Notes: generated by a model from the sequence alone, not told the origin. Numbered from the stretch's first letter, positions 1-64,000 are shown. The stretch is DNA of 64,000 nucleotides from an uncultured delta proteobacterium (GCA_963813455.1 CAWEZF010000002.1:185312-249311); one strand, 5' to 3'. A program made the numbers and translations.

Positions 1-90
1 AATAATCCCTTTGAATACGGCAAAAAAAGCGCGGCGGATGTGGATCTAAAAATTCTCTTTACGCTCAAGAGTTGTCTGGAAGAAAAATAG
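1..90 (+). CDS. 3' end of an unidentified CDS entering from upstream of the window (partial)
   Basis: Frame 1 is open from base 1 to TAG at 88-90 (..NNPFEYGKKSAADVDLKILFTLKSCLEEK*). Too short to assign a family. Confidence 0.3.
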   Translation, partial: NNPFEYGKKSAADVDLKILFTLKSCLEEK

Positions 91-120
91 GAGTTTTTTC
101 CTTTATAAAATTTGTGTCTT

Positions 121-501
121 TTAAGGCAGAATCGCCTTAAATTTTACCGGATCTGTCGCGTAAAGCACGGCTCTTTCCAGGGCTTTTTCCCGGTATTCAT
201 GAACCTTTATATAGTCAGGGTTGTTGGCCATTTTTAAGAAAGCCTTGCGCGACGGATACTGGACAAGCATCAGGATATCCCAATCTTCCGTTCCCTGAAG
301 TAGTTCATTTGCTTTACCGAAATACAGCACCTTGGCGCCTACGCTTTCCACAAAAGGCGCTGATTCCTTGATGTAACTAAAATATGCTTCCCTGCCGCCT
401 TCTTTCTTAAACTTCAGCAGGTTGAGCATGACAAACGGTTCATCATTGGAGTTTTTGGCCAACGCCTTAAATTGATCCTCATTGCTTTCGATGTTAGACA
501 T
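121..501 (-). CDS. DUF1330-like small protein
   Basis: ORF 121..537. The ATG at 499-501 (MSNIESNEDQF..) is the likely start. The size (~126 aa) and the pattern FVMLNLLKFK..VGAKVLYFG..WDILMLVQYPSRKAF..NPDY resemble DUF1330 (recalled, not searched). Confidence 0.6.
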   Translation of the reverse strand: MSNIESNEDQFKALAKNSNDEPFVMLNLLKFKKEGGREAYFSYIKESAPFVESVGAKVLYFGKANELLQGTEDWDILMLVQYPSRKAFLKMANNPDYIKVHEYREKALERAVLYATDPVKFKAILP

Positions 502-536
502 ATTTTTAGTCCTTAAAATAATTCTCGTCCCTCGCA

Positions 537-1409
537 TTATTTATTGCAGAAAAAATTGTTCAATAAAGCTGCCACTTCCCGCGGTTTTTCTTCCTGGATA
601 AAGTGCCCCGCCTGGAGTCTTGCGATTTTGATTGTATCAAAACAATCTTCCAGATGATTCAAGTTTTCCTTAACGATCACAATTTCTTCTTCGCCGTAGA
701 TATAGAGTGCGGGCATCATGAACTTTTTCCCAGCAAGCTCCGCCCAGTGCGGCGCGTCCAGGCGCATCGCGCGATAATAGGACGCGCCCGTAGCAGGTGT
801 GTTCTCAATGCGGTAACAGCGCACGTATTCCGCGATGGCCTCGCCAGGGATTGTGCCATCTTTACCTTTTTTGCCGAAGAAATAGCGGACCCAGACATCT
901 TCGTTGCCTTTGATCATGGCCTCAGCCAGCCCCGGCTGCTGCTGGAAATACTGATACCACATCGGCATAAATCTCATGGCGATAAGGGCCTTTTGCGCGT
1001 CTTTTTCTCCTTTTGTGTTGGTAATAACGGGGATATTAATCAGGGCTAGTTTTTTTACCCGCTCGGGGATAATGAGCGTCAATTCCTGTGCCACAATGCC
1101 GCCCCAGTCATGTCCGACCAGAAAAAAATTATCAATGCCCAAAGAATCTATGATTTCAATCATATCTTTGGCCAGTTCCAGTTTCTGATAAGCCTTAACA
1201 TCCAAAGTGCGTTCGCTATCGCCAAGGCCTCTTAGATCCGGCGCGATGATGCGCAAAGATTTATCAATATATGGTTCAATTGCCTCCCAGCAATAGGAGC
1301 TTTCCGGCCAGCCGTGGAGCATAACCACGGGAAAACCTTCTTTGTTACCCCTGTCGCGGACGTTAAAAAGTCCTCTGGGTACGGTTATTTTGCCTGCTTT
1401 CATGGGCAT
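537..1409 (-). CDS. alpha/beta-fold hydrolase (epoxide hydrolase / haloalkane dehalogenase-like)
   Basis: 290-aa ORF with HGWPESSYCW near the N-terminus, a nucleophile-elbow-like VGHDWGG and a C-terminal GHFIQEE histidine motif. Confidence 0.8.
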   Translation of the reverse strand: MPMKAGKITVPRGLFNVRDRGNKEGFPVVMLHGWPESSYCWEAIEPYIDKSLRIIAPDLRGLGDSERTLDVKAYQKLELAKDMIEIIDSLGIDNFFLVGHDWGGIVAQELTLIIPERVKKLALINIPVITNTKGEKDAQKALIAMRFMPMWYQYFQQQPGLAEAMIKGNEDVWVRYFFGKKGKDGTIPGEAIAEYVRCYRIENTPATGASYYRAMRLDAPHWAELAGKKFMMPALYIYGEEEIVIVKENLNHLEDCFDTIKIARLQAGHFIQEEKPREVAALLNNFFCNK

Positions 1410-1433
1410 AATGATTATTGCGCTCTTAGCGCT

Positions 1434-3341
1434 TTAACTTTTCGGATAACCGACATTCTTTAGAGCGTCCTGAATTTCACCCAGCACTGCCGGGTCTTCA
1501 ATGGTGGAAGGCACGGTGTATTCTTTGCCGTCCGCGATTTTGCGCATGGTCGAGCGCAGAATCTTGCCGCTGCGCGTTTTGGGTAGCCGCCCGACAATAG
1601 TCACATCCTTGAGGCAGGCCAGCGCGCCGATCTGATCACGAATCATGCCGACAATTTCTTTTTGAATATCCGCATTGTTTCTGGAAACGCCTGCCTTTAA
1701 TACGGCAAAACCCACAGGAACCTGACCTTTGAGCTGGTCATCAACGCCGATGACCGCGCATTCGGCAACATCCTGATGCTTGGCGACAACTTCCTCCATG
1801 CCGCCGGTGGAAAGCCTGTGACCCGCCACGTTGATGATATCATCGACACGCCCCATGATATAAATATATCCGTCTTTGTCTTTAAAGCCGCCGTCACCAG
1901 TGGAATAATATCCCGCGAATGTTTCCAGATATGAGGAAACGTAGGCGTCGTCTTTTTCCCAGAGCGTGGTCAGGCAGCAGGGAGGCAAAGGCAGCTTGAT
2001 GGCGATTGTGCCTTCTGTCCCATCGGGCAGTTCCTCGCCATTTTCATCAAGTACTTTGATATTGTAGCCTGGCACCGGCTTGGTAGGTGAGCCGGCTTTT
2101 ATCGGCAGATGTTCAACACCCATGCAGTTGGCGGCAATCGGCCAGCCGGTTTCCGTTTGCCACCAGTGATCGATAACCGGGATTTTCAGAGAATCAGATG
2201 CCCAGTAATACGTGTCCGGGTCTAGCCTTTCTCCGGCCAGAAAAAGATATTTGAGGCAGGAGATATCGTATTTTTTGATGAAAGAGCCGGAAGGATCTTC
2301 TTTTTTGATAGCGCGAAACGCCGTAGGCGCGGTGAAAAGAACTTTCACCTTGTGTTCGTTAATTACGCGCCAGAAAGCGCCGGGATCGGGAGTGCCGACA
2401 GGTTTGCCTTCATACATAATGGTTGTGGCGCCGTAGAGCAGCGGCGCGTAAACGATATAAGAATGGCCGACAACCCAACCGACATCGGAGGCCGCCCAGT
2501 AGACATCGCCCGGCTCAATGCCGTATATGTTTTTCATGCTCCATAGAAGCGCCACGGCGTGCCCGCCGTTATCCCGCACCACTCCTTTGGGAATGCCGGT
2601 TGTTCCGGAAGTATAAAGAATGTAGAGCGGATCTGTTGCCTGCACCGTAACACATTGGGCGGGCTTTGCATCTTTGAGCGCTTCTTCCCAATCGAAATCT
2701 CTGCCGGGGATGAGCGCTGCCTTAACCTGCGGGCGCTGAAAGATAAAACATTTTTCCGGTTTATGTTTGGATAGTTCGATTGCTTTGTCCAGAAGCGGCT
2801 TGTAGGGAATTGCGCCTTTGGGCTCAATGCCGCACGTCGCCGAAAGAATAACTTTGGGCTTGGCATCATCTATTCTTATTGCCAGCTCGTTGGGCGCGAA
2901 TCCGCCGAACACAACCGAATGAACAGCGCCGATGCGCGCGCAGGCAAGCATCGCATAGAGCGTTTCCGGAATCATCGGCATGTAAATAATTACGCGCTCA
3001 CCCTTTGCGACTCCGGCTTTTTTCAGCATTCCGGCAAGAAGTGAAACAGAGGCAAGAAGTTCGCCATATGTTATTTTTTTCACGACGCCTGTTACGGGGC
3101 TGTCATAAATTATCGCCGGTTGATCTTTTCTGCCGCGCTCTATATGCCGGTCAATCGCGTTGTAGCAGGTATTCATCTGCGCGCCTTCAAACCATTTGTA
3201 AAATTGCGGTTTGGGGCTGGAAACAACACTGTCCCATTTTTTAACCCACGAAACTGCTTCGGCGGCCTGCGCCCAGAAACCATCCGGATCAGTTATGGAA
3301 CGGTTGTACGCTTCTTCATAAGAGTGGTACTGCTTCATCAT
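1434..3341 (-). CDS. prpE: propionate--CoA ligase (AMP-forming acyl-CoA synthetase)
   Basis: 635-aa ORF with YTSGTTGIPKG, DDIINVAGHRL and PKTRSGKILR motifs. The N-terminus (RSITDPDGFWAQAA..NAIDRH) and overall collinearity match my recollection of PrpE better than Acs. Confidence 0.8.
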   Translation of the reverse strand: MMKQYHSYEEAYNRSITDPDGFWAQAAEAVSWVKKWDSVVSSPKPQFYKWFEGAQMNTCYNAIDRHIERGRKDQPAIIYDSPVTGVVKKITYGELLASVSLLAGMLKKAGVAKGERVIIYMPMIPETLYAMLACARIGAVHSVVFGGFAPNELAIRIDDAKPKVILSATCGIEPKGAIPYKPLLDKAIELSKHKPEKCFIFQRPQVKAALIPGRDFDWEEALKDAKPAQCVTVQATDPLYILYTSGTTGIPKGVVRDNGGHAVALLWSMKNIYGIEPGDVYWAASDVGWVVGHSYIVYAPLLYGATTIMYEGKPVGTPDPGAFWRVINEHKVKVLFTAPTAFRAIKKEDPSGSFIKKYDISCLKYLFLAGERLDPDTYYWASDSLKIPVIDHWWQTETGWPIAANCMGVEHLPIKAGSPTKPVPGYNIKVLDENGEELPDGTEGTIAIKLPLPPCCLTTLWEKDDAYVSSYLETFAGYYSTGDGGFKDKDGYIYIMGRVDDIINVAGHRLSTGGMEEVVAKHQDVAECAVIGVDDQLKGQVPVGFAVLKAGVSRNNADIQKEIVGMIRDQIGALACLKDVTIVGRLPKTRSGKILRSTMRKIADGKEYTVPSTIEDPAVLGEIQDALKNVGYPKS

Positions 3342-3377
3342 TAATCCTCCATTTGTTTTATATTAACTAAAATTTTT

Positions 3378-4936
3378 TTATGCGCCTAATACAATTTTGC
3401 TGACATCGTAGATTTTACCGCCTTTGATAACCATCCGTGGCTTTCGGCAGGCCTCGATTTTTTTCAGGGGATTTTCCCGTAAAACAATCAGATCGGCCAG
3501 TTTGCCGGTATCAACCGTGCCGATTTTATCGATCATGCCGATGATTTTGGCGTTGTTGAACGTGGCCGAGCGCAGAACTTCCGCGTTGGTAAAACCGATG
3601 CGCTTTAGCATTTCCATCTCTCTCCATAATGTTCCGTGATAAGTGAGCGGCACTCCCGCGTCCGTGCCGCAGCCGATGACGATCCCCGCGCTCTTTCATG
3701 GCCAGCAGATTTGCGGGGCCGGTCAGCATAATATCAAAATAAATCTCGGGATTAGCCATGTATTTTTTGTTTTTATACAGATTTGCACAGCCGTATTTTT
3801 TGTAGTTTGCCAGATGAGCAATGTTGCTTTTATGAATCGCCGGGTGTGTGTAATCATCTAGTTTGGAATTGATATAATTGCGGCGCGTGGCAATTTCCTG
3901 CTCGATAAAATCCGTGCGGAATATTTTGGGAAGTTCATCGTAGGCCTCCGGCGCCGCAATCATCTGCACAACACTCATCGTCGGGACGGTGGTGATTTTC
4001 TTTTTCGCCATTGTTTCTATTTCTTCCGGCGACAATAATTCGTTGATGGAATGTTCAATAGAATCAAGGCCGAACTGCAAAGCGCGGTCAAAACCGAATT
4101 TGGTATGAATATGCCCTGCCGTGGCCAGATTATTTTTTTGCGCGAAATCAAAAATTATTTTCAAATGCTCATCAGTGTAGGCGGGAATTTGCGGCCTTGC
4201 CGCATAAAACAGATATTTTATCCATCGTCAGTTTTATAAACGATGCGCCGCCTGCAGAGTTTTGCCGCATTTTTTCTTTTAGCTCTTCCGTGTCTTTGAA
4301 CCACATATTGGAATGGCCGGTATAAGCCATGACCAATCCGGCCAGAATACTCATTTCACCGGGGTCGAGGTCCGGATGGCCACCGTTAATATTGGTAAAA
4401 GAATTGCAGTAAATAACGCGTGGCCCGATAAGTTCTCCTTTCTGAATCTGCGCCAGATTATCGTGCAAGGTTTTCGGTAGCGCACCCATATCGCGGATGG
4501 TGGTAACTCCTTGTCTTATCTGCTGGATGTAATTTCTTTTCAGTTGATTGATCACCGCCCAAAGGACGCCGGCATTGAGCGCCGACGCGCCGGGCATGGT
4601 GATGTGGCAGTGCGCGTCAATCAGGCCGGGCAGAACATACTGATTTTTTAAATCAAGTACCACATCTCCTTCGCGCGTGGCAGGAGGCCGGGAAGAAACA
4701 GATCGTATAATGCCGTCGCGCACAGAGATGGTCTCACTGCTCAAAGTTAGACCCCGGACAACGTCGATAACTTCGGCATTGGTCAGATAAAGTGTTTTTC
4801 CCGCCGGCGCGCCGGTTGGCTGGTATTGGGGAATTGAGGTAAAGCCGGTTAGATTAGGTAAAGACAAAAGCGCGGCGGACAAAGCGGCATTTCGCAATAA
4901 TTCTCTGCGGGTAAGATTAAAAGTATTTTTATTCAT
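3378..4936 (-). pseudogene. Tat-signal amidohydrolase-family metallohydrolase, interrupted by two frameshifts
   Basis: Three consecutive ORFs (4172..4936, 3526..4164, 3378..3653) read as one protein. It starts with a twin-arginine leader (TRRELLRNAALSAALLS) and carries GLIDAHCHITMPG. It continues ..PQIPAYTDEHLKIIFDFAQKNNLATAGHIH.. and ..IVIGCGTDAGVPLTYHG..DLIVL. Shifts are near 4190-4195 and at the run 3684-3687; each is repaired by removing one base. Confidence 0.8.
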
Positions 4937-5051
4937 AAACGTGCTGCCGATATTAGATTTATCTTAAATTTCTTGCTGATGCAATATTTATATATTGAGG
5001 CGGCGCCGAAATAATGATAGGGAGCGGACAAATTTGTTAGAAGGATACAAA

Positions 5052-5666
5052 ATGCCCAAAACCCTTCGTGAAGTTTATAACGGTTTTGCCGCGACTTATG
5101 AACAAAACCGCGGGCTTTTTGATATGACCGGGGTGCTGGGTCATTTTTATGAGACGCTTTCTATTAAAAAAGGCGCTTTGCTTGATTTGGGCTGCGGAGC
5201 GGGTGAGCCTTTCGCGCGTTTTTTTACGGATAAGGGCTGGCAGGTAACCGGCGTGGATTTTTCCGAAAAGATGCTCACGATGGCGGCGAAATATGTTCCC
5301 GAGATGCAAACCGTTTGCAAGGATATGCGCGATGTCGATTTTGCACCCCAGAGTTTTGACGCGATCACAGCTGTTTACAGTCTGTTTCACGTGCCGAAGA
5401 TTGATCACCAGAGTTTATTTGAAAAAATGCATCGCTGGCTGAAACCGCGCGGCTGCCTGCTTTTCACCTACGCGACAAAAGAATACACTGGCGCTGATGA
5501 GTTTGAAGGCTATAAGGAATTTTTGGGAGAGCAGTTGTATTACAGCCACAAAAACACGGCGGACTTGTACAAGGATTTGATAAATACGGGTTTCAAAATC
5601 GTCTCCGCCGATTACCGCGCCATCGGCGGCGAAACATTTCTCTGGGTGACGGCAAAGCCGGATTAG
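5052..5666 (+). CDS. class I SAM-dependent methyltransferase
   Basis: ORF 4995..5666. The ATG at 5052 follows a GAAGGA Shine-Dalgarno. Motif I is LLDLGCGAGEP, with a Methyltransf_11/25-like layout. Confidence 0.8.
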   Translation: MPKTLREVYNGFAATYEQNRGLFDMTGVLGHFYETLSIKKGALLDLGCGAGEPFARFFTDKGWQVTGVDFSEKMLTMAAKYVPEMQTVCKDMRDVDFAPQSFDAITAVYSLFHVPKIDHQSLFEKMHRWLKPRGCLLFTYATKEYTGADEFEGYKEFLGEQLYYSHKNTADLYKDLINTGFKIVSADYRAIGGETFLWVTAKPD

Positions 5667-5669
5667 TTC

Positions 5670-5724
5670 AATAAACGACAAAATCAGCCGGAGCGCTGCG
5701 ATCGGCTTCAACGACTAGTCGGAT
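5670..5724 (-). repeat. attC-like / terminator-like imperfect palindrome, copy 1 (degenerate)
   Basis: Fills the whole gap between the convergent methyltransferase stop (5664-5666) and hicA stop (5725-5727). Shares the blocks taaacga, agccggagc, gcgatcggctt and aacga with the element at 6660-6723. AGCCG/CGGCT stem followed by TTTT on the minus strand. Confidence 0.45.
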
Positions 5725-5952
5725 TTATGATTCAAATTCACTTTTTGAAATGCCGGATTGTCGAATAATTGATTGTAGTGTTCCAATTCGCAGCTCAGAA
5801 TGATTAGGAACCGGTACGGTGATTGTTGTGTTGGAAAGCTTTTTTTGCATCACAACATGGCTGCCTCGTTGACGTACTTCCACAAATCCATGACGGGAAA
5901 GAATTTCGCAAACCTGCTTCCCGGAAAGAATGCGAAGTTTACCCAACGGCAA
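5725..5952 (-). CDS. hicA: HicA-family type II toxin (YcfA-like mRNA interferase)
   Basis: 75-aa ORF. LSGKQVCEILSRHGFVEVRQRGSHVVM.. carries the conserved GSH histidine context of HicA. Overlaps hicB by 14 nt. Confidence 0.8.
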   Translation of the reverse strand: MPLGKLRILSGKQVCEILSRHGFVEVRQRGSHVVMQKKLSNTTITVPVPNHSELRIGTLQSIIRQSGISKSEFES

Positions 5953-6160
5953 TCTCCACCTGGGTTACATATACTTCGTTGTGTAAACGTGTTTGAATTT
6001 CCGCGGGTGAGGCTGTTTCAAAGAAAAGCTCCAGCGCTTCCTGAAGGTTTATACGGGCTTCCTCAATAGTATTGCCCTGGCTGGCGATATCGAGTTCCGG
6101 ACAAAACGAAACATAGCCATCGCCTTCACGCTCGATAATCGCGGTAAGTTGTTTTTGCAT
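5939..6160 (-). CDS. hicB: HicB-family antitoxin (UPF0150-type, short form)
   Basis: ORF 5939..6202; likely start is ATG 6160 (MQKQLTAIIEREGDGYVSFCPELDIASQGNTIEEARINLQEALELF..). This is the typical HicB N-terminal fold sequence, and the gene is translationally coupled to hicA. Confidence 0.75.
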   Translation of the reverse strand: MQKQLTAIIEREGDGYVSFCPELDIASQGNTIEEARINLQEALELFFETASPAEIQTRLHNEVYVTQVEIAVG

Positions 6161-6247
6161 AGTATTTTTCCAAAGGTTCGATTTTATATTCAGGTCTCTC
6201 AAAGGCTTTATTGCTTTTGCCTTTTTATCACCACTCGTATTGATAAT

Positions 6248-6276
6248 CTTTTAACTCAGCTTGATTATGATGTCAA
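6248..6276 (-). promoter_or_regulatory. candidate sigma70-type promoter for hicBA
   Basis: Minus strand reads TTGACA (6276-6271), a 17-nt spacer, then TAAAAG (6253-6248), about 85 nt upstream of the hicB ATG. Confidence 0.3.
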
Positions 6277-6357
6277 TCTCTCATATTTTCACATTTCAGC
6301 TATCGGCTAGCGGTTGGTTGAACAATAAATAAAAGGGATCGCCTTTATTGACTTGCG

Positions 6358-6534
6358 GGCAGCGATGAATTTGACGGCTATAAAGAATTTTTGGGCGAGC
6401 AGTTGTACTACAGCCACAAAAACACGGCGGACTTGTATAAGGATTTGATAAATACGGGTTTCAAAATCGTCTCCGCCGATTACCGCGCCATCGGCGGCGA
6501 AACATTCCTCTGGGTGACGATGAAGCCTGATTAA
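6358..6534 (+). pseudogene. orphan 3'-terminal fragment (58 codons plus stop) of a methyltransferase paralogue/allele
   Basis: Aligns without gaps to 5490..5666, the 3' end of the intact methyltransferase. I counted 14 mismatches in 177 nt. Three are amino-acid replacements (A>S, E>D, A>M); the rest are synonymous or a stop-codon swap (TAG>TAA). There is no upstream coding continuation. Confidence 0.85.
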
Positions 6535-6659
6535 CTTAATTTGAAATACCTTGTTGGTTTACAAATGAACAGGAGATGAATAACCGGCAAAAAATGAATG
6601 TTTGTTTCACCTACAAACAAGCATAGTGAACAATTATTCTGATAATTTGCGTTTGAAGT

Positions 6660-6723
6660 GTTTAACGAAAAGCTAAGCCGGAGCCGCGAAGCGGCGATCG
6701 ACTTGAGCGATCTTGTTGTGTGT
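6660..6723 (-). repeat. attC-like imperfect palindrome, copy 2
   Basis: Minus strand: ACACAAC-AAGATC-GCT(C)AAGTCG-ATC-GCCGC-TTC-GCGGC-TC-CGGCTT-AGC-TTTTC-GTTAAAC. The distal end is a perfect GTTRRRY. The proximal end is one mismatch from RYYYAAC. Length is about 62 nt, with a bulged stem. It begins 15 nt after the DUF3800 stop. Confidence 0.5.
6713..6722. repeat. left arm of a perfect 10-bp inverted repeat bracketing the DUF3800 ORF
   Basis: TTGTTGTGTG at 6713-6722 is the exact reverse complement of CACACAACAA at 7581-7590. Confidence 0.7.
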
Positions 6724-6738
6724 TTTCTTGAGGCGCGC

Positions 6739-7560
6739 TCATAGTAAAACTATTGACTCCGGTGCATGGCGATGAAACAATTCTGCGCAGTCACACCTAC
6801 CTTTGCTTGGATAAATAACTGACCTTCCAATTGACCTTTCGCCAATAGACTTAACCCAGTTAGTTACTTTCTCGGTCTCCCCTTTGTAGCTGGGTGATGA
6901 AAATCCATCTTTTAACTCAGCATATTTTCGCAAGAAAAAAGACATAAAGTCAGCTACCTGGATCAGTGGTACTTCTTTTGAATCACCGAAGTAGGGTACA
7001 TCAATCATTTGATCAAGTGGCACTTTCTTTTTATCTTTACGGTAAAATGATTCGCTCCAAGCAGGTGGATTATTTATGAGATCATTAAATCTCATTTGTT
7101 CTCTTTCCTCATTGTCGAAGACAAAAATGGTATTACCTTTATTCTTGTCTTCGCCTTGATATTTTTTTTGCATTGAAAGAACGAGGTGAAAACCTAGAAA
7201 CCTCCACACCGTGTTTAGTTCATCTGGAATGATTCCTTCTTCAAGGCTTTTATAATAAGCGTGTTTAACAACACTTGAATACACAAAATGGTGCTTTCGA
7301 TCTTTTATCCACTCAAATATAAGACTAATTACTTCTGATCTCTTACGACCGTCCATTCCATACCAGACGCCATTACCTGCATAAAAATTTTTAGTATGAA
7401 GTTCACTGAGTTTCTTTCCAATAGCCGCAGACAAGTTATCTAGCAAATTACCCCAATGTTCTTTAGTAACATGCATTCTTTGCGAATCCACAACAACGCC
7501 AACTAAGACTGCAATTGGCTCATTACCTGTTCCGCTTTCGTCACAGTAACAGACTTTCAT
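6739..7560 (-). CDS. DUF3800-like protein, function unknown
   Basis: 273-aa ORF, visibly AT-richer than its neighbours. The N-terminal MKVCYCDESGTG (Y-x-DESG) and C-terminal PLIQVADFMSFFLRK (Q-x-AD) resemble the DUF3800 signature (recalled, not searched). Confidence 0.6.
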   Translation of the reverse strand: MKVCYCDESGTGNEPIAVLVGVVVDSQRMHVTKEHWGNLLDNLSAAIGKKLSELHTKNFYAGNGVWYGMDGRKRSEVISLIFEWIKDRKHHFVYSSVVKHAYYKSLEEGIIPDELNTVWRFLGFHLVLSMQKKYQGEDKNKGNTIFVFDNEEREQMRFNDLINNPPAWSESFYRKDKKKVPLDQMIDVPYFGDSKEVPLIQVADFMSFFLRKYAELKDGFSSPSYKGETEKVTNWVKSIGERSIGRSVIYPSKGRCDCAELFHRHAPESIVLL

Positions 7561-7580
7561 AATTTCCCTAATTCATTGAT

Positions 7581-7590
7581 CACACAACAA
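7581..7590. repeat. right arm of the 10-bp inverted repeat bracketing the DUF3800 ORF
   Basis: CACACAACAA, 20 nt upstream of the DUF3800 ATG (7560). On the minus strand it reads TTGTTGTGTG. Confidence 0.7.
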
Positions 7591-7857
7591 TTAATATACG
7601 AACTTGGTTTTTTCCGATGTTTTGAATATCTTACTTTATCTCAGGAAAAAAGCAAATTGGAAAATATCCATAAAAAACAGCTATCAACAAAAAGATGCCA
7701 CTTGGTATTTTGTGGTAATAAAGACCAAAAACCAAGTTGGTTATTTATGGCAAATTTGTCCAACTGCTTAATAATTACCGATTGAAAGATTGCAAAATAT
7801 TAGTGATCTGATTTCCATTGATAACAGGAAGTAATAAGTAAATACGGTGCCGCTACA

Positions 7858-9997
7858 TCATTTCTGCGTCACCACCCAGACGCCCTGCCAGTTTGCGGGC
7901 GGTTGGTCGATAAGCTCCGCGCATTTTTGGATGTAGGCTTTTGCTGCCGCGTCTTTTGCGGCAATTTCGGCAAAAAGAGTTTTTGCCTGTTCGAAAATCG
8001 CCCTGGTAAAATAATTTCAGGGCTTCGGCAAATTTATCTATAATATTTTGTTTTTCCGCGGTGATTTCTTCCGGCAACATTGGCTCATAAATAACGACAG
8101 GCTCTTTTCTTCCCACAACCTCAACACGCGAAATTTCCCGCGTAGGGAAAGCGCCCGCAATTTGCTCTTTGGTGGCCTGCGAGATCAAAGTATAAGTGCC
8201 GAACTGTTTGTTGATTCCTTCCAGGCGCGCGGCCAGATTTACCGCGTCGCCGATCATTGTGTAATCAAATCGCGACTTTGAACCCATATTGCCTACGACG
8301 GCCTGGCCGGTATTGATGCCGATGCGCATGTTCAGATTTTTGTTTAGCCTCTTATAAAATTCCGGCCGCATCTGCGCCAGTTTTGCCTGGCATTTGAGCG
8401 CGGCGCGCACACAGCGCGTGGCGTGATCCGGCTGTTCCAAAGGCGCGTTCCAGAAGGCGATAATCGCGTCGCCTTCGTATTTATCCACCGTGCCGCCTTC
8501 TTCATGGATAATATCCGTCATGGCGGAAAGATAAGTATTGAGCAGATTCGTGAGTTCTTCTGGATCGAGTCCTTCGGAAATACCGGTGAATCCTTCCAGA
8601 TCCGAGAAAAAAACAGAAAGCGGCTTTCTTTCACCGCCGAGCTTTAATCGCTCCGGATGCGCGATAAGTTCTTCGATAACGTCCGGGCTTAAGTATTGTT
8701 TAAAAGCATTTTTGATATAAGTTTTCTGCCGCCCTTCGGTTGTGTAATAAATCAGCCCCGCGCTCACCAGCGTTACCGCCACGGCTGTTTCCTGCACGAG
8801 CATCGGCAGCCAAAATCCCAGCCGGTAAGCGGCAAAACAAAGCGCCACCGGCAAAAGCAGAAAAACAACATAAACAAAAGCGCTGCGGGCAATACCTGCT
8901 GCCCAGGAAGAAAAAATTCCCGCCAAAAGCGCCAAAAGAAGAGTTAAGGCGATAGTGATGCCCAGGGGCGTAGATTTAATAAAATCTCCGGCCAGCAAAT
9001 TATCGAGCATGGTGGCAAAAACTTCCACGCCCGGATAAACGCCGGAAACAGGCGTAGGGCGCAGATCATACAAGCCGGGAGCGGAAAAACCGAAGAACAC
9101 AAACGCGTCTTTGAATTCCTCCGCATTGATAACGGGAGTTTCTCCTTCAGCCAGTAAAAGCGCGCTTTGGATGACGGCAGCGGCGGAATAGGACTTATGA
9201 GTGCCTGTCAAGCCGCGGAAATTTAAAATGGCCTGACCTTTATCATCGATGGGAATTGTTTTATCGCCGATGGTTAATTTACCCGGCGCAATGGACATTT
9301 TTGTTTGAGGATGAGAGGCAAGATAATTGGCCAGCCCCAGCGCGGGCATAACTTTACCGTCAAAAACTTCCAGAAGCGTTACACGGCGATAGACGCTATC
9401 GGCATCGGGGCGCATCTGCACGTTAGCCAGAATTTTTGCTGCCGCCGCTATTTTGGGAACAGGAAAAGAGGCGTGAGAGTAGCTTTGATAACCGGTTTTT
9501 GCTATCCATTCGTCCAGGCCGTTTATCTGAAAGGCGGGCGCGGGCGCGAAATCCGGCCAGCTTATTTGGCTGCCGGTATTTCTGCTTAAAAATACTGCGC
9601 TGACAACGGGCATCGCGCGCATGGCATCGGCCATTGCCTGATCATCTGATACGCCGTATTTGGAATGTTCTGTGTAGAGCACATCAAGAGCAATGGAGCG
9701 CGCGCCCGCGCGTTTGCAAAAATCAATCACCGCGCCGTAGACTTCGCGCGGCCAGGGCCAGGATAAGGCGTTTTCATCTTTACCCCAATCCAGCGAGCTT
9801 TGATCGAGCATGATGACACGGATTTTGTCTGTGGCATCCGATGGCTGGGCCATGGTGCTTACGCGCCAATCCCACGTTTTGGCTTCCCAGCGCGCGAGCC
9901 AGCCCGGCAGGAAAAAGGCCAGCGCGACGGCGGTACCGACTAGACCCGCCGCCATTCCCTGGAATAATTTATTTTCTTTTATTATTTTAAGAACCAT
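7858..9997 (-). CDS. CHASE2-sensor class III adenylate/guanylate cyclase (C-terminal tail frameshifted in this sequence)
   Basis: N-terminal TM, a large extracytoplasmic region and a TM cluster, then the cyclase domain (VFFSDLEGFTGISE, YEGDAIIAFWNAP, GINTGQAVVGNMGS..RFDYTMIGDAVNLAARLE). Removing one base near 7990-8000 restores ..GDFEQAKTLFAEIAAKDAAAKAYIQKCAELIDQPPANWQGVWVVTQK*, with TGA at 7858-7860. Confidence 0.85.
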
Positions 9998-10023
9998 TAT
10001 CTGATCCCGGCGCGTATAAAAAT

Positions 10024-10929
10024 TTACAGCAAATGACCAGCGGCCCTGATAAATCTATCTTTGCGGACGTTCGGTATCTGCGCTGTCTGCGCGCTTATGC
10101 CCAGTTCGGCAATCCGCGCCTGCGGAGATGGATGTGTTTTTGCGAAATCTGATCCCCCGGGTTTTATCTGCCTGCTCATTACCTGCAGCATATTCACCAG
10201 CGCGCCCGGCTGATAACCGGCGCGCCTTAAGATGGTGACTGCCGCGGCGTCGGCCTGATACTCATAGGTTCGGGAGTAACCGTTGTTAATCATCGTGGTG
10301 GTGATATCGGAAACCACATCGCCAAGGCTGTTCGACAATTTGATTAATTCCTCGTCACCGTATGTTCTGACTCCTTCCCTGGCCAAAACAGTTAATGCCT
10401 CCGCCATGCGCGCTTTTTGAATGGCTTTCATGCCGTGGCGCATCTGGATATGGCCGATTTCATGCGCCAGCACGGCGGCCAATTCGTCTTCCGTCCGGCA
10501 GCAGCGGATGAGGCCGCGGGTGATAAAAATATGCCCGCCGGGGGTGGCAAAGGCGTTGATATCATTGGAATCCAGCACCAGAAAATGATAACCGGCAAAT
10601 AACTCCGGCGTGTCCGAGGCCAGCGCCAGCGTTTGTCCCAACAGGTTCACGTAGGAATTTATTTTTGAATCATTGAGCGATTTGTATTTGGTCAGAACCA
10701 CCGCGCCGACGGAACGGCCGATGTAATATTCCTGCTCCGGCGTAAATTCTTCCAGGCTCCTGGTTACAGCTGTTGTGCCGGTGCGTATAGAGGTGGCCTG
10801 CTCTTTGGTAATGGTGCCTTTCTGAACGGCTATATCTGTGGCTACGGTTGTCGCTGTTTCCACCGCCGCGCAGCCGCAGAAAATTAACAAGGAGAGCAAT
10901 GATATTATTTGAAAAGTAAGTTTTTTCAT
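10024..10929 (-). CDS. M48-family zinc metallopeptidase lipoprotein
   Basis: Lipobox LLIFCGC, HEIGHIQMRH (HExxH), and downstream ..YEYQADAAAV... Confidence 0.85.
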   Translation of the reverse strand: MKKLTFQIISLLSLLIFCGCAAVETATTVATDIAVQKGTITKEQATSIRTGTTAVTRSLEEFTPEQEYYIGRSVGAVVLTKYKSLNDSKINSYVNLLGQTLALASDTPELFAGYHFLVLDSNDINAFATPGGHIFITRGLIRCCRTEDELAAVLAHEIGHIQMRHGMKAIQKARMAEALTVLAREGVRTYGDEELIKLSNSLGDVVSDITTTMINNGYSRTYEYQADAAAVTILRRAGYQPGALVNMLQVMSRQIKPGGSDFAKTHPSPQARIAELGISAQTAQIPNVRKDRFIRAAGHLL

Positions 10930-10931
10930 AT

Positions 10932-11423
10932 TCAGCCTCCCTCGTTACCCAGCGAAAGCCTTCCTTCGCTGACAAAATTTTCTATCTGTTCCGAGGTTAC
11001 GTCGAAGGTTTCCATGCGGTTAATCCAGGTGTAATCAAGATTTTTGTTGTTTGTGCGGTAGCGGTTTTCCACCTCCTTATTAAATCCTTTTCCCGCCAGA
11101 GCTATTTCATCCTGCCCGACGGTGCCGGTTTGTGAAGTCTTCCCGGCCGTTAAAACGATTCTCTTTGTGGTCAAAGAAGAAGCATGCACCCAGCCGCGGT
11201 AACTTCCGTAAGCTGCCCTTTTCCAGCCGCCGCGTTCCTCGAGAATGGTGACGCGCGCGCCGTAGGGAGCTCTGACCACAATCTTTCCCAGATGCGAGGG
11301 CGTAGCTCTCAGCTGCGTTTGCTTTACCTGCACGCTCATGGTTTTTTGTGTTTGCGCGGTCGCGCTCAAGCAAAGAAAACTCAGCGCCGCAAGGAAAACG
11401 ACCAGTGATATGTAGCGAGCCAT
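10932..11423 (-). CDS. secreted SH3b-domain protein
   Basis: ORF 10932..11447; ATG 11423 follows GGAGGT. Signal peptide MARYISLVVFLAALSFLCLSATA, then an SH3-like segment LRATPSHLGKIVVRAPYGARVTILEERGGWKRAAYGSYRGWVHASSL. Confidence 0.6.
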   Translation of the reverse strand: MARYISLVVFLAALSFLCLSATAQTQKTMSVQVKQTQLRATPSHLGKIVVRAPYGARVTILEERGGWKRAAYGSYRGWVHASSLTTKRIVLTAGKTSQTGTVGQDEIALAGKGFNKEVENRYRTNNKNLDYTWINRMETFDVTSEQIENFVSEGRLSLGNEGG

Positions 11424-11607
11424 TTTTACCTCCTTTATTACGATCAAAGTTAGGCGAGTATTTTCGCCTGATTAAGAAACAAGATATGAATATATTTTGT
11501 GGCTTAAAGCTAGCATATTTGCGCCTTTATTTAAAGATTAATGGTTGAAAATTTAGGCCAATAACATTAGATATATTGAAATTGCGGCCCAAGGGTGAAA
11601 GATTATC

Positions 11608-12748
11608 ATGATTTCCAAACGCGCGGATAAATTTACTTCTTTTATCGTCATGGATGTAATGGCCAAGGCCGAGGAGCTGGAGCGCCGCGGAGAAAATGTC
11701 ATTCATCTGGAGGTGGGCGAGCCGGATTTTCCCACGCCAAAGATCATCACGCAGGCGGCCATTGACGCGCTGCAAAATAACAAGACCCGCTACACGCACG
11801 CTTTGGGGCTTCTGGAGCTGCGGCAGGCGATTTGCGATTTTTATTTATAACGAATATGGCGTGAAAATTACGCCGGAGCAGGTGCTGGTTTCCACCGGAA
11901 CTTCCCCGGCGCTTTTGTTCGCGATGCTGGCGATTCTGGATAAAGGCGATGAAGTGATCGTCTCCAACCCGCGCTATCCCTGCTATCAGAATTTTATCCT
12001 GGCGGCGGGCGGCAAGCTCAAGGAAATAAAAACCCGCCCGGAAGAAGGATTTCAGTATCGACCAAACGAAATTAAAAAGAAAATTTCGCCGCGCACGAAG
12101 GCGATTTTTATCAATTCGCCCTCGAATCCCACGGGCATTGTCATGAGTAGCCAGCAGCTGCAAAATATCGCGCAATTTAAAAAACAATACATTGTTTCCG
12201 ACGAAATTTATCACGGCCTGGTTTACAAAGATCGCGCGCATTCCATCCTGGAATTCACCGACCGCGCTTTTGTGATTAACGGCTTTTCCAAGTTATACGC
12301 GATGACCGGCTGGCGGCTGGGCTACTGCATTTTTCCCAAGGAGTTTTCCAAAGTGATGCAGCGGATTCATCAGAACTTTATGATTTCCGCCAGCGGCTTT
12401 ATCCAGTGGGCGGGGATTGCCGCGCTCACACAGGCGCAAAAGGACGTGGCGGAAATGGTGAAAATTTATGATGAGCGCCGCCGCTATATGCTGAAACGCC
12501 TGCGGGAAATGGGGTTTGTCATTCATGTGGAGCCCACCGGCGCGTTTTATGTTTTTGCCGACGCGCGCCGGTTCTGCAAAGATTCCTATAAAGAAGCTTT
12601 CCGGATTACCGAAGAGGCGAAAGTGGGCGTTACCCCGGGCATCGATTTCGGCAGTGGCGGTGAAGGATTCCTGCGCTTTTCCTACGCCAATTCTCTGGAA
12701 AACATCAAAGAAGGGTTGGATCGTCTGGAGAGGTATTTGGGCAGATAG
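11608..12748 (+). CDS. class I/II pyridoxal-phosphate aminotransferase (aspartate aminotransferase-like), one frameshift in this sequence
   Basis: ORFs 11608..11850 and 11696..12748 join as ..RQAICDFY(x)NEYGVKITPEQVLVSTG... The SKLYAMTGWRLGY lysine motif is present. There is an extra base in the T-rich stretch 11838-11848. Confidence 0.8.
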
Positions 12749-12861
12749 TTTTAATGGTTTTATTTGTTAATCGCCAATAGTTACCGAAAACACACCAATT
12801 AAAATAGCTTATAAATACAAACAGTTAAGGCTATGCAAGACAAAAAAACGGCATTTTTTGG

Positions 12862-12890
12862 TTGACGACACAGGCTTAATCCGCTATAAA
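12862..12890 (+). promoter_or_regulatory. candidate sigma70-type promoter
   Basis: TTGACG (12862-12867), a 17-nt spacer, then TATAAA (12885-12890). It lies about 265 nt upstream of the SLT-domain ORF. Confidence 0.4.
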
Positions 12891-13154
12891 GTCAATATTA
12901 ATAAAAAGGATGCATTTTAAAAAGATTTATTTACGGAGAAAGCCATAGGTTAACACCAACAATTAAATAGCAGCTGAAGCACCGCAGCTTTAAACGAGCG
13001 GCATTTGTTTTCGGTTTCAGCTCACTTTGCAAAACAATCAACACTCACCTGTAAATTTCCTTCAAATTACCCTCGATCTTAAAGTCAGTTGTAAATTTAT
13101 GTTCAACGGCAAAAGCTGGTGTGTGTATCAATGTAAATGAAAGAGAGTTGAGAA

Positions 13155-13922
13155 GTGGAATTAAAATCAATTAAAAGAAAAAAGAAAATAACGAGCAGTG
13201 CCTCGGTATTGATCGCGCAAAAGCTCAAAGAAATCGAACGCGAAGAAAAAAAGCGCGCAAAAACAATTACCGGTGGTAATCTTTTCAACAGAATTATCGC
13301 GTGTGCGGTTATTGCGGGCACAATAATGGGCACATATATTTATGTCGAAAGGCAGGCTCAGGCCGCGCTTAACGGACAAAGCCTGTCGCGCGTAACGATG
13401 ATTTACGAACTTTACAACAGCGCGATTTTTGTTGATAAGAAGAAAGTAATTGCCGATGTACTTTTAAATAGGGGCGTCGAAGAAAATCTGTCGCTGCAAA
13501 TTGCCCAAACAGTGGTCGAAGAGTCAAGAAAAACAAATATCCCCATGCAGATGTATCTGGCAATTATGAAGACGGAAAGCACGTTTCGCCCCACTGTTGT
13601 GTCCAGTGCTTACGCCAGGGGAATTATGCAGATTCAGCCGGGCACTTGGGATGCCTATGTCGAAAAGCATAATCTTTCGGTTACCAGAGAACACATGTTT
13701 GAGCCGCAGTCCAATATCATGGTCGCGTCGGTTATCCTAAAAGAGCTGTATGATAATTACACTGCCTTGGGTTATGAGGAGCCGGATGTGTGGCATTATG
13801 TGCTGGCGGCATATTTCGCGGGGCCGGCATCGCTTAAAAACGGTATCAAGAGCTATCACTGGCGCTACATTGATAAGGTAAAAAAGCACTACAATGATTT
13901 TGAAGCGCAGATAACAGCTTAA
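13155..13922 (+). CDS. membrane-anchored lytic transglycosylase (SLT domain)
   Basis: 255-aa ORF with a GTG start. It has an N-terminal TM (IIACAVIAGTIMGTYIYV) and the catalytic-region motif MKTESTFRP..ARGIMQIQPGTW. Confidence 0.75.
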   Translation: MELKSIKRKKKITSSASVLIAQKLKEIEREEKKRAKTITGGNLFNRIIACAVIAGTIMGTYIYVERQAQAALNGQSLSRVTMIYELYNSAIFVDKKKVIADVLLNRGVEENLSLQIAQTVVEESRKTNIPMQMYLAIMKTESTFRPTVVSSAYARGIMQIQPGTWDAYVEKHNLSVTREHMFEPQSNIMVASVILKELYDNYTALGYEEPDVWHYVLAAYFAGPASLKNGIKSYHWRYIDKVKKHYNDFEAQITA

Positions 13923-13929
13923 CCAGGAA

Positions 13930-15798
13930 TCAATGCGCCATTTCCCTTTTCTTCATCATAATCAGCACGGCTGATATCGCGCCTTCGGTAATGCCGGGGA
14001 TGCGCTCCATCTGGCCGATGGTGGCTGGCGCTATTCTGGCAAGTTTTGTTTTCAGTTCGTTGGAAAGACCGGGAATGGAACTATAATCAAAATCCGGCGG
14101 GATTTTCTTTTTTTCCTGCTCCTTCAGTTTTTTGACCGATTCGATCTGGCGCTTGATGTATCCTTCGTATTTGGTTTCTATTTCAATCTGCTTTTTGACA
14201 AAGGGATCAACTTGCTGCTGCCAGCCGGCAAATACGGCGAGATTGTCATAAGATAATTCATGTCTTTTCAAAAGGCCATAAAGCGTGGTGGCGTTATTTA
14301 AAGGCGGCGAATTTAGTTTTGCCAATTGCTCGTTTATTTCCGGCAAAGGTTTTACGCTGACTGTTTTCAGTTGCGAGATGCCTTTTTCTATTTTTTTTAT
14401 TTTTTCCTGCATTTCTGCATAATGCTCGCGCGCGACAAGCCCCAACTCGCAACCTTTGCCCAACAAACGAATAACAGCATTATCTTCCCGCAGAATCAAC
14501 CGGTATTCGGCGCGCGAGGTGAACATTCGATAAGGTTCATCCACGCCGCGCGTGACTAGATCATCAATCATCACGGCCATGTAGGCCTCGGAGCGATCCA
14601 GAATAAAAGGCGGGGCTTTTTGCACGGCGCGCGCGGCATTTATTCCCGCCCATAGGCCTTGCGCGGCGGCTTCTTCGTAGCCGGATGTTCCGTTAATCTG
14701 CCCGGCCAGATACAAACCGGCGATGAGTTTTGTCTCCAGAGTAAGAGTTAACTGATTAGGCTGAACGAAATCATATTCAATCGCGTAAGCGGGTCGCATA
14801 ATTTCCGCCTGCTCCAAACCTTTGACGCTGTGGACAATCTGATACTGCAATTCCAGCGGCAGGCAGTTGCCTAGGCCTTTGGCGTAAACTTCCTGCGTAT
14901 CGAGCCCTTCGTGCTCCAATACAACCGGATGGCTTTCGCGCTCGCCGAAACGCATGACTTTGTCTTCCAGCGAAGGACAGTAACGCGCGCCCACGCCTTG
15001 AATCACGCCGGAATAAAGAGGAGAGTGATGAATATTTTCCTGAATCAAGCGATGCGTCTGGACTGATGTGCTAGCAAAATAAGAAGGCAATCTTTCAGTG
15101 CGCAGCTGCTTGGTGGTAAAGGAAAAAGGCTGGGGATGCGGATCGCTGTCCTGGCGCTCCAAAACGGAAAAGTCAATGGACGAGGCCTTGAGCCGGGGCG
15201 GCGTTCCGGTTTTCATTCTGCCCATTTCAAAGCCAAGTTCTTTTAAATGATTGGCTAGCCCTACCGAAGCCAGCTCGCCGGCGCGGCCCGAAGGAGTCTG
15301 CGCTGTGCCGATGTGCACCAGTCCGTTTAAAAAAGTGCCGGTGGTGATGATAACTTTTTGTGCGCTATAGAAATAACCGCTCTGGTCAAGCACGCCTATG
15401 GCCGTGCCTTCCTCAATGACCAGTTTTTCCACCATCGCCTGGCGGATAAAAAGATTTTTCTGATTTTCCACAACGGATTTCATGGCCAGGCGGTAAAGCT
15501 GCTTATCACACTGCATTCGGGAGGACTGCACCGCCGGACCTTTGGAGGCGTTAAGCAGGCGGAAATGAGTTGCGGTTTTATCAGTGATTTTGCCCATCTC
15601 ACCGCCCAGCGCGTCGATTTCCTTGACCAGCTGCCCCTTGGCCAAACCCCCGATTGCCGGATTGCAGGACATGAGCGCAATGGAATCCAGATTGATGTTG
15701 AAAAGGAGTGTTTTGCACCCCATGCGCGCGGCCGCCAGCGCCGCCTCGCATCCCGCGTGCCCGCCGCCAACAACGATTATGTCGTAGTTATCCGCCAA
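13930..15798 (-). CDS. mnmG: tRNA uridine-5-carboxymethylaminomethyl(34) synthesis enzyme MnmG (GidA)
   Basis: 622-aa ORF with FAD motif DIIVVGGGHAGCEAA and full-length collinearity with MnmG. Confidence 0.95.
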   Translation of the reverse strand: MADNYDIIVVGGGHAGCEAALAAARMGCKTLLFNINLDSIALMSCNPAIGGLAKGQLVKEIDALGGEMGKITDKTATHFRLLNASKGPAVQSSRMQCDKQLYRLAMKSVVENQKNLFIRQAMVEKLVIEEGTAIGVLDQSGYFYSAQKVIITTGTFLNGLVHIGTAQTPSGRAGELASVGLANHLKELGFEMGRMKTGTPPRLKASSIDFSVLERQDSDPHPQPFSFTTKQLRTERLPSYFASTSVQTHRLIQENIHHSPLYSGVIQGVGARYCPSLEDKVMRFGERESHPVVLEHEGLDTQEVYAKGLGNCLPLELQYQIVHSVKGLEQAEIMRPAYAIEYDFVQPNQLTLTLETKLIAGLYLAGQINGTSGYEEAAAQGLWAGINAARAVQKAPPFILDRSEAYMAVMIDDLVTRGVDEPYRMFTSRAEYRLILREDNAVIRLLGKGCELGLVAREHYAEMQEKIKKIEKGISQLKTVSVKPLPEINEQLAKLNSPPLNNATTLYGLLKRHELSYDNLAVFAGWQQQVDPFVKKQIEIETKYEGYIKRQIESVKKLKEQEKKKIPPDFDYSSIPGLSNELKTKLARIAPATIGQMERIPGITEGAISAVLIMMKKREMAH

Positions 15799-15872
15799 TT
15801 TATACTCCTTAAACCGGCTGCTTGCACTTGAATGAAATCAATAGTAGAAGCCGATAATATCTCAACTATTCT

Positions 15873-15954
15873 GTCATGCCGGACTAGATCCGGCATCCAG
15901 TAACTTGCAAATATTTTCTGGATTCCGTGTCGCGCTACGCTTGCACGGAATGAC
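15873..15954. repeat. REP-like composite palindromic element
   Basis: GTCATGCCGGA-ctaga-TCCGGCATCCAG, an 18-nt spacer, then CTGGATTCCGTG-14 nt-CACGGAATGAC. It has two 8-bp hairpins plus nested outer complementarity (GTCAT/ATGAC, ATCCAG/CTGGAT). It lies in the mnmG / radical-SAM intergenic region. Confidence 0.6.
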
Positions 15955-16016
15955 GAAAGGTGTAATAAACTTTTTACGGCAAGAGTCGTAAAAAAACAAC
16001 AGAAAAGAAGGCGGGT

Positions 16017-16950
16017 ATGCCCAAGCCGGAATTTTGGAAAAATAATAAAAGATATTACGACCTCAAAAGTTACTGGCGCAATCTGTTCGGCTGCAACGTG
16101 CACAAACTGCAGATTGACGCGGGTTTTACCTGCCCCAACCGCGACGGCCATATAGCCACGGGCGGCTGTATCTATTGCGACGGGCGCGGCTCAAAACTGC
16201 GCCAGAAGGGTGAACTGCCTTCGGTTGCCCAGCAGATTCAAAGCGGCAAAAAATTCTATAAGCCGCATGCCTCGAAATATGTCGCTTATTTTCAGACTTT
16301 CACCAACACCTACGCGCCGGTGGAAAAATTAAAAACCCTTTATGATGAAGCATTGGCGCAGGAAGATATTATTGGTCTTTCCATCGGCACGCGTCCCGAT
16401 TGCGTTAGGCCCTGATGTAATTAATTTACTCAGCAATTACGCCAAAAAATATCATGTCTGGCTGGAGCTGGGTCTGCAAAGCATGCATGATAAAATACTG
16501 CAATTTATCAATCGTGGGCATAACTTTCAGCAGTTTCTTGACGCGGTGCATACCTGTTCCGGACACAACATAAATCTTTGCGCGCATATTATTGTCGGTT
16601 TGCCGGGCGAGACGGACGAAGAAATATTGCAGACGGCAAAGGTCCTTGCCACGTTGCCGATCAACGGCATTAAAATTCATTCCCTACTGGCGCTGGAAGG
16701 CACTGACCTGGGCGAAATGTACAAAAATGGATCAATTGAAATCATGTCTAAGGACAAATATGTTTCACTGGTGGCGGATATTCTGGAAATTTTACCTGCG
16801 GAGATGGTAATACAGCGCCTCACCGCAGATGGTTACCGTGACATATTTCTCGCTCCTGACTGGGCGATGAATAAATTGGACGTATTAAATTCGATTAGTA
16901 CAGAACTGGAACGGCGCCATAGTTATCAGGGCAAACATTTTGTAAAATAA
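16017..16950 (+). CDS. TIGR01212-family radical SAM protein, one frameshift in this sequence
   Basis: ORFs 16017..16415 and 16342..16950 join as ..GLSIGTRPDC(V)GPDVINLLSNYAKK... Cys cluster CPNRDG..GGCIYC. There is an extra base near 16404-16412. Confidence 0.8.
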
Positions 16951-17013
16951 ATATTGCCAGCCGCGCATAAAAATTGCTACATACCGGGCGGGTTTGGCGG
17001 AAAATTTTAAGAT

Positions 17014-17565
17014 ATGTTTATTGGCACAAAAAAGAATCAGGAAAAAATTGAGGAAATCCGCACGGCGTCGGAGGTGCTGCGGATAAATGCTCAACACGTA
17101 AGAGGAGAAGGGGCGCTCAAGCTCTTCCTGCTTTTATTTGTCGCGCTTTTGTTTGTTTATCACGAGGACTTAATCGGCATGCTCAAAGGGAAAACAACAC
17201 AGCAGCAAATTGTTCTGGGCGGAATGATTTTATTTTTTCTGGCGGCGCTGGTTTTTACGCTTTACATGATGAAACGGAGGAAGGGAAAAACACTTGTCGT
17301 GACGGAGAAGGGCCTGTTTGTGGAGTCGTCCCTTGCCCAGCTATGGCAGGATATTGATGAATACAGATGGCATGTCTCTCCAGATTTAAATAATTTTTTA
17401 TTTTCCGGACAGAAACAAGGCGCCACCCTGCTTTTAGTGAAGAATAAAGGCGTGTGGCCCAAAATTTATGATCTCGCGCCGCTCGGGATTTTCTTTTTGC
17501 CGCAGCAGATAAAGCAGGTGGATGATTTATGCCGGCGCCTGGGAATTAAAATAGCGGAAAGATAA
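17014..17565 (+). CDS. hypothetical membrane protein
   Basis: 183-aa ORF with two predicted TM helices followed by a soluble C-terminal domain. No family recognised. Confidence 0.5.
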   Translation: MFIGTKKNQEKIEEIRTASEVLRINAQHVRGEGALKLFLLLFVALLFVYHEDLIGMLKGKTTQQQIVLGGMILFFLAALVFTLYMMKRRKGKTLVVTEKGLFVESSLAQLWQDIDEYRWHVSPDLNNFLFSGQKQGATLLLVKNKGVWPKIYDLAPLGIFFLPQQIKQVDDLCRRLGIKIAER

Positions 17566-17580
17566 GGGTATTTTGATTAT

Positions 17581-18208
17581 ATGATTGCGATCATCGACTA
17601 TAACGCCGGAAACATCACCAGTGTCGCGCGGGCGCTGGAAAATATCGGCCAGAAGTATGTCATCACGGATGACGAAGAAAAGCTCGCGGCGGCTACGCAT
17701 GTTATTTTTCCCGGTGTCGGCGCGGCAGGTGAGGCCATGGCTTATTTGCGCCAGAAAAAACTTGGATAACGCGCTTACCAGTTGCTTTGCTTCCGGCAAA
17801 CCGGTTATGGGAATCTGCTTGGGCACACAGATAATTTTAGAGCATAGCGAGGAAGATGATTCAGACTGCATCGGGTTGGTGGAAGGTTTTACCCGGCGTT
17901 TTCCGGAAAAATTATCTTCCGGTGGCCAAACCTTAAAAATTCCGCACATGGGATGGAACAGCGTTAGCTTTAAACGGGAACATCCTGTTTTTGCCAAAAT
18001 CACCCCGGAGGCGGAATTTTATTTCGTGCATTCCTATTACCCCGCGCCTGCCGATGAGGCGGTTGTGCTCGGCACAACGGACTACGGAATTGATTTTTGT
18101 TCCGTTTTGGCCAAAGACAATCTGGTGGCTACGCAGTTTCATCCGGAAAAAAGCGGCGGGCCTGGCCTGCAAATTCTGAAAAATTTCTGCGCGTGGAGGG
18201 GAAAATGA
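17581..18208 (+). CDS. hisH: imidazole glycerol phosphate synthase, glutamine amidotransferase subunit HisH, one frameshift in this sequence
   Basis: ORFs 17581..17769 and 17585..18208 join as [15 protein letters not shown](K/N)[30 protein letters not shown]. The indel is at or next to the A-run 17755-17765. Confidence 0.85.
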
Positions 18209-18984
18209 TCTCCAAGAGAATAATCCCCTGCCTGGATGTGCGCGCGGGAAAATTGACAAAAGGAATAAAATTTAAAGGCAACGTGGACATCGGCGATCCG
18301 GTGGAAGCGGCGCGCCAGTATTACGAACAGGGCGCGGACGAAATAGTTTTCTATGACATCACCGCTTCTTCCGACAAACGCGAGATCATGATTGATGTGG
18401 TTAAGCGTGTGTCGGAAACTATTTTCATTCCCTTTTCCGTCGGCGGCGGTGTGCGCAATCTGGAAGACATGCGCAAGGTCATCGGAGCGGGCGCGGAAAA
18501 GGTGAGTGTCAATTCCGCGGCGGTGGAAAATCCGAAAATCATCACGCAGGGCGCGAAAGCTTTCGGCAGCCAGTGCATTGTTCTGGGCATGGATGTGAAA
18601 AAAGTGGAGGAAAACAAAAAAACTCCTTCCGGCTATGAAATCGTGGTGGAAGGCGGCCGTGTTTATACCGGCATCGATGCTCTCTGGTGGGCAAAAGAGG
18701 CGGAGAATCTGGGCGTGGGGGAAATTTGCCTTAATTCCATTGACGCGGACGGCACGCAGGACGGCTATGAAATTAATTTAACCAGGCTTATTTCAGAAAA
18801 CGTGAAAATTCCGGTGATTGCCTCCGGCGGCGCGGGCAAGCCCGAGCATCTGGCGGAAGTCCTGACAGCGGGCAAGGCCGACGCGGCGCTTATAGCCTCG
18901 ATGGTGCATTATAAAACTTATACCATCGCGGGAATTAAGCAGTTTTTGACTGAACGGAAAATCAAAGTAAGAAACATCTGGTAA
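18205..18984 (+). CDS. hisF: imidazole glycerol phosphate synthase cyclase subunit HisF
   Basis: ATG 18205 overlaps the hisH stop (ATGA). [29 protein letters not shown].. is collinear with HisF. Confidence 0.93.
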
Positions 18985-19001
18985 TTTCTCAGCAAATGTC
19001 C

Positions 19002-19030
19002 TTGACGAATGACGGCTAGTTTTCTAGATT
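19002..19030 (+). promoter_or_regulatory. candidate sigma70-type promoter for pdxS-pdxT
   Basis: TTGACG (19002-19007), a 17-nt spacer, then TAGATT (19025-19030). Confidence 0.4.
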
Positions 19031-19109
19031 ATCCGGCGCGAAATATTTCCCTATACAAAATGGGTATTAAGTATTAATATTTACAAGGTTTAGTTAGGAG
19101 GCGATTTAA

Positions 19110-19991
19110 GTGGATACAAAAAGACATGAATTAAATATCCAGCTGGCGCAAATGCTCAAAGGCGGCGTCATTATGGATGTAACCAATGTGGAACAGGCAA
19201 AAATTGCCGAGGAAGCGGGGGCGGTGGCGGTAATGGCTCTCGAGCGCGTGCCTGCCGATATACGAAAAGACGGCGGCGTGGCGCGGATGTCCGATCCGGC
19301 GATGATTGCCGATATCAAAAAAGCCGTATCGATTCCGGTGATGGCCAAAGCGCGCATCGGCCATTTTGTCGAGGCGCAGATACTTGAAGCTCTGAAGATT
19401 GATTATATCGATGAAAGCGAAGTTCTTACTCCGGCGGATGAAGAATGCCATATTGATAAAACAAAGTTCAAAATTCCTTTTGTGTGCGGCGCGCGAAACC
19501 TGGGCGAGGCGCTCAGGCGCATTGCCGAAGGCGCGGCGATGATCCGTACCAAAGGCGAGGCGGGAACGGGAAACGTTGTGGAAGCGGTACGCCACATGAG
19601 AACGATGAACCGCGAAATCCGTCAGCTGGTGGAAATGCCCACAGAGGAAGTAACCGGTTTTGCCAAAACCAACGGCCTGCCTTATGAACTGGCGCTTAAA
19701 GTAAAAGAGCTCGGGCGCTTGCAGGTGGTGAATTTCGCCGCGGGCGGCATTGCCACTCCCGCGGACGCGGCGCTGATGATGCAGCTGGGCTGCGACGGAA
19801 TTTTTGTGGGCTCCGGTGTTTTCAAATCCGCGGATCCGGCGCTGCGCGCCAAGGCAATTGTCAAGGCCACAGCTTATTTCAACGATCCGAAAAAAGTGCT
19901 GGAGGCTTCCATGGGTTTAGGCGAGGCGATGCCCGGCCTGGAAATAGGACAAATTCCTCCTGATCAGCTTCTGGCGGGACGCGGCTGGTAA
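19110..19991 (+). CDS. pdxS: pyridoxal 5'-phosphate synthase lyase subunit PdxS
   Basis: 293-aa [41 protein letters not shown].. is the highly conserved PdxS/SNZ sequence. Confidence 0.93.
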
Positions 19992-20002
19992 AACTCAAAA
20001 AT

Positions 20003-20677
20003 ATGTCATTGCATCTGGTAAAAGATACCTCCGCGGCAATTGGTGTTTTGGATCTGCAGGGCGGGGTTTATGAGCACCTGGATCATCTGGAGCGGCTGGG
20101 CATCACGGGCCGCAGGGTGAAAGAAGAAGATGATTTTAATGATTTGGCCGGCCTGATCATTCCCGGTGGCGAAAGCACTTGCCTGAAGCGTCTGCTGGAT
20201 ATTTTTGAATTAAAAGAGGTAATCAGGCGGCATTATCAGCGCGGCATGAAAATCTGGGGCACATGCGCCGGCGCGATTTTATTAGCTGGAAAAATTGTAA
20301 ATGATGAGCCGTGCCTGGGGCTGATTGATATCGAAATTGAGCGCAACAGTTTTGGGTCGCAGTTGGACAGCTTTACCGCGGAGGCGATAATACCGGAAGT
20401 CGCGGTGGAGCCTATTCCCTTGACTTTTATCCGCGCGCCTAAAATTTTGCGCGCGGGCAAAAATGTTAAAATATTGCTGAAAATGGATGATTATATCGCC
20501 GCGGCGGAAAACGAGAATATTTTAGTGACTGTGTTTCATCCGGAACTGACCGGGTGCCTTGCGCTGCATCGTTACTTCGCGCAGAAATGCGGCATAAAGT
20601 CCACCGTAAGTGTTTCCGGCAGCGTTGATTCGCGCTGGCAAAGTCATAGCTGGACACGTCTGGCGCGGATTGTTTGA
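20003..20677 (+). CDS. pdxT: pyridoxal 5'-phosphate synthase glutaminase subunit PdxT
   Basis: IGVLDLQGGVYEH, GLIIPGGEST, WGTCAGAILLA and FHPELT motifs. Carries N- and C-terminal extensions relative to typical ~190-aa PdxT. Confidence 0.85.
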   Translation: MSLHLVKDTSAAIGVLDLQGGVYEHLDHLERLGITGRRVKEEDDFNDLAGLIIPGGESTCLKRLLDIFELKEVIRRHYQRGMKIWGTCAGAILLAGKIVNDEPCLGLIDIEIERNSFGSQLDSFTAEAIIPEVAVEPIPLTFIRAPKILRAGKNVKILLKMDDYIAAAENENILVTVFHPELTGCLALHRYFAQKCGIKSTVSVSGSVDSRWQSHSWTRLARIV

Positions 20678-20707
20678 TTTTTATTTAAACAAAAAGGAGG
20701 GGACGAT

Positions 20708-20986
20708 ATGGAAAAGAAAGACGCGTATGTAGCGAAACTGAAAACAAAGATTGATAAATGGAGCGCGGATATTGATAAGCTGGAAGCCAAGGCGAAAAAA
20801 ACCAAGGATGAATATGACGCGCAGATTAAAACATTGCGTGAAAAATATGAAGTGGCCAAAGTAAAAGTGGCGGAAATCCAGGACGCGAGCGGATCATCCT
20901 GGCAGGATCTCAAAGAAGGGGTGGAAGGCGCCTGGGCTATTTTCAAAAAATCTTTGGACAAGGCCAAAGCCCGTTTTAAAAAATAG
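20708..20986 (+). CDS. small coiled-coil protein, function unknown
   Basis: 92-aa Lys/Glu/Ala-rich ORF preceded by AAAGGAGGGG. Confidence 0.5.
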   Translation: MEKKDAYVAKLKTKIDKWSADIDKLEAKAKKTKDEYDAQIKTLREKYEVAKVKVAEIQDASGSSWQDLKEGVEGAWAIFKKSLDKAKARFKK

Positions 20987-21054
20987 ATTTGAATATCTTC
21001 TGAAAATCTTTTTTATCTGCCCGCCGGCAAAGCGTATTGTCTGTGGATATTTCT

Positions 21055-21828
21055 ATGCGTAATCTTGAAAGTGTTGAAAAGAATTTTTTTTCCGTCGGGC
21101 GCTATTGGGGCAGTCTGAATTCATCCTTCCGCCAAGAGGGGGCTCTCTGCTCGATGCACACCGGTGTGGCAATCTCCGATTTTAACTGGGCTTGGAATGA
21201 AAAACCGCTCGATGACAGCGATATAAAATCCGTTGAAGGTATAAAAGAATTTTACCGGCAGCAGAATCTGCGTTTCTGGTGGTGGGTTTATCCCCGCGGA
21301 AATTCGGCGCAAACCATAGATGTTCTTGAAAACGCGGGAATGAGGCTGATTCAACAGATTCCCTGCATGGCGGCGGATTTTAATATTAAAACGCTAAACG
21401 ACAAAGCGCCTGATGATGCAACAGTTTCTGAGGTTAAAGACACAAACGATTTACTTGTCTGGGCGGATATTTCATTTGGCGGTTTTCAGATGCCCGAGCG
21501 CACCCGGGAACAATACGATAATTTTGTTTTATCGTTTCAAAGAGGGAATAAAGAAGCGCAAAAATTATTTTTGGCTTATATCGATAAAAAACCTGTGGCC
21601 ACATCTTTGCTTTTTATGGATAAAGATACGGCGGGAATTTATTATGTTTCGACGCTTCCGGCGTATCGCAACAAAGGATTAGGTTTTTATGTAACGCTGG
21701 CCGCGATGCAGGCCGCTAAAGTTGCGGGCTTTAAAAATGTTATTTTGCAGGCAACACCCGCAGGCGCGAAAGTCTACCGCCGGATCGGTTTTAATGAATA
21801 TTGCCAGGCTCAAATATACAAGCTCTAA
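21055..21828 (+). CDS. GNAT-family N-acetyltransferase
   Basis: ORF 21037..21828 (TTG); the first ATG is at 21055. The C-terminal half (YVSTLPAYRNKGLGFYVTLAAMQAAKVAGF..ATPAGAKVYRRIGF) has the acetyl-CoA-binding R/Q-x-x-G-x-G/A pattern. Confidence 0.65.
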   Translation: MRNLESVEKNFFSVGRYWGSLNSSFRQEGALCSMHTGVAISDFNWAWNEKPLDDSDIKSVEGIKEFYRQQNLRFWWWVYPRGNSAQTIDVLENAGMRLIQQIPCMAADFNIKTLNDKAPDDATVSEVKDTNDLLVWADISFGGFQMPERTREQYDNFVLSFQRGNKEAQKLFLAYIDKKPVATSLLFMDKDTAGIYYVSTLPAYRNKGLGFYVTLAAMQAAKVAGFKNVILQATPAGAKVYRRIGFNEYCQAQIYKL

Positions 21829-21967
21829 AACTTCATAATCGTGAGGGGCGGTTGTTTGGTCTTGCCGAAAACCTTCTATATCGTTGTGGAAATGTTAAGA
21901 GTGTTCTGTTATAAATACGCCATAATGATTCGCAACTTATCGCTTTGAAAAATAAAGAGAGCGCATT

Positions 21968-23188
21968 ATGCCTATAGAAGATCTGAAGAAACTAAAGATT
22001 GAAAAAGCGGATAAAGTTATCATTACCGCCGGCCGAAAGAAGAAACCATTCATCATCGCCGCCATTATCCTTATGTTTTTGATATCCGTCATTCTTTACA
22101 GGGCGGGAATCATCGCCCCGGCAACAACCGTGGATGTAACAACCGTCTCTCAGGTTTATCCTTCCCAGTCCCTTTCTATATTGAATGCCAGTGGTTATAT
22201 CGTTGCCCAGCGCAAAGCAGCGGTAGCCTCCAAAATGACAGGGCGCCTGGTGGCGCTGAATGTAGAAGAAGGAAGTAAAATTAAAAAAGGACAGATAATC
22301 GCGCGAATGGAGAGTGCGGATGTAAGTGCGGCCAGAGATCAGGCCGCCGCTAACCTCAATACTGTCCGCGCTAATCTGGAACAGGTAAGGGCGGATAGAG
22401 ACAATCTCGAGAAGGACCACGCGCGTTATCAAAGGTTGGCCGAAGGCGGTTATGTTGCCCAGTCTGAATACGACGCGATCAAAACCCGCTACAGGCGCGC
22501 CGTCGAAGGAGTCAAGGCGGCAGAGGCTAATGTAACGGGAGCATCTGCTGCTCTTGCAGGTGCCAGAGCTAACCTTGATTACACTTTGATCCGCGCTCCG
22601 TTTGATGGAGTGGTGCTGACTAAAAATGCTGATGTCGGCGATATAGTTTCTCCTCTGGGAGCCGCCGCCACAGCGAAAGCCGCCGTGGTAACAATTGCCG
22701 ATATGAGCTCTCTGCAAGTCGAGGTAGATGTTTCGGAAACCAGCATTGTATCAATCCGGACAGGCCAGCCTTGCGACATCCAACTTGATGCTTTGGCGGA
22801 TATGAGATTCCGCGGCGAGGTTCACGCCATTGTGCCGACAGTTGACCGCAGCAAGGCAACTGTTTTGGTAAAAGTGCGATTTCTTGATAAAGATCCCCGC
22901 ATGCTGCCGGATATGAGCGCGAAAGTATCTTTTCTTTCCCGCAAACTCAATCCCGAAGAACTGAAACCGCGTGTCGCGGTAAATCAAGCAGCATTGATCA
23001 ACCGTGATAATCAAAACGTTGTTTTACTTCTACGGGGTACCAATGTTCAGCAAATATCACCAAAACTGGGGAAAAATCTGGGCGACATGGTGGAAGTAAC
23101 GGAAGGACTTAAGCCTGGTGACCGCGTTGTCATCAATCCGCCCAAAGGTTTGAAAGACGGATCTAAAATAAAAATTGCGGAAAGATAG
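21968..23188 (+). CDS. efflux transporter periplasmic adaptor subunit (HlyD/MacA-like)
   Basis: 406-aa ORF with an N-terminal TM, a lipoyl-like segment (GRLVALNVEEGSKIKKGQIIARME), a long coiled-coil hairpin and a beta-barrel region (IRAPFDGVV). Confidence 0.85.
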   Translation: MPIEDLKKLKIEKADKVIITAGRKKKPFIIAAIILMFLISVILYRAGIIAPATTVDVTTVSQVYPSQSLSILNASGYIVAQRKAAVASKMTGRLVALNVEEGSKIKKGQIIARMESADVSAARDQAAANLNTVRANLEQVRADRDNLEKDHARYQRLAEGGYVAQSEYDAIKTRYRRAVEGVKAAEANVTGASAALAGARANLDYTLIRAPFDGVVLTKNADVGDIVSPLGAAATAKAAVVTIADMSSLQVEVDVSETSIVSIRTGQPCDIQLDALADMRFRGEVHAIVPTVDRSKATVLVKVRFLDKDPRMLPDMSAKVSFLSRKLNPEELKPRVAVNQAALINRDNQNVVLLLRGTNVQQISPKLGKNLGDMVEVTEGLKPGDRVVINPPKGLKDGSKIKIAER

Positions 23189-23240
23189 GAAGCGCCCTCC
23201 CGATAATTCCGGGAACAAACTATCAGATAAGGAGGAAGGT

Positions 23241-23690
23241 ATGAATACCACAGGCAAGAAAGAATTATTTTTTGCTGTTGCTATCGTTACTTTATTTGTG
23301 TTTTTAGTTATTAGCGCCATCGCCGCCGACAAGATCGTCGGTCAATGGAACTATTCGACTTCCAATCATTGGGCAAAAGGACCTGTTCCTTCGGGATCAT
23401 CAAGTAAAGGAATTATAGTTATCACGCAAACAGGCTCTCAGTATAAAATGGAGATTAAATCGGGCATGGTTTTTAGTCCGCCTTCGTTAAAGTATTTTAC
23501 AGGGATAAAAAAAGATCAGGAGTACATTTTTACCAATAGCGCAAAAGTTGACAATGAAGGCGGTTTGGCCAAAAACACCTGTACATTAAAAATGACTAGC
23601 GGCAACACCTCCAAGGGCAAATCATTTTCCTCATATACCAACAGTGGCATCACGTTTTCCTGGGGCTTTGACATGGCATTAAAGAAATGA
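23241..23690 (+). CDS. small secreted/anchored protein of unknown function embedded in the efflux cluster
   Basis: ATG 23241 follows AAGGAGGAAGG. Signal/anchor segment LFFAVAIVTLFVFLVISAIAA, then a Ser/Thr/Gly-rich, beta-strand-like sequence. Confidence 0.5.
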   Translation: MNTTGKKELFFAVAIVTLFVFLVISAIAADKIVGQWNYSTSNHWAKGPVPSGSSSKGIIVITQTGSQYKMEIKSGMVFSPPSLKYFTGIKKDQEYIFTNSAKVDNEGGLAKNTCTLKMTSGNTSKGKSFSSYTNSGITFSWGFDMALKK

Positions 23691-23746
23691 CATTGCAAAC
23701 TACGCAAGCTTGTATAAAAACCTGCACCCAACCATGACAATATTAT

Positions 23747-24460
23747 ATGATTGTTACTGAAAAGAATAACACGATTGTCGAAATAAAAAATGTTTACAAA
23801 TGCTATCATCGGGAAAGCCTGATTGTGCCCGTGCTGCATGACATTACGTTTGATATTGCCGAAGGAGAATTCCTGGCGCTCATGGGACCATCCGGTTCCG
23901 GAAAAACCACCCTTTTAAATCTTCTTGCCGGAATAGACAAGGTGGATGAGGGCACAATTCGTATCGGCGATGTCGATATTACCACTCTTTCGGAAACTGA
24001 GCTTGCCCATTGGCGCGCCAATCACGTCGGCTTTATTTTTCAATTCTACAATCTGATTCCCGTGCTAAAGGCCATTGAAAACGTGGAGCTGCCTCTCCAT
24101 CTGACATCATTGCCGAAGAAAGAGAGACGCGAACACGCGGAAATGGCGCTGAAGATGGTTGGACTGGCCCACAGGATGGATCATTACCCCGGTGAGATGT
24201 CCGGCGGTGAGCAGCAGCGGGTAGCCATCGCCCGCGCCATTGTGACTGATCCTACTATTCTTGTTGCCGACGAACCCACGGGGGATCTCGATCGCGTCTC
24301 TGCTGAAGAAATTCTTTCGATGCTTGAGAGACTCAACGCGGAGATGGGCAAGACCATCATCATGGTAACCCATGACCCGCGCGCGGCACAGCGGGCGAAA
24401 GTCCTGCGGCATCTGGATAAAGGGTATCTGAACGATGATGATTCTCAAAATCCTCTTTAG
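23747..24460 (+). CDS. ABC transporter ATP-binding protein (MacB/LolD-type)
   Basis: Walker [10 protein letters not shown], signature [14 protein letters not shown], Walker [13 protein letters not shown]. Confidence 0.92.
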
Positions 24461-25592
24461 AAATGCCTTTCATAATAAGCTTCGCAGCAGCCTCACCATC
24501 CTTGGTATCGCCGTAGCGATTCTGGCTTTTGGTCTTTTGCGGACAGTAATCAGTTCTTGGTATTCCGGTGTGGAAGCCGCTTCAACTACACGCCTGGTCA
24601 CCCGTAATGCCATCTCGATTATTTTTCCACTGCCCATTTCTTATCAGGAAAAAATCCGCCAGATCGCGGGAGTTAAAACCGTTTCCTATGGCAACTGGTT
24701 TGGCGGTGTTTATATCGAGGAGAAAAACTTTTTCCCTAATTTTTGCGTGGAACCCAAAACATATTTTCAGCTCTACCCGGAATTTGTTTTGGATCCGCTG
24801 CAGGAAAAGGCGTTTCTTGCCGACCGCAAAGGATTTGTTGCCGGCAGAAAACTTGCGTCAAGATTCGGCTGGAAGATTGGAGATTCGGTAACCCTTAAAG
24901 GAACAATATACCTTGGTAACTGGGATTTTGTGCTCCGCGCCATTTATCATGGCCGTGACGAAACAGTCGACGAAACCCAGTTTTTTTTCCACTGGAACTA
25001 CCTCAATGAAGTTATAAAAAAAAGGTCTCCTGACTGGGCCGATAAAGTCGGTTTTTATATGGTTGGAATCAGCAGGCCCGATATTGCGCCGGATGTGGCT
25101 TTAGCTATTGACAGCTCCTTTAAAAATTCTCTGGCCGAAACATTGACAGAAACGGAAAAAGCGTTCAATCAGGGCTTCATCGCCATGAGCGGAGCAATCG
25201 TCACCGCCATCCAGATGATTTCTTTCGTCGTCATCTTCATTATCATGGCGGTAGTTGCCAACACGATGGCGATGACGACACGGGAGCGCACAGGCGATTA
25301 CTCCATTATGAAGACTCTGGGTTTCGGCGCCAAAGATATAACTATTCTTATTTTTGGCGAATCACTGGTCATTACCGCGACCGGATGCATCATCGGAATA
25401 ATCCTAACTTTTCCCGCGGCAAAGGCTTTCGGCCATAGTCTGGCCAATTATTTTCCGGTTTTTCTCGTCTCGGCGAAAACGATTTATTATGATATCGTCG
25501 CTGCTTTTCTCATCGCGGTTCTGGCAGCGATTATCCCGACGCGTCACGCCATTCGTATTCGCATTGCCGATGGCTTAAGGAGGATTGGCTGA
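24435..25592 (+). CDS. ABC transporter permease (FtsX/MacB-type) 1
   Basis: 385-aa ORF. One TM, a large periplasmic domain, then three C-terminal TMs with an FtsX-like sequence (..[15 protein letters not shown]..). Confidence 0.85.
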
Positions 25593-26767
25593 TGGCTGTT
25601 CCCATTTCCTACAGCATCCGCAATCTCTGGAAACGCAGATTGACAACAGTGTTAACCGTATCCGGCATGGCGCTGGTTGTCTTTGTTTTTGCCGCCGTGT
25701 TGATGATGGCCGCGGGACTACAAAAAACACTTGTGGAGACAGGGTCAAGTAACAACGTTGTGGTCGTGCGTAAAGGCTCGTCATCGGAAGTCATGAGCTT
25801 TATCGAACGTAATCCGGCATCCATTGTGGAAATGCTGCCGCAGATCGCGATGAGCGCAGATGGGAAACGGCTAGTCGCCAAAGAATCCGTTGTTCTTATC
25901 GCCTTGCAAAAACGCGGTTCCGAAAAAACATCAAGCCATTCCAATGTTGTAGTGCGCGGCGTGCAGGAACAATCACTTCCTCTGCGGCCGCAGGTGAAGC
26001 TTGTTGCCGGACGCATGTTCAGAATGGGATCATCAGAAGTTATTGTCGGAAACAGCATTGCCAAAGGATTTCAGAGTGTCGGGCTGCAGGGAACGCTTAA
26101 CTGGGGTATGCGGACATGGACGGTTGTCGGCATTTTTGACGCGGGCAATACGGGTTTCAGTTCAGAAATCTGGGGTGACGTGGATCAGATCATGCAGGCT
26201 TTTCGGCGGCCTGTTTATTCATCGCTGATTTTCCAATTGCAAAACTCTGCGGATTTTCCGCAGGCAAAATCTGCCATTGAAACAGATCCACGGTTGAAAC
26301 TGGAAGCCAAAAGAGAGACAAGGTATTATCTTGATCAATCGGAAATGATGGCAAAGTTTCTGCGGATTCTTGGCATGTCGCTTACCATAATCTTTTCTAT
26401 AGGCGCGATTATCGGGGCAATGATTACAATGTATTCAGCCGTGGCCACCCGCACTGCGGAGATCGGCACACTAAGGGCGCTTGGTTTCCGCAGACGAAAT
26501 ATTTTGCTGGCGTTTCTGGCCGAGTCGCTTTTGCTGGGTTTTATCGGGGGCTTTGTAGGATTATTCTTTGCATCATTTATGCAGTTCATCACCGTTTCCA
26601 CCGTAAATTTTCAGACCTTTTCCGAACTGGCTTTTAAATTTACTCTCAGTCCTCACATTATTATTGAGGCGATGTTCTTTGCGCTGATTATGGGACTCAT
26701 CGGCGGCGTATTGCCCGCTTTGCGTGCCTCACGCATGAACATAGTTGATGCTTTAAGAGCAACGTAA
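25592..26767 (+). CDS. ABC transporter permease (FtsX/MacB-type) 2
   Basis: 391-aa paralogue with the same topology (..RTAEIGTLRALGF..). Its start overlaps the preceding stop. Confidence 0.85.
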   Translation: MAVPISYSIRNLWKRRLTTVLTVSGMALVVFVFAAVLMMAAGLQKTLVETGSSNNVVVVRKGSSSEVMSFIERNPASIVEMLPQIAMSADGKRLVAKESVVLIALQKRGSEKTSSHSNVVVRGVQEQSLPLRPQVKLVAGRMFRMGSSEVIVGNSIAKGFQSVGLQGTLNWGMRTWTVVGIFDAGNTGFSSEIWGDVDQIMQAFRRPVYSSLIFQLQNSADFPQAKSAIETDPRLKLEAKRETRYYLDQSEMMAKFLRILGMSLTIIFSIGAIIGAMITMYSAVATRTAEIGTLRALGFRRRNILLAFLAESLLLGFIGGFVGLFFASFMQFITVSTVNFQTFSELAFKFTLSPHIIIEAMFFALIMGLIGGVLPALRASRMNIVDALRAT

Positions 26768-26826
26768 ATAAAATATTTGAAAATATGTTTGTTTGATTTT
26801 TGTAGTGCTTTTGTTGCGTCTCTCGG

Positions 26827-27363
26827 CTATTTCATCTTTGATCTCAGCTTAATCTTCTTGCCGGCGACTATGAAATTTCCGCTTCCCAGATGATGAATTG
26901 TTTTCGGGTTTTTCACCGTTGGGTCAATCCATGCTTTGACGACTTCCAGAACAAAAAAACAGTAATCGGCAAGCATTCGCGTATCCACAACCCGGCATTC
27001 CAAATTCGCGTAACATTCTTTGATAAGCGGTGCGCCGACTTTGGCGGCGGGCTGCGGCGTCAGGCCGAATTTTTTGAATTTATCTGTTTTGGCGCCGGAA
27101 ACATTGCCGCAATTTACTGTTTGCTGGGCAATTTTTTGTGTTGGTATATTTATGACGCATTCTTTGGTAGCTTTTAAGAAACGATATGAATAGTTGCAGT
27201 TGCTGATAACGCAGCCTACCAGCGGCGGTTCGAATTCCATCATGGTATGCCAGGACATGGCCATAATGTTAGTTTTTTCTTTTTTTGCCGTGGTAACCAA
27301 TACAACCGGACCCGGTTCCAAAAGAGCGTAAACTTTAGATAAAGGGAATAATTTTTTCGTCAT
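26827..27363 (-). CDS. flavin reductase family protein (FMN-binding split barrel)
   Basis: 178-aa ORF. PVVLVTT..NIMAMSWHTMMEFEPPLVGCVIS.. is typical of Flavin_Reduct domain proteins. Confidence 0.8.
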   Translation of the reverse strand: MTKKLFPLSKVYALLEPGPVVLVTTAKKEKTNIMAMSWHTMMEFEPPLVGCVISNCNYSYRFLKATKECVINIPTQKIAQQTVNCGNVSGAKTDKFKKFGLTPQPAAKVGAPLIKECYANLECRVVDTRMLADYCFFVLEVVKAWIDPTVKNPKTIHHLGSGNFIVAGKKIKLRSKMK

Positions 27364-27369
27364 ATTGCG

Positions 27370-27969
27370 TTAAATATTTTTCATAAAGTAGGAAATAAGC
27401 GAAAAGGCCAGAAGTATTCCTGATATCCATTTCAGCAAACTAAGTATCGGCATAATTTCACCAACACGACGATCTGGTTTTAATATTAATTTTTGAAGCG
27501 TTTCTGATTTTGGAACTATAAAAGTTGCCGCAAAAGTGAGGGCAATGGCGATCACACTATAGATGCCGTCTTGTTGCTTTTCTCCAAAAAGCAGTAAAGT
27601 GCTCCAACACAAAATTGCAACGATCAAAAAGAACCAGCGCACGGGGATTCCTTTTCTTAAACGCGATGGATCGGCAATTCCTGAAGGAATAAAGCCATGC
27701 TGATTTAATTTGATAGTTAATTCGTTGGCCCCGCCTTTATAATTTAATGAAATTTTTTCCGGATAATCCGCCACATTATGCTTAATAAAGATATTGCCGC
27801 CGTAAAGTCCCTTGTTGGACTCGAAACCGATAATATCGTTGGGCACGAATTTATAAGTTCCCAATAAAGTAACCTTGAAAGCCAATTCGCTTGGAGTAAC
27901 AGAAAGTTTGCTGCCCGGGAAGTTTGAGCGGACTCCGCCTATCCGTGCGGAAGAAATACTGATATCCAT
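27370..27969 (-). CDS. hypothetical membrane protein
   Basis: 199-aa ORF with a soluble N-terminal domain followed by 3-4 TM helices. No family recognised. Confidence 0.5.
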   Translation of the reverse strand: MDISISSARIGGVRSNFPGSKLSVTPSELAFKVTLLGTYKFVPNDIIGFESNKGLYGGNIFIKHNVADYPEKISLNYKGGANELTIKLNQHGFIPSGIADPSRLRKGIPVRWFFLIVAILCWSTLLLFGEKQQDGIYSVIAIALTFAATFIVPKSETLQKLILKPDRRVGEIMPILSLLKWISGILLAFSLISYFMKNI

Positions 27970-28121
27970 TTTTACCTCTAAACCAGCTGCAATTACTTTT
28001 TATATTTATACTATATCAGGCAAGGAACTGCAAACTTGCCATATTGCTATTTGCGGTTTTAGCTTTTACTAGCAACAATTAATAATTTACTTAAGTGAGC
28101 ATATAGTGTATAGACGCGCAT

Positions 28122-28487
28122 ATGAAAAAAATAATTATCCTGAGCATTGCGCTGATTGTTTTGGCCTCTCTTTGCTTTGCCAATGAGGCAAAGCAGGTAA
28201 AACCAATGACGGTGAGAATCGGCGATAGTTTTACCATCACTTTGCGCGCGAATATGTCTACGGGTTACCAGTGGCAAGTAACAACGCTAGATGAAACGAT
28301 GCTCCAGCTGGTTAATTCAGAATACATACCATACAAAAACAAGCGCCTGGGCGCGGATGGAAAGCAGCTGTGGACTTTTAAAGCGCTTAAAGCGGGAGAG
28401 ACCAGTATTGCGTTTAAGTATGTCCGGCCCCACGAAAAAGAAAAACCGCCGGAAAGACAACAGACAATTCCAATTCTGATTAAGTAA
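28122..28487 (+). CDS. secreted peptidase-inhibitor I42 (chagasin-like) family protein
   Basis: Signal peptide, then GDSFTITLRANMSTGYQWQV (the NPTTGY-x-W-like motif) and ..WTFKALKAGETSIAFKY... Confidence 0.7.
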   Translation: MKKIIILSIALIVLASLCFANEAKQVKPMTVRIGDSFTITLRANMSTGYQWQVTTLDETMLQLVNSEYIPYKNKRLGADGKQLWTFKALKAGETSIAFKYVRPHEKEKPPERQQTIPILIK

Positions 28488-28561
28488 TAATTAAGAACAC
28501 ATTTTGAGCAAGAAGCTATTGATTTTTGGAAGGGACAGATTGCTCTTTTGAGATGAACATT

Positions 28562-28969
28562 TTATTGTTCGTCAATAGCCAGATTTGCCAGCGTATCAGC
28601 CTGCGCGTTATGGCAACGGGCCACATGTGCAACCTTGACTGATTCAAAAGCCGAGAGCAGTGAGCGGATTTCGCGCATCAAATCTTTTAAGTTTTCATTT
28701 TTTACTTTATAAGCGCCATTTATTTGGCGGGCCAAGAGTTCCGAATCCAGGTGCACTTCCAGATTTTTATATCCTTTTTGCATCGCGCCCTTTAAGCCCA
28801 GAATAAGTGCCTTGTATTCAGCGATGTTATTAGTGCAATGCCCCAGATATTGCTTGCCTTCCCAAAGAATGTTTTCATTCGCGTCGGTAATGACGGCGCC
28901 GGCGCCCCCGATTCCCGGATTGCCGCGGCACGCCCCGTCACTGTAAAGTTTGTATGTTTTCTTTTCCAT
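28562..28969 (-). CDS. rnhA: ribonuclease HI
   Basis: 135-aa ORF. YSDGACRGNPGIGGAGAVI..NNIAEYKALILGL..DSELL..N..AD carries the DEDD catalytic pattern. Confidence 0.85.
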   Translation of the reverse strand: MEKKTYKLYSDGACRGNPGIGGAGAVITDANENILWEGKQYLGHCTNNIAEYKALILGLKGAMQKGYKNLEVHLDSELLARQINGAYKVKNENLKDLMREIRSLLSAFESVKVAHVARCHNAQADTLANLAIDEQ

Positions 28970-28971
28970 CT

Positions 28972-29694
28972 TTATGAAGCCGCGCTATCTTTGTTCTGGT
29001 AATAAATCATTCTATTGCAGTTGGGGCAGATCATAAGCTCCGATGTTTTCTGTAATTCGATATAGAGCTGTGGCGGAATATTCATGTGGCATCCATTGCA
29101 CACAGCCTTCCAGACAGAAACAACACCGATGCCGCAATTCCTGTTTTTAATTCTTTCATATTTTTCCAAAAGTCCGCCGTTCATTTTATTTTTTATTTCG
29201 TTTCTTTTTTGTTCCCATTTAGAAAAATCCGTGTCTAATGAATTTATATCCGCCTCCATTATTTTTCTTTCATCTTCATGCTTTTGCTTCTGCTGAGATA
29301 AAATTTCACCGTCTTTTTTTGCCAATGAAGAAATATTGTCCATTTCGTCCAGCAGGGAAATAATTTGTGTTTCTATGTCGCCGCAGGAAGCTTCGGCAAC
29401 TTCGATTTCCTTAAGAATTGCCTGATATTCTTTGTTATTTTTAACTTCCAGAAGCCTTCCCTTGGCTTTGACAATATTCTCATTAATTTTCTTAATCTCT
29501 TTTTCCTTGTCGGCATGTGCGTTTTTTAGTTCCTCATGCTTTTTCTTGTTTTGTTCCATGCTTTCTTTATAAGCTGCGAAATCTTTATCCAGTTTATCTA
29601 TTTTTTCCGGCAGCGTTTTTTTGCGTGTCGAAAACGCCATTAATTTTGAATCACACTCCTGAAGCTCGATTAACAATAATAAATCCTCGTTCAA
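28972..29694 (-). CDS. coiled-coil protein with C-terminal C4 zinc ribbon (COG1579-like)
   Basis: ORF 28972..29748, but codons 1-9 are encoded by a terminator hairpin. A TTG at 29694 after GAAAGGA gives (M)NEDLLLLIELQECDSKL... C-terminus CNGCHMNIPP..CPNCNRMIY. Confidence 0.65.
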   Translation of the reverse strand: MNEDLLLLIELQECDSKLMAFSTRKKTLPEKIDKLDKDFAAYKESMEQNKKKHEELKNAHADKEKEIKKINENIVKAKGRLLEVKNNKEYQAILKEIEVAEASCGDIETQIISLLDEMDNISSLAKKDGEILSQQKQKHEDERKIMEADINSLDTDFSKWEQKRNEIKNKMNGGLLEKYERIKNRNCGIGVVSVWKAVCNGCHMNIPPQLYIELQKTSELMICPNCNRMIYYQNKDSAAS

Positions 29695-29720
29695 TTTATT
29701 TTTCCTTTCTTTTGCGGAAT

Positions 29721-29748
29721 AAAAAAAATGCACCTTTTTGGGGTGCAT
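29721..29748 (-). terminator. intrinsic terminator downstream of tRNA-Met
   Basis: Minus strand: ATGCACC-ccaaaaa-GGTGCAT followed by a run of T residues. Confidence 0.6.
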
Positions 29749-29902
29749 TAAAAAATTGGCTTATTTGCCTTTCTGTCCGTGCCGTGAATTGATGCGATTG
29801 TTTGTTGCTTCACGGCATTAGAATCAATGTATGGTAATCTTTTCTCTCCTTTATTCATAAGAAATGCTTGTGCGGTCATTGTGCACTCTTTCCGGATATG
29901 CT

Positions 29903-29978
29903 TGGTGGGCCCACCTGGGATCGAACCAGGGACCTACCGGTTATGAGCCGGTGGCTCTACCAATTGAGCTATGGGCCC
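29903..29978 (-). tRNA. tRNA with CAU anticodon (elongator Met, or Ile2 if lysidine-modified)
   Basis: Minus strand GGGCCCATAGCTCAATTGGTAGAGCCACCGGCTCATAACCGGTAGGTCCCTGGTTCGATCCCAGGTGGGCCCACCA. All four stems pair, the anticodon loop is CTCATAA and CCA is encoded. Position 1-72 is paired and the anticodon stem has no GGG/CCC, so it is not an initiator. Confidence 0.9.
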
Positions 29979-30010
29979 TTTTGCATACCAGCCGTTTCTC
30001 AAGGCTTGCC

Positions 30011-30039
30011 TTGATATACATAAATATTTATATTGTCAA
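30011..30039 (-). promoter_or_regulatory. candidate promoter for tRNA-Met
   Basis: Minus strand: TTGACA (30039-30034), a 17-nt spacer, then TATCAA (30016-30011). It lies about 30 nt upstream of the tRNA 5' end, directly after the rpoD stop. Confidence 0.35.
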
Positions 30040-30041
30040 TA

Positions 30042-31790
30042 CTATTTTCCGCGCCGCTTACGCGCCTTATTCTTGGCTTTTTTTGGCGCGAGTGTTTCTT
30101 TAGTCTCAGTGTCTTCAGCTAAGCCTTCTATGATATTGGTAAGAGCCGATGAATTTTCCGACAAAGAGCTCAATCTGTCGCTGATGCCAAAACGCATCCG
30201 CAGGACTTTCTCCTCGCGCGGCGTCAGCGTGGATAATATTTTTTTTGTCTGGTCCGCCAGATCCATGCTGATTGTCGCTTCCGAAGGGGACATGATTTTT
30301 TTGTCCTCGATAAAATCTCCTAAATGGCTGTCTTCCTCTTCACCAATAGGGGTTTCCAGGGAAATCGGTTCCTTGGCTATTTTCAGAACTTTTCTTACTT
30401 TTTCCAAGGGGTATTCCATTTTATTGGCGATTTCTTCAGGAGTCGGTTCGCGTCCGAGTTCCTGGACAAGATAACGGGAAGTCCGAATCAGCTTATTAAT
30501 GGTTTCAATCATATGCACGGGAATTCTGATTGTCCGCGCCTGATCGGCGATCGCGCGGGTTATTGCCTGCCTGATCCACCATGTAGCGTAAGTGGAAAAT
30601 TTATAACCGCGCTGATACTCGAACTTATCCACCGCTTTCATTAGGCCAATATTTCCTTCCTGAATTAAATCCAGAAATTGCAGCCCGCGGTTTGTGTATT
30701 TTTTGGCAATGCTTACAACCAGGCGCAAATTAGCTTCGACAAGTTTTCTTTGAGCGATCTCCGCTTTGCGCTCGCCGTCTTCAATTGATCTGACGACGGT
30801 TTTTAATGTTGCCGCGGGTATGCTTGATTCCTTGACAACATGTTTTATTCTCTTATGCGCTTCGTCTATCGCCACTTTGCTTCTTTTGAGTAAATCAACG
30901 GAAACCCGATTTTCCCTTGCCACTTTTTTCTCATTAGCCTGGGATTTTTTCATTTTTGCCCAGGCCTTTTCCAGTTGGGCTTGGTTTAATTTGGTTTCCT
31001 TTTTGTACTGGGAAATGACTTTTTCCGCTCTCTCAATTTCTTCATTGTAATAGCGCAGGCGGGCGATAAAACGGTTAATCTGTTTTTTACTGAATCTGAT
31101 TTTACGGCAGAGAGTAATAATAAACCTGGTATTTTTTTCCAGTTCGGCGCTTAAGGTTTCGCGCTGTTTAACGCGTATGGCTTTAGACTTCAGCTTATTG
31201 CGCAGCACGTTATTTCTGTCGTTGAATAATTTGATTCTGGAAAGAAGTTTTAAAACTCTTTCTCTGTGTTCATCCTCTTCGACAAAACCTTCTTCATCCT
31301 CAACGTTATCGACAACATTTTTAATTCTGATTTCGCCGCTTTCCAGTTTTGCCGCAAGGCCCAATACCTCGTTTATGGAAACAGGCAGCCGGAATATTGC
31401 TGACATTGCTTCCCGCGCCCCTTCTTCTATTTTTTTGGCAATTTCCACCTCTCCTTCGCGACTGAGCAGTGACACCAGGCCCATTTCCCGCAAATACATT
31501 TTAACCGGATCGCCCGTCTTGCCGGCCATGGGCAACATGGCCAAGGTTTCGGGCAATTTAGCGGGTGCGGTCTCCTCGGCGGGTTTTTTTACCATCAGCT
31601 TTTCGCCCTGCTCGGTATCGATGATATCGATGTTTTTTTCGCCGAAAAGCATAATGATATCATCTATTTGGTCTGAAGAAGTTAAATCAGCCGGCAGCAT
31701 GTCATTTACATCATCGTAAGTTAAAAATCCTTTTTCTTCACCCAGAAGGAGCAATTTTTTAAATTCATCAGATTGCAGTTCTTTGGCCAT
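30042..31790 (-). CDS. rpoD: primary-type RNA polymerase sigma factor (RpoD family) with aberrant C-terminus
   Basis: 582-aa ORF in a yqeY-dnaG-rpoD operon. Region 2 ([50 protein letters not shown]), region 3 and region 4.1 ([15 protein letters not shown]) are clear. The last 46 aa do not look like region 4.2 (see findings). Confidence 0.85.
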
Positions 31791-31823
31791 TTGGTGTCTC
31801 CCCGAAATTATTTTGATATTTGC

Positions 31824-33575
31824 CTAATTTAATTCTTTTTCTTCCATTAGCAAGTTTTCTTTTTCGCGAATAAGCTCATTTACCAAGTCATTATTGCCGC
31901 TTTCCTGAGCTTTACCCAGCTTTAATTTTATCTGGCGATGCTGATCTTTGTACCACTTTTTCTTAATCTGTCTGATATTATCGGAGAATATCTTTTCCAG
32001 CTTTGTATCGTCAGCTGGCAGGGCTTTGATCATCATCTGGAACATTCTTTCGCGCAGAGGCGCGTCCTCATCCTCCGATAAAATTTCGCCGATATCCACA
32101 AAGCCCAGCCGCTTGTAAGCGTCAATAATTTTTTCACCTAAAGATTTAAGCTGGGGCTGTAAAAAATAATGCAATATATCGTCTTCTTCCACCTGATTGA
32201 TTTTTTTGGGATATTCCAGCAAAAGCTGAATTAAATGCAGCTCAACAGCGTCGTTGCTGATATTGGTCTGCGGTTTTGCCCCGGCCCTTTTTGGTTCCTG
32301 CTGCCGCCGCTCTTTTATAAGCAATTCCTCATTTATGCCAGTTTTTTCCGCAATGCGCTTTATAAACAGGGCTTTTTCTTTTTTGTCGCTTATTTTTTCA
32401 ATAAATTCCATGGCGGTTTTAACCATTTCCCTTTTATCTTCAAAGGTTTTTCCCCCGCCGATGACATTTTCTATGTAGTAATCGCTAAGCGGCTGAGCGT
32501 GGGATATCAAAACTTCCAGGTTATCCTTGCCGAATTTTTTTACATAGTCGTCCGGATCGAGGTCATCCGGTAAAATCAAAACCCGCGCTTTCATGCGTGT
32601 TTCCAGAAAAAGTTCCAGGCTGCGGTCAACAGCTTTTTTACCCGCCGCGTCAGGATCAAAAAGGGCGACAATGTTTGTGGTATAGCGGCGCAGCAATTCG
32701 AGATGTTCTCTGGTGAGCGCGGTGCCCAAAGTTGCCACAACATTGCTGATACCGGCGTTAACCAGAGATATAAGGTCAAAATAACCTTCCACAATGAGAG
32801 CAAAATCTCTGCCGCGAATTGCGTCTTTTGTTTTGTTCAGGCCGTATAAATTTTTCCCCTTTATATAAACGGGTGATTCCGGAGAATTCAGATATTTTGG
32901 CTCTCCTTTATCCAGAATTCTGCCGCCGAAGGCAATGACTTCTCCGAAAACGTTTTCGATGGGAAAAATCATCCGTCCGCGAAACCGGTCATAAAATTTT
33001 CCTTCTTTACCGATGATTACCAGGCCCGCCTGCTCGGCTAGTTTCAGCGTTATGCCGCTGCCCTCGATGTGATTGGTCAGAGAATTCCAACTGTCCGGCG
33101 CGTAACCAAGACGAAATTGTTTTATTGTGTCTTCTGAAATCCCTCTGCCTTGCAGATACTGGCGGGCATCTTTCCCGGCGGGTGAATATAGATTACGGGC
33201 AAATTGCTGCGCGGCCCGCAGATTCAATTCTGTAATCTTTTCTCTTAGCGAATCCTTTTCACGGCTTTCTTTGCTGGCTGTCCGCGGCGGCAAAACAATG
33301 CCCGCTTTTTGCGCCAGGTCCTTAATAGCTTCAGGAAAAGATTTGCCCGCGATTTTCATCAGGAAGGTGATGACATTTCCCCCCTGTCCGCAACCGAAGC
33401 AGTAAAATATCTGTTTTTCTCTGTTGAGAGTGAATGAAGGTGTTTTTTCCTGATGAAAGGGGCACAGGCCGACAAAGTTCCGCCCCGCTTTTTTCAGGGT
33501 CAAATATTCGGAAGCCAGTTCAACAATATCCACCCTGCTTTTGATTTCATCAATTTTATTATCATCAAAACGCAC
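31824..33575 (-). CDS. dnaG: DNA primase DnaG
   Basis: GTG start. CHC2 zinc finger (CPFHQEKTPSF..CFGCGQGG) and a TOPRIM segment (IVEGYFD). Confidence 0.93.
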   Translation of the reverse strand: MRFDDNKIDEIKSRVDIVELASEYLTLKKAGRNFVGLCPFHQEKTPSFTLNREKQIFYCFGCGQGGNVITFLMKIAGKSFPEAIKDLAQKAGIVLPPRTASKESREKDSLREKITELNLRAAQQFARNLYSPAGKDARQYLQGRGISEDTIKQFRLGYAPDSWNSLTNHIEGSGITLKLAEQAGLVIIGKEGKFYDRFRGRMIFPIENVFGEVIAFGGRILDKGEPKYLNSPESPVYIKGKNLYGLNKTKDAIRGRDFALIVEGYFDLISLVNAGISNVVATLGTALTREHLELLRRYTTNIVALFDPDAAGKKAVDRSLELFLETRMKARVLILPDDLDPDDYVKKFGKDNLEVLISHAQPLSDYYIENVIGGGKTFEDKREMVKTAMEFIEKISDKKEKALFIKRIAEKTGINEELLIKERRQQEPKRAGAKPQTNISNDAVELHLIQLLLEYPKKINQVEEDDILHYFLQPQLKSLGEKIIDAYKRLGFVDIGEILSEDEDAPLRERMFQMMIKALPADDTKLEKIFSDNIRQIKKKWYKDQHRQIKLKLGKAQESGNNDLVNELIREKENLLMEEKELN

Positions 33576-33613
33576 TGAATATTTTTCCTAGCTTGGTTTA
33601 AATGTTTTAAAGG

Positions 33614-34060
33614 TTATGATGATAAAAGAGCCTTAACCTTTTCGCCAGCCGCTTTTCCGTCGGCTTTGCCGGTTATCTGCGGCATCAGGATTTTCATTAC
33701 TTTACCCATGTCTTTTGCGGAAACAGCGCCGGCTTCGGCTATCGCTTTTTTTATCAGATTTTCCACTTCTTCATCGGACATCTGCGCGGGTAAAAATTCC
33801 TGTACCACTTTCAGTTCCGCTTCTTCTTTTTCCACTAAATCGGTTCTGCCTCCTTTGGCAAACTGCTCGATGGAATCTTTTCTTTGTTTTACCATCACGG
33901 AGAGAAGCTGCATGGTTTCTGTTTCGTTGAGCGGACGGATGAGCTCGATCTCTTTGTTATGCAACGCTGTTTTAATCATGCGCACGGCGGAGAGGCGAAT
34001 TTTGTCTTTGGCTTTAGCCGCCGACACCATTTCTTCATTTATTTTTTTATTAATATCCAT
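33614..34060 (-). CDS. GatB/YqeY domain protein
   Basis: 148-aa ORF. ..AAKAKDKIRLSAVRMIKTAL..EEAELKVVQEFLP.. is typical of YqeY. Confidence 0.85.
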   Translation of the reverse strand: MDINKKINEEMVSAAKAKDKIRLSAVRMIKTALHNKEIELIRPLNETETMQLLSVMVKQRKDSIEQFAKGGRTDLVEKEEAELKVVQEFLPAQMSDEEVENLIKKAIAEAGAVSAKDMGKVMKILMPQITGKADGKAAGEKVKALLSS

Positions 34061-34075
34061 ATGGCTGCTCCTTAA

Positions 34076-34420
34076 TTACCCTAGCTGGTCTTCCAGTTTT
34101 TTTCCGCCGAGAAGATGCATATGCAGATGAAAAACCACCTGGCCTCCTTCGGCGTTGCAATTAATAACGGTGCGGAAGCCGCGTTCGGCAATATTTTTTA
34201 TTTTTGCCACTTTCTGCGCGGCCGCGATTAAGCAATTGGCAATGTTATTTTGTGAAACATCAATGTCCAGCATGGTGGAGATATGCTCTTTGGGAATAAT
34301 AATAACATGTACGGGAGCCATGGGCTGAATATCATCGAAGGCAAGCACTTTTTCGTCTTCATAAACCTTGGTGCAGGGTATTTTACCCTCGACTATTTTG
34401 CAAAATACGCAATCCGGCAT
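34076..34420 (-). CDS. HIT-family (histidine triad) protein
   Basis: ORF 34076..34537; ATG 34420 follows GGGAGGG. CVFCKIV.. N-terminus and HLHMHLLGG triad. Confidence 0.85.
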   Translation of the reverse strand: MPDCVFCKIVEGKIPCTKVYEDEKVLAFDDIQPMAPVHVIIIPKEHISTMLDIDVSQNNIANCLIAAAQKVAKIKNIAERGFRTVINCNAEGGQVVFHLHMHLLGGKKLEDQLG

Positions 34421-34440
34421 ATACATTCCCTCCCAAATAT

Positions 34441-35175
34441 TTAGTTGTGGGGTTTTTCTGCTTTTTTTATCGCGTCTTCCAGCTGGATAGCTCCCGTGTA
34501 AAGAGCGCGTCCGATAATCACGCCATAAAATTCGCACTTATCCACTGCTTTAAGTTTTTCTATGTCTTTAATTGAAGCGACGCCACCGGAAGCGATAACC
34601 GGTATATTGACGGACATAGCGAGGTCGCGGGTTGCTTCTATATTTACTCCCGTTTCCATCCCGTCGCGTTTGATATCAGTGTAAACGATAGCCTTTATTC
34701 CGCGGTTTTCAAAACGTCGGGCAAGGTCAACCGCTTTTTTTTGTGTTTTTTGCGTCCAGCCTTGCACTGCCACATTGCCGTCAAGCGCGTCTATCCCCAA
34801 TATAATCCTGCCGGGATATTTTTCACCGGCCTGAAAAATAATTTCTTCGTTTTGCAGGGCCGCCGTGCCCAGGATAACCGCGCCGACGCCATTTTGCAGG
34901 TAGAAATCAATTGTTTTTATGTCACGGATGCCCCCGCCTACCTGAATGGGAACATTGACTTCTTTGGCTATCTGCAAAATTATTTGCGCGTTTTTTGGCA
35001 GGCCGGCAACTGAACCGTCGAGATCAACCACGTGAATCAGCTCGGCGCCTTTTCGCGCCCATGCCGCCGCTGTTTGGACGGGATTGTCAGCATAAATGGT
35101 AACGCGGTCAAAATCACCCTGAGCCAGCCTCACACATTTTCCATCTTTAATATCGATTGCCGGAATAATAATCAA
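34441..35175 (-). CDS. hisA: ProFAR isomerase HisA
   Basis: MIIIPAIDIKDGKCVRL..VVDLDG..QVGGGIR.. is collinear with HisA. Confidence 0.92.
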   Translation of the reverse strand: MIIIPAIDIKDGKCVRLAQGDFDRVTIYADNPVQTAAAWARKGAELIHVVDLDGSVAGLPKNAQIILQIAKEVNVPIQVGGGIRDIKTIDFYLQNGVGAVILGTAALQNEEIIFQAGEKYPGRIILGIDALDGNVAVQGWTQKTQKKAVDLARRFENRGIKAIVYTDIKRDGMETGVNIEATRDLAMSVNIPVIASGGVASIKDIEKLKAVDKCEFYGVIIGRALYTGAIQLEDAIKKAEKPHN

Positions 35176-35257
35176 TTAAATACTCCATAAATAAACAAAG
35201 CGAAACCACAATGAGATGATTCCGCAAGGGGAAAATTGTTTCCTAAACGGTAATTTT

Positions 35258-35944
35258 CTAACGCGCAAAACCGGGAAATTTTTTAAAAATCTCATCCATG
35301 CCTTGCTTGGAAAGCTGTTCGGCAGTAAGCCATTTGCCCCCGCCTCTGAAAAACGAAGATATCTGGAATAAATCTTCCATCAGGGATTTTTGTGTTTTAT
35401 CAAAAATCCCTCTCCATATTATGCTTTTGTCAGAAGGATTTACCATGTAAATTTCATAAGCGACGGAAGCGGGCTGCTTTACAGAGTAGTCATATCCTAC
35501 CCTTTCCGTATAGCGATAAATATAACCCACGGCCAGAATATCCGCCCCTGTCTCCTGACCGACCTTGTTTAAAACATCCAGCAGGGGTTTGCGTAGGGAT
35601 TCAGCAGCAACTCTTTTATAAACAGCCTGCAGCCTTTCTGAAGGCAATACGCGCACTTCTTTAAATTCGCCAAGCTTGTTTACAAAAATATTTTCGACTA
35701 TCTTTTCCGCGCCTTCCTGAATTTTTCCCGCAACGGAAGCGCTGGTGCAAAGCGGGCAAACAACGGCACTTTCCAAACCCTCGCCGGGTATCAGCGCCTC
35801 AAAAGATATAACGCCTAATGATACAGTTGATTTTACGTTCAGTGCCTCTGATTCTGTTGAGTAGGAGTTAAAAGAAAAAGATAGCAAAAGAGCAAGAACA
35901 AACGCGCCGGCCAGGATAAATTTTTTCCGATTATAGTTTAACAA
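35258..35944 (-). CDS. membrane-anchored protein of unknown function inserted between hisB and hisA
   Basis: The ATG-initiated ORF 35258..36037 would overlap hisB by 89 nt. A TTG at 35944 after GCGAGG gives a typical signal-anchor N-terminus (LNYNRKKFILAGAFVLALLL). No family recognised with confidence. Confidence 0.45.
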   Translation of the reverse strand: MLNYNRKKFILAGAFVLALLLSFSFNSYSTESEALNVKSTVSLGVISFEALIPGEGLESAVVCPLCTSASVAGKIQEGAEKIVENIFVNKLGEFKEVRVLPSERLQAVYKRVAAESLRKPLLDVLNKVGQETGADILAVGYIYRYTERVGYDYSVKQPASVAYEIYMVNPSDKSIIWRGIFDKTQKSLMEDLFQISSFFRGGGKWLTAEQLSKQGMDEIFKKFPGFAR

Positions 35945-35948
35945 TTTT

Positions 35949-36548
35949 CTACCTCGCTTTCTCGAGACTTCCTTTGGTGGAAAGAACTCCAACAACTTTT
36001 TTGTTGACTTCAACAGCTCCTCTGAGCGCTTTGGCAAAAGCTTTAAAAACCGCTTCGATTATGTGGTGGCTGTTGCTCCCGTACAATAGATTTATATGCA
36101 GCGTTATGCCGCTGTGATCCGTAAAGGCCTTGAAAAATTCTTTAACCAAAGCGGGATCGAATCCTCCAATTTTTCGGCGCGCGTATTTAACATTGTAAAT
36201 CAAATACGGGCGGCCGGAAATATCCAAATCCACGCGGCATAAACATTCATCCATCGGAACGCATGCCGAGCCATAACGGTTAATGCTAACTTTTTTGCCT
36301 AGCGCCTTTTCCACGGCTTGGCCTAGACAAATACCCAAATCCTCTACCAAGTGGTGATCGTCAATCTGCGTGTCTCCCTTGCTCTTGATAATCATCTGGA
36401 AAAAACCGTGCCTGGCCAAAAGCTCCAGCATGTGATCAAAAAAAGGTATTGTTGTGACAATTTTACTGCCGGCAGCTTTGTCCAGGTCAATTGCGAGCTG
36501 TATATTCGTTTCTTTTGTCTTGCGGATAATTTTTGCTTTTCTTGCCAT
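35949..36548 (-). CDS. hisB: imidazoleglycerol-phosphate dehydratase HisB
   Basis: ORF to 36572; likely start ATG 36548 (MARKAKIIRKTKETNIQLAIDLD). DDHHLVEDLGI and NSHHIIEA motifs. Confidence 0.92.
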   Translation of the reverse strand: MARKAKIIRKTKETNIQLAIDLDKAAGSKIVTTIPFFDHMLELLARHGFFQMIIKSKGDTQIDDHHLVEDLGICLGQAVEKALGKKVSINRYGSACVPMDECLCRVDLDISGRPYLIYNVKYARRKIGGFDPALVKEFFKAFTDHSGITLHINLLYGSNSHHIIEAVFKAFAKALRGAVEVNKKVVGVLSTKGSLEKAR

Positions 36549-36564
36549 ATGTGCGCCTTTATCC

Positions 36565-37437
36565 TTAAACAACTTTGTTCAAAGGGTATTCAATTATGCC
36601 TTCGGCACCCGCTTCCAGAAGAAGAGGTATTAATTCTCTCATGCCTTTCGCGTTTACAATTGATTCCACGGCATACCATTCCTGCGAAGAGAGGCTCGCT
36701 ACCGTGGGCGATCTCAACGAAGGAATCAAAGACATCACCTTTTCCAAATTTTCTTTGGAAACATTCAGCTTCAGCCCGACTTTTCCCATAGCCTGCAGAG
36801 AGCCGACCAGCATCGTTTTAATCTGCTCTATTTTCTTACGTTTCCAGGGGTCATCCCAGGCGGCGCAATTGGCAATAAGCTGCGTGTTGGTTTTCATCAG
36901 CTCGTGGATAATCCTTAGCTTATTCGCTTTTATTGTGGAGCCGGTTTCCGTTACTTCCACCACCGCGTCCACCAGGCCTTCCACGACTTTTGCTTCTGTT
37001 GCGCCCCAGGAAAATTCTACCTGCACATTTATTTTCTTTTCGGCGAAATATTTTTTTGTAAAATTAACCAGTTCTGTGGATATTTTTTTCCCTTCCATGT
37101 CTTCAATTTTTTGATAAGGCGAATCGCCTCGCACGACAAGCACCCAGCGCGCCTGCCGCATAGAAACTTTGGAGTAAATAAGATCCTGCACAACAACGAC
37201 ATCAGAAGCATTTTCCATAATCCAGTCTATTCCGGTAAGCCCCAAATCCAGCGTGCCGTCTTCGACGTAACGCGACATTTCCTGCGCGCGCACAAGCGAA
37301 CAGGTCATTTCCGAATCATCAATATCGGGAAAGTAACTGCGGCTGTCATAAGTTATACGCCAACCGGCCTTTTTAAAAATATCTACAGTATTTTCTTCCA
37401 GGGAACCCTTGGGAATTCCCAGTTTTAAAACCTTCAT
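36565..37437 (-). CDS. hisG: ATP phosphoribosyltransferase HisG (long form)
   Basis: 290-aa [35 protein letters not shown].., with a C-terminal regulatory domain. Confidence 0.92.
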
Positions 37438-37817
37438 TTATATACTTCCTTGGGATCAAAAATTTTTTCTCCTACGACAACGAAATCCTTGCCTTCCAGT
37501 TTGCGGTAAAAGCAGGACTTGTAACCTGTATGACACGCCGCCTTTCCGATTTGTTCAACCTGGAGCAAGATGGTGTCGTTATCGCAATCGATAAAAATAT
37601 TCTTAACCAGCTGAAAATTGCCGGAAGATTCGCCTTTTATCCAGAGGGTCTGGCGTGATCGGCTCCAATAAGTCGCTTTGCCGGTCAGCAAAGTCTTTTC
37701 CCAGGATGGCCTGTTCATATAGGCTAGCATAAGGACTTCGCCGGATTCAGCATCCTGGGCAATAGCGGGGATTAAGCCATCCCCTTTGGCAAAATTAGGT
37801 TCAGTCATTTTATCCAC
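37434..37817 (-). CDS. hisI: phosphoribosyl-AMP cyclohydrolase HisI (monofunctional)
   Basis: 127-aa [52 protein letters not shown]. Confidence 0.9.
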
Positions 37818-37982
37818 TTGTCTTCATTAAATAAATCATATTTAATTGATGAATTGCTTTAAATCAAGAAATATTTTTATCCTGAATTATCGCGTATTTC
37901 TGTCTTGCTTCCTATTTCTTTTCATGCTACTAAAAATGCAAAACAATACGAGTTAATTGATCAGTTTTCAGGAGGTCTGCTT

Positions 37983-38270
37983 ATGTCTTTGCTAATCGGA
38001 GGCGTTATTTCCGCCATCATCGGATTGATCAGCCTTATTTTCTGGTGGGGCGATTTTATGACTATAGTAAAAGGAGCTTTTCCCATTTGCCTTCTTCTAG
38101 GGGGTGCGTTGGCTGTTTATGTGGGCATTGATGAAATGCAGGAAAAAATTAACGAAGATAAGCTGAGTCAGGAAGAAAAATTGGAAAAAGTCAGGCAAGA
38201 AGCTGAAATTGCGAAAGCCGAAGCGGAAAAATACAAAGAAGAACTTAGTAAATTAAAAGAAAAGAAATAA
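37983..38270 (+). CDS. small membrane protein with Lys/Glu-rich coiled-coil tail
   Basis: ATG 37983 follows AGGAGG. Two TM helices, then EKINEDKLSQEEKLEKVRQEAEIAKAEAEKYKEEL. Confidence 0.5.
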   Translation: MSLLIGGVISAIIGLISLIFWWGDFMTIVKGAFPICLLLGGALAVYVGIDEMQEKINEDKLSQEEKLEKVRQEAEIAKAEAEKYKEELSKLKEKK

Positions 38271-38344
38271 TCATACCTTTAATTAGCTGATTGGTTTAAA
38301 ATTTATTTAGTCTGATTTTTATCAGCCGGCATGGAAAATCCTAT

Positions 38345-38376
38345 TAAGCGCACACATATGTGTGCGCTTATTATTT
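38345..38376 (+). terminator. intrinsic terminator candidate
   Basis: Perfect 26-nt palindrome TAAGCGCACACAT/ATGTGTGCGCTTA followed by TTATTT. Confidence 0.5.
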
Positions 38377-38747
38377 GATTCTTTGCTGCCCTCGCCATAC
38401 CCAAGTATTTAATTTAACATGCAATTATTTAATATAAGTTTTTATGGACAAGAAATTGTTTGTGATATTTTAAGTAAATATATAATAAAATATTACAAAT
38501 TATTACTTATATATCTAAATTATTCTTTACAAGTTACCGATAAAATGATAACTGAACGCGATTTTGTGAGTACTTCATGCGCTTGCATATAGGGCAAATT
38601 TGGCTGTCTGGTTTTTTATAAGGCATTTATTTTCCGGATTTTAATGGGGATGTAATAATGCTGTAATGAATCTTCTCTATATTCCTTGCGCACTGAAAAT
38701 TGAAAAATGCAATAAAGCCAAAAAAAATTTAAGTTTAGGAGGAAAAA

Positions 38748-40073
38748 ATGAAGAGATTTTGGTTAATTATGCTCACGCTGGGGCTGATTACAGCTTTCAG
38801 CACAACAGTATTTGCCGCGGATGTAAAGTTCAGCGGCCAGTTTTACGTGGCGGGAATGTATGTGGATCAGACGTCATTGAAGAAAGACGCCACGGGGTAT
38901 CCTTCCACCGCTTTTTATTTTCAGCGCCTGCGAGTGCAGACGGAATTCATTGTTTCGCCCGCTTTGAAACTGGTCACCCGCTTTGACGCGATGGAGAGAG
39001 CCTGGGGCGCACCAAGAGGAAGCGCAACAACCACGGATGTAGATTCTTACGGAACCATAGCCGAAAATGAAAACATCGCTTTCGACTGGGCCTACATTAA
39101 TTACAAAGCCCCCATTGGTGTTTTTAACGTAGGTATCATGAACAAGGGCACAACCGGAACCGCTTTCGGCAATAATATTCAGCCGGCGGCCAGAATCAAA
39201 TACGCCTACACTTACGGGCCGGTCTTTGTCGAAGTTCAAACCAGCAAGCTTACAGAAAATAGCCGGACGGCTAAAAATCCAACTGCTGACTGGACAGACG
39301 CTGATCGTGATGAATACGGTGTTGAAGCTGCCTATTCCTGGAAGGGCGGCAAAGCAGGCGTGAATGTCTCCTATAACCGCCGCGCCGAATTTAAGCCGGC
39401 ATCAAGTTACAAAAGGGTTTACTGGCAGGTTGTGCCTTACGCGATGGCCAAAATTGGCCCCGTTGCCCTGGAGGCGGAACTGGGTTATGTCACCGGTAAG
39501 GACAGGGATTATGACAACGCCACTCCCGATGTTAAAATGACCGGTTTGTCCGGATACGTTGATGCCCTTGCTGATTTCGGTATGTTCTACGCCGGCGGCA
39601 CTTTCGCCTATGTTTCCGGCGATAAACCCGATACGGCAAAAAAAGAAGGTGGAACGCTTAGCGGCGGGCGTGACTGGAACCCCTGTCTGATTCTATTTAG
39701 TTATTACGATACCTATCGTTGGGTAGGCGCAATAAGAGGCTGGGATCCTGCTACCACCGGTGTGAGTGATGTAAACAATGCTATGGCAAATGCGTTTTTC
39801 TATCAGGGACGCGTGGGAGTTCGCCCCATTGCTGATTTGAACATTATGGCTTCTCTGGCTTACGCCTATGCGGACAAAAAACCGTCTGGTTACCTGGAAA
39901 AAGATTACGGTATAGAATTTGACTTAACCGCAACCTATAAGATAACCAACAATCTCTCCTATATGCTGGGCGCGGGTTATCTCTGGACGGGCGATTACTT
40001 CAAATACAATAATGATGCCAATAAAGTAGACGATAACTTCATGGTCATCAATAAGCTGACGTTGACTTTCTAG
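38748..40073 (+). CDS. outer-membrane beta-barrel protein (porin-like), family not recognised
   Basis: Signal peptide MKRFWLIMLTLGLITAFSTTVFA, alternating aromatic/polar strand pattern throughout, and a terminal ..LTLTF with C-terminal Phe. Confidence 0.65.
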   Translation: MKRFWLIMLTLGLITAFSTTVFAADVKFSGQFYVAGMYVDQTSLKKDATGYPSTAFYFQRLRVQTEFIVSPALKLVTRFDAMERAWGAPRGSATTTDVDSYGTIAENENIAFDWAYINYKAPIGVFNVGIMNKGTTGTAFGNNIQPAARIKYAYTYGPVFVEVQTSKLTENSRTAKNPTADWTDADRDEYGVEAAYSWKGGKAGVNVSYNRRAEFKPASSYKRVYWQVVPYAMAKIGPVALEAELGYVTGKDRDYDNATPDVKMTGLSGYVDALADFGMFYAGGTFAYVSGDKPDTAKKEGGTLSGGRDWNPCLILFSYYDTYRWVGAIRGWDPATTGVSDVNNAMANAFFYQGRVGVRPIADLNIMASLAYAYADKKPSGYLEKDYGIEFDLTATYKITNNLSYMLGAGYLWTGDYFKYNNDANKVDDNFMVINKLTLTF

Positions 40074-40103
40074 TTTAGAAGACTCTTTCTCTGAAAGAAA
40101 TTA

Positions 40104-40141
40104 ATCCCCGGAAGGGCAGGCAACTTCCGGGGATCTTTTTA
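40104..40141 (+). terminator. intrinsic terminator of the porin-like gene
   Basis: ATCCCCGGAAG-9 nt-CTTCCGGGGAT followed by CTTTTT. Confidence 0.7.
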
Positions 40142-40332
40142 TCACAAATGCAAATAATATTTATTTGGCGTTCTTTTTCCTGATTGATTGATAGACGGGA
40201 AGTAGAATCATGATAAAACAAAGTATCAGCGCCTTGCACGCACCGTAAAAAACAGCCTGCATCGCTTCATTGTTTCCTCCTTGGTGGTTATCGCCGCGCC
40301 GTTATTGTCTCAAAAAACTAATTTTAATCTAA

Positions 40333-40824
40333 TTATGAATCTTTTGTCTTACTTCGCCTGGTTATGATCTCCCAAAGCATCAGGAAGGCGCCGACAGTAA
40401 TGGCGGAATCAGCAACGTTGAATGCCGGCCAGTGCCAGCTGCCGATATAGAAATCCAGAAAGTCCACCACCGCGCCGAATCTGATGCGGTCAATCAGGTT
40501 GCCCACGGCGCCGCCGAAAATAAGAGATAGAGACAAAATGATCAAAAATGGCTCATTTTCGCTTTTTACGATGTAGTAAATAATCAGCGCCATGGCCAAA
40601 AGCGTGATACCGATGAAAAAAGCGTAGCGGAAAAGTTCGGGCATGTCCGCCAAAAATCCGAATGCCGCGCCGGGGTTCATTACATATACAAGATTGAAAA
40701 ATCCGTCGATAATCTTGTGTGTCCCATACATGAAAAGTTTTTCGGTGATGACTGATTTGGTGATTTGATCCAGGATAATAATGACCGACGCGCAGACGAT
40801 AAAAAAAGCCAGATTTTTCTTCAT
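40333..40824 (-). CDS. lspA: lipoprotein signal peptidase II
   Basis: ORF to 40842; ATG 40824 (MKKNLAFF..). NPGAAFGF and FNVADSAI motifs. Lies immediately downstream of ileS. Confidence 0.9.
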   Translation of the reverse strand: MKKNLAFFIVCASVIIILDQITKSVITEKLFMYGTHKIIDGFFNLVYVMNPGAAFGFLADMPELFRYAFFIGITLLAMALIIYYIVKSENEPFLIILSLSLIFGGAVGNLIDRIRFGAVVDFLDFYIGSWHWPAFNVADSAITVGAFLMLWEIITRRSKTKDS

Positions 40825-40844
40825 CAGAATACCCTCACGCAAGG

Positions 40845-43635
40845 TTATAGATTTACGAGGCAGCGTTCACACGCTTTTGGATGATTTTTATCTTTTCCTA
40901 AAGACTCAGAGTACACCCAGCAACGTTCGCATTTTTCACCGCGCGCCTTTTCCACGCCGACAACCAGTCCTTTTATTTCTTCGCTTTTATAAGGATTGGC
41001 GATTTGATTTTCCGGAACAATTTGCAATTGCGAGATAATCAGCAACGCCCGTAAGTCTTCCATGTGGCTTTCAAAAAGGTTTTTCATCTTTTCCGGCGCG
41101 GCGATGCTGACGCGCGCGTCCAGCGAATGACCGATTGCTTTATCTTTTCTGGCCTGCTCAAGCGCCTTGGCAATTTCCGCGCGGGCGTCAATCATTGTTT
41201 TCCACGTATCACCCAAAGAGGGATTTGAATAACGCTCATCTGCCTGCGGCAGGCGCGCCAGATGAACACTTGCTTCTTTTTCTTTCCAGGCGGGCATTGC
41301 CTTCCAGATTTCTTCCGCGGTAAAGGTGAAAATAGGCGCCAAAAGCCGCGTCATTGCTTTTAAAATAATGAACATGGCGCTCTGGCCGGAACGCCGCGCC
41401 ACAGAGCCTGCTTTTGTTGTGTAGAGCCGGTCTTTTAAAACATCAAGATAAAGAGCGCTCAAATCCACGGTGCAGTAATTATACAGAGTGTAGAAAACAA
41501 CATGGAACTGATAACGATCGTAGGCGTCACCCACTCTTTTGATGATTTCCTGAAGGCGATGCAGCGCCCACATATCCATTTCTTCCATTTTTTCGTAAGC
41601 GATTAAATCTTTATCGGGATCAAAATCATAAAGATTGCCCAGGATAAATCTTCCGGTATTGCGGATGCGGCGGTAGGCTTCCACGAGGCGTTTGAGAATT
41701 TCTTCGGAGATGCGGATATCGTCGGTATAATCTTCGGCGGCAACCCAAAGCCTGAGAATTTCCGCGCCGTATTTTTCAATAACTTCCTGGGGTTCGATCG
41801 TGTTGCCGATGGACTTGGACATCTTTTTTCCTTCGCCGTCCACGACAAAGCCATGCGTCAAAACGCTAAGGTACGGCGCGCGGTTTCTTGTGCCCACTGA
41901 TTCCAGAAGCGACGAATGAAACCAGCCGCGATGCTGATCGGAACCTTCAAGATACATGTCCGCGGGCGAGCGCAGATCCGGTCTTTTTTCCAGAACTGCC
42001 GCGTGCGTGACGCCGGAATCAAACCACACATCGAGAATGTTTGTTTCTTTGGTAAATTCGGAAGACTGGCAATGCGGGCAGACACTGCCTTTGGGCATCA
42101 GGTCTGTGGCTTCTTTTTCAAACCAGATATCCGCGCCGCCTTTTTCCACCAGCGCAACCAGGTAATCGAGCATTTCTTTGGTGAGCACCTCGGCCTTGCA
42201 CTTGGCGCAGTAATAAACGGTGATCGGTACGCCCCACAGTCGCTGGCGCGAGATGCACCAGTCGGGGCGATTTTCCACCATGCCGTAGATGCGGTCGCGT
42301 CCCCAGGCGGGAATCCACTGAACTTCATTGATGGCGGCGAGCGCCTTTTTGCGCAGGTCGTTTTTCTCCATCGAGATAAACCACTGTTCGGTGGAGCGGA
42401 AAATAATAGGCTGTTTGCAGCGCCAGCAGTGCGGATAGGAATGCTGCATGGGAAAATGCCCCAGGAGCGCGCCCGCTTCTTTCAGTTTTTTGATGACGTT
42501 GTCATTGGCGTCGAAGACAAACTGGCCGGCGAAATGCTCGACATCTTCGGTAAACTTTCCCGCGTCATCCACGGGCGCGTAATTTTCCAGGCCGTATTTC
42601 AGGCCGATTTCATAGTCTTCCTGGCCGTGGCCGGGAGCGATGTGCACGCAGCCGGTGCCCGCTTCCAGCGTGACAAACGGCGCCAGAATCAAAACGCTGT
42701 CTCTTTTCACCAGCGGGTGGACACATTTTTGACTCTTCCACGACGGCACCTTTGAATTCGTCCAGAATTTCATATTTTTTGTTTTTGTAACCGAAAGCAT
42801 CCAGGCAGTAATCAAGCATGTCTTTGGCGACAATCAGCACTTCGCCGTCAATTTTCACCGCGGCGTAAATGAAATCATCTTTCAGCGCGATGGCCAGATT
42901 GGCGGGAATCGTCCAGGGAGTTGTTGTCCAGATGACGAAGTTAACTTTCTGCCCGGCCAGTTTCGGCAGAACTTTGGCGATATCGGAGGTAACGGAGAAT
43001 TTTACATAGATGGACGGAGTTTGATGATCCGCGTATTCAACTTCCGCTTCCGCCAGCGCTGTTTTGCACGACGCGCACCAATAAACAGGCTTCTTGCCCT
43101 TATAAACACTGCCGTTGAGATAGAGTTTGCCGAATTCGGCGATTGTTGCTGCTTCGTAAGGATAGGCCATGGTCAGATAAGGATTTTCCCATTCGCCGAA
43201 AACACCGAGTCTTTTAAATTGATCGCGCTGAATGCCGACGTATTTTTCGGCATAGACACGACAGGCGCGGCGTTTGTCCGTCTGCGACATGGTCAGTTTT
43301 TTGGCGCCCAGTTCTTTATCCACCTGATGTTCGATAGGCAGGCCGTGGCAATCCCAGCCCGGCACGTAAACACCGTCCAGCCCGTTCATGTTCTTGGCTT
43401 TGATCACGATGTCTTTTAAAATTTTATTAAGCGCCGTTCCCAGATGAATGCTGCCGTTGGCATACGGCGGGCCATCGTGCAGAATAAAAGGTTTGGCGCC
43501 ACTAAGATTTTTGCGAATCATTTTATAAATTCCTGTTTCTTCCCAGGTTTTAAGCATTTCCGGCTCGCGCTGCGCCAGATTCGCTTTCATCGGAAAATCC
43601 GTTTGGGGAAGATTCAGGCTTTTCTTGTAATCCAT
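40845..43635 (-). CDS. ileS: isoleucine--tRNA ligase, one frameshift in this sequence
   Basis: ORFs 42610..43635 and 40845..42833 join as ..[20 protein letters not shown].. when one A is removed from the run at 42726-42730. HIGH-type ([12 protein letters not shown]) and KMSKS motifs are present, with a C-terminal Zn finger (CERCW..CERC). Confidence 0.92.
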
Positions 43636-43816
43636 TTATTGCTCCTTGTGCTGCAAAAAAATAGCGGTCAGACCGCGAAAATTATACGTTTTTTTCGTGG
43701 CAGTGCACTATCACACAATTATTGCACTTTCAAGTAAACTCTATAACACTTAACCTCAATAATTTCTTGACAAATTTGTTGCTGTTGTCTTCCGTATGAA
43801 GGCGGCTCACCCAGAC

Positions 43817-43845
43817 TTGACTTTCCGGGGCGCGATATATATAAA
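43817..43845 (+). promoter_or_regulatory. candidate sigma70-type promoter upstream of htpX
   Basis: TTGACT (43817-43822), a 17-nt spacer, then TATAAA (43840-43845). Confidence 0.45.
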
Positions 43846-43908
43846 TAAAAAATTGGTTTTTTCAAAAAAATTAAAAATGTTAATTAACTTGGGAGGGTTT
43901 GTATAAAA

Positions 43909-44803
43909 ATGAAAAGAATTATGCTGTTTCTTTTAACTAATATTGCTGTGATTTTTATTCTCAGCATCGTTTTACGCCTTTTGGGGGTAGACCGCATTCT
44001 CGATGAAAGTGGCACTAACTTGAACATGTATAATCTGCTGATTTTTGCCGCGGTTTTCGGCTATGGGCGGCGCGCTGATTTCCCTGATGATATCCAAATG
44101 GATGGCCAAGCGACTGACGGGAGCGAAAGTAATCACCAGCCCCAGAAGTTCCACGGAAATCTGGCTGGTGGATACGGTAAAAAAGCAGGCGTCAATGGCG
44201 GGAATCGGCATGCCGGAAGTGGCGATTTTTGATTCGGCCGCGCCCAATGCCTTTGCCACCGGCATGAACAAAAATAAAGCCCTGGTTGCCGTAAGTTCCG
44301 GGTCTGCTGCGCGCGATGAATAAGGAAGAAGCGGAAGCAGTTTTAGGCCACGAAATCAGCCATGTCGCTAACGGGGATATGATTACGCTCACGCTGATTC
44401 AGGGCGTGTTAAATACGTTTGTCATTTTCTTTTCCCGCGTGGCGGGTCATTTTGTGGACAGAGTTATTCTAAAAAACGAAAGAGGGCATGGCCTGGGATT
44501 TTTTCTGACGACAATCATCGCGCAGATTGTTTTCGGCATCTTGGCCAGCATCATTGTTTTGTGGTTCAGCAGGCAGAGAGAATATCAAGGCGGATGCGGG
44601 AGGCGCGAAGCTTGCCGGAACGCCTAGTATGATTGCCGCGCTGGAAAAGTTAAAAGCGGGTGTTGCTGCAGCCCCTGCCGGATCAGATGTCCGCTTTTGG
44701 TATTAGCGGCAAGCCCTCCAAGCACGGTCTGAAGCTTTTGTTTATGAGCCATCCGCCTCTGGATGACCGCATCGAGGCGCTGAAAAAGTTGACTTACCGA
44801 TAA
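43909..44803 (+). pseudogene. htpX: HtpX-family M48 membrane protease interrupted by four frameshifts
   Basis: The pieces read [21 protein letters not shown] / [28 protein letters not shown] / [35 protein letters not shown] / [15 protein letters not shown] / [27 protein letters not shown]. Shifts are at about 44065, 44303, 44589 and 44672-44675; each is repaired by deleting one base. Confidence 0.85.
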
Positions 44804-44829
44804 AGGCAAACTAATATTACATTGATCTC

Positions 44830-44874
44830 AGCCGGTTTCGCACAAGGCCTTGTGCGAAACCGGCTTCTTTTTTT
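44830..44874 (+). terminator. strong intrinsic terminator after htpX
   Basis: Perfect 18+18-nt palindrome AGCCGGTTTCGCACAAGG/CCTTGTGCGAAACCGGCT followed by TCTTTTTTT. Confidence 0.8.
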
Positions 44875-45014
44875 AAAAAAAGATTGTTTCCAAAAGCAGT
44901 TGAATATGCGGATAAATTACAATATAGAAGCAAAGCGCTATATGGTAATGCGCAACATGCAACAAACAGAGCTTCTGAAATTTGATTTTATAATATATTT
45001 TTGATTGAGGATTT

Positions 45015-45656
45015 ATGATTGCAGAAATATTTTCTTCCATCACTTCCTGGTATCTGGAGCATATCAATTACGGCACCGTTGTATTGTTGATGAGTATCGA
45101 GAGTTCGTTCATTCCTTTTCCCTCCGAAATAGTTGTGCCACCCGCCGCGTATAAAGCCGCGCAGGGATCGCTCAATATTTTCGGTGTGTTTTTTGCCGCC
45201 ACGGCCGGCGCGCTTATCGGCGCCACTTTTAATTATTTTTTCGCGTATTTTTTGGGAAGAAAAGTTCTTTATCGTCTGGCGGACACCCGCATCGCCCATT
45301 TTCTGCTAATTACCGAAAATACTCTGGAAAAGGCGGAAGATTATTTTATTAAATACGGCCGCAGCTCCACTTTTATCGGGCGGTTGATCCCGGCGATAAG
45401 ACAATTGATTTCGCTGCCGGCAGGATTTGCCAAAATGGATTTCAAACAGTTTTTGCTTTTCACCGCGCTGGGCTCAGGCCTTTGGAATATTATCCTTGTT
45501 TTACTAGGTTATTTTCTTTACACGCAGAAGGAACTGCTTGAAGAATATTACACGGACATTTCGATATTCTTTCTTGTCTGTGGTGTTATCTTTTTCGGAT
45601 ATATGCTTTACAGGGGATTGAAAAAAGAAAAAAATGGGAAAAATATTTTTTCATGA
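45015..45656 (+). CDS. DedA-family membrane protein
   Basis: 213-aa ORF. ..ESSFIPFPSEIVVPPAAY..YGRSSTFIGRLIPAIRQLISLPAG.. is typical of DedA/SNARE-associated proteins. Confidence 0.85.
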   Translation: MIAEIFSSITSWYLEHINYGTVVLLMSIESSFIPFPSEIVVPPAAYKAAQGSLNIFGVFFAATAGALIGATFNYFFAYFLGRKVLYRLADTRIAHFLLITENTLEKAEDYFIKYGRSSTFIGRLIPAIRQLISLPAGFAKMDFKQFLLFTALGSGLWNIILVLLGYFLYTQKELLEEYYTDISIFFLVCGVIFFGYMLYRGLKKEKNGKNIFS

Positions 45657-45857
45657 AACTAGACGTTGATTAGCGGCACAGATTCAACGCATTTAATTAA
45701 CCATTATTTAAGCAATGAATTCATACCCAAAGCATAAAATCATCGACGATGTGGGACGGATGGATTTGCCCGTGTGACCGAAATGCTCAAGGATTTATGG
45801 TAATCTCCAGATAAACTTTACGGGATAATTTTTACTTAAATGTGAGATTAATTTATT

Positions 45858-45894
45858 AATAAAAAGCCCCTTGTCCGAACGGACAAGGGGCTTT
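45858..45894 (-). terminator. intrinsic terminator of groES-groEL (hairpin shared with the convergent dedA)
   Basis: AAAGCCCCTTGTCC-GTTC-GGACAAGGGGCTTT followed by TTATT on the minus strand. Confidence 0.75.
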
Positions 45895-45903
45895 AAAATT
45901 TGA

Positions 45904-45935
45904 GATTGCTTCGTCGCGATGCTTCTCGCAATGAC
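45904..45935. repeat. REP-like palindromic element in the groEL 3' UTR
   Basis: Minus strand GTCATTGCGAGAAGCATCGCGACGAAGCAATC. It is related in sequence to the second hairpin of the element at 15873-15954 (GTCATTCCGTGCAAGCGTAGCGCGACACGGAATC). Confidence 0.5.
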
Positions 45936-45955
45936 AAGGTGGTACTGCTACTTAA

Positions 45956-47620
<1,665 letters not shown>

Positions 47621-47630
47621 TTAATTATTC

Positions 47631-47921
47631 TTATTTTTCAATGATTCCTAAAATGTCGTCTTCCCGCATGATCAAATACTCGTCACCGTCGATTTTAACT
47701 TCGGTGCCGCCGTATTTGCTGAAAAGAATTTTGTCGCCGACTTTTACTTCCGGTTTAATAAGCTTACCGTCATCGGCCACTTTGCCTTTGCCCACGGCTA
47801 CTACTTTTCCTTCAATGGGTTTTTCCTTGGCGGTGTCCGGGATAATGATGCCTCCCTTGGTTTTTTGCTCTTCTGCCAAACGTTTTACAATAATTCTATC
47901 TTGTAAAGGTCTGATATTCAT
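47631..47921 (-). CDS. groES: co-chaperonin GroES
   Basis: 96-aa [30 protein letters not shown]. Confidence 0.95.
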
Positions 47922-48059
47922 GCTTTTTTCTCCTTTCCTGCTTTTTTTATGTTTTTATTCATAATTGCTGAATAGCGCCGCTAACTTAAACATTTTTTTG
48001 ATAATGTCAATACTTAGGTGGATTTTCTAAAAAAATATTTTCCGATGCGCCCTGTGAAA

Positions 48060-49421
48060 TTAAAATAAATTTTCCAGCATCTGTTGAAGCGAGCTGACTG
48101 TCATCACTTTCATTTTTGCCACTTTAATTGTCTGCGCGGAGGAGGTTTTGGGTGCTATGCAATACTCAAATCCCAGGCGCGCCGCTTCTTTTACCCTTGT
48201 TTCCATTTGAGAAACTGCGCGTATTTCGCCGGTTAGCCCCACTTCTCCTAAAACAACGGTGCGCGCGTCAATTGGCTTATCCAAAAAGCTTGAGGCCATC
48301 GCGGCAACGACGCCTAAATCCACCGCCGGTTCCGAAAGCTTTATGCCGCCGGCGACGTTGATGAAAATATCAGACGCGCCGAGATGCAGGCCGCAGATTT
48401 TATCGAGAACTGCCACCAAAAGTGACACGCGATTATGATCCACGCCGATGGCTGTTCGTCGCGGCATTCCCAGATTAGTGGGGGAAACCAGCGCCTGAAT
48501 TTCCACTAAGATAGGCCGGGTGCCTTCCAGGCTGGGAACGACAACTGAACCGGAAACATTTTGCGGCCTTTCCGCCAAAAAGAAAGACGAAGGGTTGGGA
48601 ACTTCTTTTAACCCCTTTTCCTGCATTTCAAAAACGCCAATTTCATTGGCCGGCCCGAAACGGTTTTTAATCCCGCGCACAATTCTATAGGCGTGACCTG
48701 AATCTCCTTCGAAATAAAGAACCGTGTCCACCATGTGCTCCAAAACTTTTGGTCCGGCAATGGAGCCGTCTTTGGTGACATGGCCGACCAGAAAAACCGG
48801 AATGCCGAATTTTTTGGCAAACAAAATAAGCCTGGAAGACGCTTCACGCACCTGGCCTACGCTGCCCGGCGCGGACATCAGATCCGAAGAATAAAGAGTT
48901 TGAATGGAATCAATCACGACAATCGCGGGAGAAATATTTTTTATCTGCTCCAGAATTTTCTCCAGCGATACTTCCACAAGCACCAGCAGGTTTTTAGACG
49001 CCGCGCCGACCCGCTGGCCGCGCATTTTAATCTGGCTGGCTGATTCTTCGCCGGAAACATAAAGTACTTTTGTGCCGTTTTGCGCCAGGTTATGCATCAT
49101 CTGCAGCATCAACGTGGATTTGCCGATGCCCGGCTCTCCGCCGATTAAAACCGCAGAGCCGCCGACAACGCCTCCGCCTAAAACACGGTCGATCTCTGCT
49201 AGTCCCGTAGTCAGGCGCTTGCCTTCTTCTGCGGGTATTTCTTCAATAGGCAGGGGCTTGCCGCCGAAGTTCATCTCGGCGCGGCTGCCGGAAGTCTCTT
49301 GGGTAACCAGCTCTTCGGCAAAACAGTTCCATCCCTCGCAGGAAGGGCACTTGCCCAGCCATTTTGGCGACATATAGCCGCAGTGCTGACAGAAAAAACT
49401 GGTTTTGGATTTTTTTACCAC
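48060..49421 (-). CDS. radA: DNA repair protein RadA (Sms)
   Basis: Zn finger CQHCG..CPSC, Walker A GEPGIGKST, KNRFG motif and a Lon-protease-like C-terminal domain. Confidence 0.93.
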   Translation of the reverse strand: MVKKSKTSFFCQHCGYMSPKWLGKCPSCEGWNCFAEELVTQETSGSRAEMNFGGKPLPIEEIPAEEGKRLTTGLAEIDRVLGGGVVGGSAVLIGGEPGIGKSTLMLQMMHNLAQNGTKVLYVSGEESASQIKMRGQRVGAASKNLLVLVEVSLEKILEQIKNISPAIVVIDSIQTLYSSDLMSAPGSVGQVREASSRLILFAKKFGIPVFLVGHVTKDGSIAGPKVLEHMVDTVLYFEGDSGHAYRIVRGIKNRFGPANEIGVFEMQEKGLKEVPNPSSFFLAERPQNVSGSVVVPSLEGTRPILVEIQALVSPTNLGMPRRTAIGVDHNRVSLLVAVLDKICGLHLGASDIFINVAGGIKLSEPAVDLGVVAAMASSFLDKPIDARTVVLGEVGLTGEIRAVSQMETRVKEAARLGFEYCIAPKTSSAQTIKVAKMKVMTVSSLQQMLENLF

Positions 49422-49598
49422 TTATATCTCTCCTTCGCCGAAAATGGAGAAAAACATATTTTTTCCATATATGTCAACATTAATAAAAGCGGAAAACATT
49501 ATAAACAATATAAAAATCGTTATTTTATCATCTCTTTACAAAGGTCGGGTAAATGCCCATATTTTATGATAAACAATTTAAAAAGAGAGGAAAAGACA

Positions 49599-49982
49599 AT
49601 GAAACTTAGTGAATATTTTGAAGAGGCCAAGGGCGCGGGGATTCTGGCCACCGCGGATAAAAATGGTAAGGTTAACGCCGCTATTTACGGCCGGCCGCAT
49701 TTTTTTGACGAAGAAACCGTGGCTTTTATCATGGCAGAAAAACTGACCCACGCCAATTTGCAGGTAAGCCCCCATGCTGTTTATCTTTTTAAAGAAGCGG
49801 ATAAATATGAGGGCAAGCGCTTATATCTGACAAAAATCCGCGAAGAGAAGGACAGTCCGCTGATTGAAGAAATTCGCCGCAGAAAATATAAAGAGGTGGA
49901 AGGTAAATACAAAACCGGCCCCAAATATCTGGTTTATTTTAAGCTGGACAAAGTGCTTCCGTTAATCGGGGATGCACAATAA
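49599..49982 (+). CDS. pyridoxamine 5'-phosphate oxidase-family (FMN-binding split barrel) protein
   Basis: ORF 49299..49982 overlaps the radA start. The ATG at 49599 after GAGAGGAAAAG gives a 127-aa protein, MKLSEYFEEAKGAGILATADKNGKVNAAIYG... Confidence 0.65.
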   Translation: MKLSEYFEEAKGAGILATADKNGKVNAAIYGRPHFFDEETVAFIMAEKLTHANLQVSPHAVYLFKEADKYEGKRLYLTKIREEKDSPLIEEIRRRKYKEVEGKYKTGPKYLVYFKLDKVLPLIGDAQ

Positions 49983-50012
49983 AAAATTGTAATTTATCCA
50001 GAGGAGATAAAG

Positions 50013-50912
50013 ATGAAAGTTTTTATAACAGGCGGCACGGGGTTTGTTGGCACTTATCTGGCCGGAAGATTGATTAAAGAAGGCCATGATGTTTCTATTC
50101 TTACTCCTAATCCGGATAGCTCCGAAACAAGATTGCCGAAAGTTTCCTATATCGCCGGCAATCCGACGATAAAAGGGCAATGGCAGGAATCCGTCGGGAA
50201 ACATAATGTGATTATAAATCTGGCCGGCGCGTCCATCTTCAGCCGCTGGACACCCGCGCAAAAAAAGATTTTGCGGGATAGCCGCATGGATACCACGCGC
50301 AACGTGGTAGAAGCCCTGCCTGACGATGCGAGTGACATTACATTTTTCAGCACGTCTGCCGTGGGTTATTACGGCTTTCATGAAGATGAAGAGTTAGTTG
50401 AATCGTCTGCGGCCGGTGATGATTTTCTGGCACGGCTCGCCTTTGATTGGGAGCAGGAAGCCCTGCGCGCCGCCAAGAAAAAAGCGCGCGTCGTAATCAC
50501 GCGCTTCGGTATCGTGCTGGGTAAAAACGGCGGAGCGCTGGGCCAGATGATTCCGCTTTTTAAATATTTTCTAGGCGGGCCGCTGGGCAGCGGCAGGCAG
50601 TGGTTTTCCTGGGTGCATATGGAGGATCTTGCCGAAGCGTTTATTTTTCTTCTGGCGCACAAAGAAATATCCGGGGCGGTTAATGTCTGTTCCCCTAATC
50701 CGGTGCCCAATAAAGATTTAGGCAAGGCTTTGGGCAAAGTATTAAGCCGGCCGTCTTTTCTGCCCGCTCCCGGATTTATGATGCGGCTTATTCTGGGTGA
50801 ATTCGGATCTGTTTTGCTTAAAGGGCAGCGCGTCCTTCCGCAAAAGCTTGTTAATGCCGGTTTTAAATTCCGGTATCCGGAAATTGAAGAAGCGCTGAGA
50901 AGTATCATATAG
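50013..50912 (+). CDS. TIGR01777-family NAD-dependent epimerase/dehydratase-like protein (YfcH-like)
   Basis: MKVFITGGTGFVGTYL Rossmann motif and a DUF1731-like C-terminus (..LLKGQRVLPQKLVNAGFKFRYPEIEEAL). Confidence 0.8.
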   Translation: MKVFITGGTGFVGTYLAGRLIKEGHDVSILTPNPDSSETRLPKVSYIAGNPTIKGQWQESVGKHNVIINLAGASIFSRWTPAQKKILRDSRMDTTRNVVEALPDDASDITFFSTSAVGYYGFHEDEELVESSAAGDDFLARLAFDWEQEALRAAKKKARVVITRFGIVLGKNGGALGQMIPLFKYFLGGPLGSGRQWFSWVHMEDLAEAFIFLLAHKEISGAVNVCSPNPVPNKDLGKALGKVLSRPSFLPAPGFMMRLILGEFGSVLLKGQRVLPQKLVNAGFKFRYPEIEEALRSII

Positions 50913-51106
50913 TCTTGATAATTTTTCGGGGCTTTAATTTTATTTGCCAATTCATGATTTTTGCCGGCGGCTCAATAGCTAAGCGTGGCAAATCGTTAAT
51001 TTCATGATTTTATTTAAAAAAACCAATAAACACCTGGGTTTTTGAATTTCCTTGAGTAAAAATTTCATTGCTGATATGTATAATTGTTTTTAAATTTATT
51101 TAAAGG

Positions 51107-52243
51107 ATGTTGAGTATGCAAAACCCAAATTTTAGTTCAGGCCCCTGTAGCAAAAGGCCAGCGTGGAATATTGATGTGTTGAAGGGCGCGCCGGTTGGCC
51201 GTTCGCACCGTTCCGCACTGGGAAAAGAAAGACTTATCAAAGCCATTAACGAAACAAGAAATATCTTAAAAATTCCGTCAGATTACCTTGTGGGAATTCT
51301 GCCGGCTTCCGATACCGGCGCTTTTGAATGCGCCATGTGGTCACTTTTGGGTCCCAAGCCGGTCACCGTTTTGGTCTGGGAAAGCTTTTCCGAAGGCTGG
51401 GCGACGGACGTTAACAAACAACTAAAACTCAACCCAGCAATTATTAAAGCCGATTACGGGAAAATTCCTGATCTGGCTAAAGTGGACTGGAAAACGGATG
51501 TGGTTTTTGTGGCCAACGGCACCACCAGTGGCGTGCGCATTCCCGACTGGAACTGGATTCCCGCCAACCGCGAAGGCCTGTCTTTGTGTGACGCGACCAG
51601 TTACGCGTTTGCCAATGAAATTGATTGGAGCAAAATTGATGTTTTGACATTCTCATGGCAGAAATGTCTGGGTGGCGAAGCCGCGCACGGCATGATGATT
51701 TTGAGCCCGAAAGCCGTAGCGCGTCTGGAATCTTACACGCCGCCCTGGCCGATGCCGAAGATTTTCCGTTTGAAAAAGGGCGACAAAATCAACAAAGCCA
51801 TTTTCGACGGCGATGTCATCAACACGCCTTCCATGATCTGCGTGGAAGATTATTTAGACGCGCTTAGCTGGGCGGGGAAAATCGGCCTTGATGGGCTGTT
51901 CAAAAGAAGCCGCGCCAATTTAAAAGTTGTGGAAGACTGGGTGGCCAAAACCGATTGGATTGAATTTTTGGCGGATGACCCCAAAGTCCGTTCCAACACC
52001 TCCGTTTGTCTTTCGGTTACGCATCCGAAAGTCGCGGCGCTGGACGCGGACGCGAAAAGTAAATTCTTAAAGAGCATCGCGTCGGATTTAAGCAAAAAGA
52101 ATGTCGCGCATGACATTAATTCTTATAAGGACGCTCCCGCCGGCTATCGTTTCTGGTGCGGGCCGACAATTGAAGAAGCGGATATTAAAAACGCGCTGAC
52201 GGAGCTGGAAAAAGTTTTTAACGAAAAGGTCAAAGCCCTTTAA
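51107..52243 (+). CDS. serC: phosphoserine aminotransferase (short, actinobacterial-type SerC)
   Basis: NFSSGPCSKRPAW N-terminus, ..FSWQKCLGGE.. lysine region, ~375 aa. The alternative start ATG 51116 cannot be excluded. Confidence 0.8.
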   Translation: MLSMQNPNFSSGPCSKRPAWNIDVLKGAPVGRSHRSALGKERLIKAINETRNILKIPSDYLVGILPASDTGAFECAMWSLLGPKPVTVLVWESFSEGWATDVNKQLKLNPAIIKADYGKIPDLAKVDWKTDVVFVANGTTSGVRIPDWNWIPANREGLSLCDATSYAFANEIDWSKIDVLTFSWQKCLGGEAAHGMMILSPKAVARLESYTPPWPMPKIFRLKKGDKINKAIFDGDVINTPSMICVEDYLDALSWAGKIGLDGLFKRSRANLKVVEDWVAKTDWIEFLADDPKVRSNTSVCLSVTHPKVAALDADAKSKFLKSIASDLSKKNVAHDINSYKDAPAGYRFWCGPTIEEADIKNALTELEKVFNEKVKAL

Positions 52244-52307
52244 TTCCGGTTCGGATATTTTAGATAAATTAGGGAAATTACCAAACGTAATTTTCAGCAC
52301 CTATTAA

Positions 52308-53627
<1,320 letters not shown>

Positions 53628-53799
53628 AGTTGCCTCATTTTTTTTGAACGCTTGCCCAAGCTAACTAAACATTACCAAAATACAGGGGTTGCTTTTTTTA
53701 GAGGCAATCCCTGCCGTGCAGCAGCCTCCCGCCTGTAAACATGCTTGATAACAGGTAAAAATCGGCAGCGCGCGGCCATGTTTTATGGCCAAGATTTCC

Positions 53800-53828
53800 T
53801 TGACACGCGTAGGCGCTCACCTTATACT
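53800..53828 (+). promoter_or_regulatory. near-consensus sigma70-type promoter upstream of serA
   Basis: TTGACA (53800-53805), a 17-nt spacer, then TATACT (53823-53828). Leaves a leader of about 130 nt before the serA ATG. Confidence 0.5.
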
Positions 53829-53966
53829 TCACGGCGCGAAACTAAAAGTTTTTATAAAACCCATAAGGACAATTTGTTTTAACCGCAAGCTTAAGCAAAG
53901 TAAGTATTCGATTTATCGCAATACTCTCTAATAAAAAATTAGCGGAAAGAAACAGGAGGCTTTTTT

Positions 53967-55127
53967 ATGTATCGGATTGATTTGTTGAACAAAATTTCGG
54001 AAAAAGGTTTAAGCGTTTTTACCGATAAATATGAGTATCGCGCTGACATGCCGGATCCCGACGGAGTCATGGTAAGAAGCAAGGAAATGAAAGACCTGAC
54101 CCTGCCCACAAGCGTGAAAGCTATCGCCCGCGCCGGCGCCGGCGTCAACAATATACCCATCGACAAATGTTCCGAAAAAGGAATTGTTGTTTTTAATACT
54201 CCGGGAGCGAACGCGAACGGCGTAAAAGAACTGGTTGTATTAGGAATGATCATGGCGGCGCGCAATGCCGCCGATGGTATTTTCTGGGCCAAGGGTCTTG
54301 TGGGCGAAGGCGATAAGGTTCCCGACCTGATCGAAAAAGGAAAATCAAAATTTGTCGGCACCGAGATCCAGGGAAAGACTCTGGGTGTTGTGGGCTTAGG
54401 CGCTATCGGCACCATGGTGGCCAACGCAGCTGATTCCCTGGGTATGGAAGTCTGGGGATTTGATCCGTTCTTATCAATCGAGGCGGCATGGAAGCTTTCC
54501 CGCACCATCAAGAAGGCTCCGAACCTGGACCGACTTTTGGCGGAATCCGACTATATTTCTCTGCATGTTCCTCAAAACAAAGACACGAAGGGTTTTATTA
54601 ACTCCGGCAAGTTCGCGATTATGAAAAAAGGCGTGGTGCTTCTAAACTTCGCCCGTGGCGGCCTTGTGGATACCGCGTCTCTGAAGAAGGCAATTGCTGA
54701 CGGCATTGTGAGCTGCTATGTGACCGATTTTCCGGATGAAGAAGTTATTAAGACGGACAAGGTCGTCGCCATTCCGCACCTCGGAGCCTCCACAGAAGAA
54801 TCCGAGGAAAACTGCGCCATCATGGCCGCTTTGCAGTTAATGGATTTTTTGGAAAACGGGAATATCAAAAACTCGGTTAACTTCCCTGAATGCAATCTTG
54901 ACAGAAACGGCAAAAAAAGAATCACGATTACCAACCAGAATATGCCGGGGATGATTGAGAAGATCACGGGCATGCTGGCGGAAAATAAGCTCAACGTCGC
55001 GAATATGATCAACAAGAGCAAAGGCAATCTGGCCTACAATATCATCGATCTGGAAGGTGATGTCGGCGAAGGCCTCGTTAAGAAAATCCAGTCAATCGAT
55101 GGCGTTGTGGCGGTAAGGGTGCTTTAG
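53967..55127 (+). CDS. serA: D-3-phosphoglycerate dehydrogenase with C-terminal ACT domain
   Basis: 386-aa ORF. NAD motif GVVGLGAIG, ..LNFARGGLVD.., HLGAST, and an ACT-like tail (RITITNQNMPGMIEKITGML..). Confidence 0.88.
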   Translation: MYRIDLLNKISEKGLSVFTDKYEYRADMPDPDGVMVRSKEMKDLTLPTSVKAIARAGAGVNNIPIDKCSEKGIVVFNTPGANANGVKELVVLGMIMAARNAADGIFWAKGLVGEGDKVPDLIEKGKSKFVGTEIQGKTLGVVGLGAIGTMVANAADSLGMEVWGFDPFLSIEAAWKLSRTIKKAPNLDRLLAESDYISLHVPQNKDTKGFINSGKFAIMKKGVVLLNFARGGLVDTASLKKAIADGIVSCYVTDFPDEEVIKTDKVVAIPHLGASTEESEENCAIMAALQLMDFLENGNIKNSVNFPECNLDRNGKKRITITNQNMPGMIEKITGMLAENKLNVANMINKSKGNLAYNIIDLEGDVGEGLVKKIQSIDGVVAVRVL

Positions 55128-55266
55128 TTTATAAAAAGCAGCGCGCGTGGCAGGCAGGACAGAGTTTTTCCGCAGACCCTTTTCCTGATTGAAATCGTGT
55201 CAGTTTCTCCTTGACACTCACCGGAGTTGCTGTTAATAGGGCACGTCCAAAAATAATGAATCAAGT

Positions 55267-55341
55267 GGGCCGTTAGCTCAGCGGTAGAGCAGCGGACTTT
55301 TAATCCGTTGGCCGCGGGTTCAATCCCCGCACGGCCCACCA
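55267..55341 (+). tRNA. tRNA-Lys (anticodon UUU)
   Basis: GGGCCGTTAGCTCAGCGGTAGAGCAGCGGACTTTTAATCCGTTGGCCGCGGGTTCAATCCCCGCACGGCCCACCA. The cloverleaf pairs, the anticodon loop is CTTTTAA and CCA is encoded. Confidence 0.92.
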
Positions 55342-55346
55342 TCCGT

Positions 55347-55376
55347 AAAAGGCTTCCGTAAGGGAAGCCTTTTTTA
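55347..55376 (+). terminator. intrinsic terminator after tRNA-Lys
   Basis: GGCTTCC-GTAAG-GGAAGCC flanked by an A-run and followed by TTTTTT. Confidence 0.75.
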
Positions 55377-55490
55377 TTAGTATTTTATTTCGGGTAATTG
55401 CCCCTTTTAAAATCTTTTCAAATAACGTATTATTGAAAAAACCAAAGGTACTTTGTATTATTTTGGCAAACCAAGAAAAGGAAGGTGATT

Positions 55491-55733
55491 ATGGACATTT
55501 TAACACTGCGTGATTTTTTTATGTGGTGCACGATTATCAACGGGGGATTATTGATTGTCTCGTTTTTAATCTGCGGCTATGCGGGCGACTGGGTCTATAA
55601 AATGCACACCCGGTGGTTTAAAATTCCACGGAAATCATTTGATACAATACTCTATTGTTTCATCGCCGCCATGAAAATACTTGTGCTCATGCTGAATCTT
55701 GTTCCTTATATCGCGCTGGTGATTATAAGTTAA
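55491..55733 (+). CDS. small two/three-TM membrane protein, function unknown
   Basis: ATG 55491 follows AAGGAAGG. MDILTLRDFFMWCTIINGGLLIVSFLIC... Confidence 0.5.
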   Translation: MDILTLRDFFMWCTIINGGLLIVSFLICGYAGDWVYKMHTRWFKIPRKSFDTILYCFIAAMKILVLMLNLVPYIALVIIS

Positions 55734-55747
55734 AGCAGGCGATTTAA

Positions 55748-56173
55748 ATGGATAAAAAAATCAAGCAAGCCATATTTAAGAAAATTGAAAATGAACCTTT
55801 TGCGCGTAAATTAGGTCTGAAACTCATCGCACTTGAAGATGGTTACGCTAAAGTGGAAATGGTTTTTTCTGCTGATTTGGAAAACATGTTTGGCATGGCG
55901 CATGGTGGCGCGATTTTTTCGCTGATCGACGCGGCTTTCGAAGTGGCCTCCAATTCGCACGGCACGATGGCGGTGGCGCTCAATATGAATATAAATTATC
56001 TGGCTTCGCCGACAAAAGGCGCAACGCTAAGCGCCGAGGCAAAAGAAATCAACAAAACGAAGAAAACTGCCGCCTATGATATTCGTGCGGTTGATAATTC
56101 GGGCAAGCTGTTAGCCTCCTGTCAGGCGTTGGTTTATCGTCTGGAAAAGCCGCTGCCTTTTTTGGAAAGATAA
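55748..56173 (+). CDS. PaaI-family hotdog-fold thioesterase
   Basis: 141-aa ORF with the characteristic ..NMFGMAHGGAIFSLIDAAF... Confidence 0.8.
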   Translation: MDKKIKQAIFKKIENEPFARKLGLKLIALEDGYAKVEMVFSADLENMFGMAHGGAIFSLIDAAFEVASNSHGTMAVALNMNINYLASPTKGATLSAEAKEINKTKKTAAYDIRAVDNSGKLLASCQALVYRLEKPLPFLER

Positions 56174-56215
56174 AGAGCTCAAGACTGAGGGCTGAAGACT
56201 GAGTGGCAAAAAATA

Positions 56216-56251
56216 AAAAGCCTCTGAAGCTGTAAACTTCAGAGGCTTTTT
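56216..56251. terminator. bidirectional intrinsic terminator between the thioesterase and acyl-CoA dehydrogenase genes
   Basis: AAAAGCCTCTGAAG-7 nt-CTTCAGAGGCTTTT, with an A-run and a T-run on either side. Confidence 0.75.
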
Positions 56252-56274
56252 ATCTAAATGTTCTGAAAATTATT

Positions 56275-58140
56275 TTACTGAGGCAGCGCTCCGGTAAATA
56301 TTTCGTCAAAAGCTTCGATGACCGCCTGCTCGCCGGATGTTATGTAGTTGAGATATCCTTCAAAATGTTTGAATTCGGAACCCAGGTAGAAACGGGCTGA
56401 AAGAATTCTTCCATAGTAGAAGGCGGCTTCCATGTTGTCTTTGACCAGATTCACTACTTTTTCTCCGGCGATATCACCGGCGATTGCTTTTAGCTTTGGT
56501 ATCGTGATGGTCATTGACCACAAATGCATCCAGGCATGCGCCAGCATGCGCATGGCATTTTGCAGCGGCGTGGCAATGGCCAGAATGTCGAGCATCTTCT
56601 TTTGATCTCTCAGCTCGGCAAGTTTCTTTACCGTGGCATCCATTTTGGTAACACCATCACGAACAGCGGCAACGTATTTTTCGTCAACAATGCCTTTAGC
56701 TTTTTCTATCGTTTCGGCAATTCTCTTTTTGAAGACGCCGTAGTTATACATTTCCGGATTCATCAGCAGCTTGCGCATGGTCAGATCCATGGACTGAATG
56801 CCGTTTGTTCCTTCATAGATAGCAAGAATTTTAGAATCGCGTGCCAACTGCTCGACCGGATATTCCGAGCAATACCCATAGCCGCCATAAACCTGCATAG
56901 CATCCGAAGTAACTAGCCAGGCCAGATCGGAATTGCCCGCTTTGCAAAGAGGAATAAGAAAATCTAGCAGGCCTTTGGCCTCTTTGGCTTTATCTCCCTT
57001 TTCCACATGGCTTAAATCACCGCAGATAGCGGCTAAAAGTGTCAGCATTCTCATCGCTTCGACCTGCGATTTCATCCAAAGAAGCATTCTTTTTACATCG
57101 GGGTGTTTGCTGATCGGCGCGGAACTGAAATCGCCCTTCTTGGCCGGATCTGAACCCTGTAGGCGGTTTTTCGCGTAAGTTATCGAGTGCATATAGGCGG
57201 AACTTGCCGCTCCCAGTGCCTGATCTGCCACGTCAAGCCTTGCCTCGTTCATCATCTGAAACATGATTTTCATACCCTGACGCTCTTCTCCCAAAAGATA
57301 ACCGATGCATTTGCCGTTATCGCCTAAGCTCAATGAACAGGTTGCCGAGCCTTTTATGCCCATTTTGTGTTCAATGCCCGTGGTGATAAAGTCATTTTGC
57401 CCGCCGATGCTTCCGTCAGGATTGACGTGATATTTCGGCACTATAAAAATCGATATTCCAGGTGTCCCGGGAGGATCGCCTTCGATACGAGCCAAAACCG
57501 GATGAATGATGTTTTCATACAGGTCGTTGTCGCCGGCCGTAATGAATATTTTCTGCCCGGTGAGAAGATAAGTGCCGTCTTTTTGTTTTACGGCCTTTGT
57601 TTTTAAGGCGCCGACATCGGAACCCGCGCCCGGTTCAGTCAGGCACATCGTGCCCCCCCACTGGCCGGTTGACATTTTTTCCAGGTAGGTTTTTTTCAGT
57701 TCGTCTGTTCCAAAATTTTCAATTAACCTGGAAGCGCCGCCCCTTAAAGTATCATAAACAATGAAAGCAACGCCGGCAGCGGAAAAATAGTCCGCCACTG
57801 CCCGGCATATAACCTCAGGCATTCCGGTGCCGCCCCACTGGGGGTCGTTTCCCAAACCGGGAAAACCGGATTCTTTGTAAAGGTTCATTGCTGTTTTATA
57901 TCCCTCAGGAACAGTAACCGTTTTTGCCTGGGGATCATATTTTGCGCCAGTCTTGTCGGCCTCAGCGTTTGCCGGGTAAACCTGCTCCACGGCAAGCTGT
58001 TCTGCCAGTTCAAGCGTGGCCTCATACGTGTCCTTATCGAAACCGGCATATTTTTCATACTTGCTTAACTTGTCTGCTTCCAGCGCTTCAAAAAGAACAA
58101 ACCTAACATCTCTTGAATCAATTAACGGATTTAATGCCAT
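56275..58140 (-). CDS. long-form acyl-CoA dehydrogenase
   Basis: 621-aa ORF. ..CLTEPGAGSD.., ..IYEGTNGIQ.., plus a ~170-aa C-terminal extension as in FadE-like/large ACADs. Confidence 0.88.
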   Translation of the reverse strand: MALNPLIDSRDVRFVLFEALEADKLSKYEKYAGFDKDTYEATLELAEQLAVEQVYPANAEADKTGAKYDPQAKTVTVPEGYKTAMNLYKESGFPGLGNDPQWGGTGMPEVICRAVADYFSAAGVAFIVYDTLRGGASRLIENFGTDELKKTYLEKMSTGQWGGTMCLTEPGAGSDVGALKTKAVKQKDGTYLLTGQKIFITAGDNDLYENIIHPVLARIEGDPPGTPGISIFIVPKYHVNPDGSIGGQNDFITTGIEHKMGIKGSATCSLSLGDNGKCIGYLLGEERQGMKIMFQMMNEARLDVADQALGAASSAYMHSITYAKNRLQGSDPAKKGDFSSAPISKHPDVKRMLLWMKSQVEAMRMLTLLAAICGDLSHVEKGDKAKEAKGLLDFLIPLCKAGNSDLAWLVTSDAMQVYGGYGYCSEYPVEQLARDSKILAIYEGTNGIQSMDLTMRKLLMNPEMYNYGVFKKRIAETIEKAKGIVDEKYVAAVRDGVTKMDATVKKLAELRDQKKMLDILAIATPLQNAMRMLAHAWMHLWSMTITIPKLKAIAGDIAGEKVVNLVKDNMEAAFYYGRILSARFYLGSEFKHFEGYLNYITSGEQAVIEAFDEIFTGALPQ

Positions 58141-58680
58141 AACACACTCCTCAAATTATTTTTTTTGCGGAATTATTGTCCTGTCACTCAACACTGCCTG
58201 AATTTAAATTTTATATCAGGAAGCAAAAGGTTACAAATATCCGACAATTTGCAAATTACAGAACTACCGGTCACAAACAATACAGCATTGTCTGTAAAAA
58301 AATCAAGAAAATCTTGTTATTTCTTGAATCCGGAACTTATCTATTTAATATTATAACGGTTTATCGCACGCTTTATTTATTCGGTAGCTGCTATTTGGTA
58401 GCTTTTGCGGTAATTATATTCATGCCATGGAGACTGCAATTCGCAGATAGATATTTAGTCACCTTGCAGTTATGCTTGTTAAGATGAGTTAGGATATTGA
58501 ATCGAAAAAATTGAAGATAATGGAGTGAGAAATGGACATCAGCAGATTGGCGCAGGATAATATTCAAAGATTCTGAGAATATAAATGCGTTAATTACGAT
58601 GGACACTGGCATAGTAACGTGCAGCTGGGCAGCGCGGCAGGAAAAATTTTGTGGCGGGAACTAAGAAAAATATCTTCAGA

Positions 58681-59886
58681 TTAAATTATTATCCTGGATT
58701 TATAAAGTCTATTAACTTCCTTTGGTAAATAGCCTAGCCAACTCTCCAGAATAAATCTGCTGTGTTCTCCCAGCGCGGGCGCGGGCAGGCGGATGCTTCC
58801 CTCGGCTTCGGAAAATTTGTAAGGGAATCCGGGAATATCGATATCGCCGAATTCCTGGTGATGGATCTTTTGAAACATGCCGCGCGCTTTTAAGTTATCA
58901 TCGCGATTTACCTGCGCGTTGGTATAGGCAATGCCGCAGGGGATTTTTTTACTCTCTAAAATTTTTATTATTTCCTGCGATTTATGGCGCGATGTCCACT
59001 CTTCGATAAGCGCCACAGCCTCTTTGTGATTTTGGATTTGAGAAATAATATTATTGAATTTCGGATCGGTGGCCATTTCCGTTCGCCCGATGACTTCCGC
59101 GAGTGTTTTCCACTGACGCGTGGTAATGGAAACAATGGCTACTTTTCCGTCTTTCGATTTAAAGAAACCGTAGAAAGGCATTCTGTCGGAAGAGTTCATA
59201 ACCTCCTCGGGTTTTCTGCCCAGTGTTTTTTCGATGTCCTTTGCCACTTCTCCCAGCGCTTTGTCCATCAGGGCGCGGTAATTGTTGAAATACATAACGT
59301 CCTGCATGGACAAATCAATATATTGACCATGCCCGGTTTTCATCTTGTGAATTAGGGCAAGTAAAGTTGCGTTAGCGGCGTAGGCGCCGGCCATTAAATC
59401 ACCCCAGTAGTTGGCGGGCATCAGATAAGTATCCTGGTCATTCCAAAATTGGCCACCGGTTGCCTGCGCGATTATATCAAAGGCGGCCCTTTCGGGATTA
59501 ACGCCTGTGGCGCCGAAGCCGGAAATTTGCGTATAAATAATGTCTTCTTTTATTTTTTTTAAATCATCATAGCCCAGGCCGTTGCGCTCCAGCGCGCCCG
59601 GGATGAGGTTTTGCACAAAAATATCCGCCTGCGCGGCGAGCCGCCGCATTACTTCTTGCCCTTCTTTTTCCTGCCAGTTGACGGCGATGCCGTATTTATT
59701 GCGGTTTAAAACAGAATAACAGCGTTCCGCGCCGGGCATCAGCTGAAAATTAATTCTTAGAGTATCGCCTTCCGGTGGTTCAACTTTTACCACATCCGCG
59801 CCCATATCGGCCAGAAGCTGCGTGCAGCGGGAACCGGAGATAAACTGGGTGACGTCGATTACTTTGATGCCATCGAGAATTTGCAC
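58681..59886 (-). CDS. CaiB/BaiF-family (type III) CoA-transferase
   Basis: 401-aa ORF. LDGIKVIDVTQFISGSRCTQLLADMGADVVKVEPPEGD is the N-terminal signature. Confidence 0.88.
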   Translation of the reverse strand: MQILDGIKVIDVTQFISGSRCTQLLADMGADVVKVEPPEGDTLRINFQLMPGAERCYSVLNRNKYGIAVNWQEKEGQEVMRRLAAQADIFVQNLIPGALERNGLGYDDLKKIKEDIIYTQISGFGATGVNPERAAFDIIAQATGGQFWNDQDTYLMPANYWGDLMAGAYAANATLLALIHKMKTGHGQYIDLSMQDVMYFNNYRALMDKALGEVAKDIEKTLGRKPEEVMNSSDRMPFYGFFKSKDGKVAIVSITTRQWKTLAEVIGRTEMATDPKFNNIISQIQNHKEAVALIEEWTSRHKSQEIIKILESKKIPCGIAYTNAQVNRDDNLKARGMFQKIHHQEFGDIDIPGFPYKFSEAEGSIRLPAPALGEHSRFILESWLGYLPKEVNRLYKSRIII

Positions 59887-60072
59887 AAAATATCCTTTAA
59901 TAAAAATTTATTTTACTGCGAACTTTTTAGCATATTTGACAATGGAGTGCTTCTTTTTTTTAAATGAATAAGTATTCAAAATTAAAACCAGATTATCTAC
60001 CCGGAAAATATTTTCGCGGTAATTACGCTTTTGATCAGGCGTAAGCACCTGATATGCTGTAATTTTATCGCA

Positions 60073-60102
60073 TTGACAGAAGCAGGCAATTCTTTATATA
60101 CT
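60073..60102 (+). promoter_or_regulatory. candidate sigma70-type promoter
   Basis: TTGACA (60073-60078), then TATATA or TATACT at 16-18 nt spacing. About 130 nt upstream of the membrane-protein ATG at 60233. Confidence 0.4.
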
Positions 60103-60232
60103 TACATTATTAGAATCACTCCGAAACATGTTTGCTCTTATAAGAGCAGTGCGTTGTGTCAGTTGCGGCGTTTTATTTTAAACGTTAACTAAATAACCAA
60201 CCCTAATTTGATTATTCATGAAAGGAGAAAAA

Positions 60233-60693
60233 ATGCTGAATCAGGGAATTATGATGTCGCATGTGTTTTTCGGCGTTTTGGGCATCCTTTGCGCTGTTGC
60301 CTTGTTCATGGATGTCTTGAATGCCGGAGTGGAAAAAATTATCAGAGAATTAAAATACTGAGTCTGGCTGTTGCTGTGCTGATTGTAATTTCTTTTCTTA
60401 TCGGCGGTTACTGGTATGTTACCTATTATGGGGCCGAAAGAGATATAATAAAAGCAGGCGCCTGGCCCTGGGCTCATAATTTTTTCATGGAGGTAAAAGA
60501 GCATATCTTTTTCGCGATGTTGTTGTTGGGCATTTATCTGCCGATAGCGGTTTATAAAAATACTCCCCTGACCAACAGGAAGAATAAAAATCTGGTTCTG
60601 GCAATTTGTGCGCTGATTATATTACTGGGACTGTTTATGGAAGGGGCCGGCGGCATCATCAGCAAAGGCGTCACGATAGGATTGAGGGGGTGA
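60233..60693 (+). CDS. four-TM membrane protein of unknown function, one frameshift in this sequence
   Basis: ATG 60233 after AAAGGAGAAAA gives MLNQGIMMSHVFFGVLGILCAVALFMDVLNAGVEK, then shifts at the A-run ~60335-60345 into the frame of ORF 60208..60693 (..YQRIKILSLAVAVLIVISFLIGGYWY..). Confidence 0.5.
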
Positions 60694-60763
60694 GGGCCAT
60701 GAAAAAAACAAATATAAAGAAAAATACAGAATAAAAACGGCAGTCATAAAAAACAAAACGAAT

Positions 60764-61069
60764 ATGAACAAATACTCATTGGGATTTGGCCTATCGCTGG
60801 TGGTGACCAATTTACTAAACGCGGTTATTTTAGTTGTTAAAGAAGTCAGCGCTCCGGTGATGAATGTTATGAAAGCGGCGTTGGGGCACCACTGGACAAC
60901 GCACGCCGTGCTTCTTCTTCTTGTGTTTGTTATTCTTGGGGTGGTTTTTTCAATTTATGAAATTGGCGCAAAATGGGATTCCCGAAAATTGATGTATTAT
61001 ATCATCGGTTCGGTGATTATCAGCGTGGTTATTATCACGGTGTTTTTTCTTCCCTATCTAATTGCTTAA
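60764..61069 (+). CDS. small three-TM membrane protein of unknown function
   Basis: 101-aa hydrophobic ORF. No family recognised. Confidence 0.45.
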   Translation: MNKYSLGFGLSLVVTNLLNAVILVVKEVSAPVMNVMKAALGHHWTTHAVLLLLVFVILGVVFSIYEIGAKWDSRKLMYYIIGSVIISVVIITVFFLPYLIA

Positions 61070-61100
61070 AGCTGGATTGAAAAAGGTTATTTGGTAACTA

Positions 61101-61137
61101 GGGGGATGGCATAATGATTATTTTGCCATCCCCCTTT
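61101..61137 (+). terminator. hairpin terminator candidate between convergent genes
   Basis: GGGGGATGGC-14 nt-GCCATCCCCC followed by TTT. The 3' arm abuts the kef antiporter stop codon. Confidence 0.5.
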
Positions 61138-63022
61138 AGTTATTGTGTTCGTCACCGGAAGTTTTATCCGCGTATGATTCGTTGTCCCAGGCGTGATCGT
61201 TAAGAGTGGGGTTTGCCTCGCGGTCAGCGGTCAGGAGCTGCTCCTGAATCTCAATTTGCTCGCGGGTGTTAAAAATATAAGCTTCCTGGTCGTGACGATG
61301 GGCCGCTAATTTTTTCAGCGCCGCCTCGTCGTATTTGATGAAGTTTTGCCCCGCGCGGACGGCGCTGTATTTGCGGAAACCCAGCGCGATAAGCGCGTCA
61401 ACACCGAGGCGCACGGATGTATCTAGCGATTCGCGGTAAATATCATTTATGCCCGCGTCAATCAATTCGTAGGCGTCAAGCCTGCTTTTGGCGCGCACCA
61501 TGACTCGCAGATGGGGGAATTCTTTTTTGATCGTATCCACGAGCGAAAGATTTATTTCCGGCGAGTCGATGGCCGCAATAAGTATTTTAGCCTCATCAGC
61601 TCCCGCGTATTTTAAGATATCCAAACGAGTGGTATCACCGTAATAGACTTTAAATCCCATTTTTCTTAAAACGTCCACCCGGTCTGAATCATTATCCAGG
61701 ATAACCGCCTTGACGCCGTTGGCGCGCAGAAAACGGCCGATGGTACTGCCAAAGTGACCAAACCCCGCGATAATTACCGTGCGGCGCGTGTCGACAATGT
61801 CGGCTTCTTTTTCTTCCGCGGTTTCTTTTGTTCCGAACCTGGGCAGTATAAGGCGCTCATTGGCTAGCAAAAGAAGTGGTGTCATGGTCATGCTGATGGC
61901 AGTCGCGCCCATCATCATGTCCGTCCAGTGCGCGGAAAGAATATTTACTTGTGAGATAAAGGCGAACAGAACAAAAGCAAATTCTCCCACCTGCGAAAGG
62001 CCAAGTGTAAAAATCATATTCTGGTCAAAGCTCAGGCGTGAGAATTTGCCGGTGGCAAAAAGAACAATTGCCTTAATTGCCATGAGACTAAAAACCAAAA
62101 TGGCGACAGTCAGCGGATTCGTGACAATTAACTTGAAATTTATGGAGGCGCCGACGGCAATGAAAAATAAACCAAGCAAAACTCCCTTGAATGGTTCGAT
62201 ATCACTTTCCAGTTCGTGGCGGAACTCACTGTTGGCCAAAACTACTCCCGCCAGGAATGTTCCCAACGCCGGGCTTAAACCCACTACGGTCATCAGATCA
62301 GCTGTGGCGATTACGATTAACAGCGCCGCTGCCGTGAATAATTCCCGCAGGCGTATGCGGGCGATGAAGCGCAGGAAAGGAACAAACAGGAATCTGCCCG
62401 CCAGCACGACCGCGTTTGCGGCAGCCAGCAAAACAAGCGTCTGCGCCCATCCATGAAGTCCTTCCATTAAAGAAGCGTGTCCGGACGAAGAGGTTTGGAC
62501 TCCGGATGCAGCCAAAAGCGGCAGGAGCGCCAAAATTGGGATAACGGCGATATCCTGAAATAAGAGCACGGCAAAAGAGCTTCGCCCTGATTGAGTTTTG
62601 GTAAGCCCTTTTTCGCGCAGCGTCTGCATGACAATGGCCGTGGAAGACATGGAAAGCGCCAGCCCGCAGGCGAGCGCCGCCTGCCAGGAAAAACCTATCA
62701 ATAATAAGGCCACGCAGCATAAAAGCGTTGTCGCGCCCATCTGTATGATGCCTGTGCCTAAAATAAGCTTGCGCATCCGCCAGAAAGCAGAAGGTTCCAA
62801 TTCCAGGCCGATTAAAAAAAGCATCATCACCACGCCGAATTCAGCAAAGTGCATAATGTCTTTTCCCTCCTCGCCGATAAAGCCCAGAAAAAATGGCCCG
62901 ATGATAATGCCGCCGATGAGGTAGCCTAAAACCGAACCCATTCCCAGCTTTTTGGCGAGCGGGACAAAGATTACGGTGGCAGCCAGATAAATTAATGCGT
63001 CATGTAAGAATATGGCGCTCAT
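61136..63022 (-). CDS. kefC: glutathione-regulated potassium-efflux antiporter (CPA2 family with RCK/KTN domain; KefC/KefB-type)
   Basis: 628-aa ORF. Roughly 12-13 TM Na_H_Exchanger region, then a Rossmann-type IIAGFGHFG RCK domain. I cannot distinguish kefC from kefB. Confidence 0.85.
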   Translation of the reverse strand: MSAIFLHDALIYLAATVIFVPLAKKLGMGSVLGYLIGGIIIGPFFLGFIGEEGKDIMHFAEFGVVMMLFLIGLELEPSAFWRMRKLILGTGIIQMGATTLLCCVALLLIGFSWQAALACGLALSMSSTAIVMQTLREKGLTKTQSGRSSFAVLLFQDIAVIPILALLPLLAASGVQTSSSGHASLMEGLHGWAQTLVLLAAANAVVLAGRFLFVPFLRFIARIRLRELFTAAALLIVIATADLMTVVGLSPALGTFLAGVVLANSEFRHELESDIEPFKGVLLGLFFIAVGASINFKLIVTNPLTVAILVFSLMAIKAIVLFATGKFSRLSFDQNMIFTLGLSQVGEFAFVLFAFISQVNILSAHWTDMMMGATAISMTMTPLLLLANERLILPRFGTKETAEEKEADIVDTRRTVIIAGFGHFGSTIGRFLRANGVKAVILDNDSDRVDVLRKMGFKVYYGDTTRLDILKYAGADEAKILIAAIDSPEINLSLVDTIKKEFPHLRVMVRAKSRLDAYELIDAGINDIYRESLDTSVRLGVDALIALGFRKYSAVRAGQNFIKYDEAALKKLAAHRHDQEAYIFNTREQIEIQEQLLTADREANPTLNDHAWDNESYADKTSGDEHNN

Positions 63023-63627
63023 AAATTCGCCCCCGTTTCTTTAGCCAGCCAGTCATTGAGATAATCGTATTTTTGTATCGTCTTAATATGGAATTCGCCA
63101 TGGACAAGTTTTTCTAAAAGTGTCTGATAAAGGCGGGCGTAAGCGGCAAGATGTTTTTCGGTTAAAAGATGCGTGCCGTGGACGGCAAAAGGCGGCAGAT
63201 AAATCATTTTGCAGAGGTTAGCCGTTTGCTCAAAAGGTATAAGAAATTCACGGATGGTGAATTTATTATGGCCGCCCGCCGTGTAGGCTTCTTTTGTGCC
63301 GCCGATTGTCAGCGCGTTGAAGATAATTTTATCTTTCAGATTATTTCCGCGGCTTCCGTGCGCCCACCCGTGTTCCAGCACCATATCCATCCATTGTTTG
63401 AGCAGGGCCGGTGCGCCGTATGTGTAAAAAGGGTGATGCCAGACGATAATTTCGTGCGCCAGCAGCAAATTATTTTCGTGTTTGATATCGATATTAAAGT
63501 CGGGATATTCTTCGTACAAATCATGCAGTGTAACGCTCTCTGCTTGCTCTATGTTTTTGAGCAGGGCGCGGCTGGTTTTTGATTGTTCAAATCGCGGATG
63601 GGCGAACAGGATTAATATTTTGTTCAT
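63019..63627 (-). CDS. kefF: flavodoxin-like NAD(P)H oxidoreductase, Kef ancillary subunit (KefF/KefG-type)
   Basis: MNKILILFAHPRFEQSKTSRALL.. N-terminus typical of KefF/KefG. Its stop overlaps the start of the antiporter gene. I cannot distinguish kefF from kefG. Confidence 0.78.
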   Translation of the reverse strand: MNKILILFAHPRFEQSKTSRALLKNIEQAESVTLHDLYEEYPDFNIDIKHENNLLLAHEIIVWHHPFYTYGAPALLKQWMDMVLEHGWAHGSRGNNLKDKIIFNALTIGGTKEAYTAGGHNKFTIREFLIPFEQTANLCKMIYLPPFAVHGTHLLTEKHLAAYARLYQTLLEKLVHGEFHIKTIQKYDYLNDWLAKETGANL

Positions 63628-64000
63628 GAGCGTTACCGATTAATAATGTAAATAAATATGATAAGTGATGTTAAGTTTTAGCATATTTAAAAGTATACTT
63701 CTTTACTTTTTTTAAGAAAAGCTTATGGGCAATGTAGGGCGAATTTTAAATATAGAAAAAATGCCGTTATATCTTCTTGCCAGTATTTTTTATTACGCAC
63801 TCCATCGAGGATGTTACCATGAATTTTACTCAATAAATTTCATATATTATAGTTTTGCGATAATATAGGTATTGCTATTTTAGATTAATTGATTAAATGT
63901 TTTTAAGTAATGACGTTGTTCTTTTTCTTGAGCGTTTCTTCTCTGTGGTAAGGATGTAGTCATCTTGAAGCTTGTATGGCGGTGTGTGGTAATAAAAAAT

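Follow-up and report, generated by a model that had tools for sequence, protein, structure and literature searches.

The cyclase-methyltransferase interval

The window, i.e., the whole 64-kb stretch of DNA that was analyzed, contains an island (5667-7852) that is enclosed by a methyltransferase gene and the gene of a CHASE2 adenylate/guanylate cyclase (Table 1). The island had been described from the sequence alone as visibly AT-richer, and the GC content was indeed 0.34-0.46 over 5600-7800, compared with 0.47-0.55 in the flanks. The dip was deepest across the DUF3800 ORF (0.34-0.37) and slight across hicAB (about 0.45). The same sequence-only reading had placed two modules on the minus strand, hicB-hicA and the DUF3800 ORF, and gene calls and Pfam assigned both to this strand. 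The cyclase is co-oriented with the cassettes, and its 3' end adjoins a region (7586-7852) that was absent from the earlier reading and that is described below as a putative attI.

Table 1. Features of the island and of the two genes that enclose it
Feature	Position	Strand	Evidence and remarks
Methyltransferase, class I SAM-dependent	5052-5666	+	Pfam Methyltransf_25/11; core gene, distal end of the array
Element 1, degenerate attC	5670-5724	-	Covariance model R1, 46.5 bits
hicA	5725-5952	-	Pfam PF07927, E = 3e-19, above cutoff
hicB-like ORF	5939-6160	-	UPF0150-like match of 18 bits, under the 27-bit Pfam cutoff
hicB upstream region and junction filler	6161-6295 and 6296-6352	-	6161-6295 conserved in L201/L202
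Methyltransferase 3'-end remnant, gene fragment including stop codon	6353-6540	+	Homology to 5496-5672
Start of next cassette (TTAAACAC...) without cognate attC	6541-6659	-	Junction search
Element 2, well-formed attC	~6660-6721	-	Covariance model R1, 53 bits
DUF3800 cassette, 922 nt	6666-7587	-	Junction pairing; ORF 6739-7560, Pfam E = 8e-14
Orphan attI region (putative)	7586-7852	-	Cyclase stop to G(7588)/TT(7587-7586); conserved core 7602-7586
CHASE2 adenylate/guanylate cyclase	7853-9997	-	Pfam CHASE2 and Guanylate_cyc; core gene

Orthologues of the cyclase were found in 80 genomes, and the methyltransferase orthologues in L001, L003, and L202 adjoin the same amidohydrolase (L numbers are our designations for the sequences compared). 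A locus with invariant gene content had been named as an argument against cassettes, and the comparison ran in the opposite direction: the genes between the cyclase and the methyltransferase were wholly different among close relatives. In L005, the corresponding locus of a more distant relative, a perfect chain from an attI to four cassettes was present. The layout of a cyclase followed by an attI and no integrase recurs in the window, L002, and L005, whose first cassettes differ, each of them having (where testable) a perfect attI x attC junction. Because this integrase-less layout is common to all three, the integrase was probably lost before their divergence.

The attI region and the DUF3800 cassette

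The top-strand core sites of attC sites are R'' with the consensus RYYYAAC and R' with the consensus GTTRRRY (Nivina 2016, PMC5027507). Two such elements had been proposed in the window, each directly behind one of the modules. Element 1 was verified to occupy the whole gap between the stop codons of the methyltransferase (5664-5666) and hicA (5725-5727), while the start of element 2 had to be corrected from 15 to 17 nt past the DUF3800 stop. The minus strand of element 2 reads as had been stated, with R'' ACACAAC (6721-6715), 48 intervening nt, and R' GTTAAAC (6666-6660). The former core deviates from the consensus by one mismatch, the latter matches it perfectly.

The 5' junction of the DUF3800 cassette, which was missing from the sequence-only reading, lies at 7588/7587. 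At this position, 21 nt ahead of the DUF3800 start codon, the minus strand carries GTTGTGTG (7588-7581). This motif occurs only twice in the 64 kb, here and as the complement of R'' of element 2. It pairs over 8 nt with CACACAAC of element 2, and DUF3800 is therefore an intact cassette that begins with the TT of the attI junction and extends to the G in R' of element 2, with the ATG 26 nt inside its 5' end. The exact DUF3800 protein was on record in an exact-protein lookup, which returned nothing for the methyltransferase, HicA, HicB, and P0002. No homologues of DUF3800 were detected in related loci or on integron contigs.

Beyond element 2, the next cassette starts without a cognate attC, and GTGTTTAAC was absent from the minus strand downstream of element 2. 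The stretch 6541-6659 ends in the 13-mer TGTAAACCAACAA (6563-6551), which recurs 3' of the intact methyltransferase of L003 (15696-15708), and it did not yield a significant fold.

The core of the putative attI, which would represent the junction of the platform and the first cassette, is the 17-mer TTCGTATATTAATTGTT (7602-7586). The DUF3800 junction is formed by the final triplet of a conserved attI sequence, TTCGTATATTAATT followed by GTT, a junction that can also be given as TATATTAATT followed by GTT. Conservation of the region among the window, L002, and L005 stops exactly at the GTT. The core together with an extended consensus was found at 20 loci, and the sequence to the right of the GTT was variable. 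In 8 of 9 cases with a first attC within 1 kb, the attI tail paired 4/4 with the R'' head of that attC, compared with 0.39 at random. A significant hairpin was not found in the attI region (fold z +0.1 and -1.3).

The earlier statement that no integrase lies in the window was confirmed by tblastn with IntI1 and the IntI of L087, which did not reveal an integron integrase in the 64 kb or in L001-L080. A match of IntI1 in L036 was spurious and fell into a GC-rich dehydrogenase region. The 64 kb thus lack intI and contain a putative attI, and the locus is therefore a CALIN that has retained an orphan attI.

An alternative explanation would be that an integrase was never encoded here and that the cassettes were inserted singly at an attG-type hotspot downstream of the cyclase, and not at a former attI. 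Genomic 5'-GWT-3' sites are frequent targets of cassette insertion by integron integrases, which may be how small CALINs and SALINs come about (bioRxiv 10.1101/2022.09.11.507474). In addition, L185 and L200 have an attI-type site downstream of ordinary genes and no intI. Against this stands that the very same 17-mer is located beside an intact intI in L087 and L204, where it forms the intI-proximal junction of complete integrons, and that in L161 a start region of the window type adjoins an internally deleted intI. Both observations argue for the attI of a platform that has lost its integrase, and an origin by single insertions at a hotspot is considered improbable.

The attC family and the two elements of the window

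The blocks AGCCGGAGC and GCGATCGRCTT, which had been noticed as shared by both elements, have exactly two occurrences in the 64 kb (5686-5708 and 6676-6704). The covariance model placed the two elements at 5670-5724 and 6660-6720, on the same strand (minus) and about 990 nt apart. A search of the 64 kb with the covariance model and all filters off did not reveal further attC-like sites, the next best match having 12 bits, and an Rfam scan of 5400-8000 with a permissive E-value gave chance matches only.

The core pattern of the elements was retrieved from more than 120 metagenome contigs with at least 152 copies. Among the matches listed, the copies were always on one strand per contig, with spacings of 461-3844 nt, and AAC was present at R'' in 146 of 152 members and GTT in all of them. 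In 19 of 33 consecutive pairs, the R' tail of a site paired at 4/4 positions with the R'' head of the site that follows, a signature specific to integrons that reflects the crossover at G/TT, whereas permuted pairings averaged 1.2 and did not exceed 7; within the same site, the complementarity of tail and head was at chance level. The inner stem showed strong covariation. Changes on both sides were counted in 42 cells, compared with 5.9 in shuffles (none of 500 shuffles reached 42), and 90% of the cells were paired, compared with 15-44% when the partner columns were slid. The R''-L'' arm had 1-2 extra bases in all 95 family sites, and 80 of the 95 had a T or G as the bulged base when read on the bottom strand. 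The bottom strand was the more stable one in 91 of the 95 (p ~1e-15), e.g., with -26 versus -18 kcal/mol for the top strand in the L005_c site. In its extra bases and its bottom-strand stability the family resembles canonical attC sites. The loop length varied across the family by insertions of 1-9 nt, including the GCCGC-TTC-GCGGC of element 2.

Homologues of IntI1 with 45-54% identity are encoded on the same contigs, and IntI homologues were located on L087, L106, L117, L172, L161, L177, L180, and L204. In L087 and L106 the IntI gene is located upstream of the array and is divergently transcribed. The L087 integrase matched the integron integrase model TIGR02249 with 422 bits at a cutoff of 265, and an IntI with 85% identity is annotated in a Smithellaceae MAG. 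At the level of the family, and not of the window, the attC sites are physically linked to bona fide integron integrases. The proposal that the window contains attC-like sites of a CALIN-type array was supported by the family, the stem covariation, the junction rule, and this linkage.

An automated chain-walker placed R'' correctly and R' wrongly and served as a check only, and an nhmmer profile built from five seeds recovered only these seeds. A generic hairpin scan (xxxxAAC...GTTxxxx plus a folding filter) yielded many false positives, missed real sites, and was abandoned.

Element 2 contains the predicted inner stem, GCT(C)AAGTCG/CGGCTTAGC, from which a single C bulges out (a G when the bottom strand is read), and the predicted terminal hairpin. 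The single-sequence folds of both elements were at the level of shuffled sequences (z +0.2 to -1.8), which is uninformative and not a negative result, and the bottom strand of element 2 was not favored over the top strand (-8.9 versus -9.2 kcal/mol). The structure was accepted because of the covariation across the family, and not because of folding energy. Element 2 differs very little from L005 14087-14141 and from numerous metagenomic sites with the same loop insertion, and the view that it is a well-formed attC site of a large family is supported, although its score with model R1 has to be read with the fact that it was part of the training set. Element 1 was outside the training set and was recognized with E = 2.6e-11. 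Both of its cores depart from the attC consensus, R'' being ATCCGAC, in which the AAC triplet is mutated to GAC, and R' being GTTTATT. The outer part of its inner stem is broken, with mismatched pairs in the model alignment. Element 1 is thus a degenerate member of the same attC family, as the sequence-only reading had recognized.

It was also considered whether the elements might be members of a REP-like or bidirectional intrinsic-terminator family that happen to lie behind two convergent gene pairs. The top strand of each family member has a hairpin followed by a T-run (...CGGCTGATTTTTTCGTT), both elements of the window are situated between convergent stop codons, and a simple terminator scan catches part of element 2. 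The sites of the attC family may well also terminate transcription. A dispersed family is contradicted by the distribution, with two copies in the 64 kb and near-absence from the 1.19 Mb of 80 related genomes outside of arrays: the model yielded four matches there, all downstream of the cyclase, which belonged to the L005 cassette array, one L037 site, and a marginal site in L001. In addition, the copies on a contig were on one strand only and at cassette spacing (among the matches listed). REPs or terminators would not be expected to obey a junction complementarity or to be linked to integron integrases and an attI, and this explanation is regarded as hardly credible.

The hicBA unit and the origin of the array

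A feature that the sequence-only reading had missed is a direct repeat of 177 nt (5496-5672 and 6364-6540, 92% identical) that brackets element 1 and hicAB. The source copy comprises the last 171 nt of the methyltransferase and 6 nt of its flank, and the homology of the remnant to the methyltransferase of L001 starts at 6356. HicA homologues with 95-99% identity exist that start two codons later than the ORF called in the window (5725-5952), and in L201, L202, and L203 they are situated at this same locus. The equivalent methyltransferase remnant has a length of only 60 nt in these three genomes, and hicBA was accompanied by a methyltransferase 3'-end fragment in every genome in which it was found. 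The methyltransferase remnants observed have three breakpoints (60, about 100-116, and 177-182 nt), and cyclase remnants were noted as well. The window is collinear with L202 from 6295 to 4900 (1267-2671 in L202, 89% identity). The orthologues of element 1 had 34.9 bits and an R'' of ATATAAC in L202 and L203, and 12 bits in L201.

A cognate 5' junction for hicBA and element 1 was not found, and the junction test failed. Because this junction is missing and the unit sits inside the methyltransferase duplication, hicBA with element 1 is not a clean cassette. Of the two attC-ended modules that had been proposed, therefore, DUF3800 with element 2 stands and hicBA with element 1 does not stand in this form. 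With an element 1 that lacks the AAC, a hicBA unit that lacks a junction, and a cassette behind element 2 that lacks an attC, only the DUF3800 cassette is demonstrably intact. A remnant of the cyclase 3' end was not detected in 6161-6352 with blastn-short; a resemblance of 6296-6331 to this end is visible by eye only and has no support from BLAST. The duplication of the methyltransferase end is not a product that would be expected of site-specific cassette recombination.

The idea that the likeness of the two elements is a by-product of duplicating the methyltransferase 3' end with its native downstream terminator draws on the fact that the 177-nt duplication is real, that each element follows the stop codon of a methyltransferase copy, either the intact gene or the remnant, and that the remnant flank of L001 also bears a related element, but it was dropped as very improbable on the evidence of L005 and the metagenome family, because the homology of the copies ends 6 nt past the stop and element 2 is another 119 nt away, because element 2 is nearer to L005 14087-14141 and many metagenomic sites than to element 1, and because the family is present on more than 120 contigs without the methyltransferase.

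The island 5667-7852 is in all likelihood what remains of a sedentary chromosomal integron of a Syntrophaceae/Smithellaceae bacterium, consisting of an attI and cassettes with no integrase gene nearby. The array on the minus strand would open at the orphan attI just downstream of the cyclase, with a crossover between G7588 and T7587. The first cassette would be DUF3800 with its own attC, in the layout that results from attI x attC recombination, as it begins with TTGTGTG, which pairs with the head of its own R'', CACACAA. The substrate of the insertion would have been the bottom strand of the attC in its folded form, and the enzyme an integron integrase, which we infer to have acted in trans, being encoded, now or formerly, in another part of the genome or on a mobile element. 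The remainder would be an older, decaying part that comprises a cassette start without attC, the methyltransferase 3' fragment, and hicBA as a self-expressed toxin-antitoxin unit. The attC of this unit (element 1), which borders on the intact methyltransferase, would no longer have its AAC core.

Excision outside of the insertion point can carry along or delete chromosomal DNA (Loot et al., bioRxiv 10.1101/2022.09.11.507474), and it is possible that such an event was one origin of the methyltransferase fragment beside hicBA. Campbell-type integration and a single ancestral tandem duplication are other conceivable origins. As hicBA was always found together with a methyltransferase 3' piece, it may exemplify an imprecise excision by an integrase (attC x secondary site) that packages chromosomal DNA into a cassette. 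That this holds and that, at the same time, the orphan attI is a working capture site with an integrase elsewhere appears rather unlikely as a joint proposition.

CALINs have been defined by at least two attC sites on the same strand within 4 kb and no intI nearby (PMC4889954), the integrase gene or pseudogene being absent within 10 kb (Cury 2016). The absence of intI and the two same-strand attC sites agree with the proposed classification as a CALIN, whereas the notion of a bare CALIN has to be given up, because the array starts at a recognizable attI. The locus resembles CALINs in its cargo of mostly unknown function and its chromosomal position. It differs from them in that the start of the array can be recognized as an attI, which is normally beyond IntegronFinder, that only one of the two attC sites is well-formed, and that fragments of the flanking core genes are present inside the array (PMC4889954). 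If the degenerate element 1 were rejected, a single cassette and an attI would be left. With cassettes inserted at attG sites and SALINs the locus shares the position far from an integrase and beside ordinary chromosomal genes; unlike these, its insertion point is a class attI sequence and not a minimal GWT, and is known here from sequence alone (Loot et al., bioRxiv 10.1101/2022.09.11.507474). Like HicAB type II toxin-antitoxin cassettes, hicBA is a small two-gene module that is oriented with the array and directly followed by an attC-type site, but it has a degenerate attC, lacks the 5' cassette boundary, and carries along a core-gene fragment.

With sedentary chromosomal integrons the locus has in common a homogeneous, lineage-specific attC, a fixed position at which the arrays vary from relative to relative, putative toxin-antitoxin cassettes that have promoters of their own, and an integrase that can decay, as in L161. 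It differs in that the array is very short and that intI is wholly absent and not a pseudogene. Such integrons are reportedly exemplified by the superintegron of Vibrio, the repeats of which are called VCR, and by the Xanthomonas integrons, which are said to have a fixed locus and decayed intI genes. In contrast to these, the host of the window is an uncultured anaerobic syntroph (Thermodesulfobacteriota), and a report of integrons in Syntrophaceae/Smithella was not found in the literature searched. That the locus as such is an ordinary CALIN, and thus a known kind of element, is well supported; the duplication of the end of a neighboring gene inside the array is unusual.

Integrons are best known for the spread of antibiotic resistance, and most arrays are environmental and poorly described. 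The results place a large, homogeneous attC family together with an attI and IntI in anaerobic syntrophs, with digesters, wetlands, and sediments as habitats. They include an attI of the chromosomal class that was defined by comparison of sequences, which is rarely possible, arrays that are headed by an attI and lack intI at several unrelated chromosomal positions, and fragments of flanking core genes that are embedded within a cassette array. If the methyltransferase fragment came by imprecise excision, it would bear on the question of how cassettes originate. Should cassette capture at the orphan attI still proceed in trans, arrays without an integrase would be active parts of an integron network, and not dead remnants.

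The island and its cassettes

The window stems from a bacterium of the Syntrophaceae/Smithellaceae type, and its CHASE2 cyclase is 92%, 89% and 85% identical at the protein level to those of the MAGs UBA7520, UBA4810 and others. The island, in which the GC content falls to 0.34-0.46, has both the workings and the defining features of an integron cassette array that lacks the integrase. The sequence-only reading had proposed that two attC-like sites, elements 1 and 2, form at best an array of the CALIN type (an attC cluster without integrase) here, and a re-check verified all of its sequence details on both elements.

Features of the cassette island (window coordinates)
Feature	Position or length	Strand
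Methyltransferase	5052-5666	+
Element 1	5670-5724	
hicA	5725-5952	-
hicB	5939-6160	-
Methyltransferase 3'-end fragment	~6353-6540	
Spacer between methyltransferase fragment and element 2	119 nt	
Element 2	6660-6721	
DUF3800 ORF	6739-7560	-
Non-coding DNA between DUF3800 ORF and cyclase	290 nt	
CHASE2 cyclase	beyond DUF3800 and the non-coding stretch	-

With a covariance model of the attC family, element 2, which belonged to the training set, scored 53 bits, and element 1, which had been left out of it, scored 46.5 bits (E = 2.6e-11). With filters off, no third site above 12 bits was found in the 64 kb, and 1.19 Mb of 80 related genomes yielded only an array in L005, one site in the distant relative L037 and a marginal site in L001. 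This scarcity excludes the dispersed REP or terminator family that had been named as the refuting alternative. The L037 site (8422-8479) scores 27.7 bits, and a cyclase orthologue with 57% identity is found about 2.5 kb upstream of it; the place behind this cyclase may thus be a cassette site of long standing.

The head of the R'' core site of element 2 reads CACACAAC. The window contains a single further copy of this 8-mer, namely its complement GTTGTGTG (7588-7581, minus strand), which precedes the DUF3800 ATG by 21 nt. Therefore, DUF3800 forms an intact cassette of 922 nt (6666-7587). Element 1 is degenerate (AAC changed to GAC, R' = GTTTATT, outer stem pairs broken), and a search for its cognate 5' junction found none; the next cassette, which starts beyond element 2 (TTAAACAC...), lacks a cognate attC.

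The amidohydrolase adjoining the methyltransferase (3378-4936, minus strand) is broken up into three ORFs that overlap or abut (4172-4936, 3526-4164 and 3378-3653), and it is a single 518-aa gene in each of the relatives L001, L003 and L202; it is either a pseudogene or the result of assembly indel errors. The long cyclase ORF stops at 7853, the conserved frame of the relatives (...WVVTQK*) at TGA 7860-7858, and the last ~39 residues (7853-7990) are out of frame versus L001 and L003, which suggests that a frameshift or a sequencing indel lies close to the 3' end. Two exact copies of the 15-mer ATCTTTTAACTCAGC are present, one upstream of hicB (6246-6260) and one inside the DUF3800 ORF (6907-6921); 13 of its bases are also present inside the LRR cargo gene of L003 (15148-15160).

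The attC family and its integrases

Folding of the two elements alone was uninformative (z from +0.2 to -1.8), and Rfam contained no family matching them. In L005 (cyclase identity 72%) a series of co-oriented ORFs lies behind the cyclase (lipoprotein-like, GNAT acetyltransferase, YdeI-like), and after each cargo ORF stands an imperfect palindrome of 55-97 nt bounded by ...ATAAC and GTTAT..., one of them nearly identical to element 2. Metagenomes were searched with a degenerate pattern of the element core with 22 specified bases. At least 120 contigs, and in fact more, matched; among the matches listed there were at least 152 copies with 149 distinct flanks, spaced 461-3844 nt apart, and no contig with copies on both strands. 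The same contigs encode IntI1 homologues (45-54% identity), in L087 and L106 upstream of the array and divergently transcribed. The L087 protein reached 422 bits against TIGR02249 'integron integrase' (cutoff 265); intI of L106 is interrupted by an in-frame stop, and a C-terminal segment of it is duplicated.

Because recombination between cassettes takes place at G|TT, the bases following GTT are part of the next cassette, and the RYYY head of that cassette's own attC has to pair with them. Of 33 consecutive site pairs, 19 obeyed this rule at all four positions (permuted pairings: mean 1.2, maximum 7 in 2000 trials), and complementarity within the same site was at chance. The failures occurred mostly at spacings above 1.2 kb, probably with an unrecognised attC in between. 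When 95 distinct sites were aligned by structure, the 5' arm, which the search pattern had left free, paired with the 3' arm in 90% of the cells versus 15-44% when the partner columns were slid; double-sided changes numbered 42 versus 5.9 in shuffles (0/500 as high). The asymmetries of attC sites (Nivina 2016, PMC5027507) were also present: 1-2 extra bases sit on the R''-L'' arm of 95/95 sites, the bulged base on the bottom strand is T or G in 80/95, and the bottom strand is more stable than the top in 91/95.

Taken together, integrase linkage, the junction rule, structure and these asymmetries are four independent lines of evidence that the family consists of attC sites; the proposed attC-like nature of the two elements is supported by the family model scores of both and by the junction rule for element 2. 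A REP or terminator family is very improbable and a by-product of gene duplication equally so, since distribution, strand bias, junction rule and integrase linkage contradict both. On the top (coding) strand each family member has a G+C-rich hairpin with a T-run behind it (...CGGCTGATTTTTTCGTT), with window counterparts at 6660-6680 and 5670-5690 on the minus strand; the sites may thus act as intrinsic terminators between cassettes as well.

The attI site and the missing integrase

The 260 nt from the cyclase stop to G7588 are conserved in the window and the relatives L002 and L005, conservation stops exactly at GTT, and folding revealed no significant hairpin in this region. The last 17 nt before and through the junction, TTCGTATATTAATTGTT, recur unchanged at the intI-proximal junction of two complete integrons, L087 and the Smithellaceae contig L204, whose IntI proteins are 85% identical. 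The core TATATT(A/G)ATT|GTT with its extended consensus (...GTAAGATT.C...ATCGGAAAA.ACC...) was found at 20 loci, each with a different sequence after GTT. When the first family attC lay within 1 kb, the attI tail paired 4/4 with the R'' head in 8 of 9 cases, the window among them (random pairing: 0.39, maximum 4 in 5000 draws); at larger distances this was true for 0/8. Judged by its sequence, the conserved region ending at G7588|TT is an attI site, and the window array is unusual in having a recognisable one.

Neither of two integrase probes (IntI1 and L087 IntI) detected intI in the window or in L001-L080, in agreement with the sequence-only reading, whose CALIN-type array is supported, and extended by an attI that it had not seen. 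In L161 a window-type start region stands beside an internally deleted intI, and this contig looks like an integron caught in the middle of integrase loss. Only intI residues 7-43 and 258-334 are detectable there (3757-4545), about 470 nt upstream of the attI. That cassettes entered a genomic hotspot which had no integrase at any time is therefore unlikely: complete integrons have the window core as their attI, and the integrase decays beside a window-type site in L161. As in the window, L002 and L005, ordinary co-oriented genes without intI lie upstream of attI in L185 and L200, with no intI within 5-10 kb of the latter two sites. The attI core and cassette array directly follow a 900-aa acylase-like ORF in L185 (3730-6545) and a 490-aa ORF in L200 (3286-5510). 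By their sequence, orphan attI sites are recurrent at unrelated loci.

Duplicated core-gene ends and the nature of the array

A direct repeat of 177 nt (5496-5672 and 6364-6540, 92% identical), absent from the sequence-only reading, comprises the methyltransferase gene end plus 6 nt of flank and brackets element 1 and hicAB. HicA homologues with 95-99% identity are present at the same locus in L201, L202 and L203, where the hicBA unit is preceded by an antisense methyltransferase 3' remnant of 60 nt ending ...GGTAATCGGC (177-182 nt in the window). Behind the unit stands a site of the element 1 type (34.9 bits and a proper ATATAAC R'' in L202 and L203, 12 bits in L201), and then a second methyltransferase 3' end, which is an intact gene in L202 and, in L201, a ~100-nt remnant joined to a cyclase 3' remnant of 42 nt. 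L001 and L003 contain methyltransferase remnants of 109-116 nt with wholly different cargo, in L003 beside a 57-nt cyclase remnant. A first idea, that the elements are duplicated copies of the native methyltransferase terminator, was dropped on reading this locus in the relatives.

The remnants across relatives indicate that this array end was remodelled repeatedly by events duplicating the ends of the core genes on both sides, an outcome that clean attC recombination does not produce. A methyltransferase 3' remnant runs directly into a cyclase 3' remnant at L003 14236-14415 and L201 6290-6470; such a junction is expected if the whole interval between the two convergent genes was duplicated in tandem or passed through a circular intermediate. 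Three candidate mechanisms are put forward, none of them preferred: the whole interval could have been duplicated in tandem, followed by cassette turnover; a circle with the remnant junction could have integrated by Campbell-type homologous recombination; or integrase-mediated excision could have been imprecise, as Loot et al. (bioRxiv 10.1101/2022.09.11.507474) describe for cassettes inserted in the genome.

Among known elements, the array comes nearest to CALINs in general and to sedentary chromosomal integrons, with their homogeneous attC sites and TA cassettes. The array is a known kind of element, and the literature searched contained no earlier integron report for the Syntrophaceae/Smithella lineage. 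Its wider interest lies in the sequence-defined orphan attI at several chromosomal positions and in the core-gene fragments within the array.
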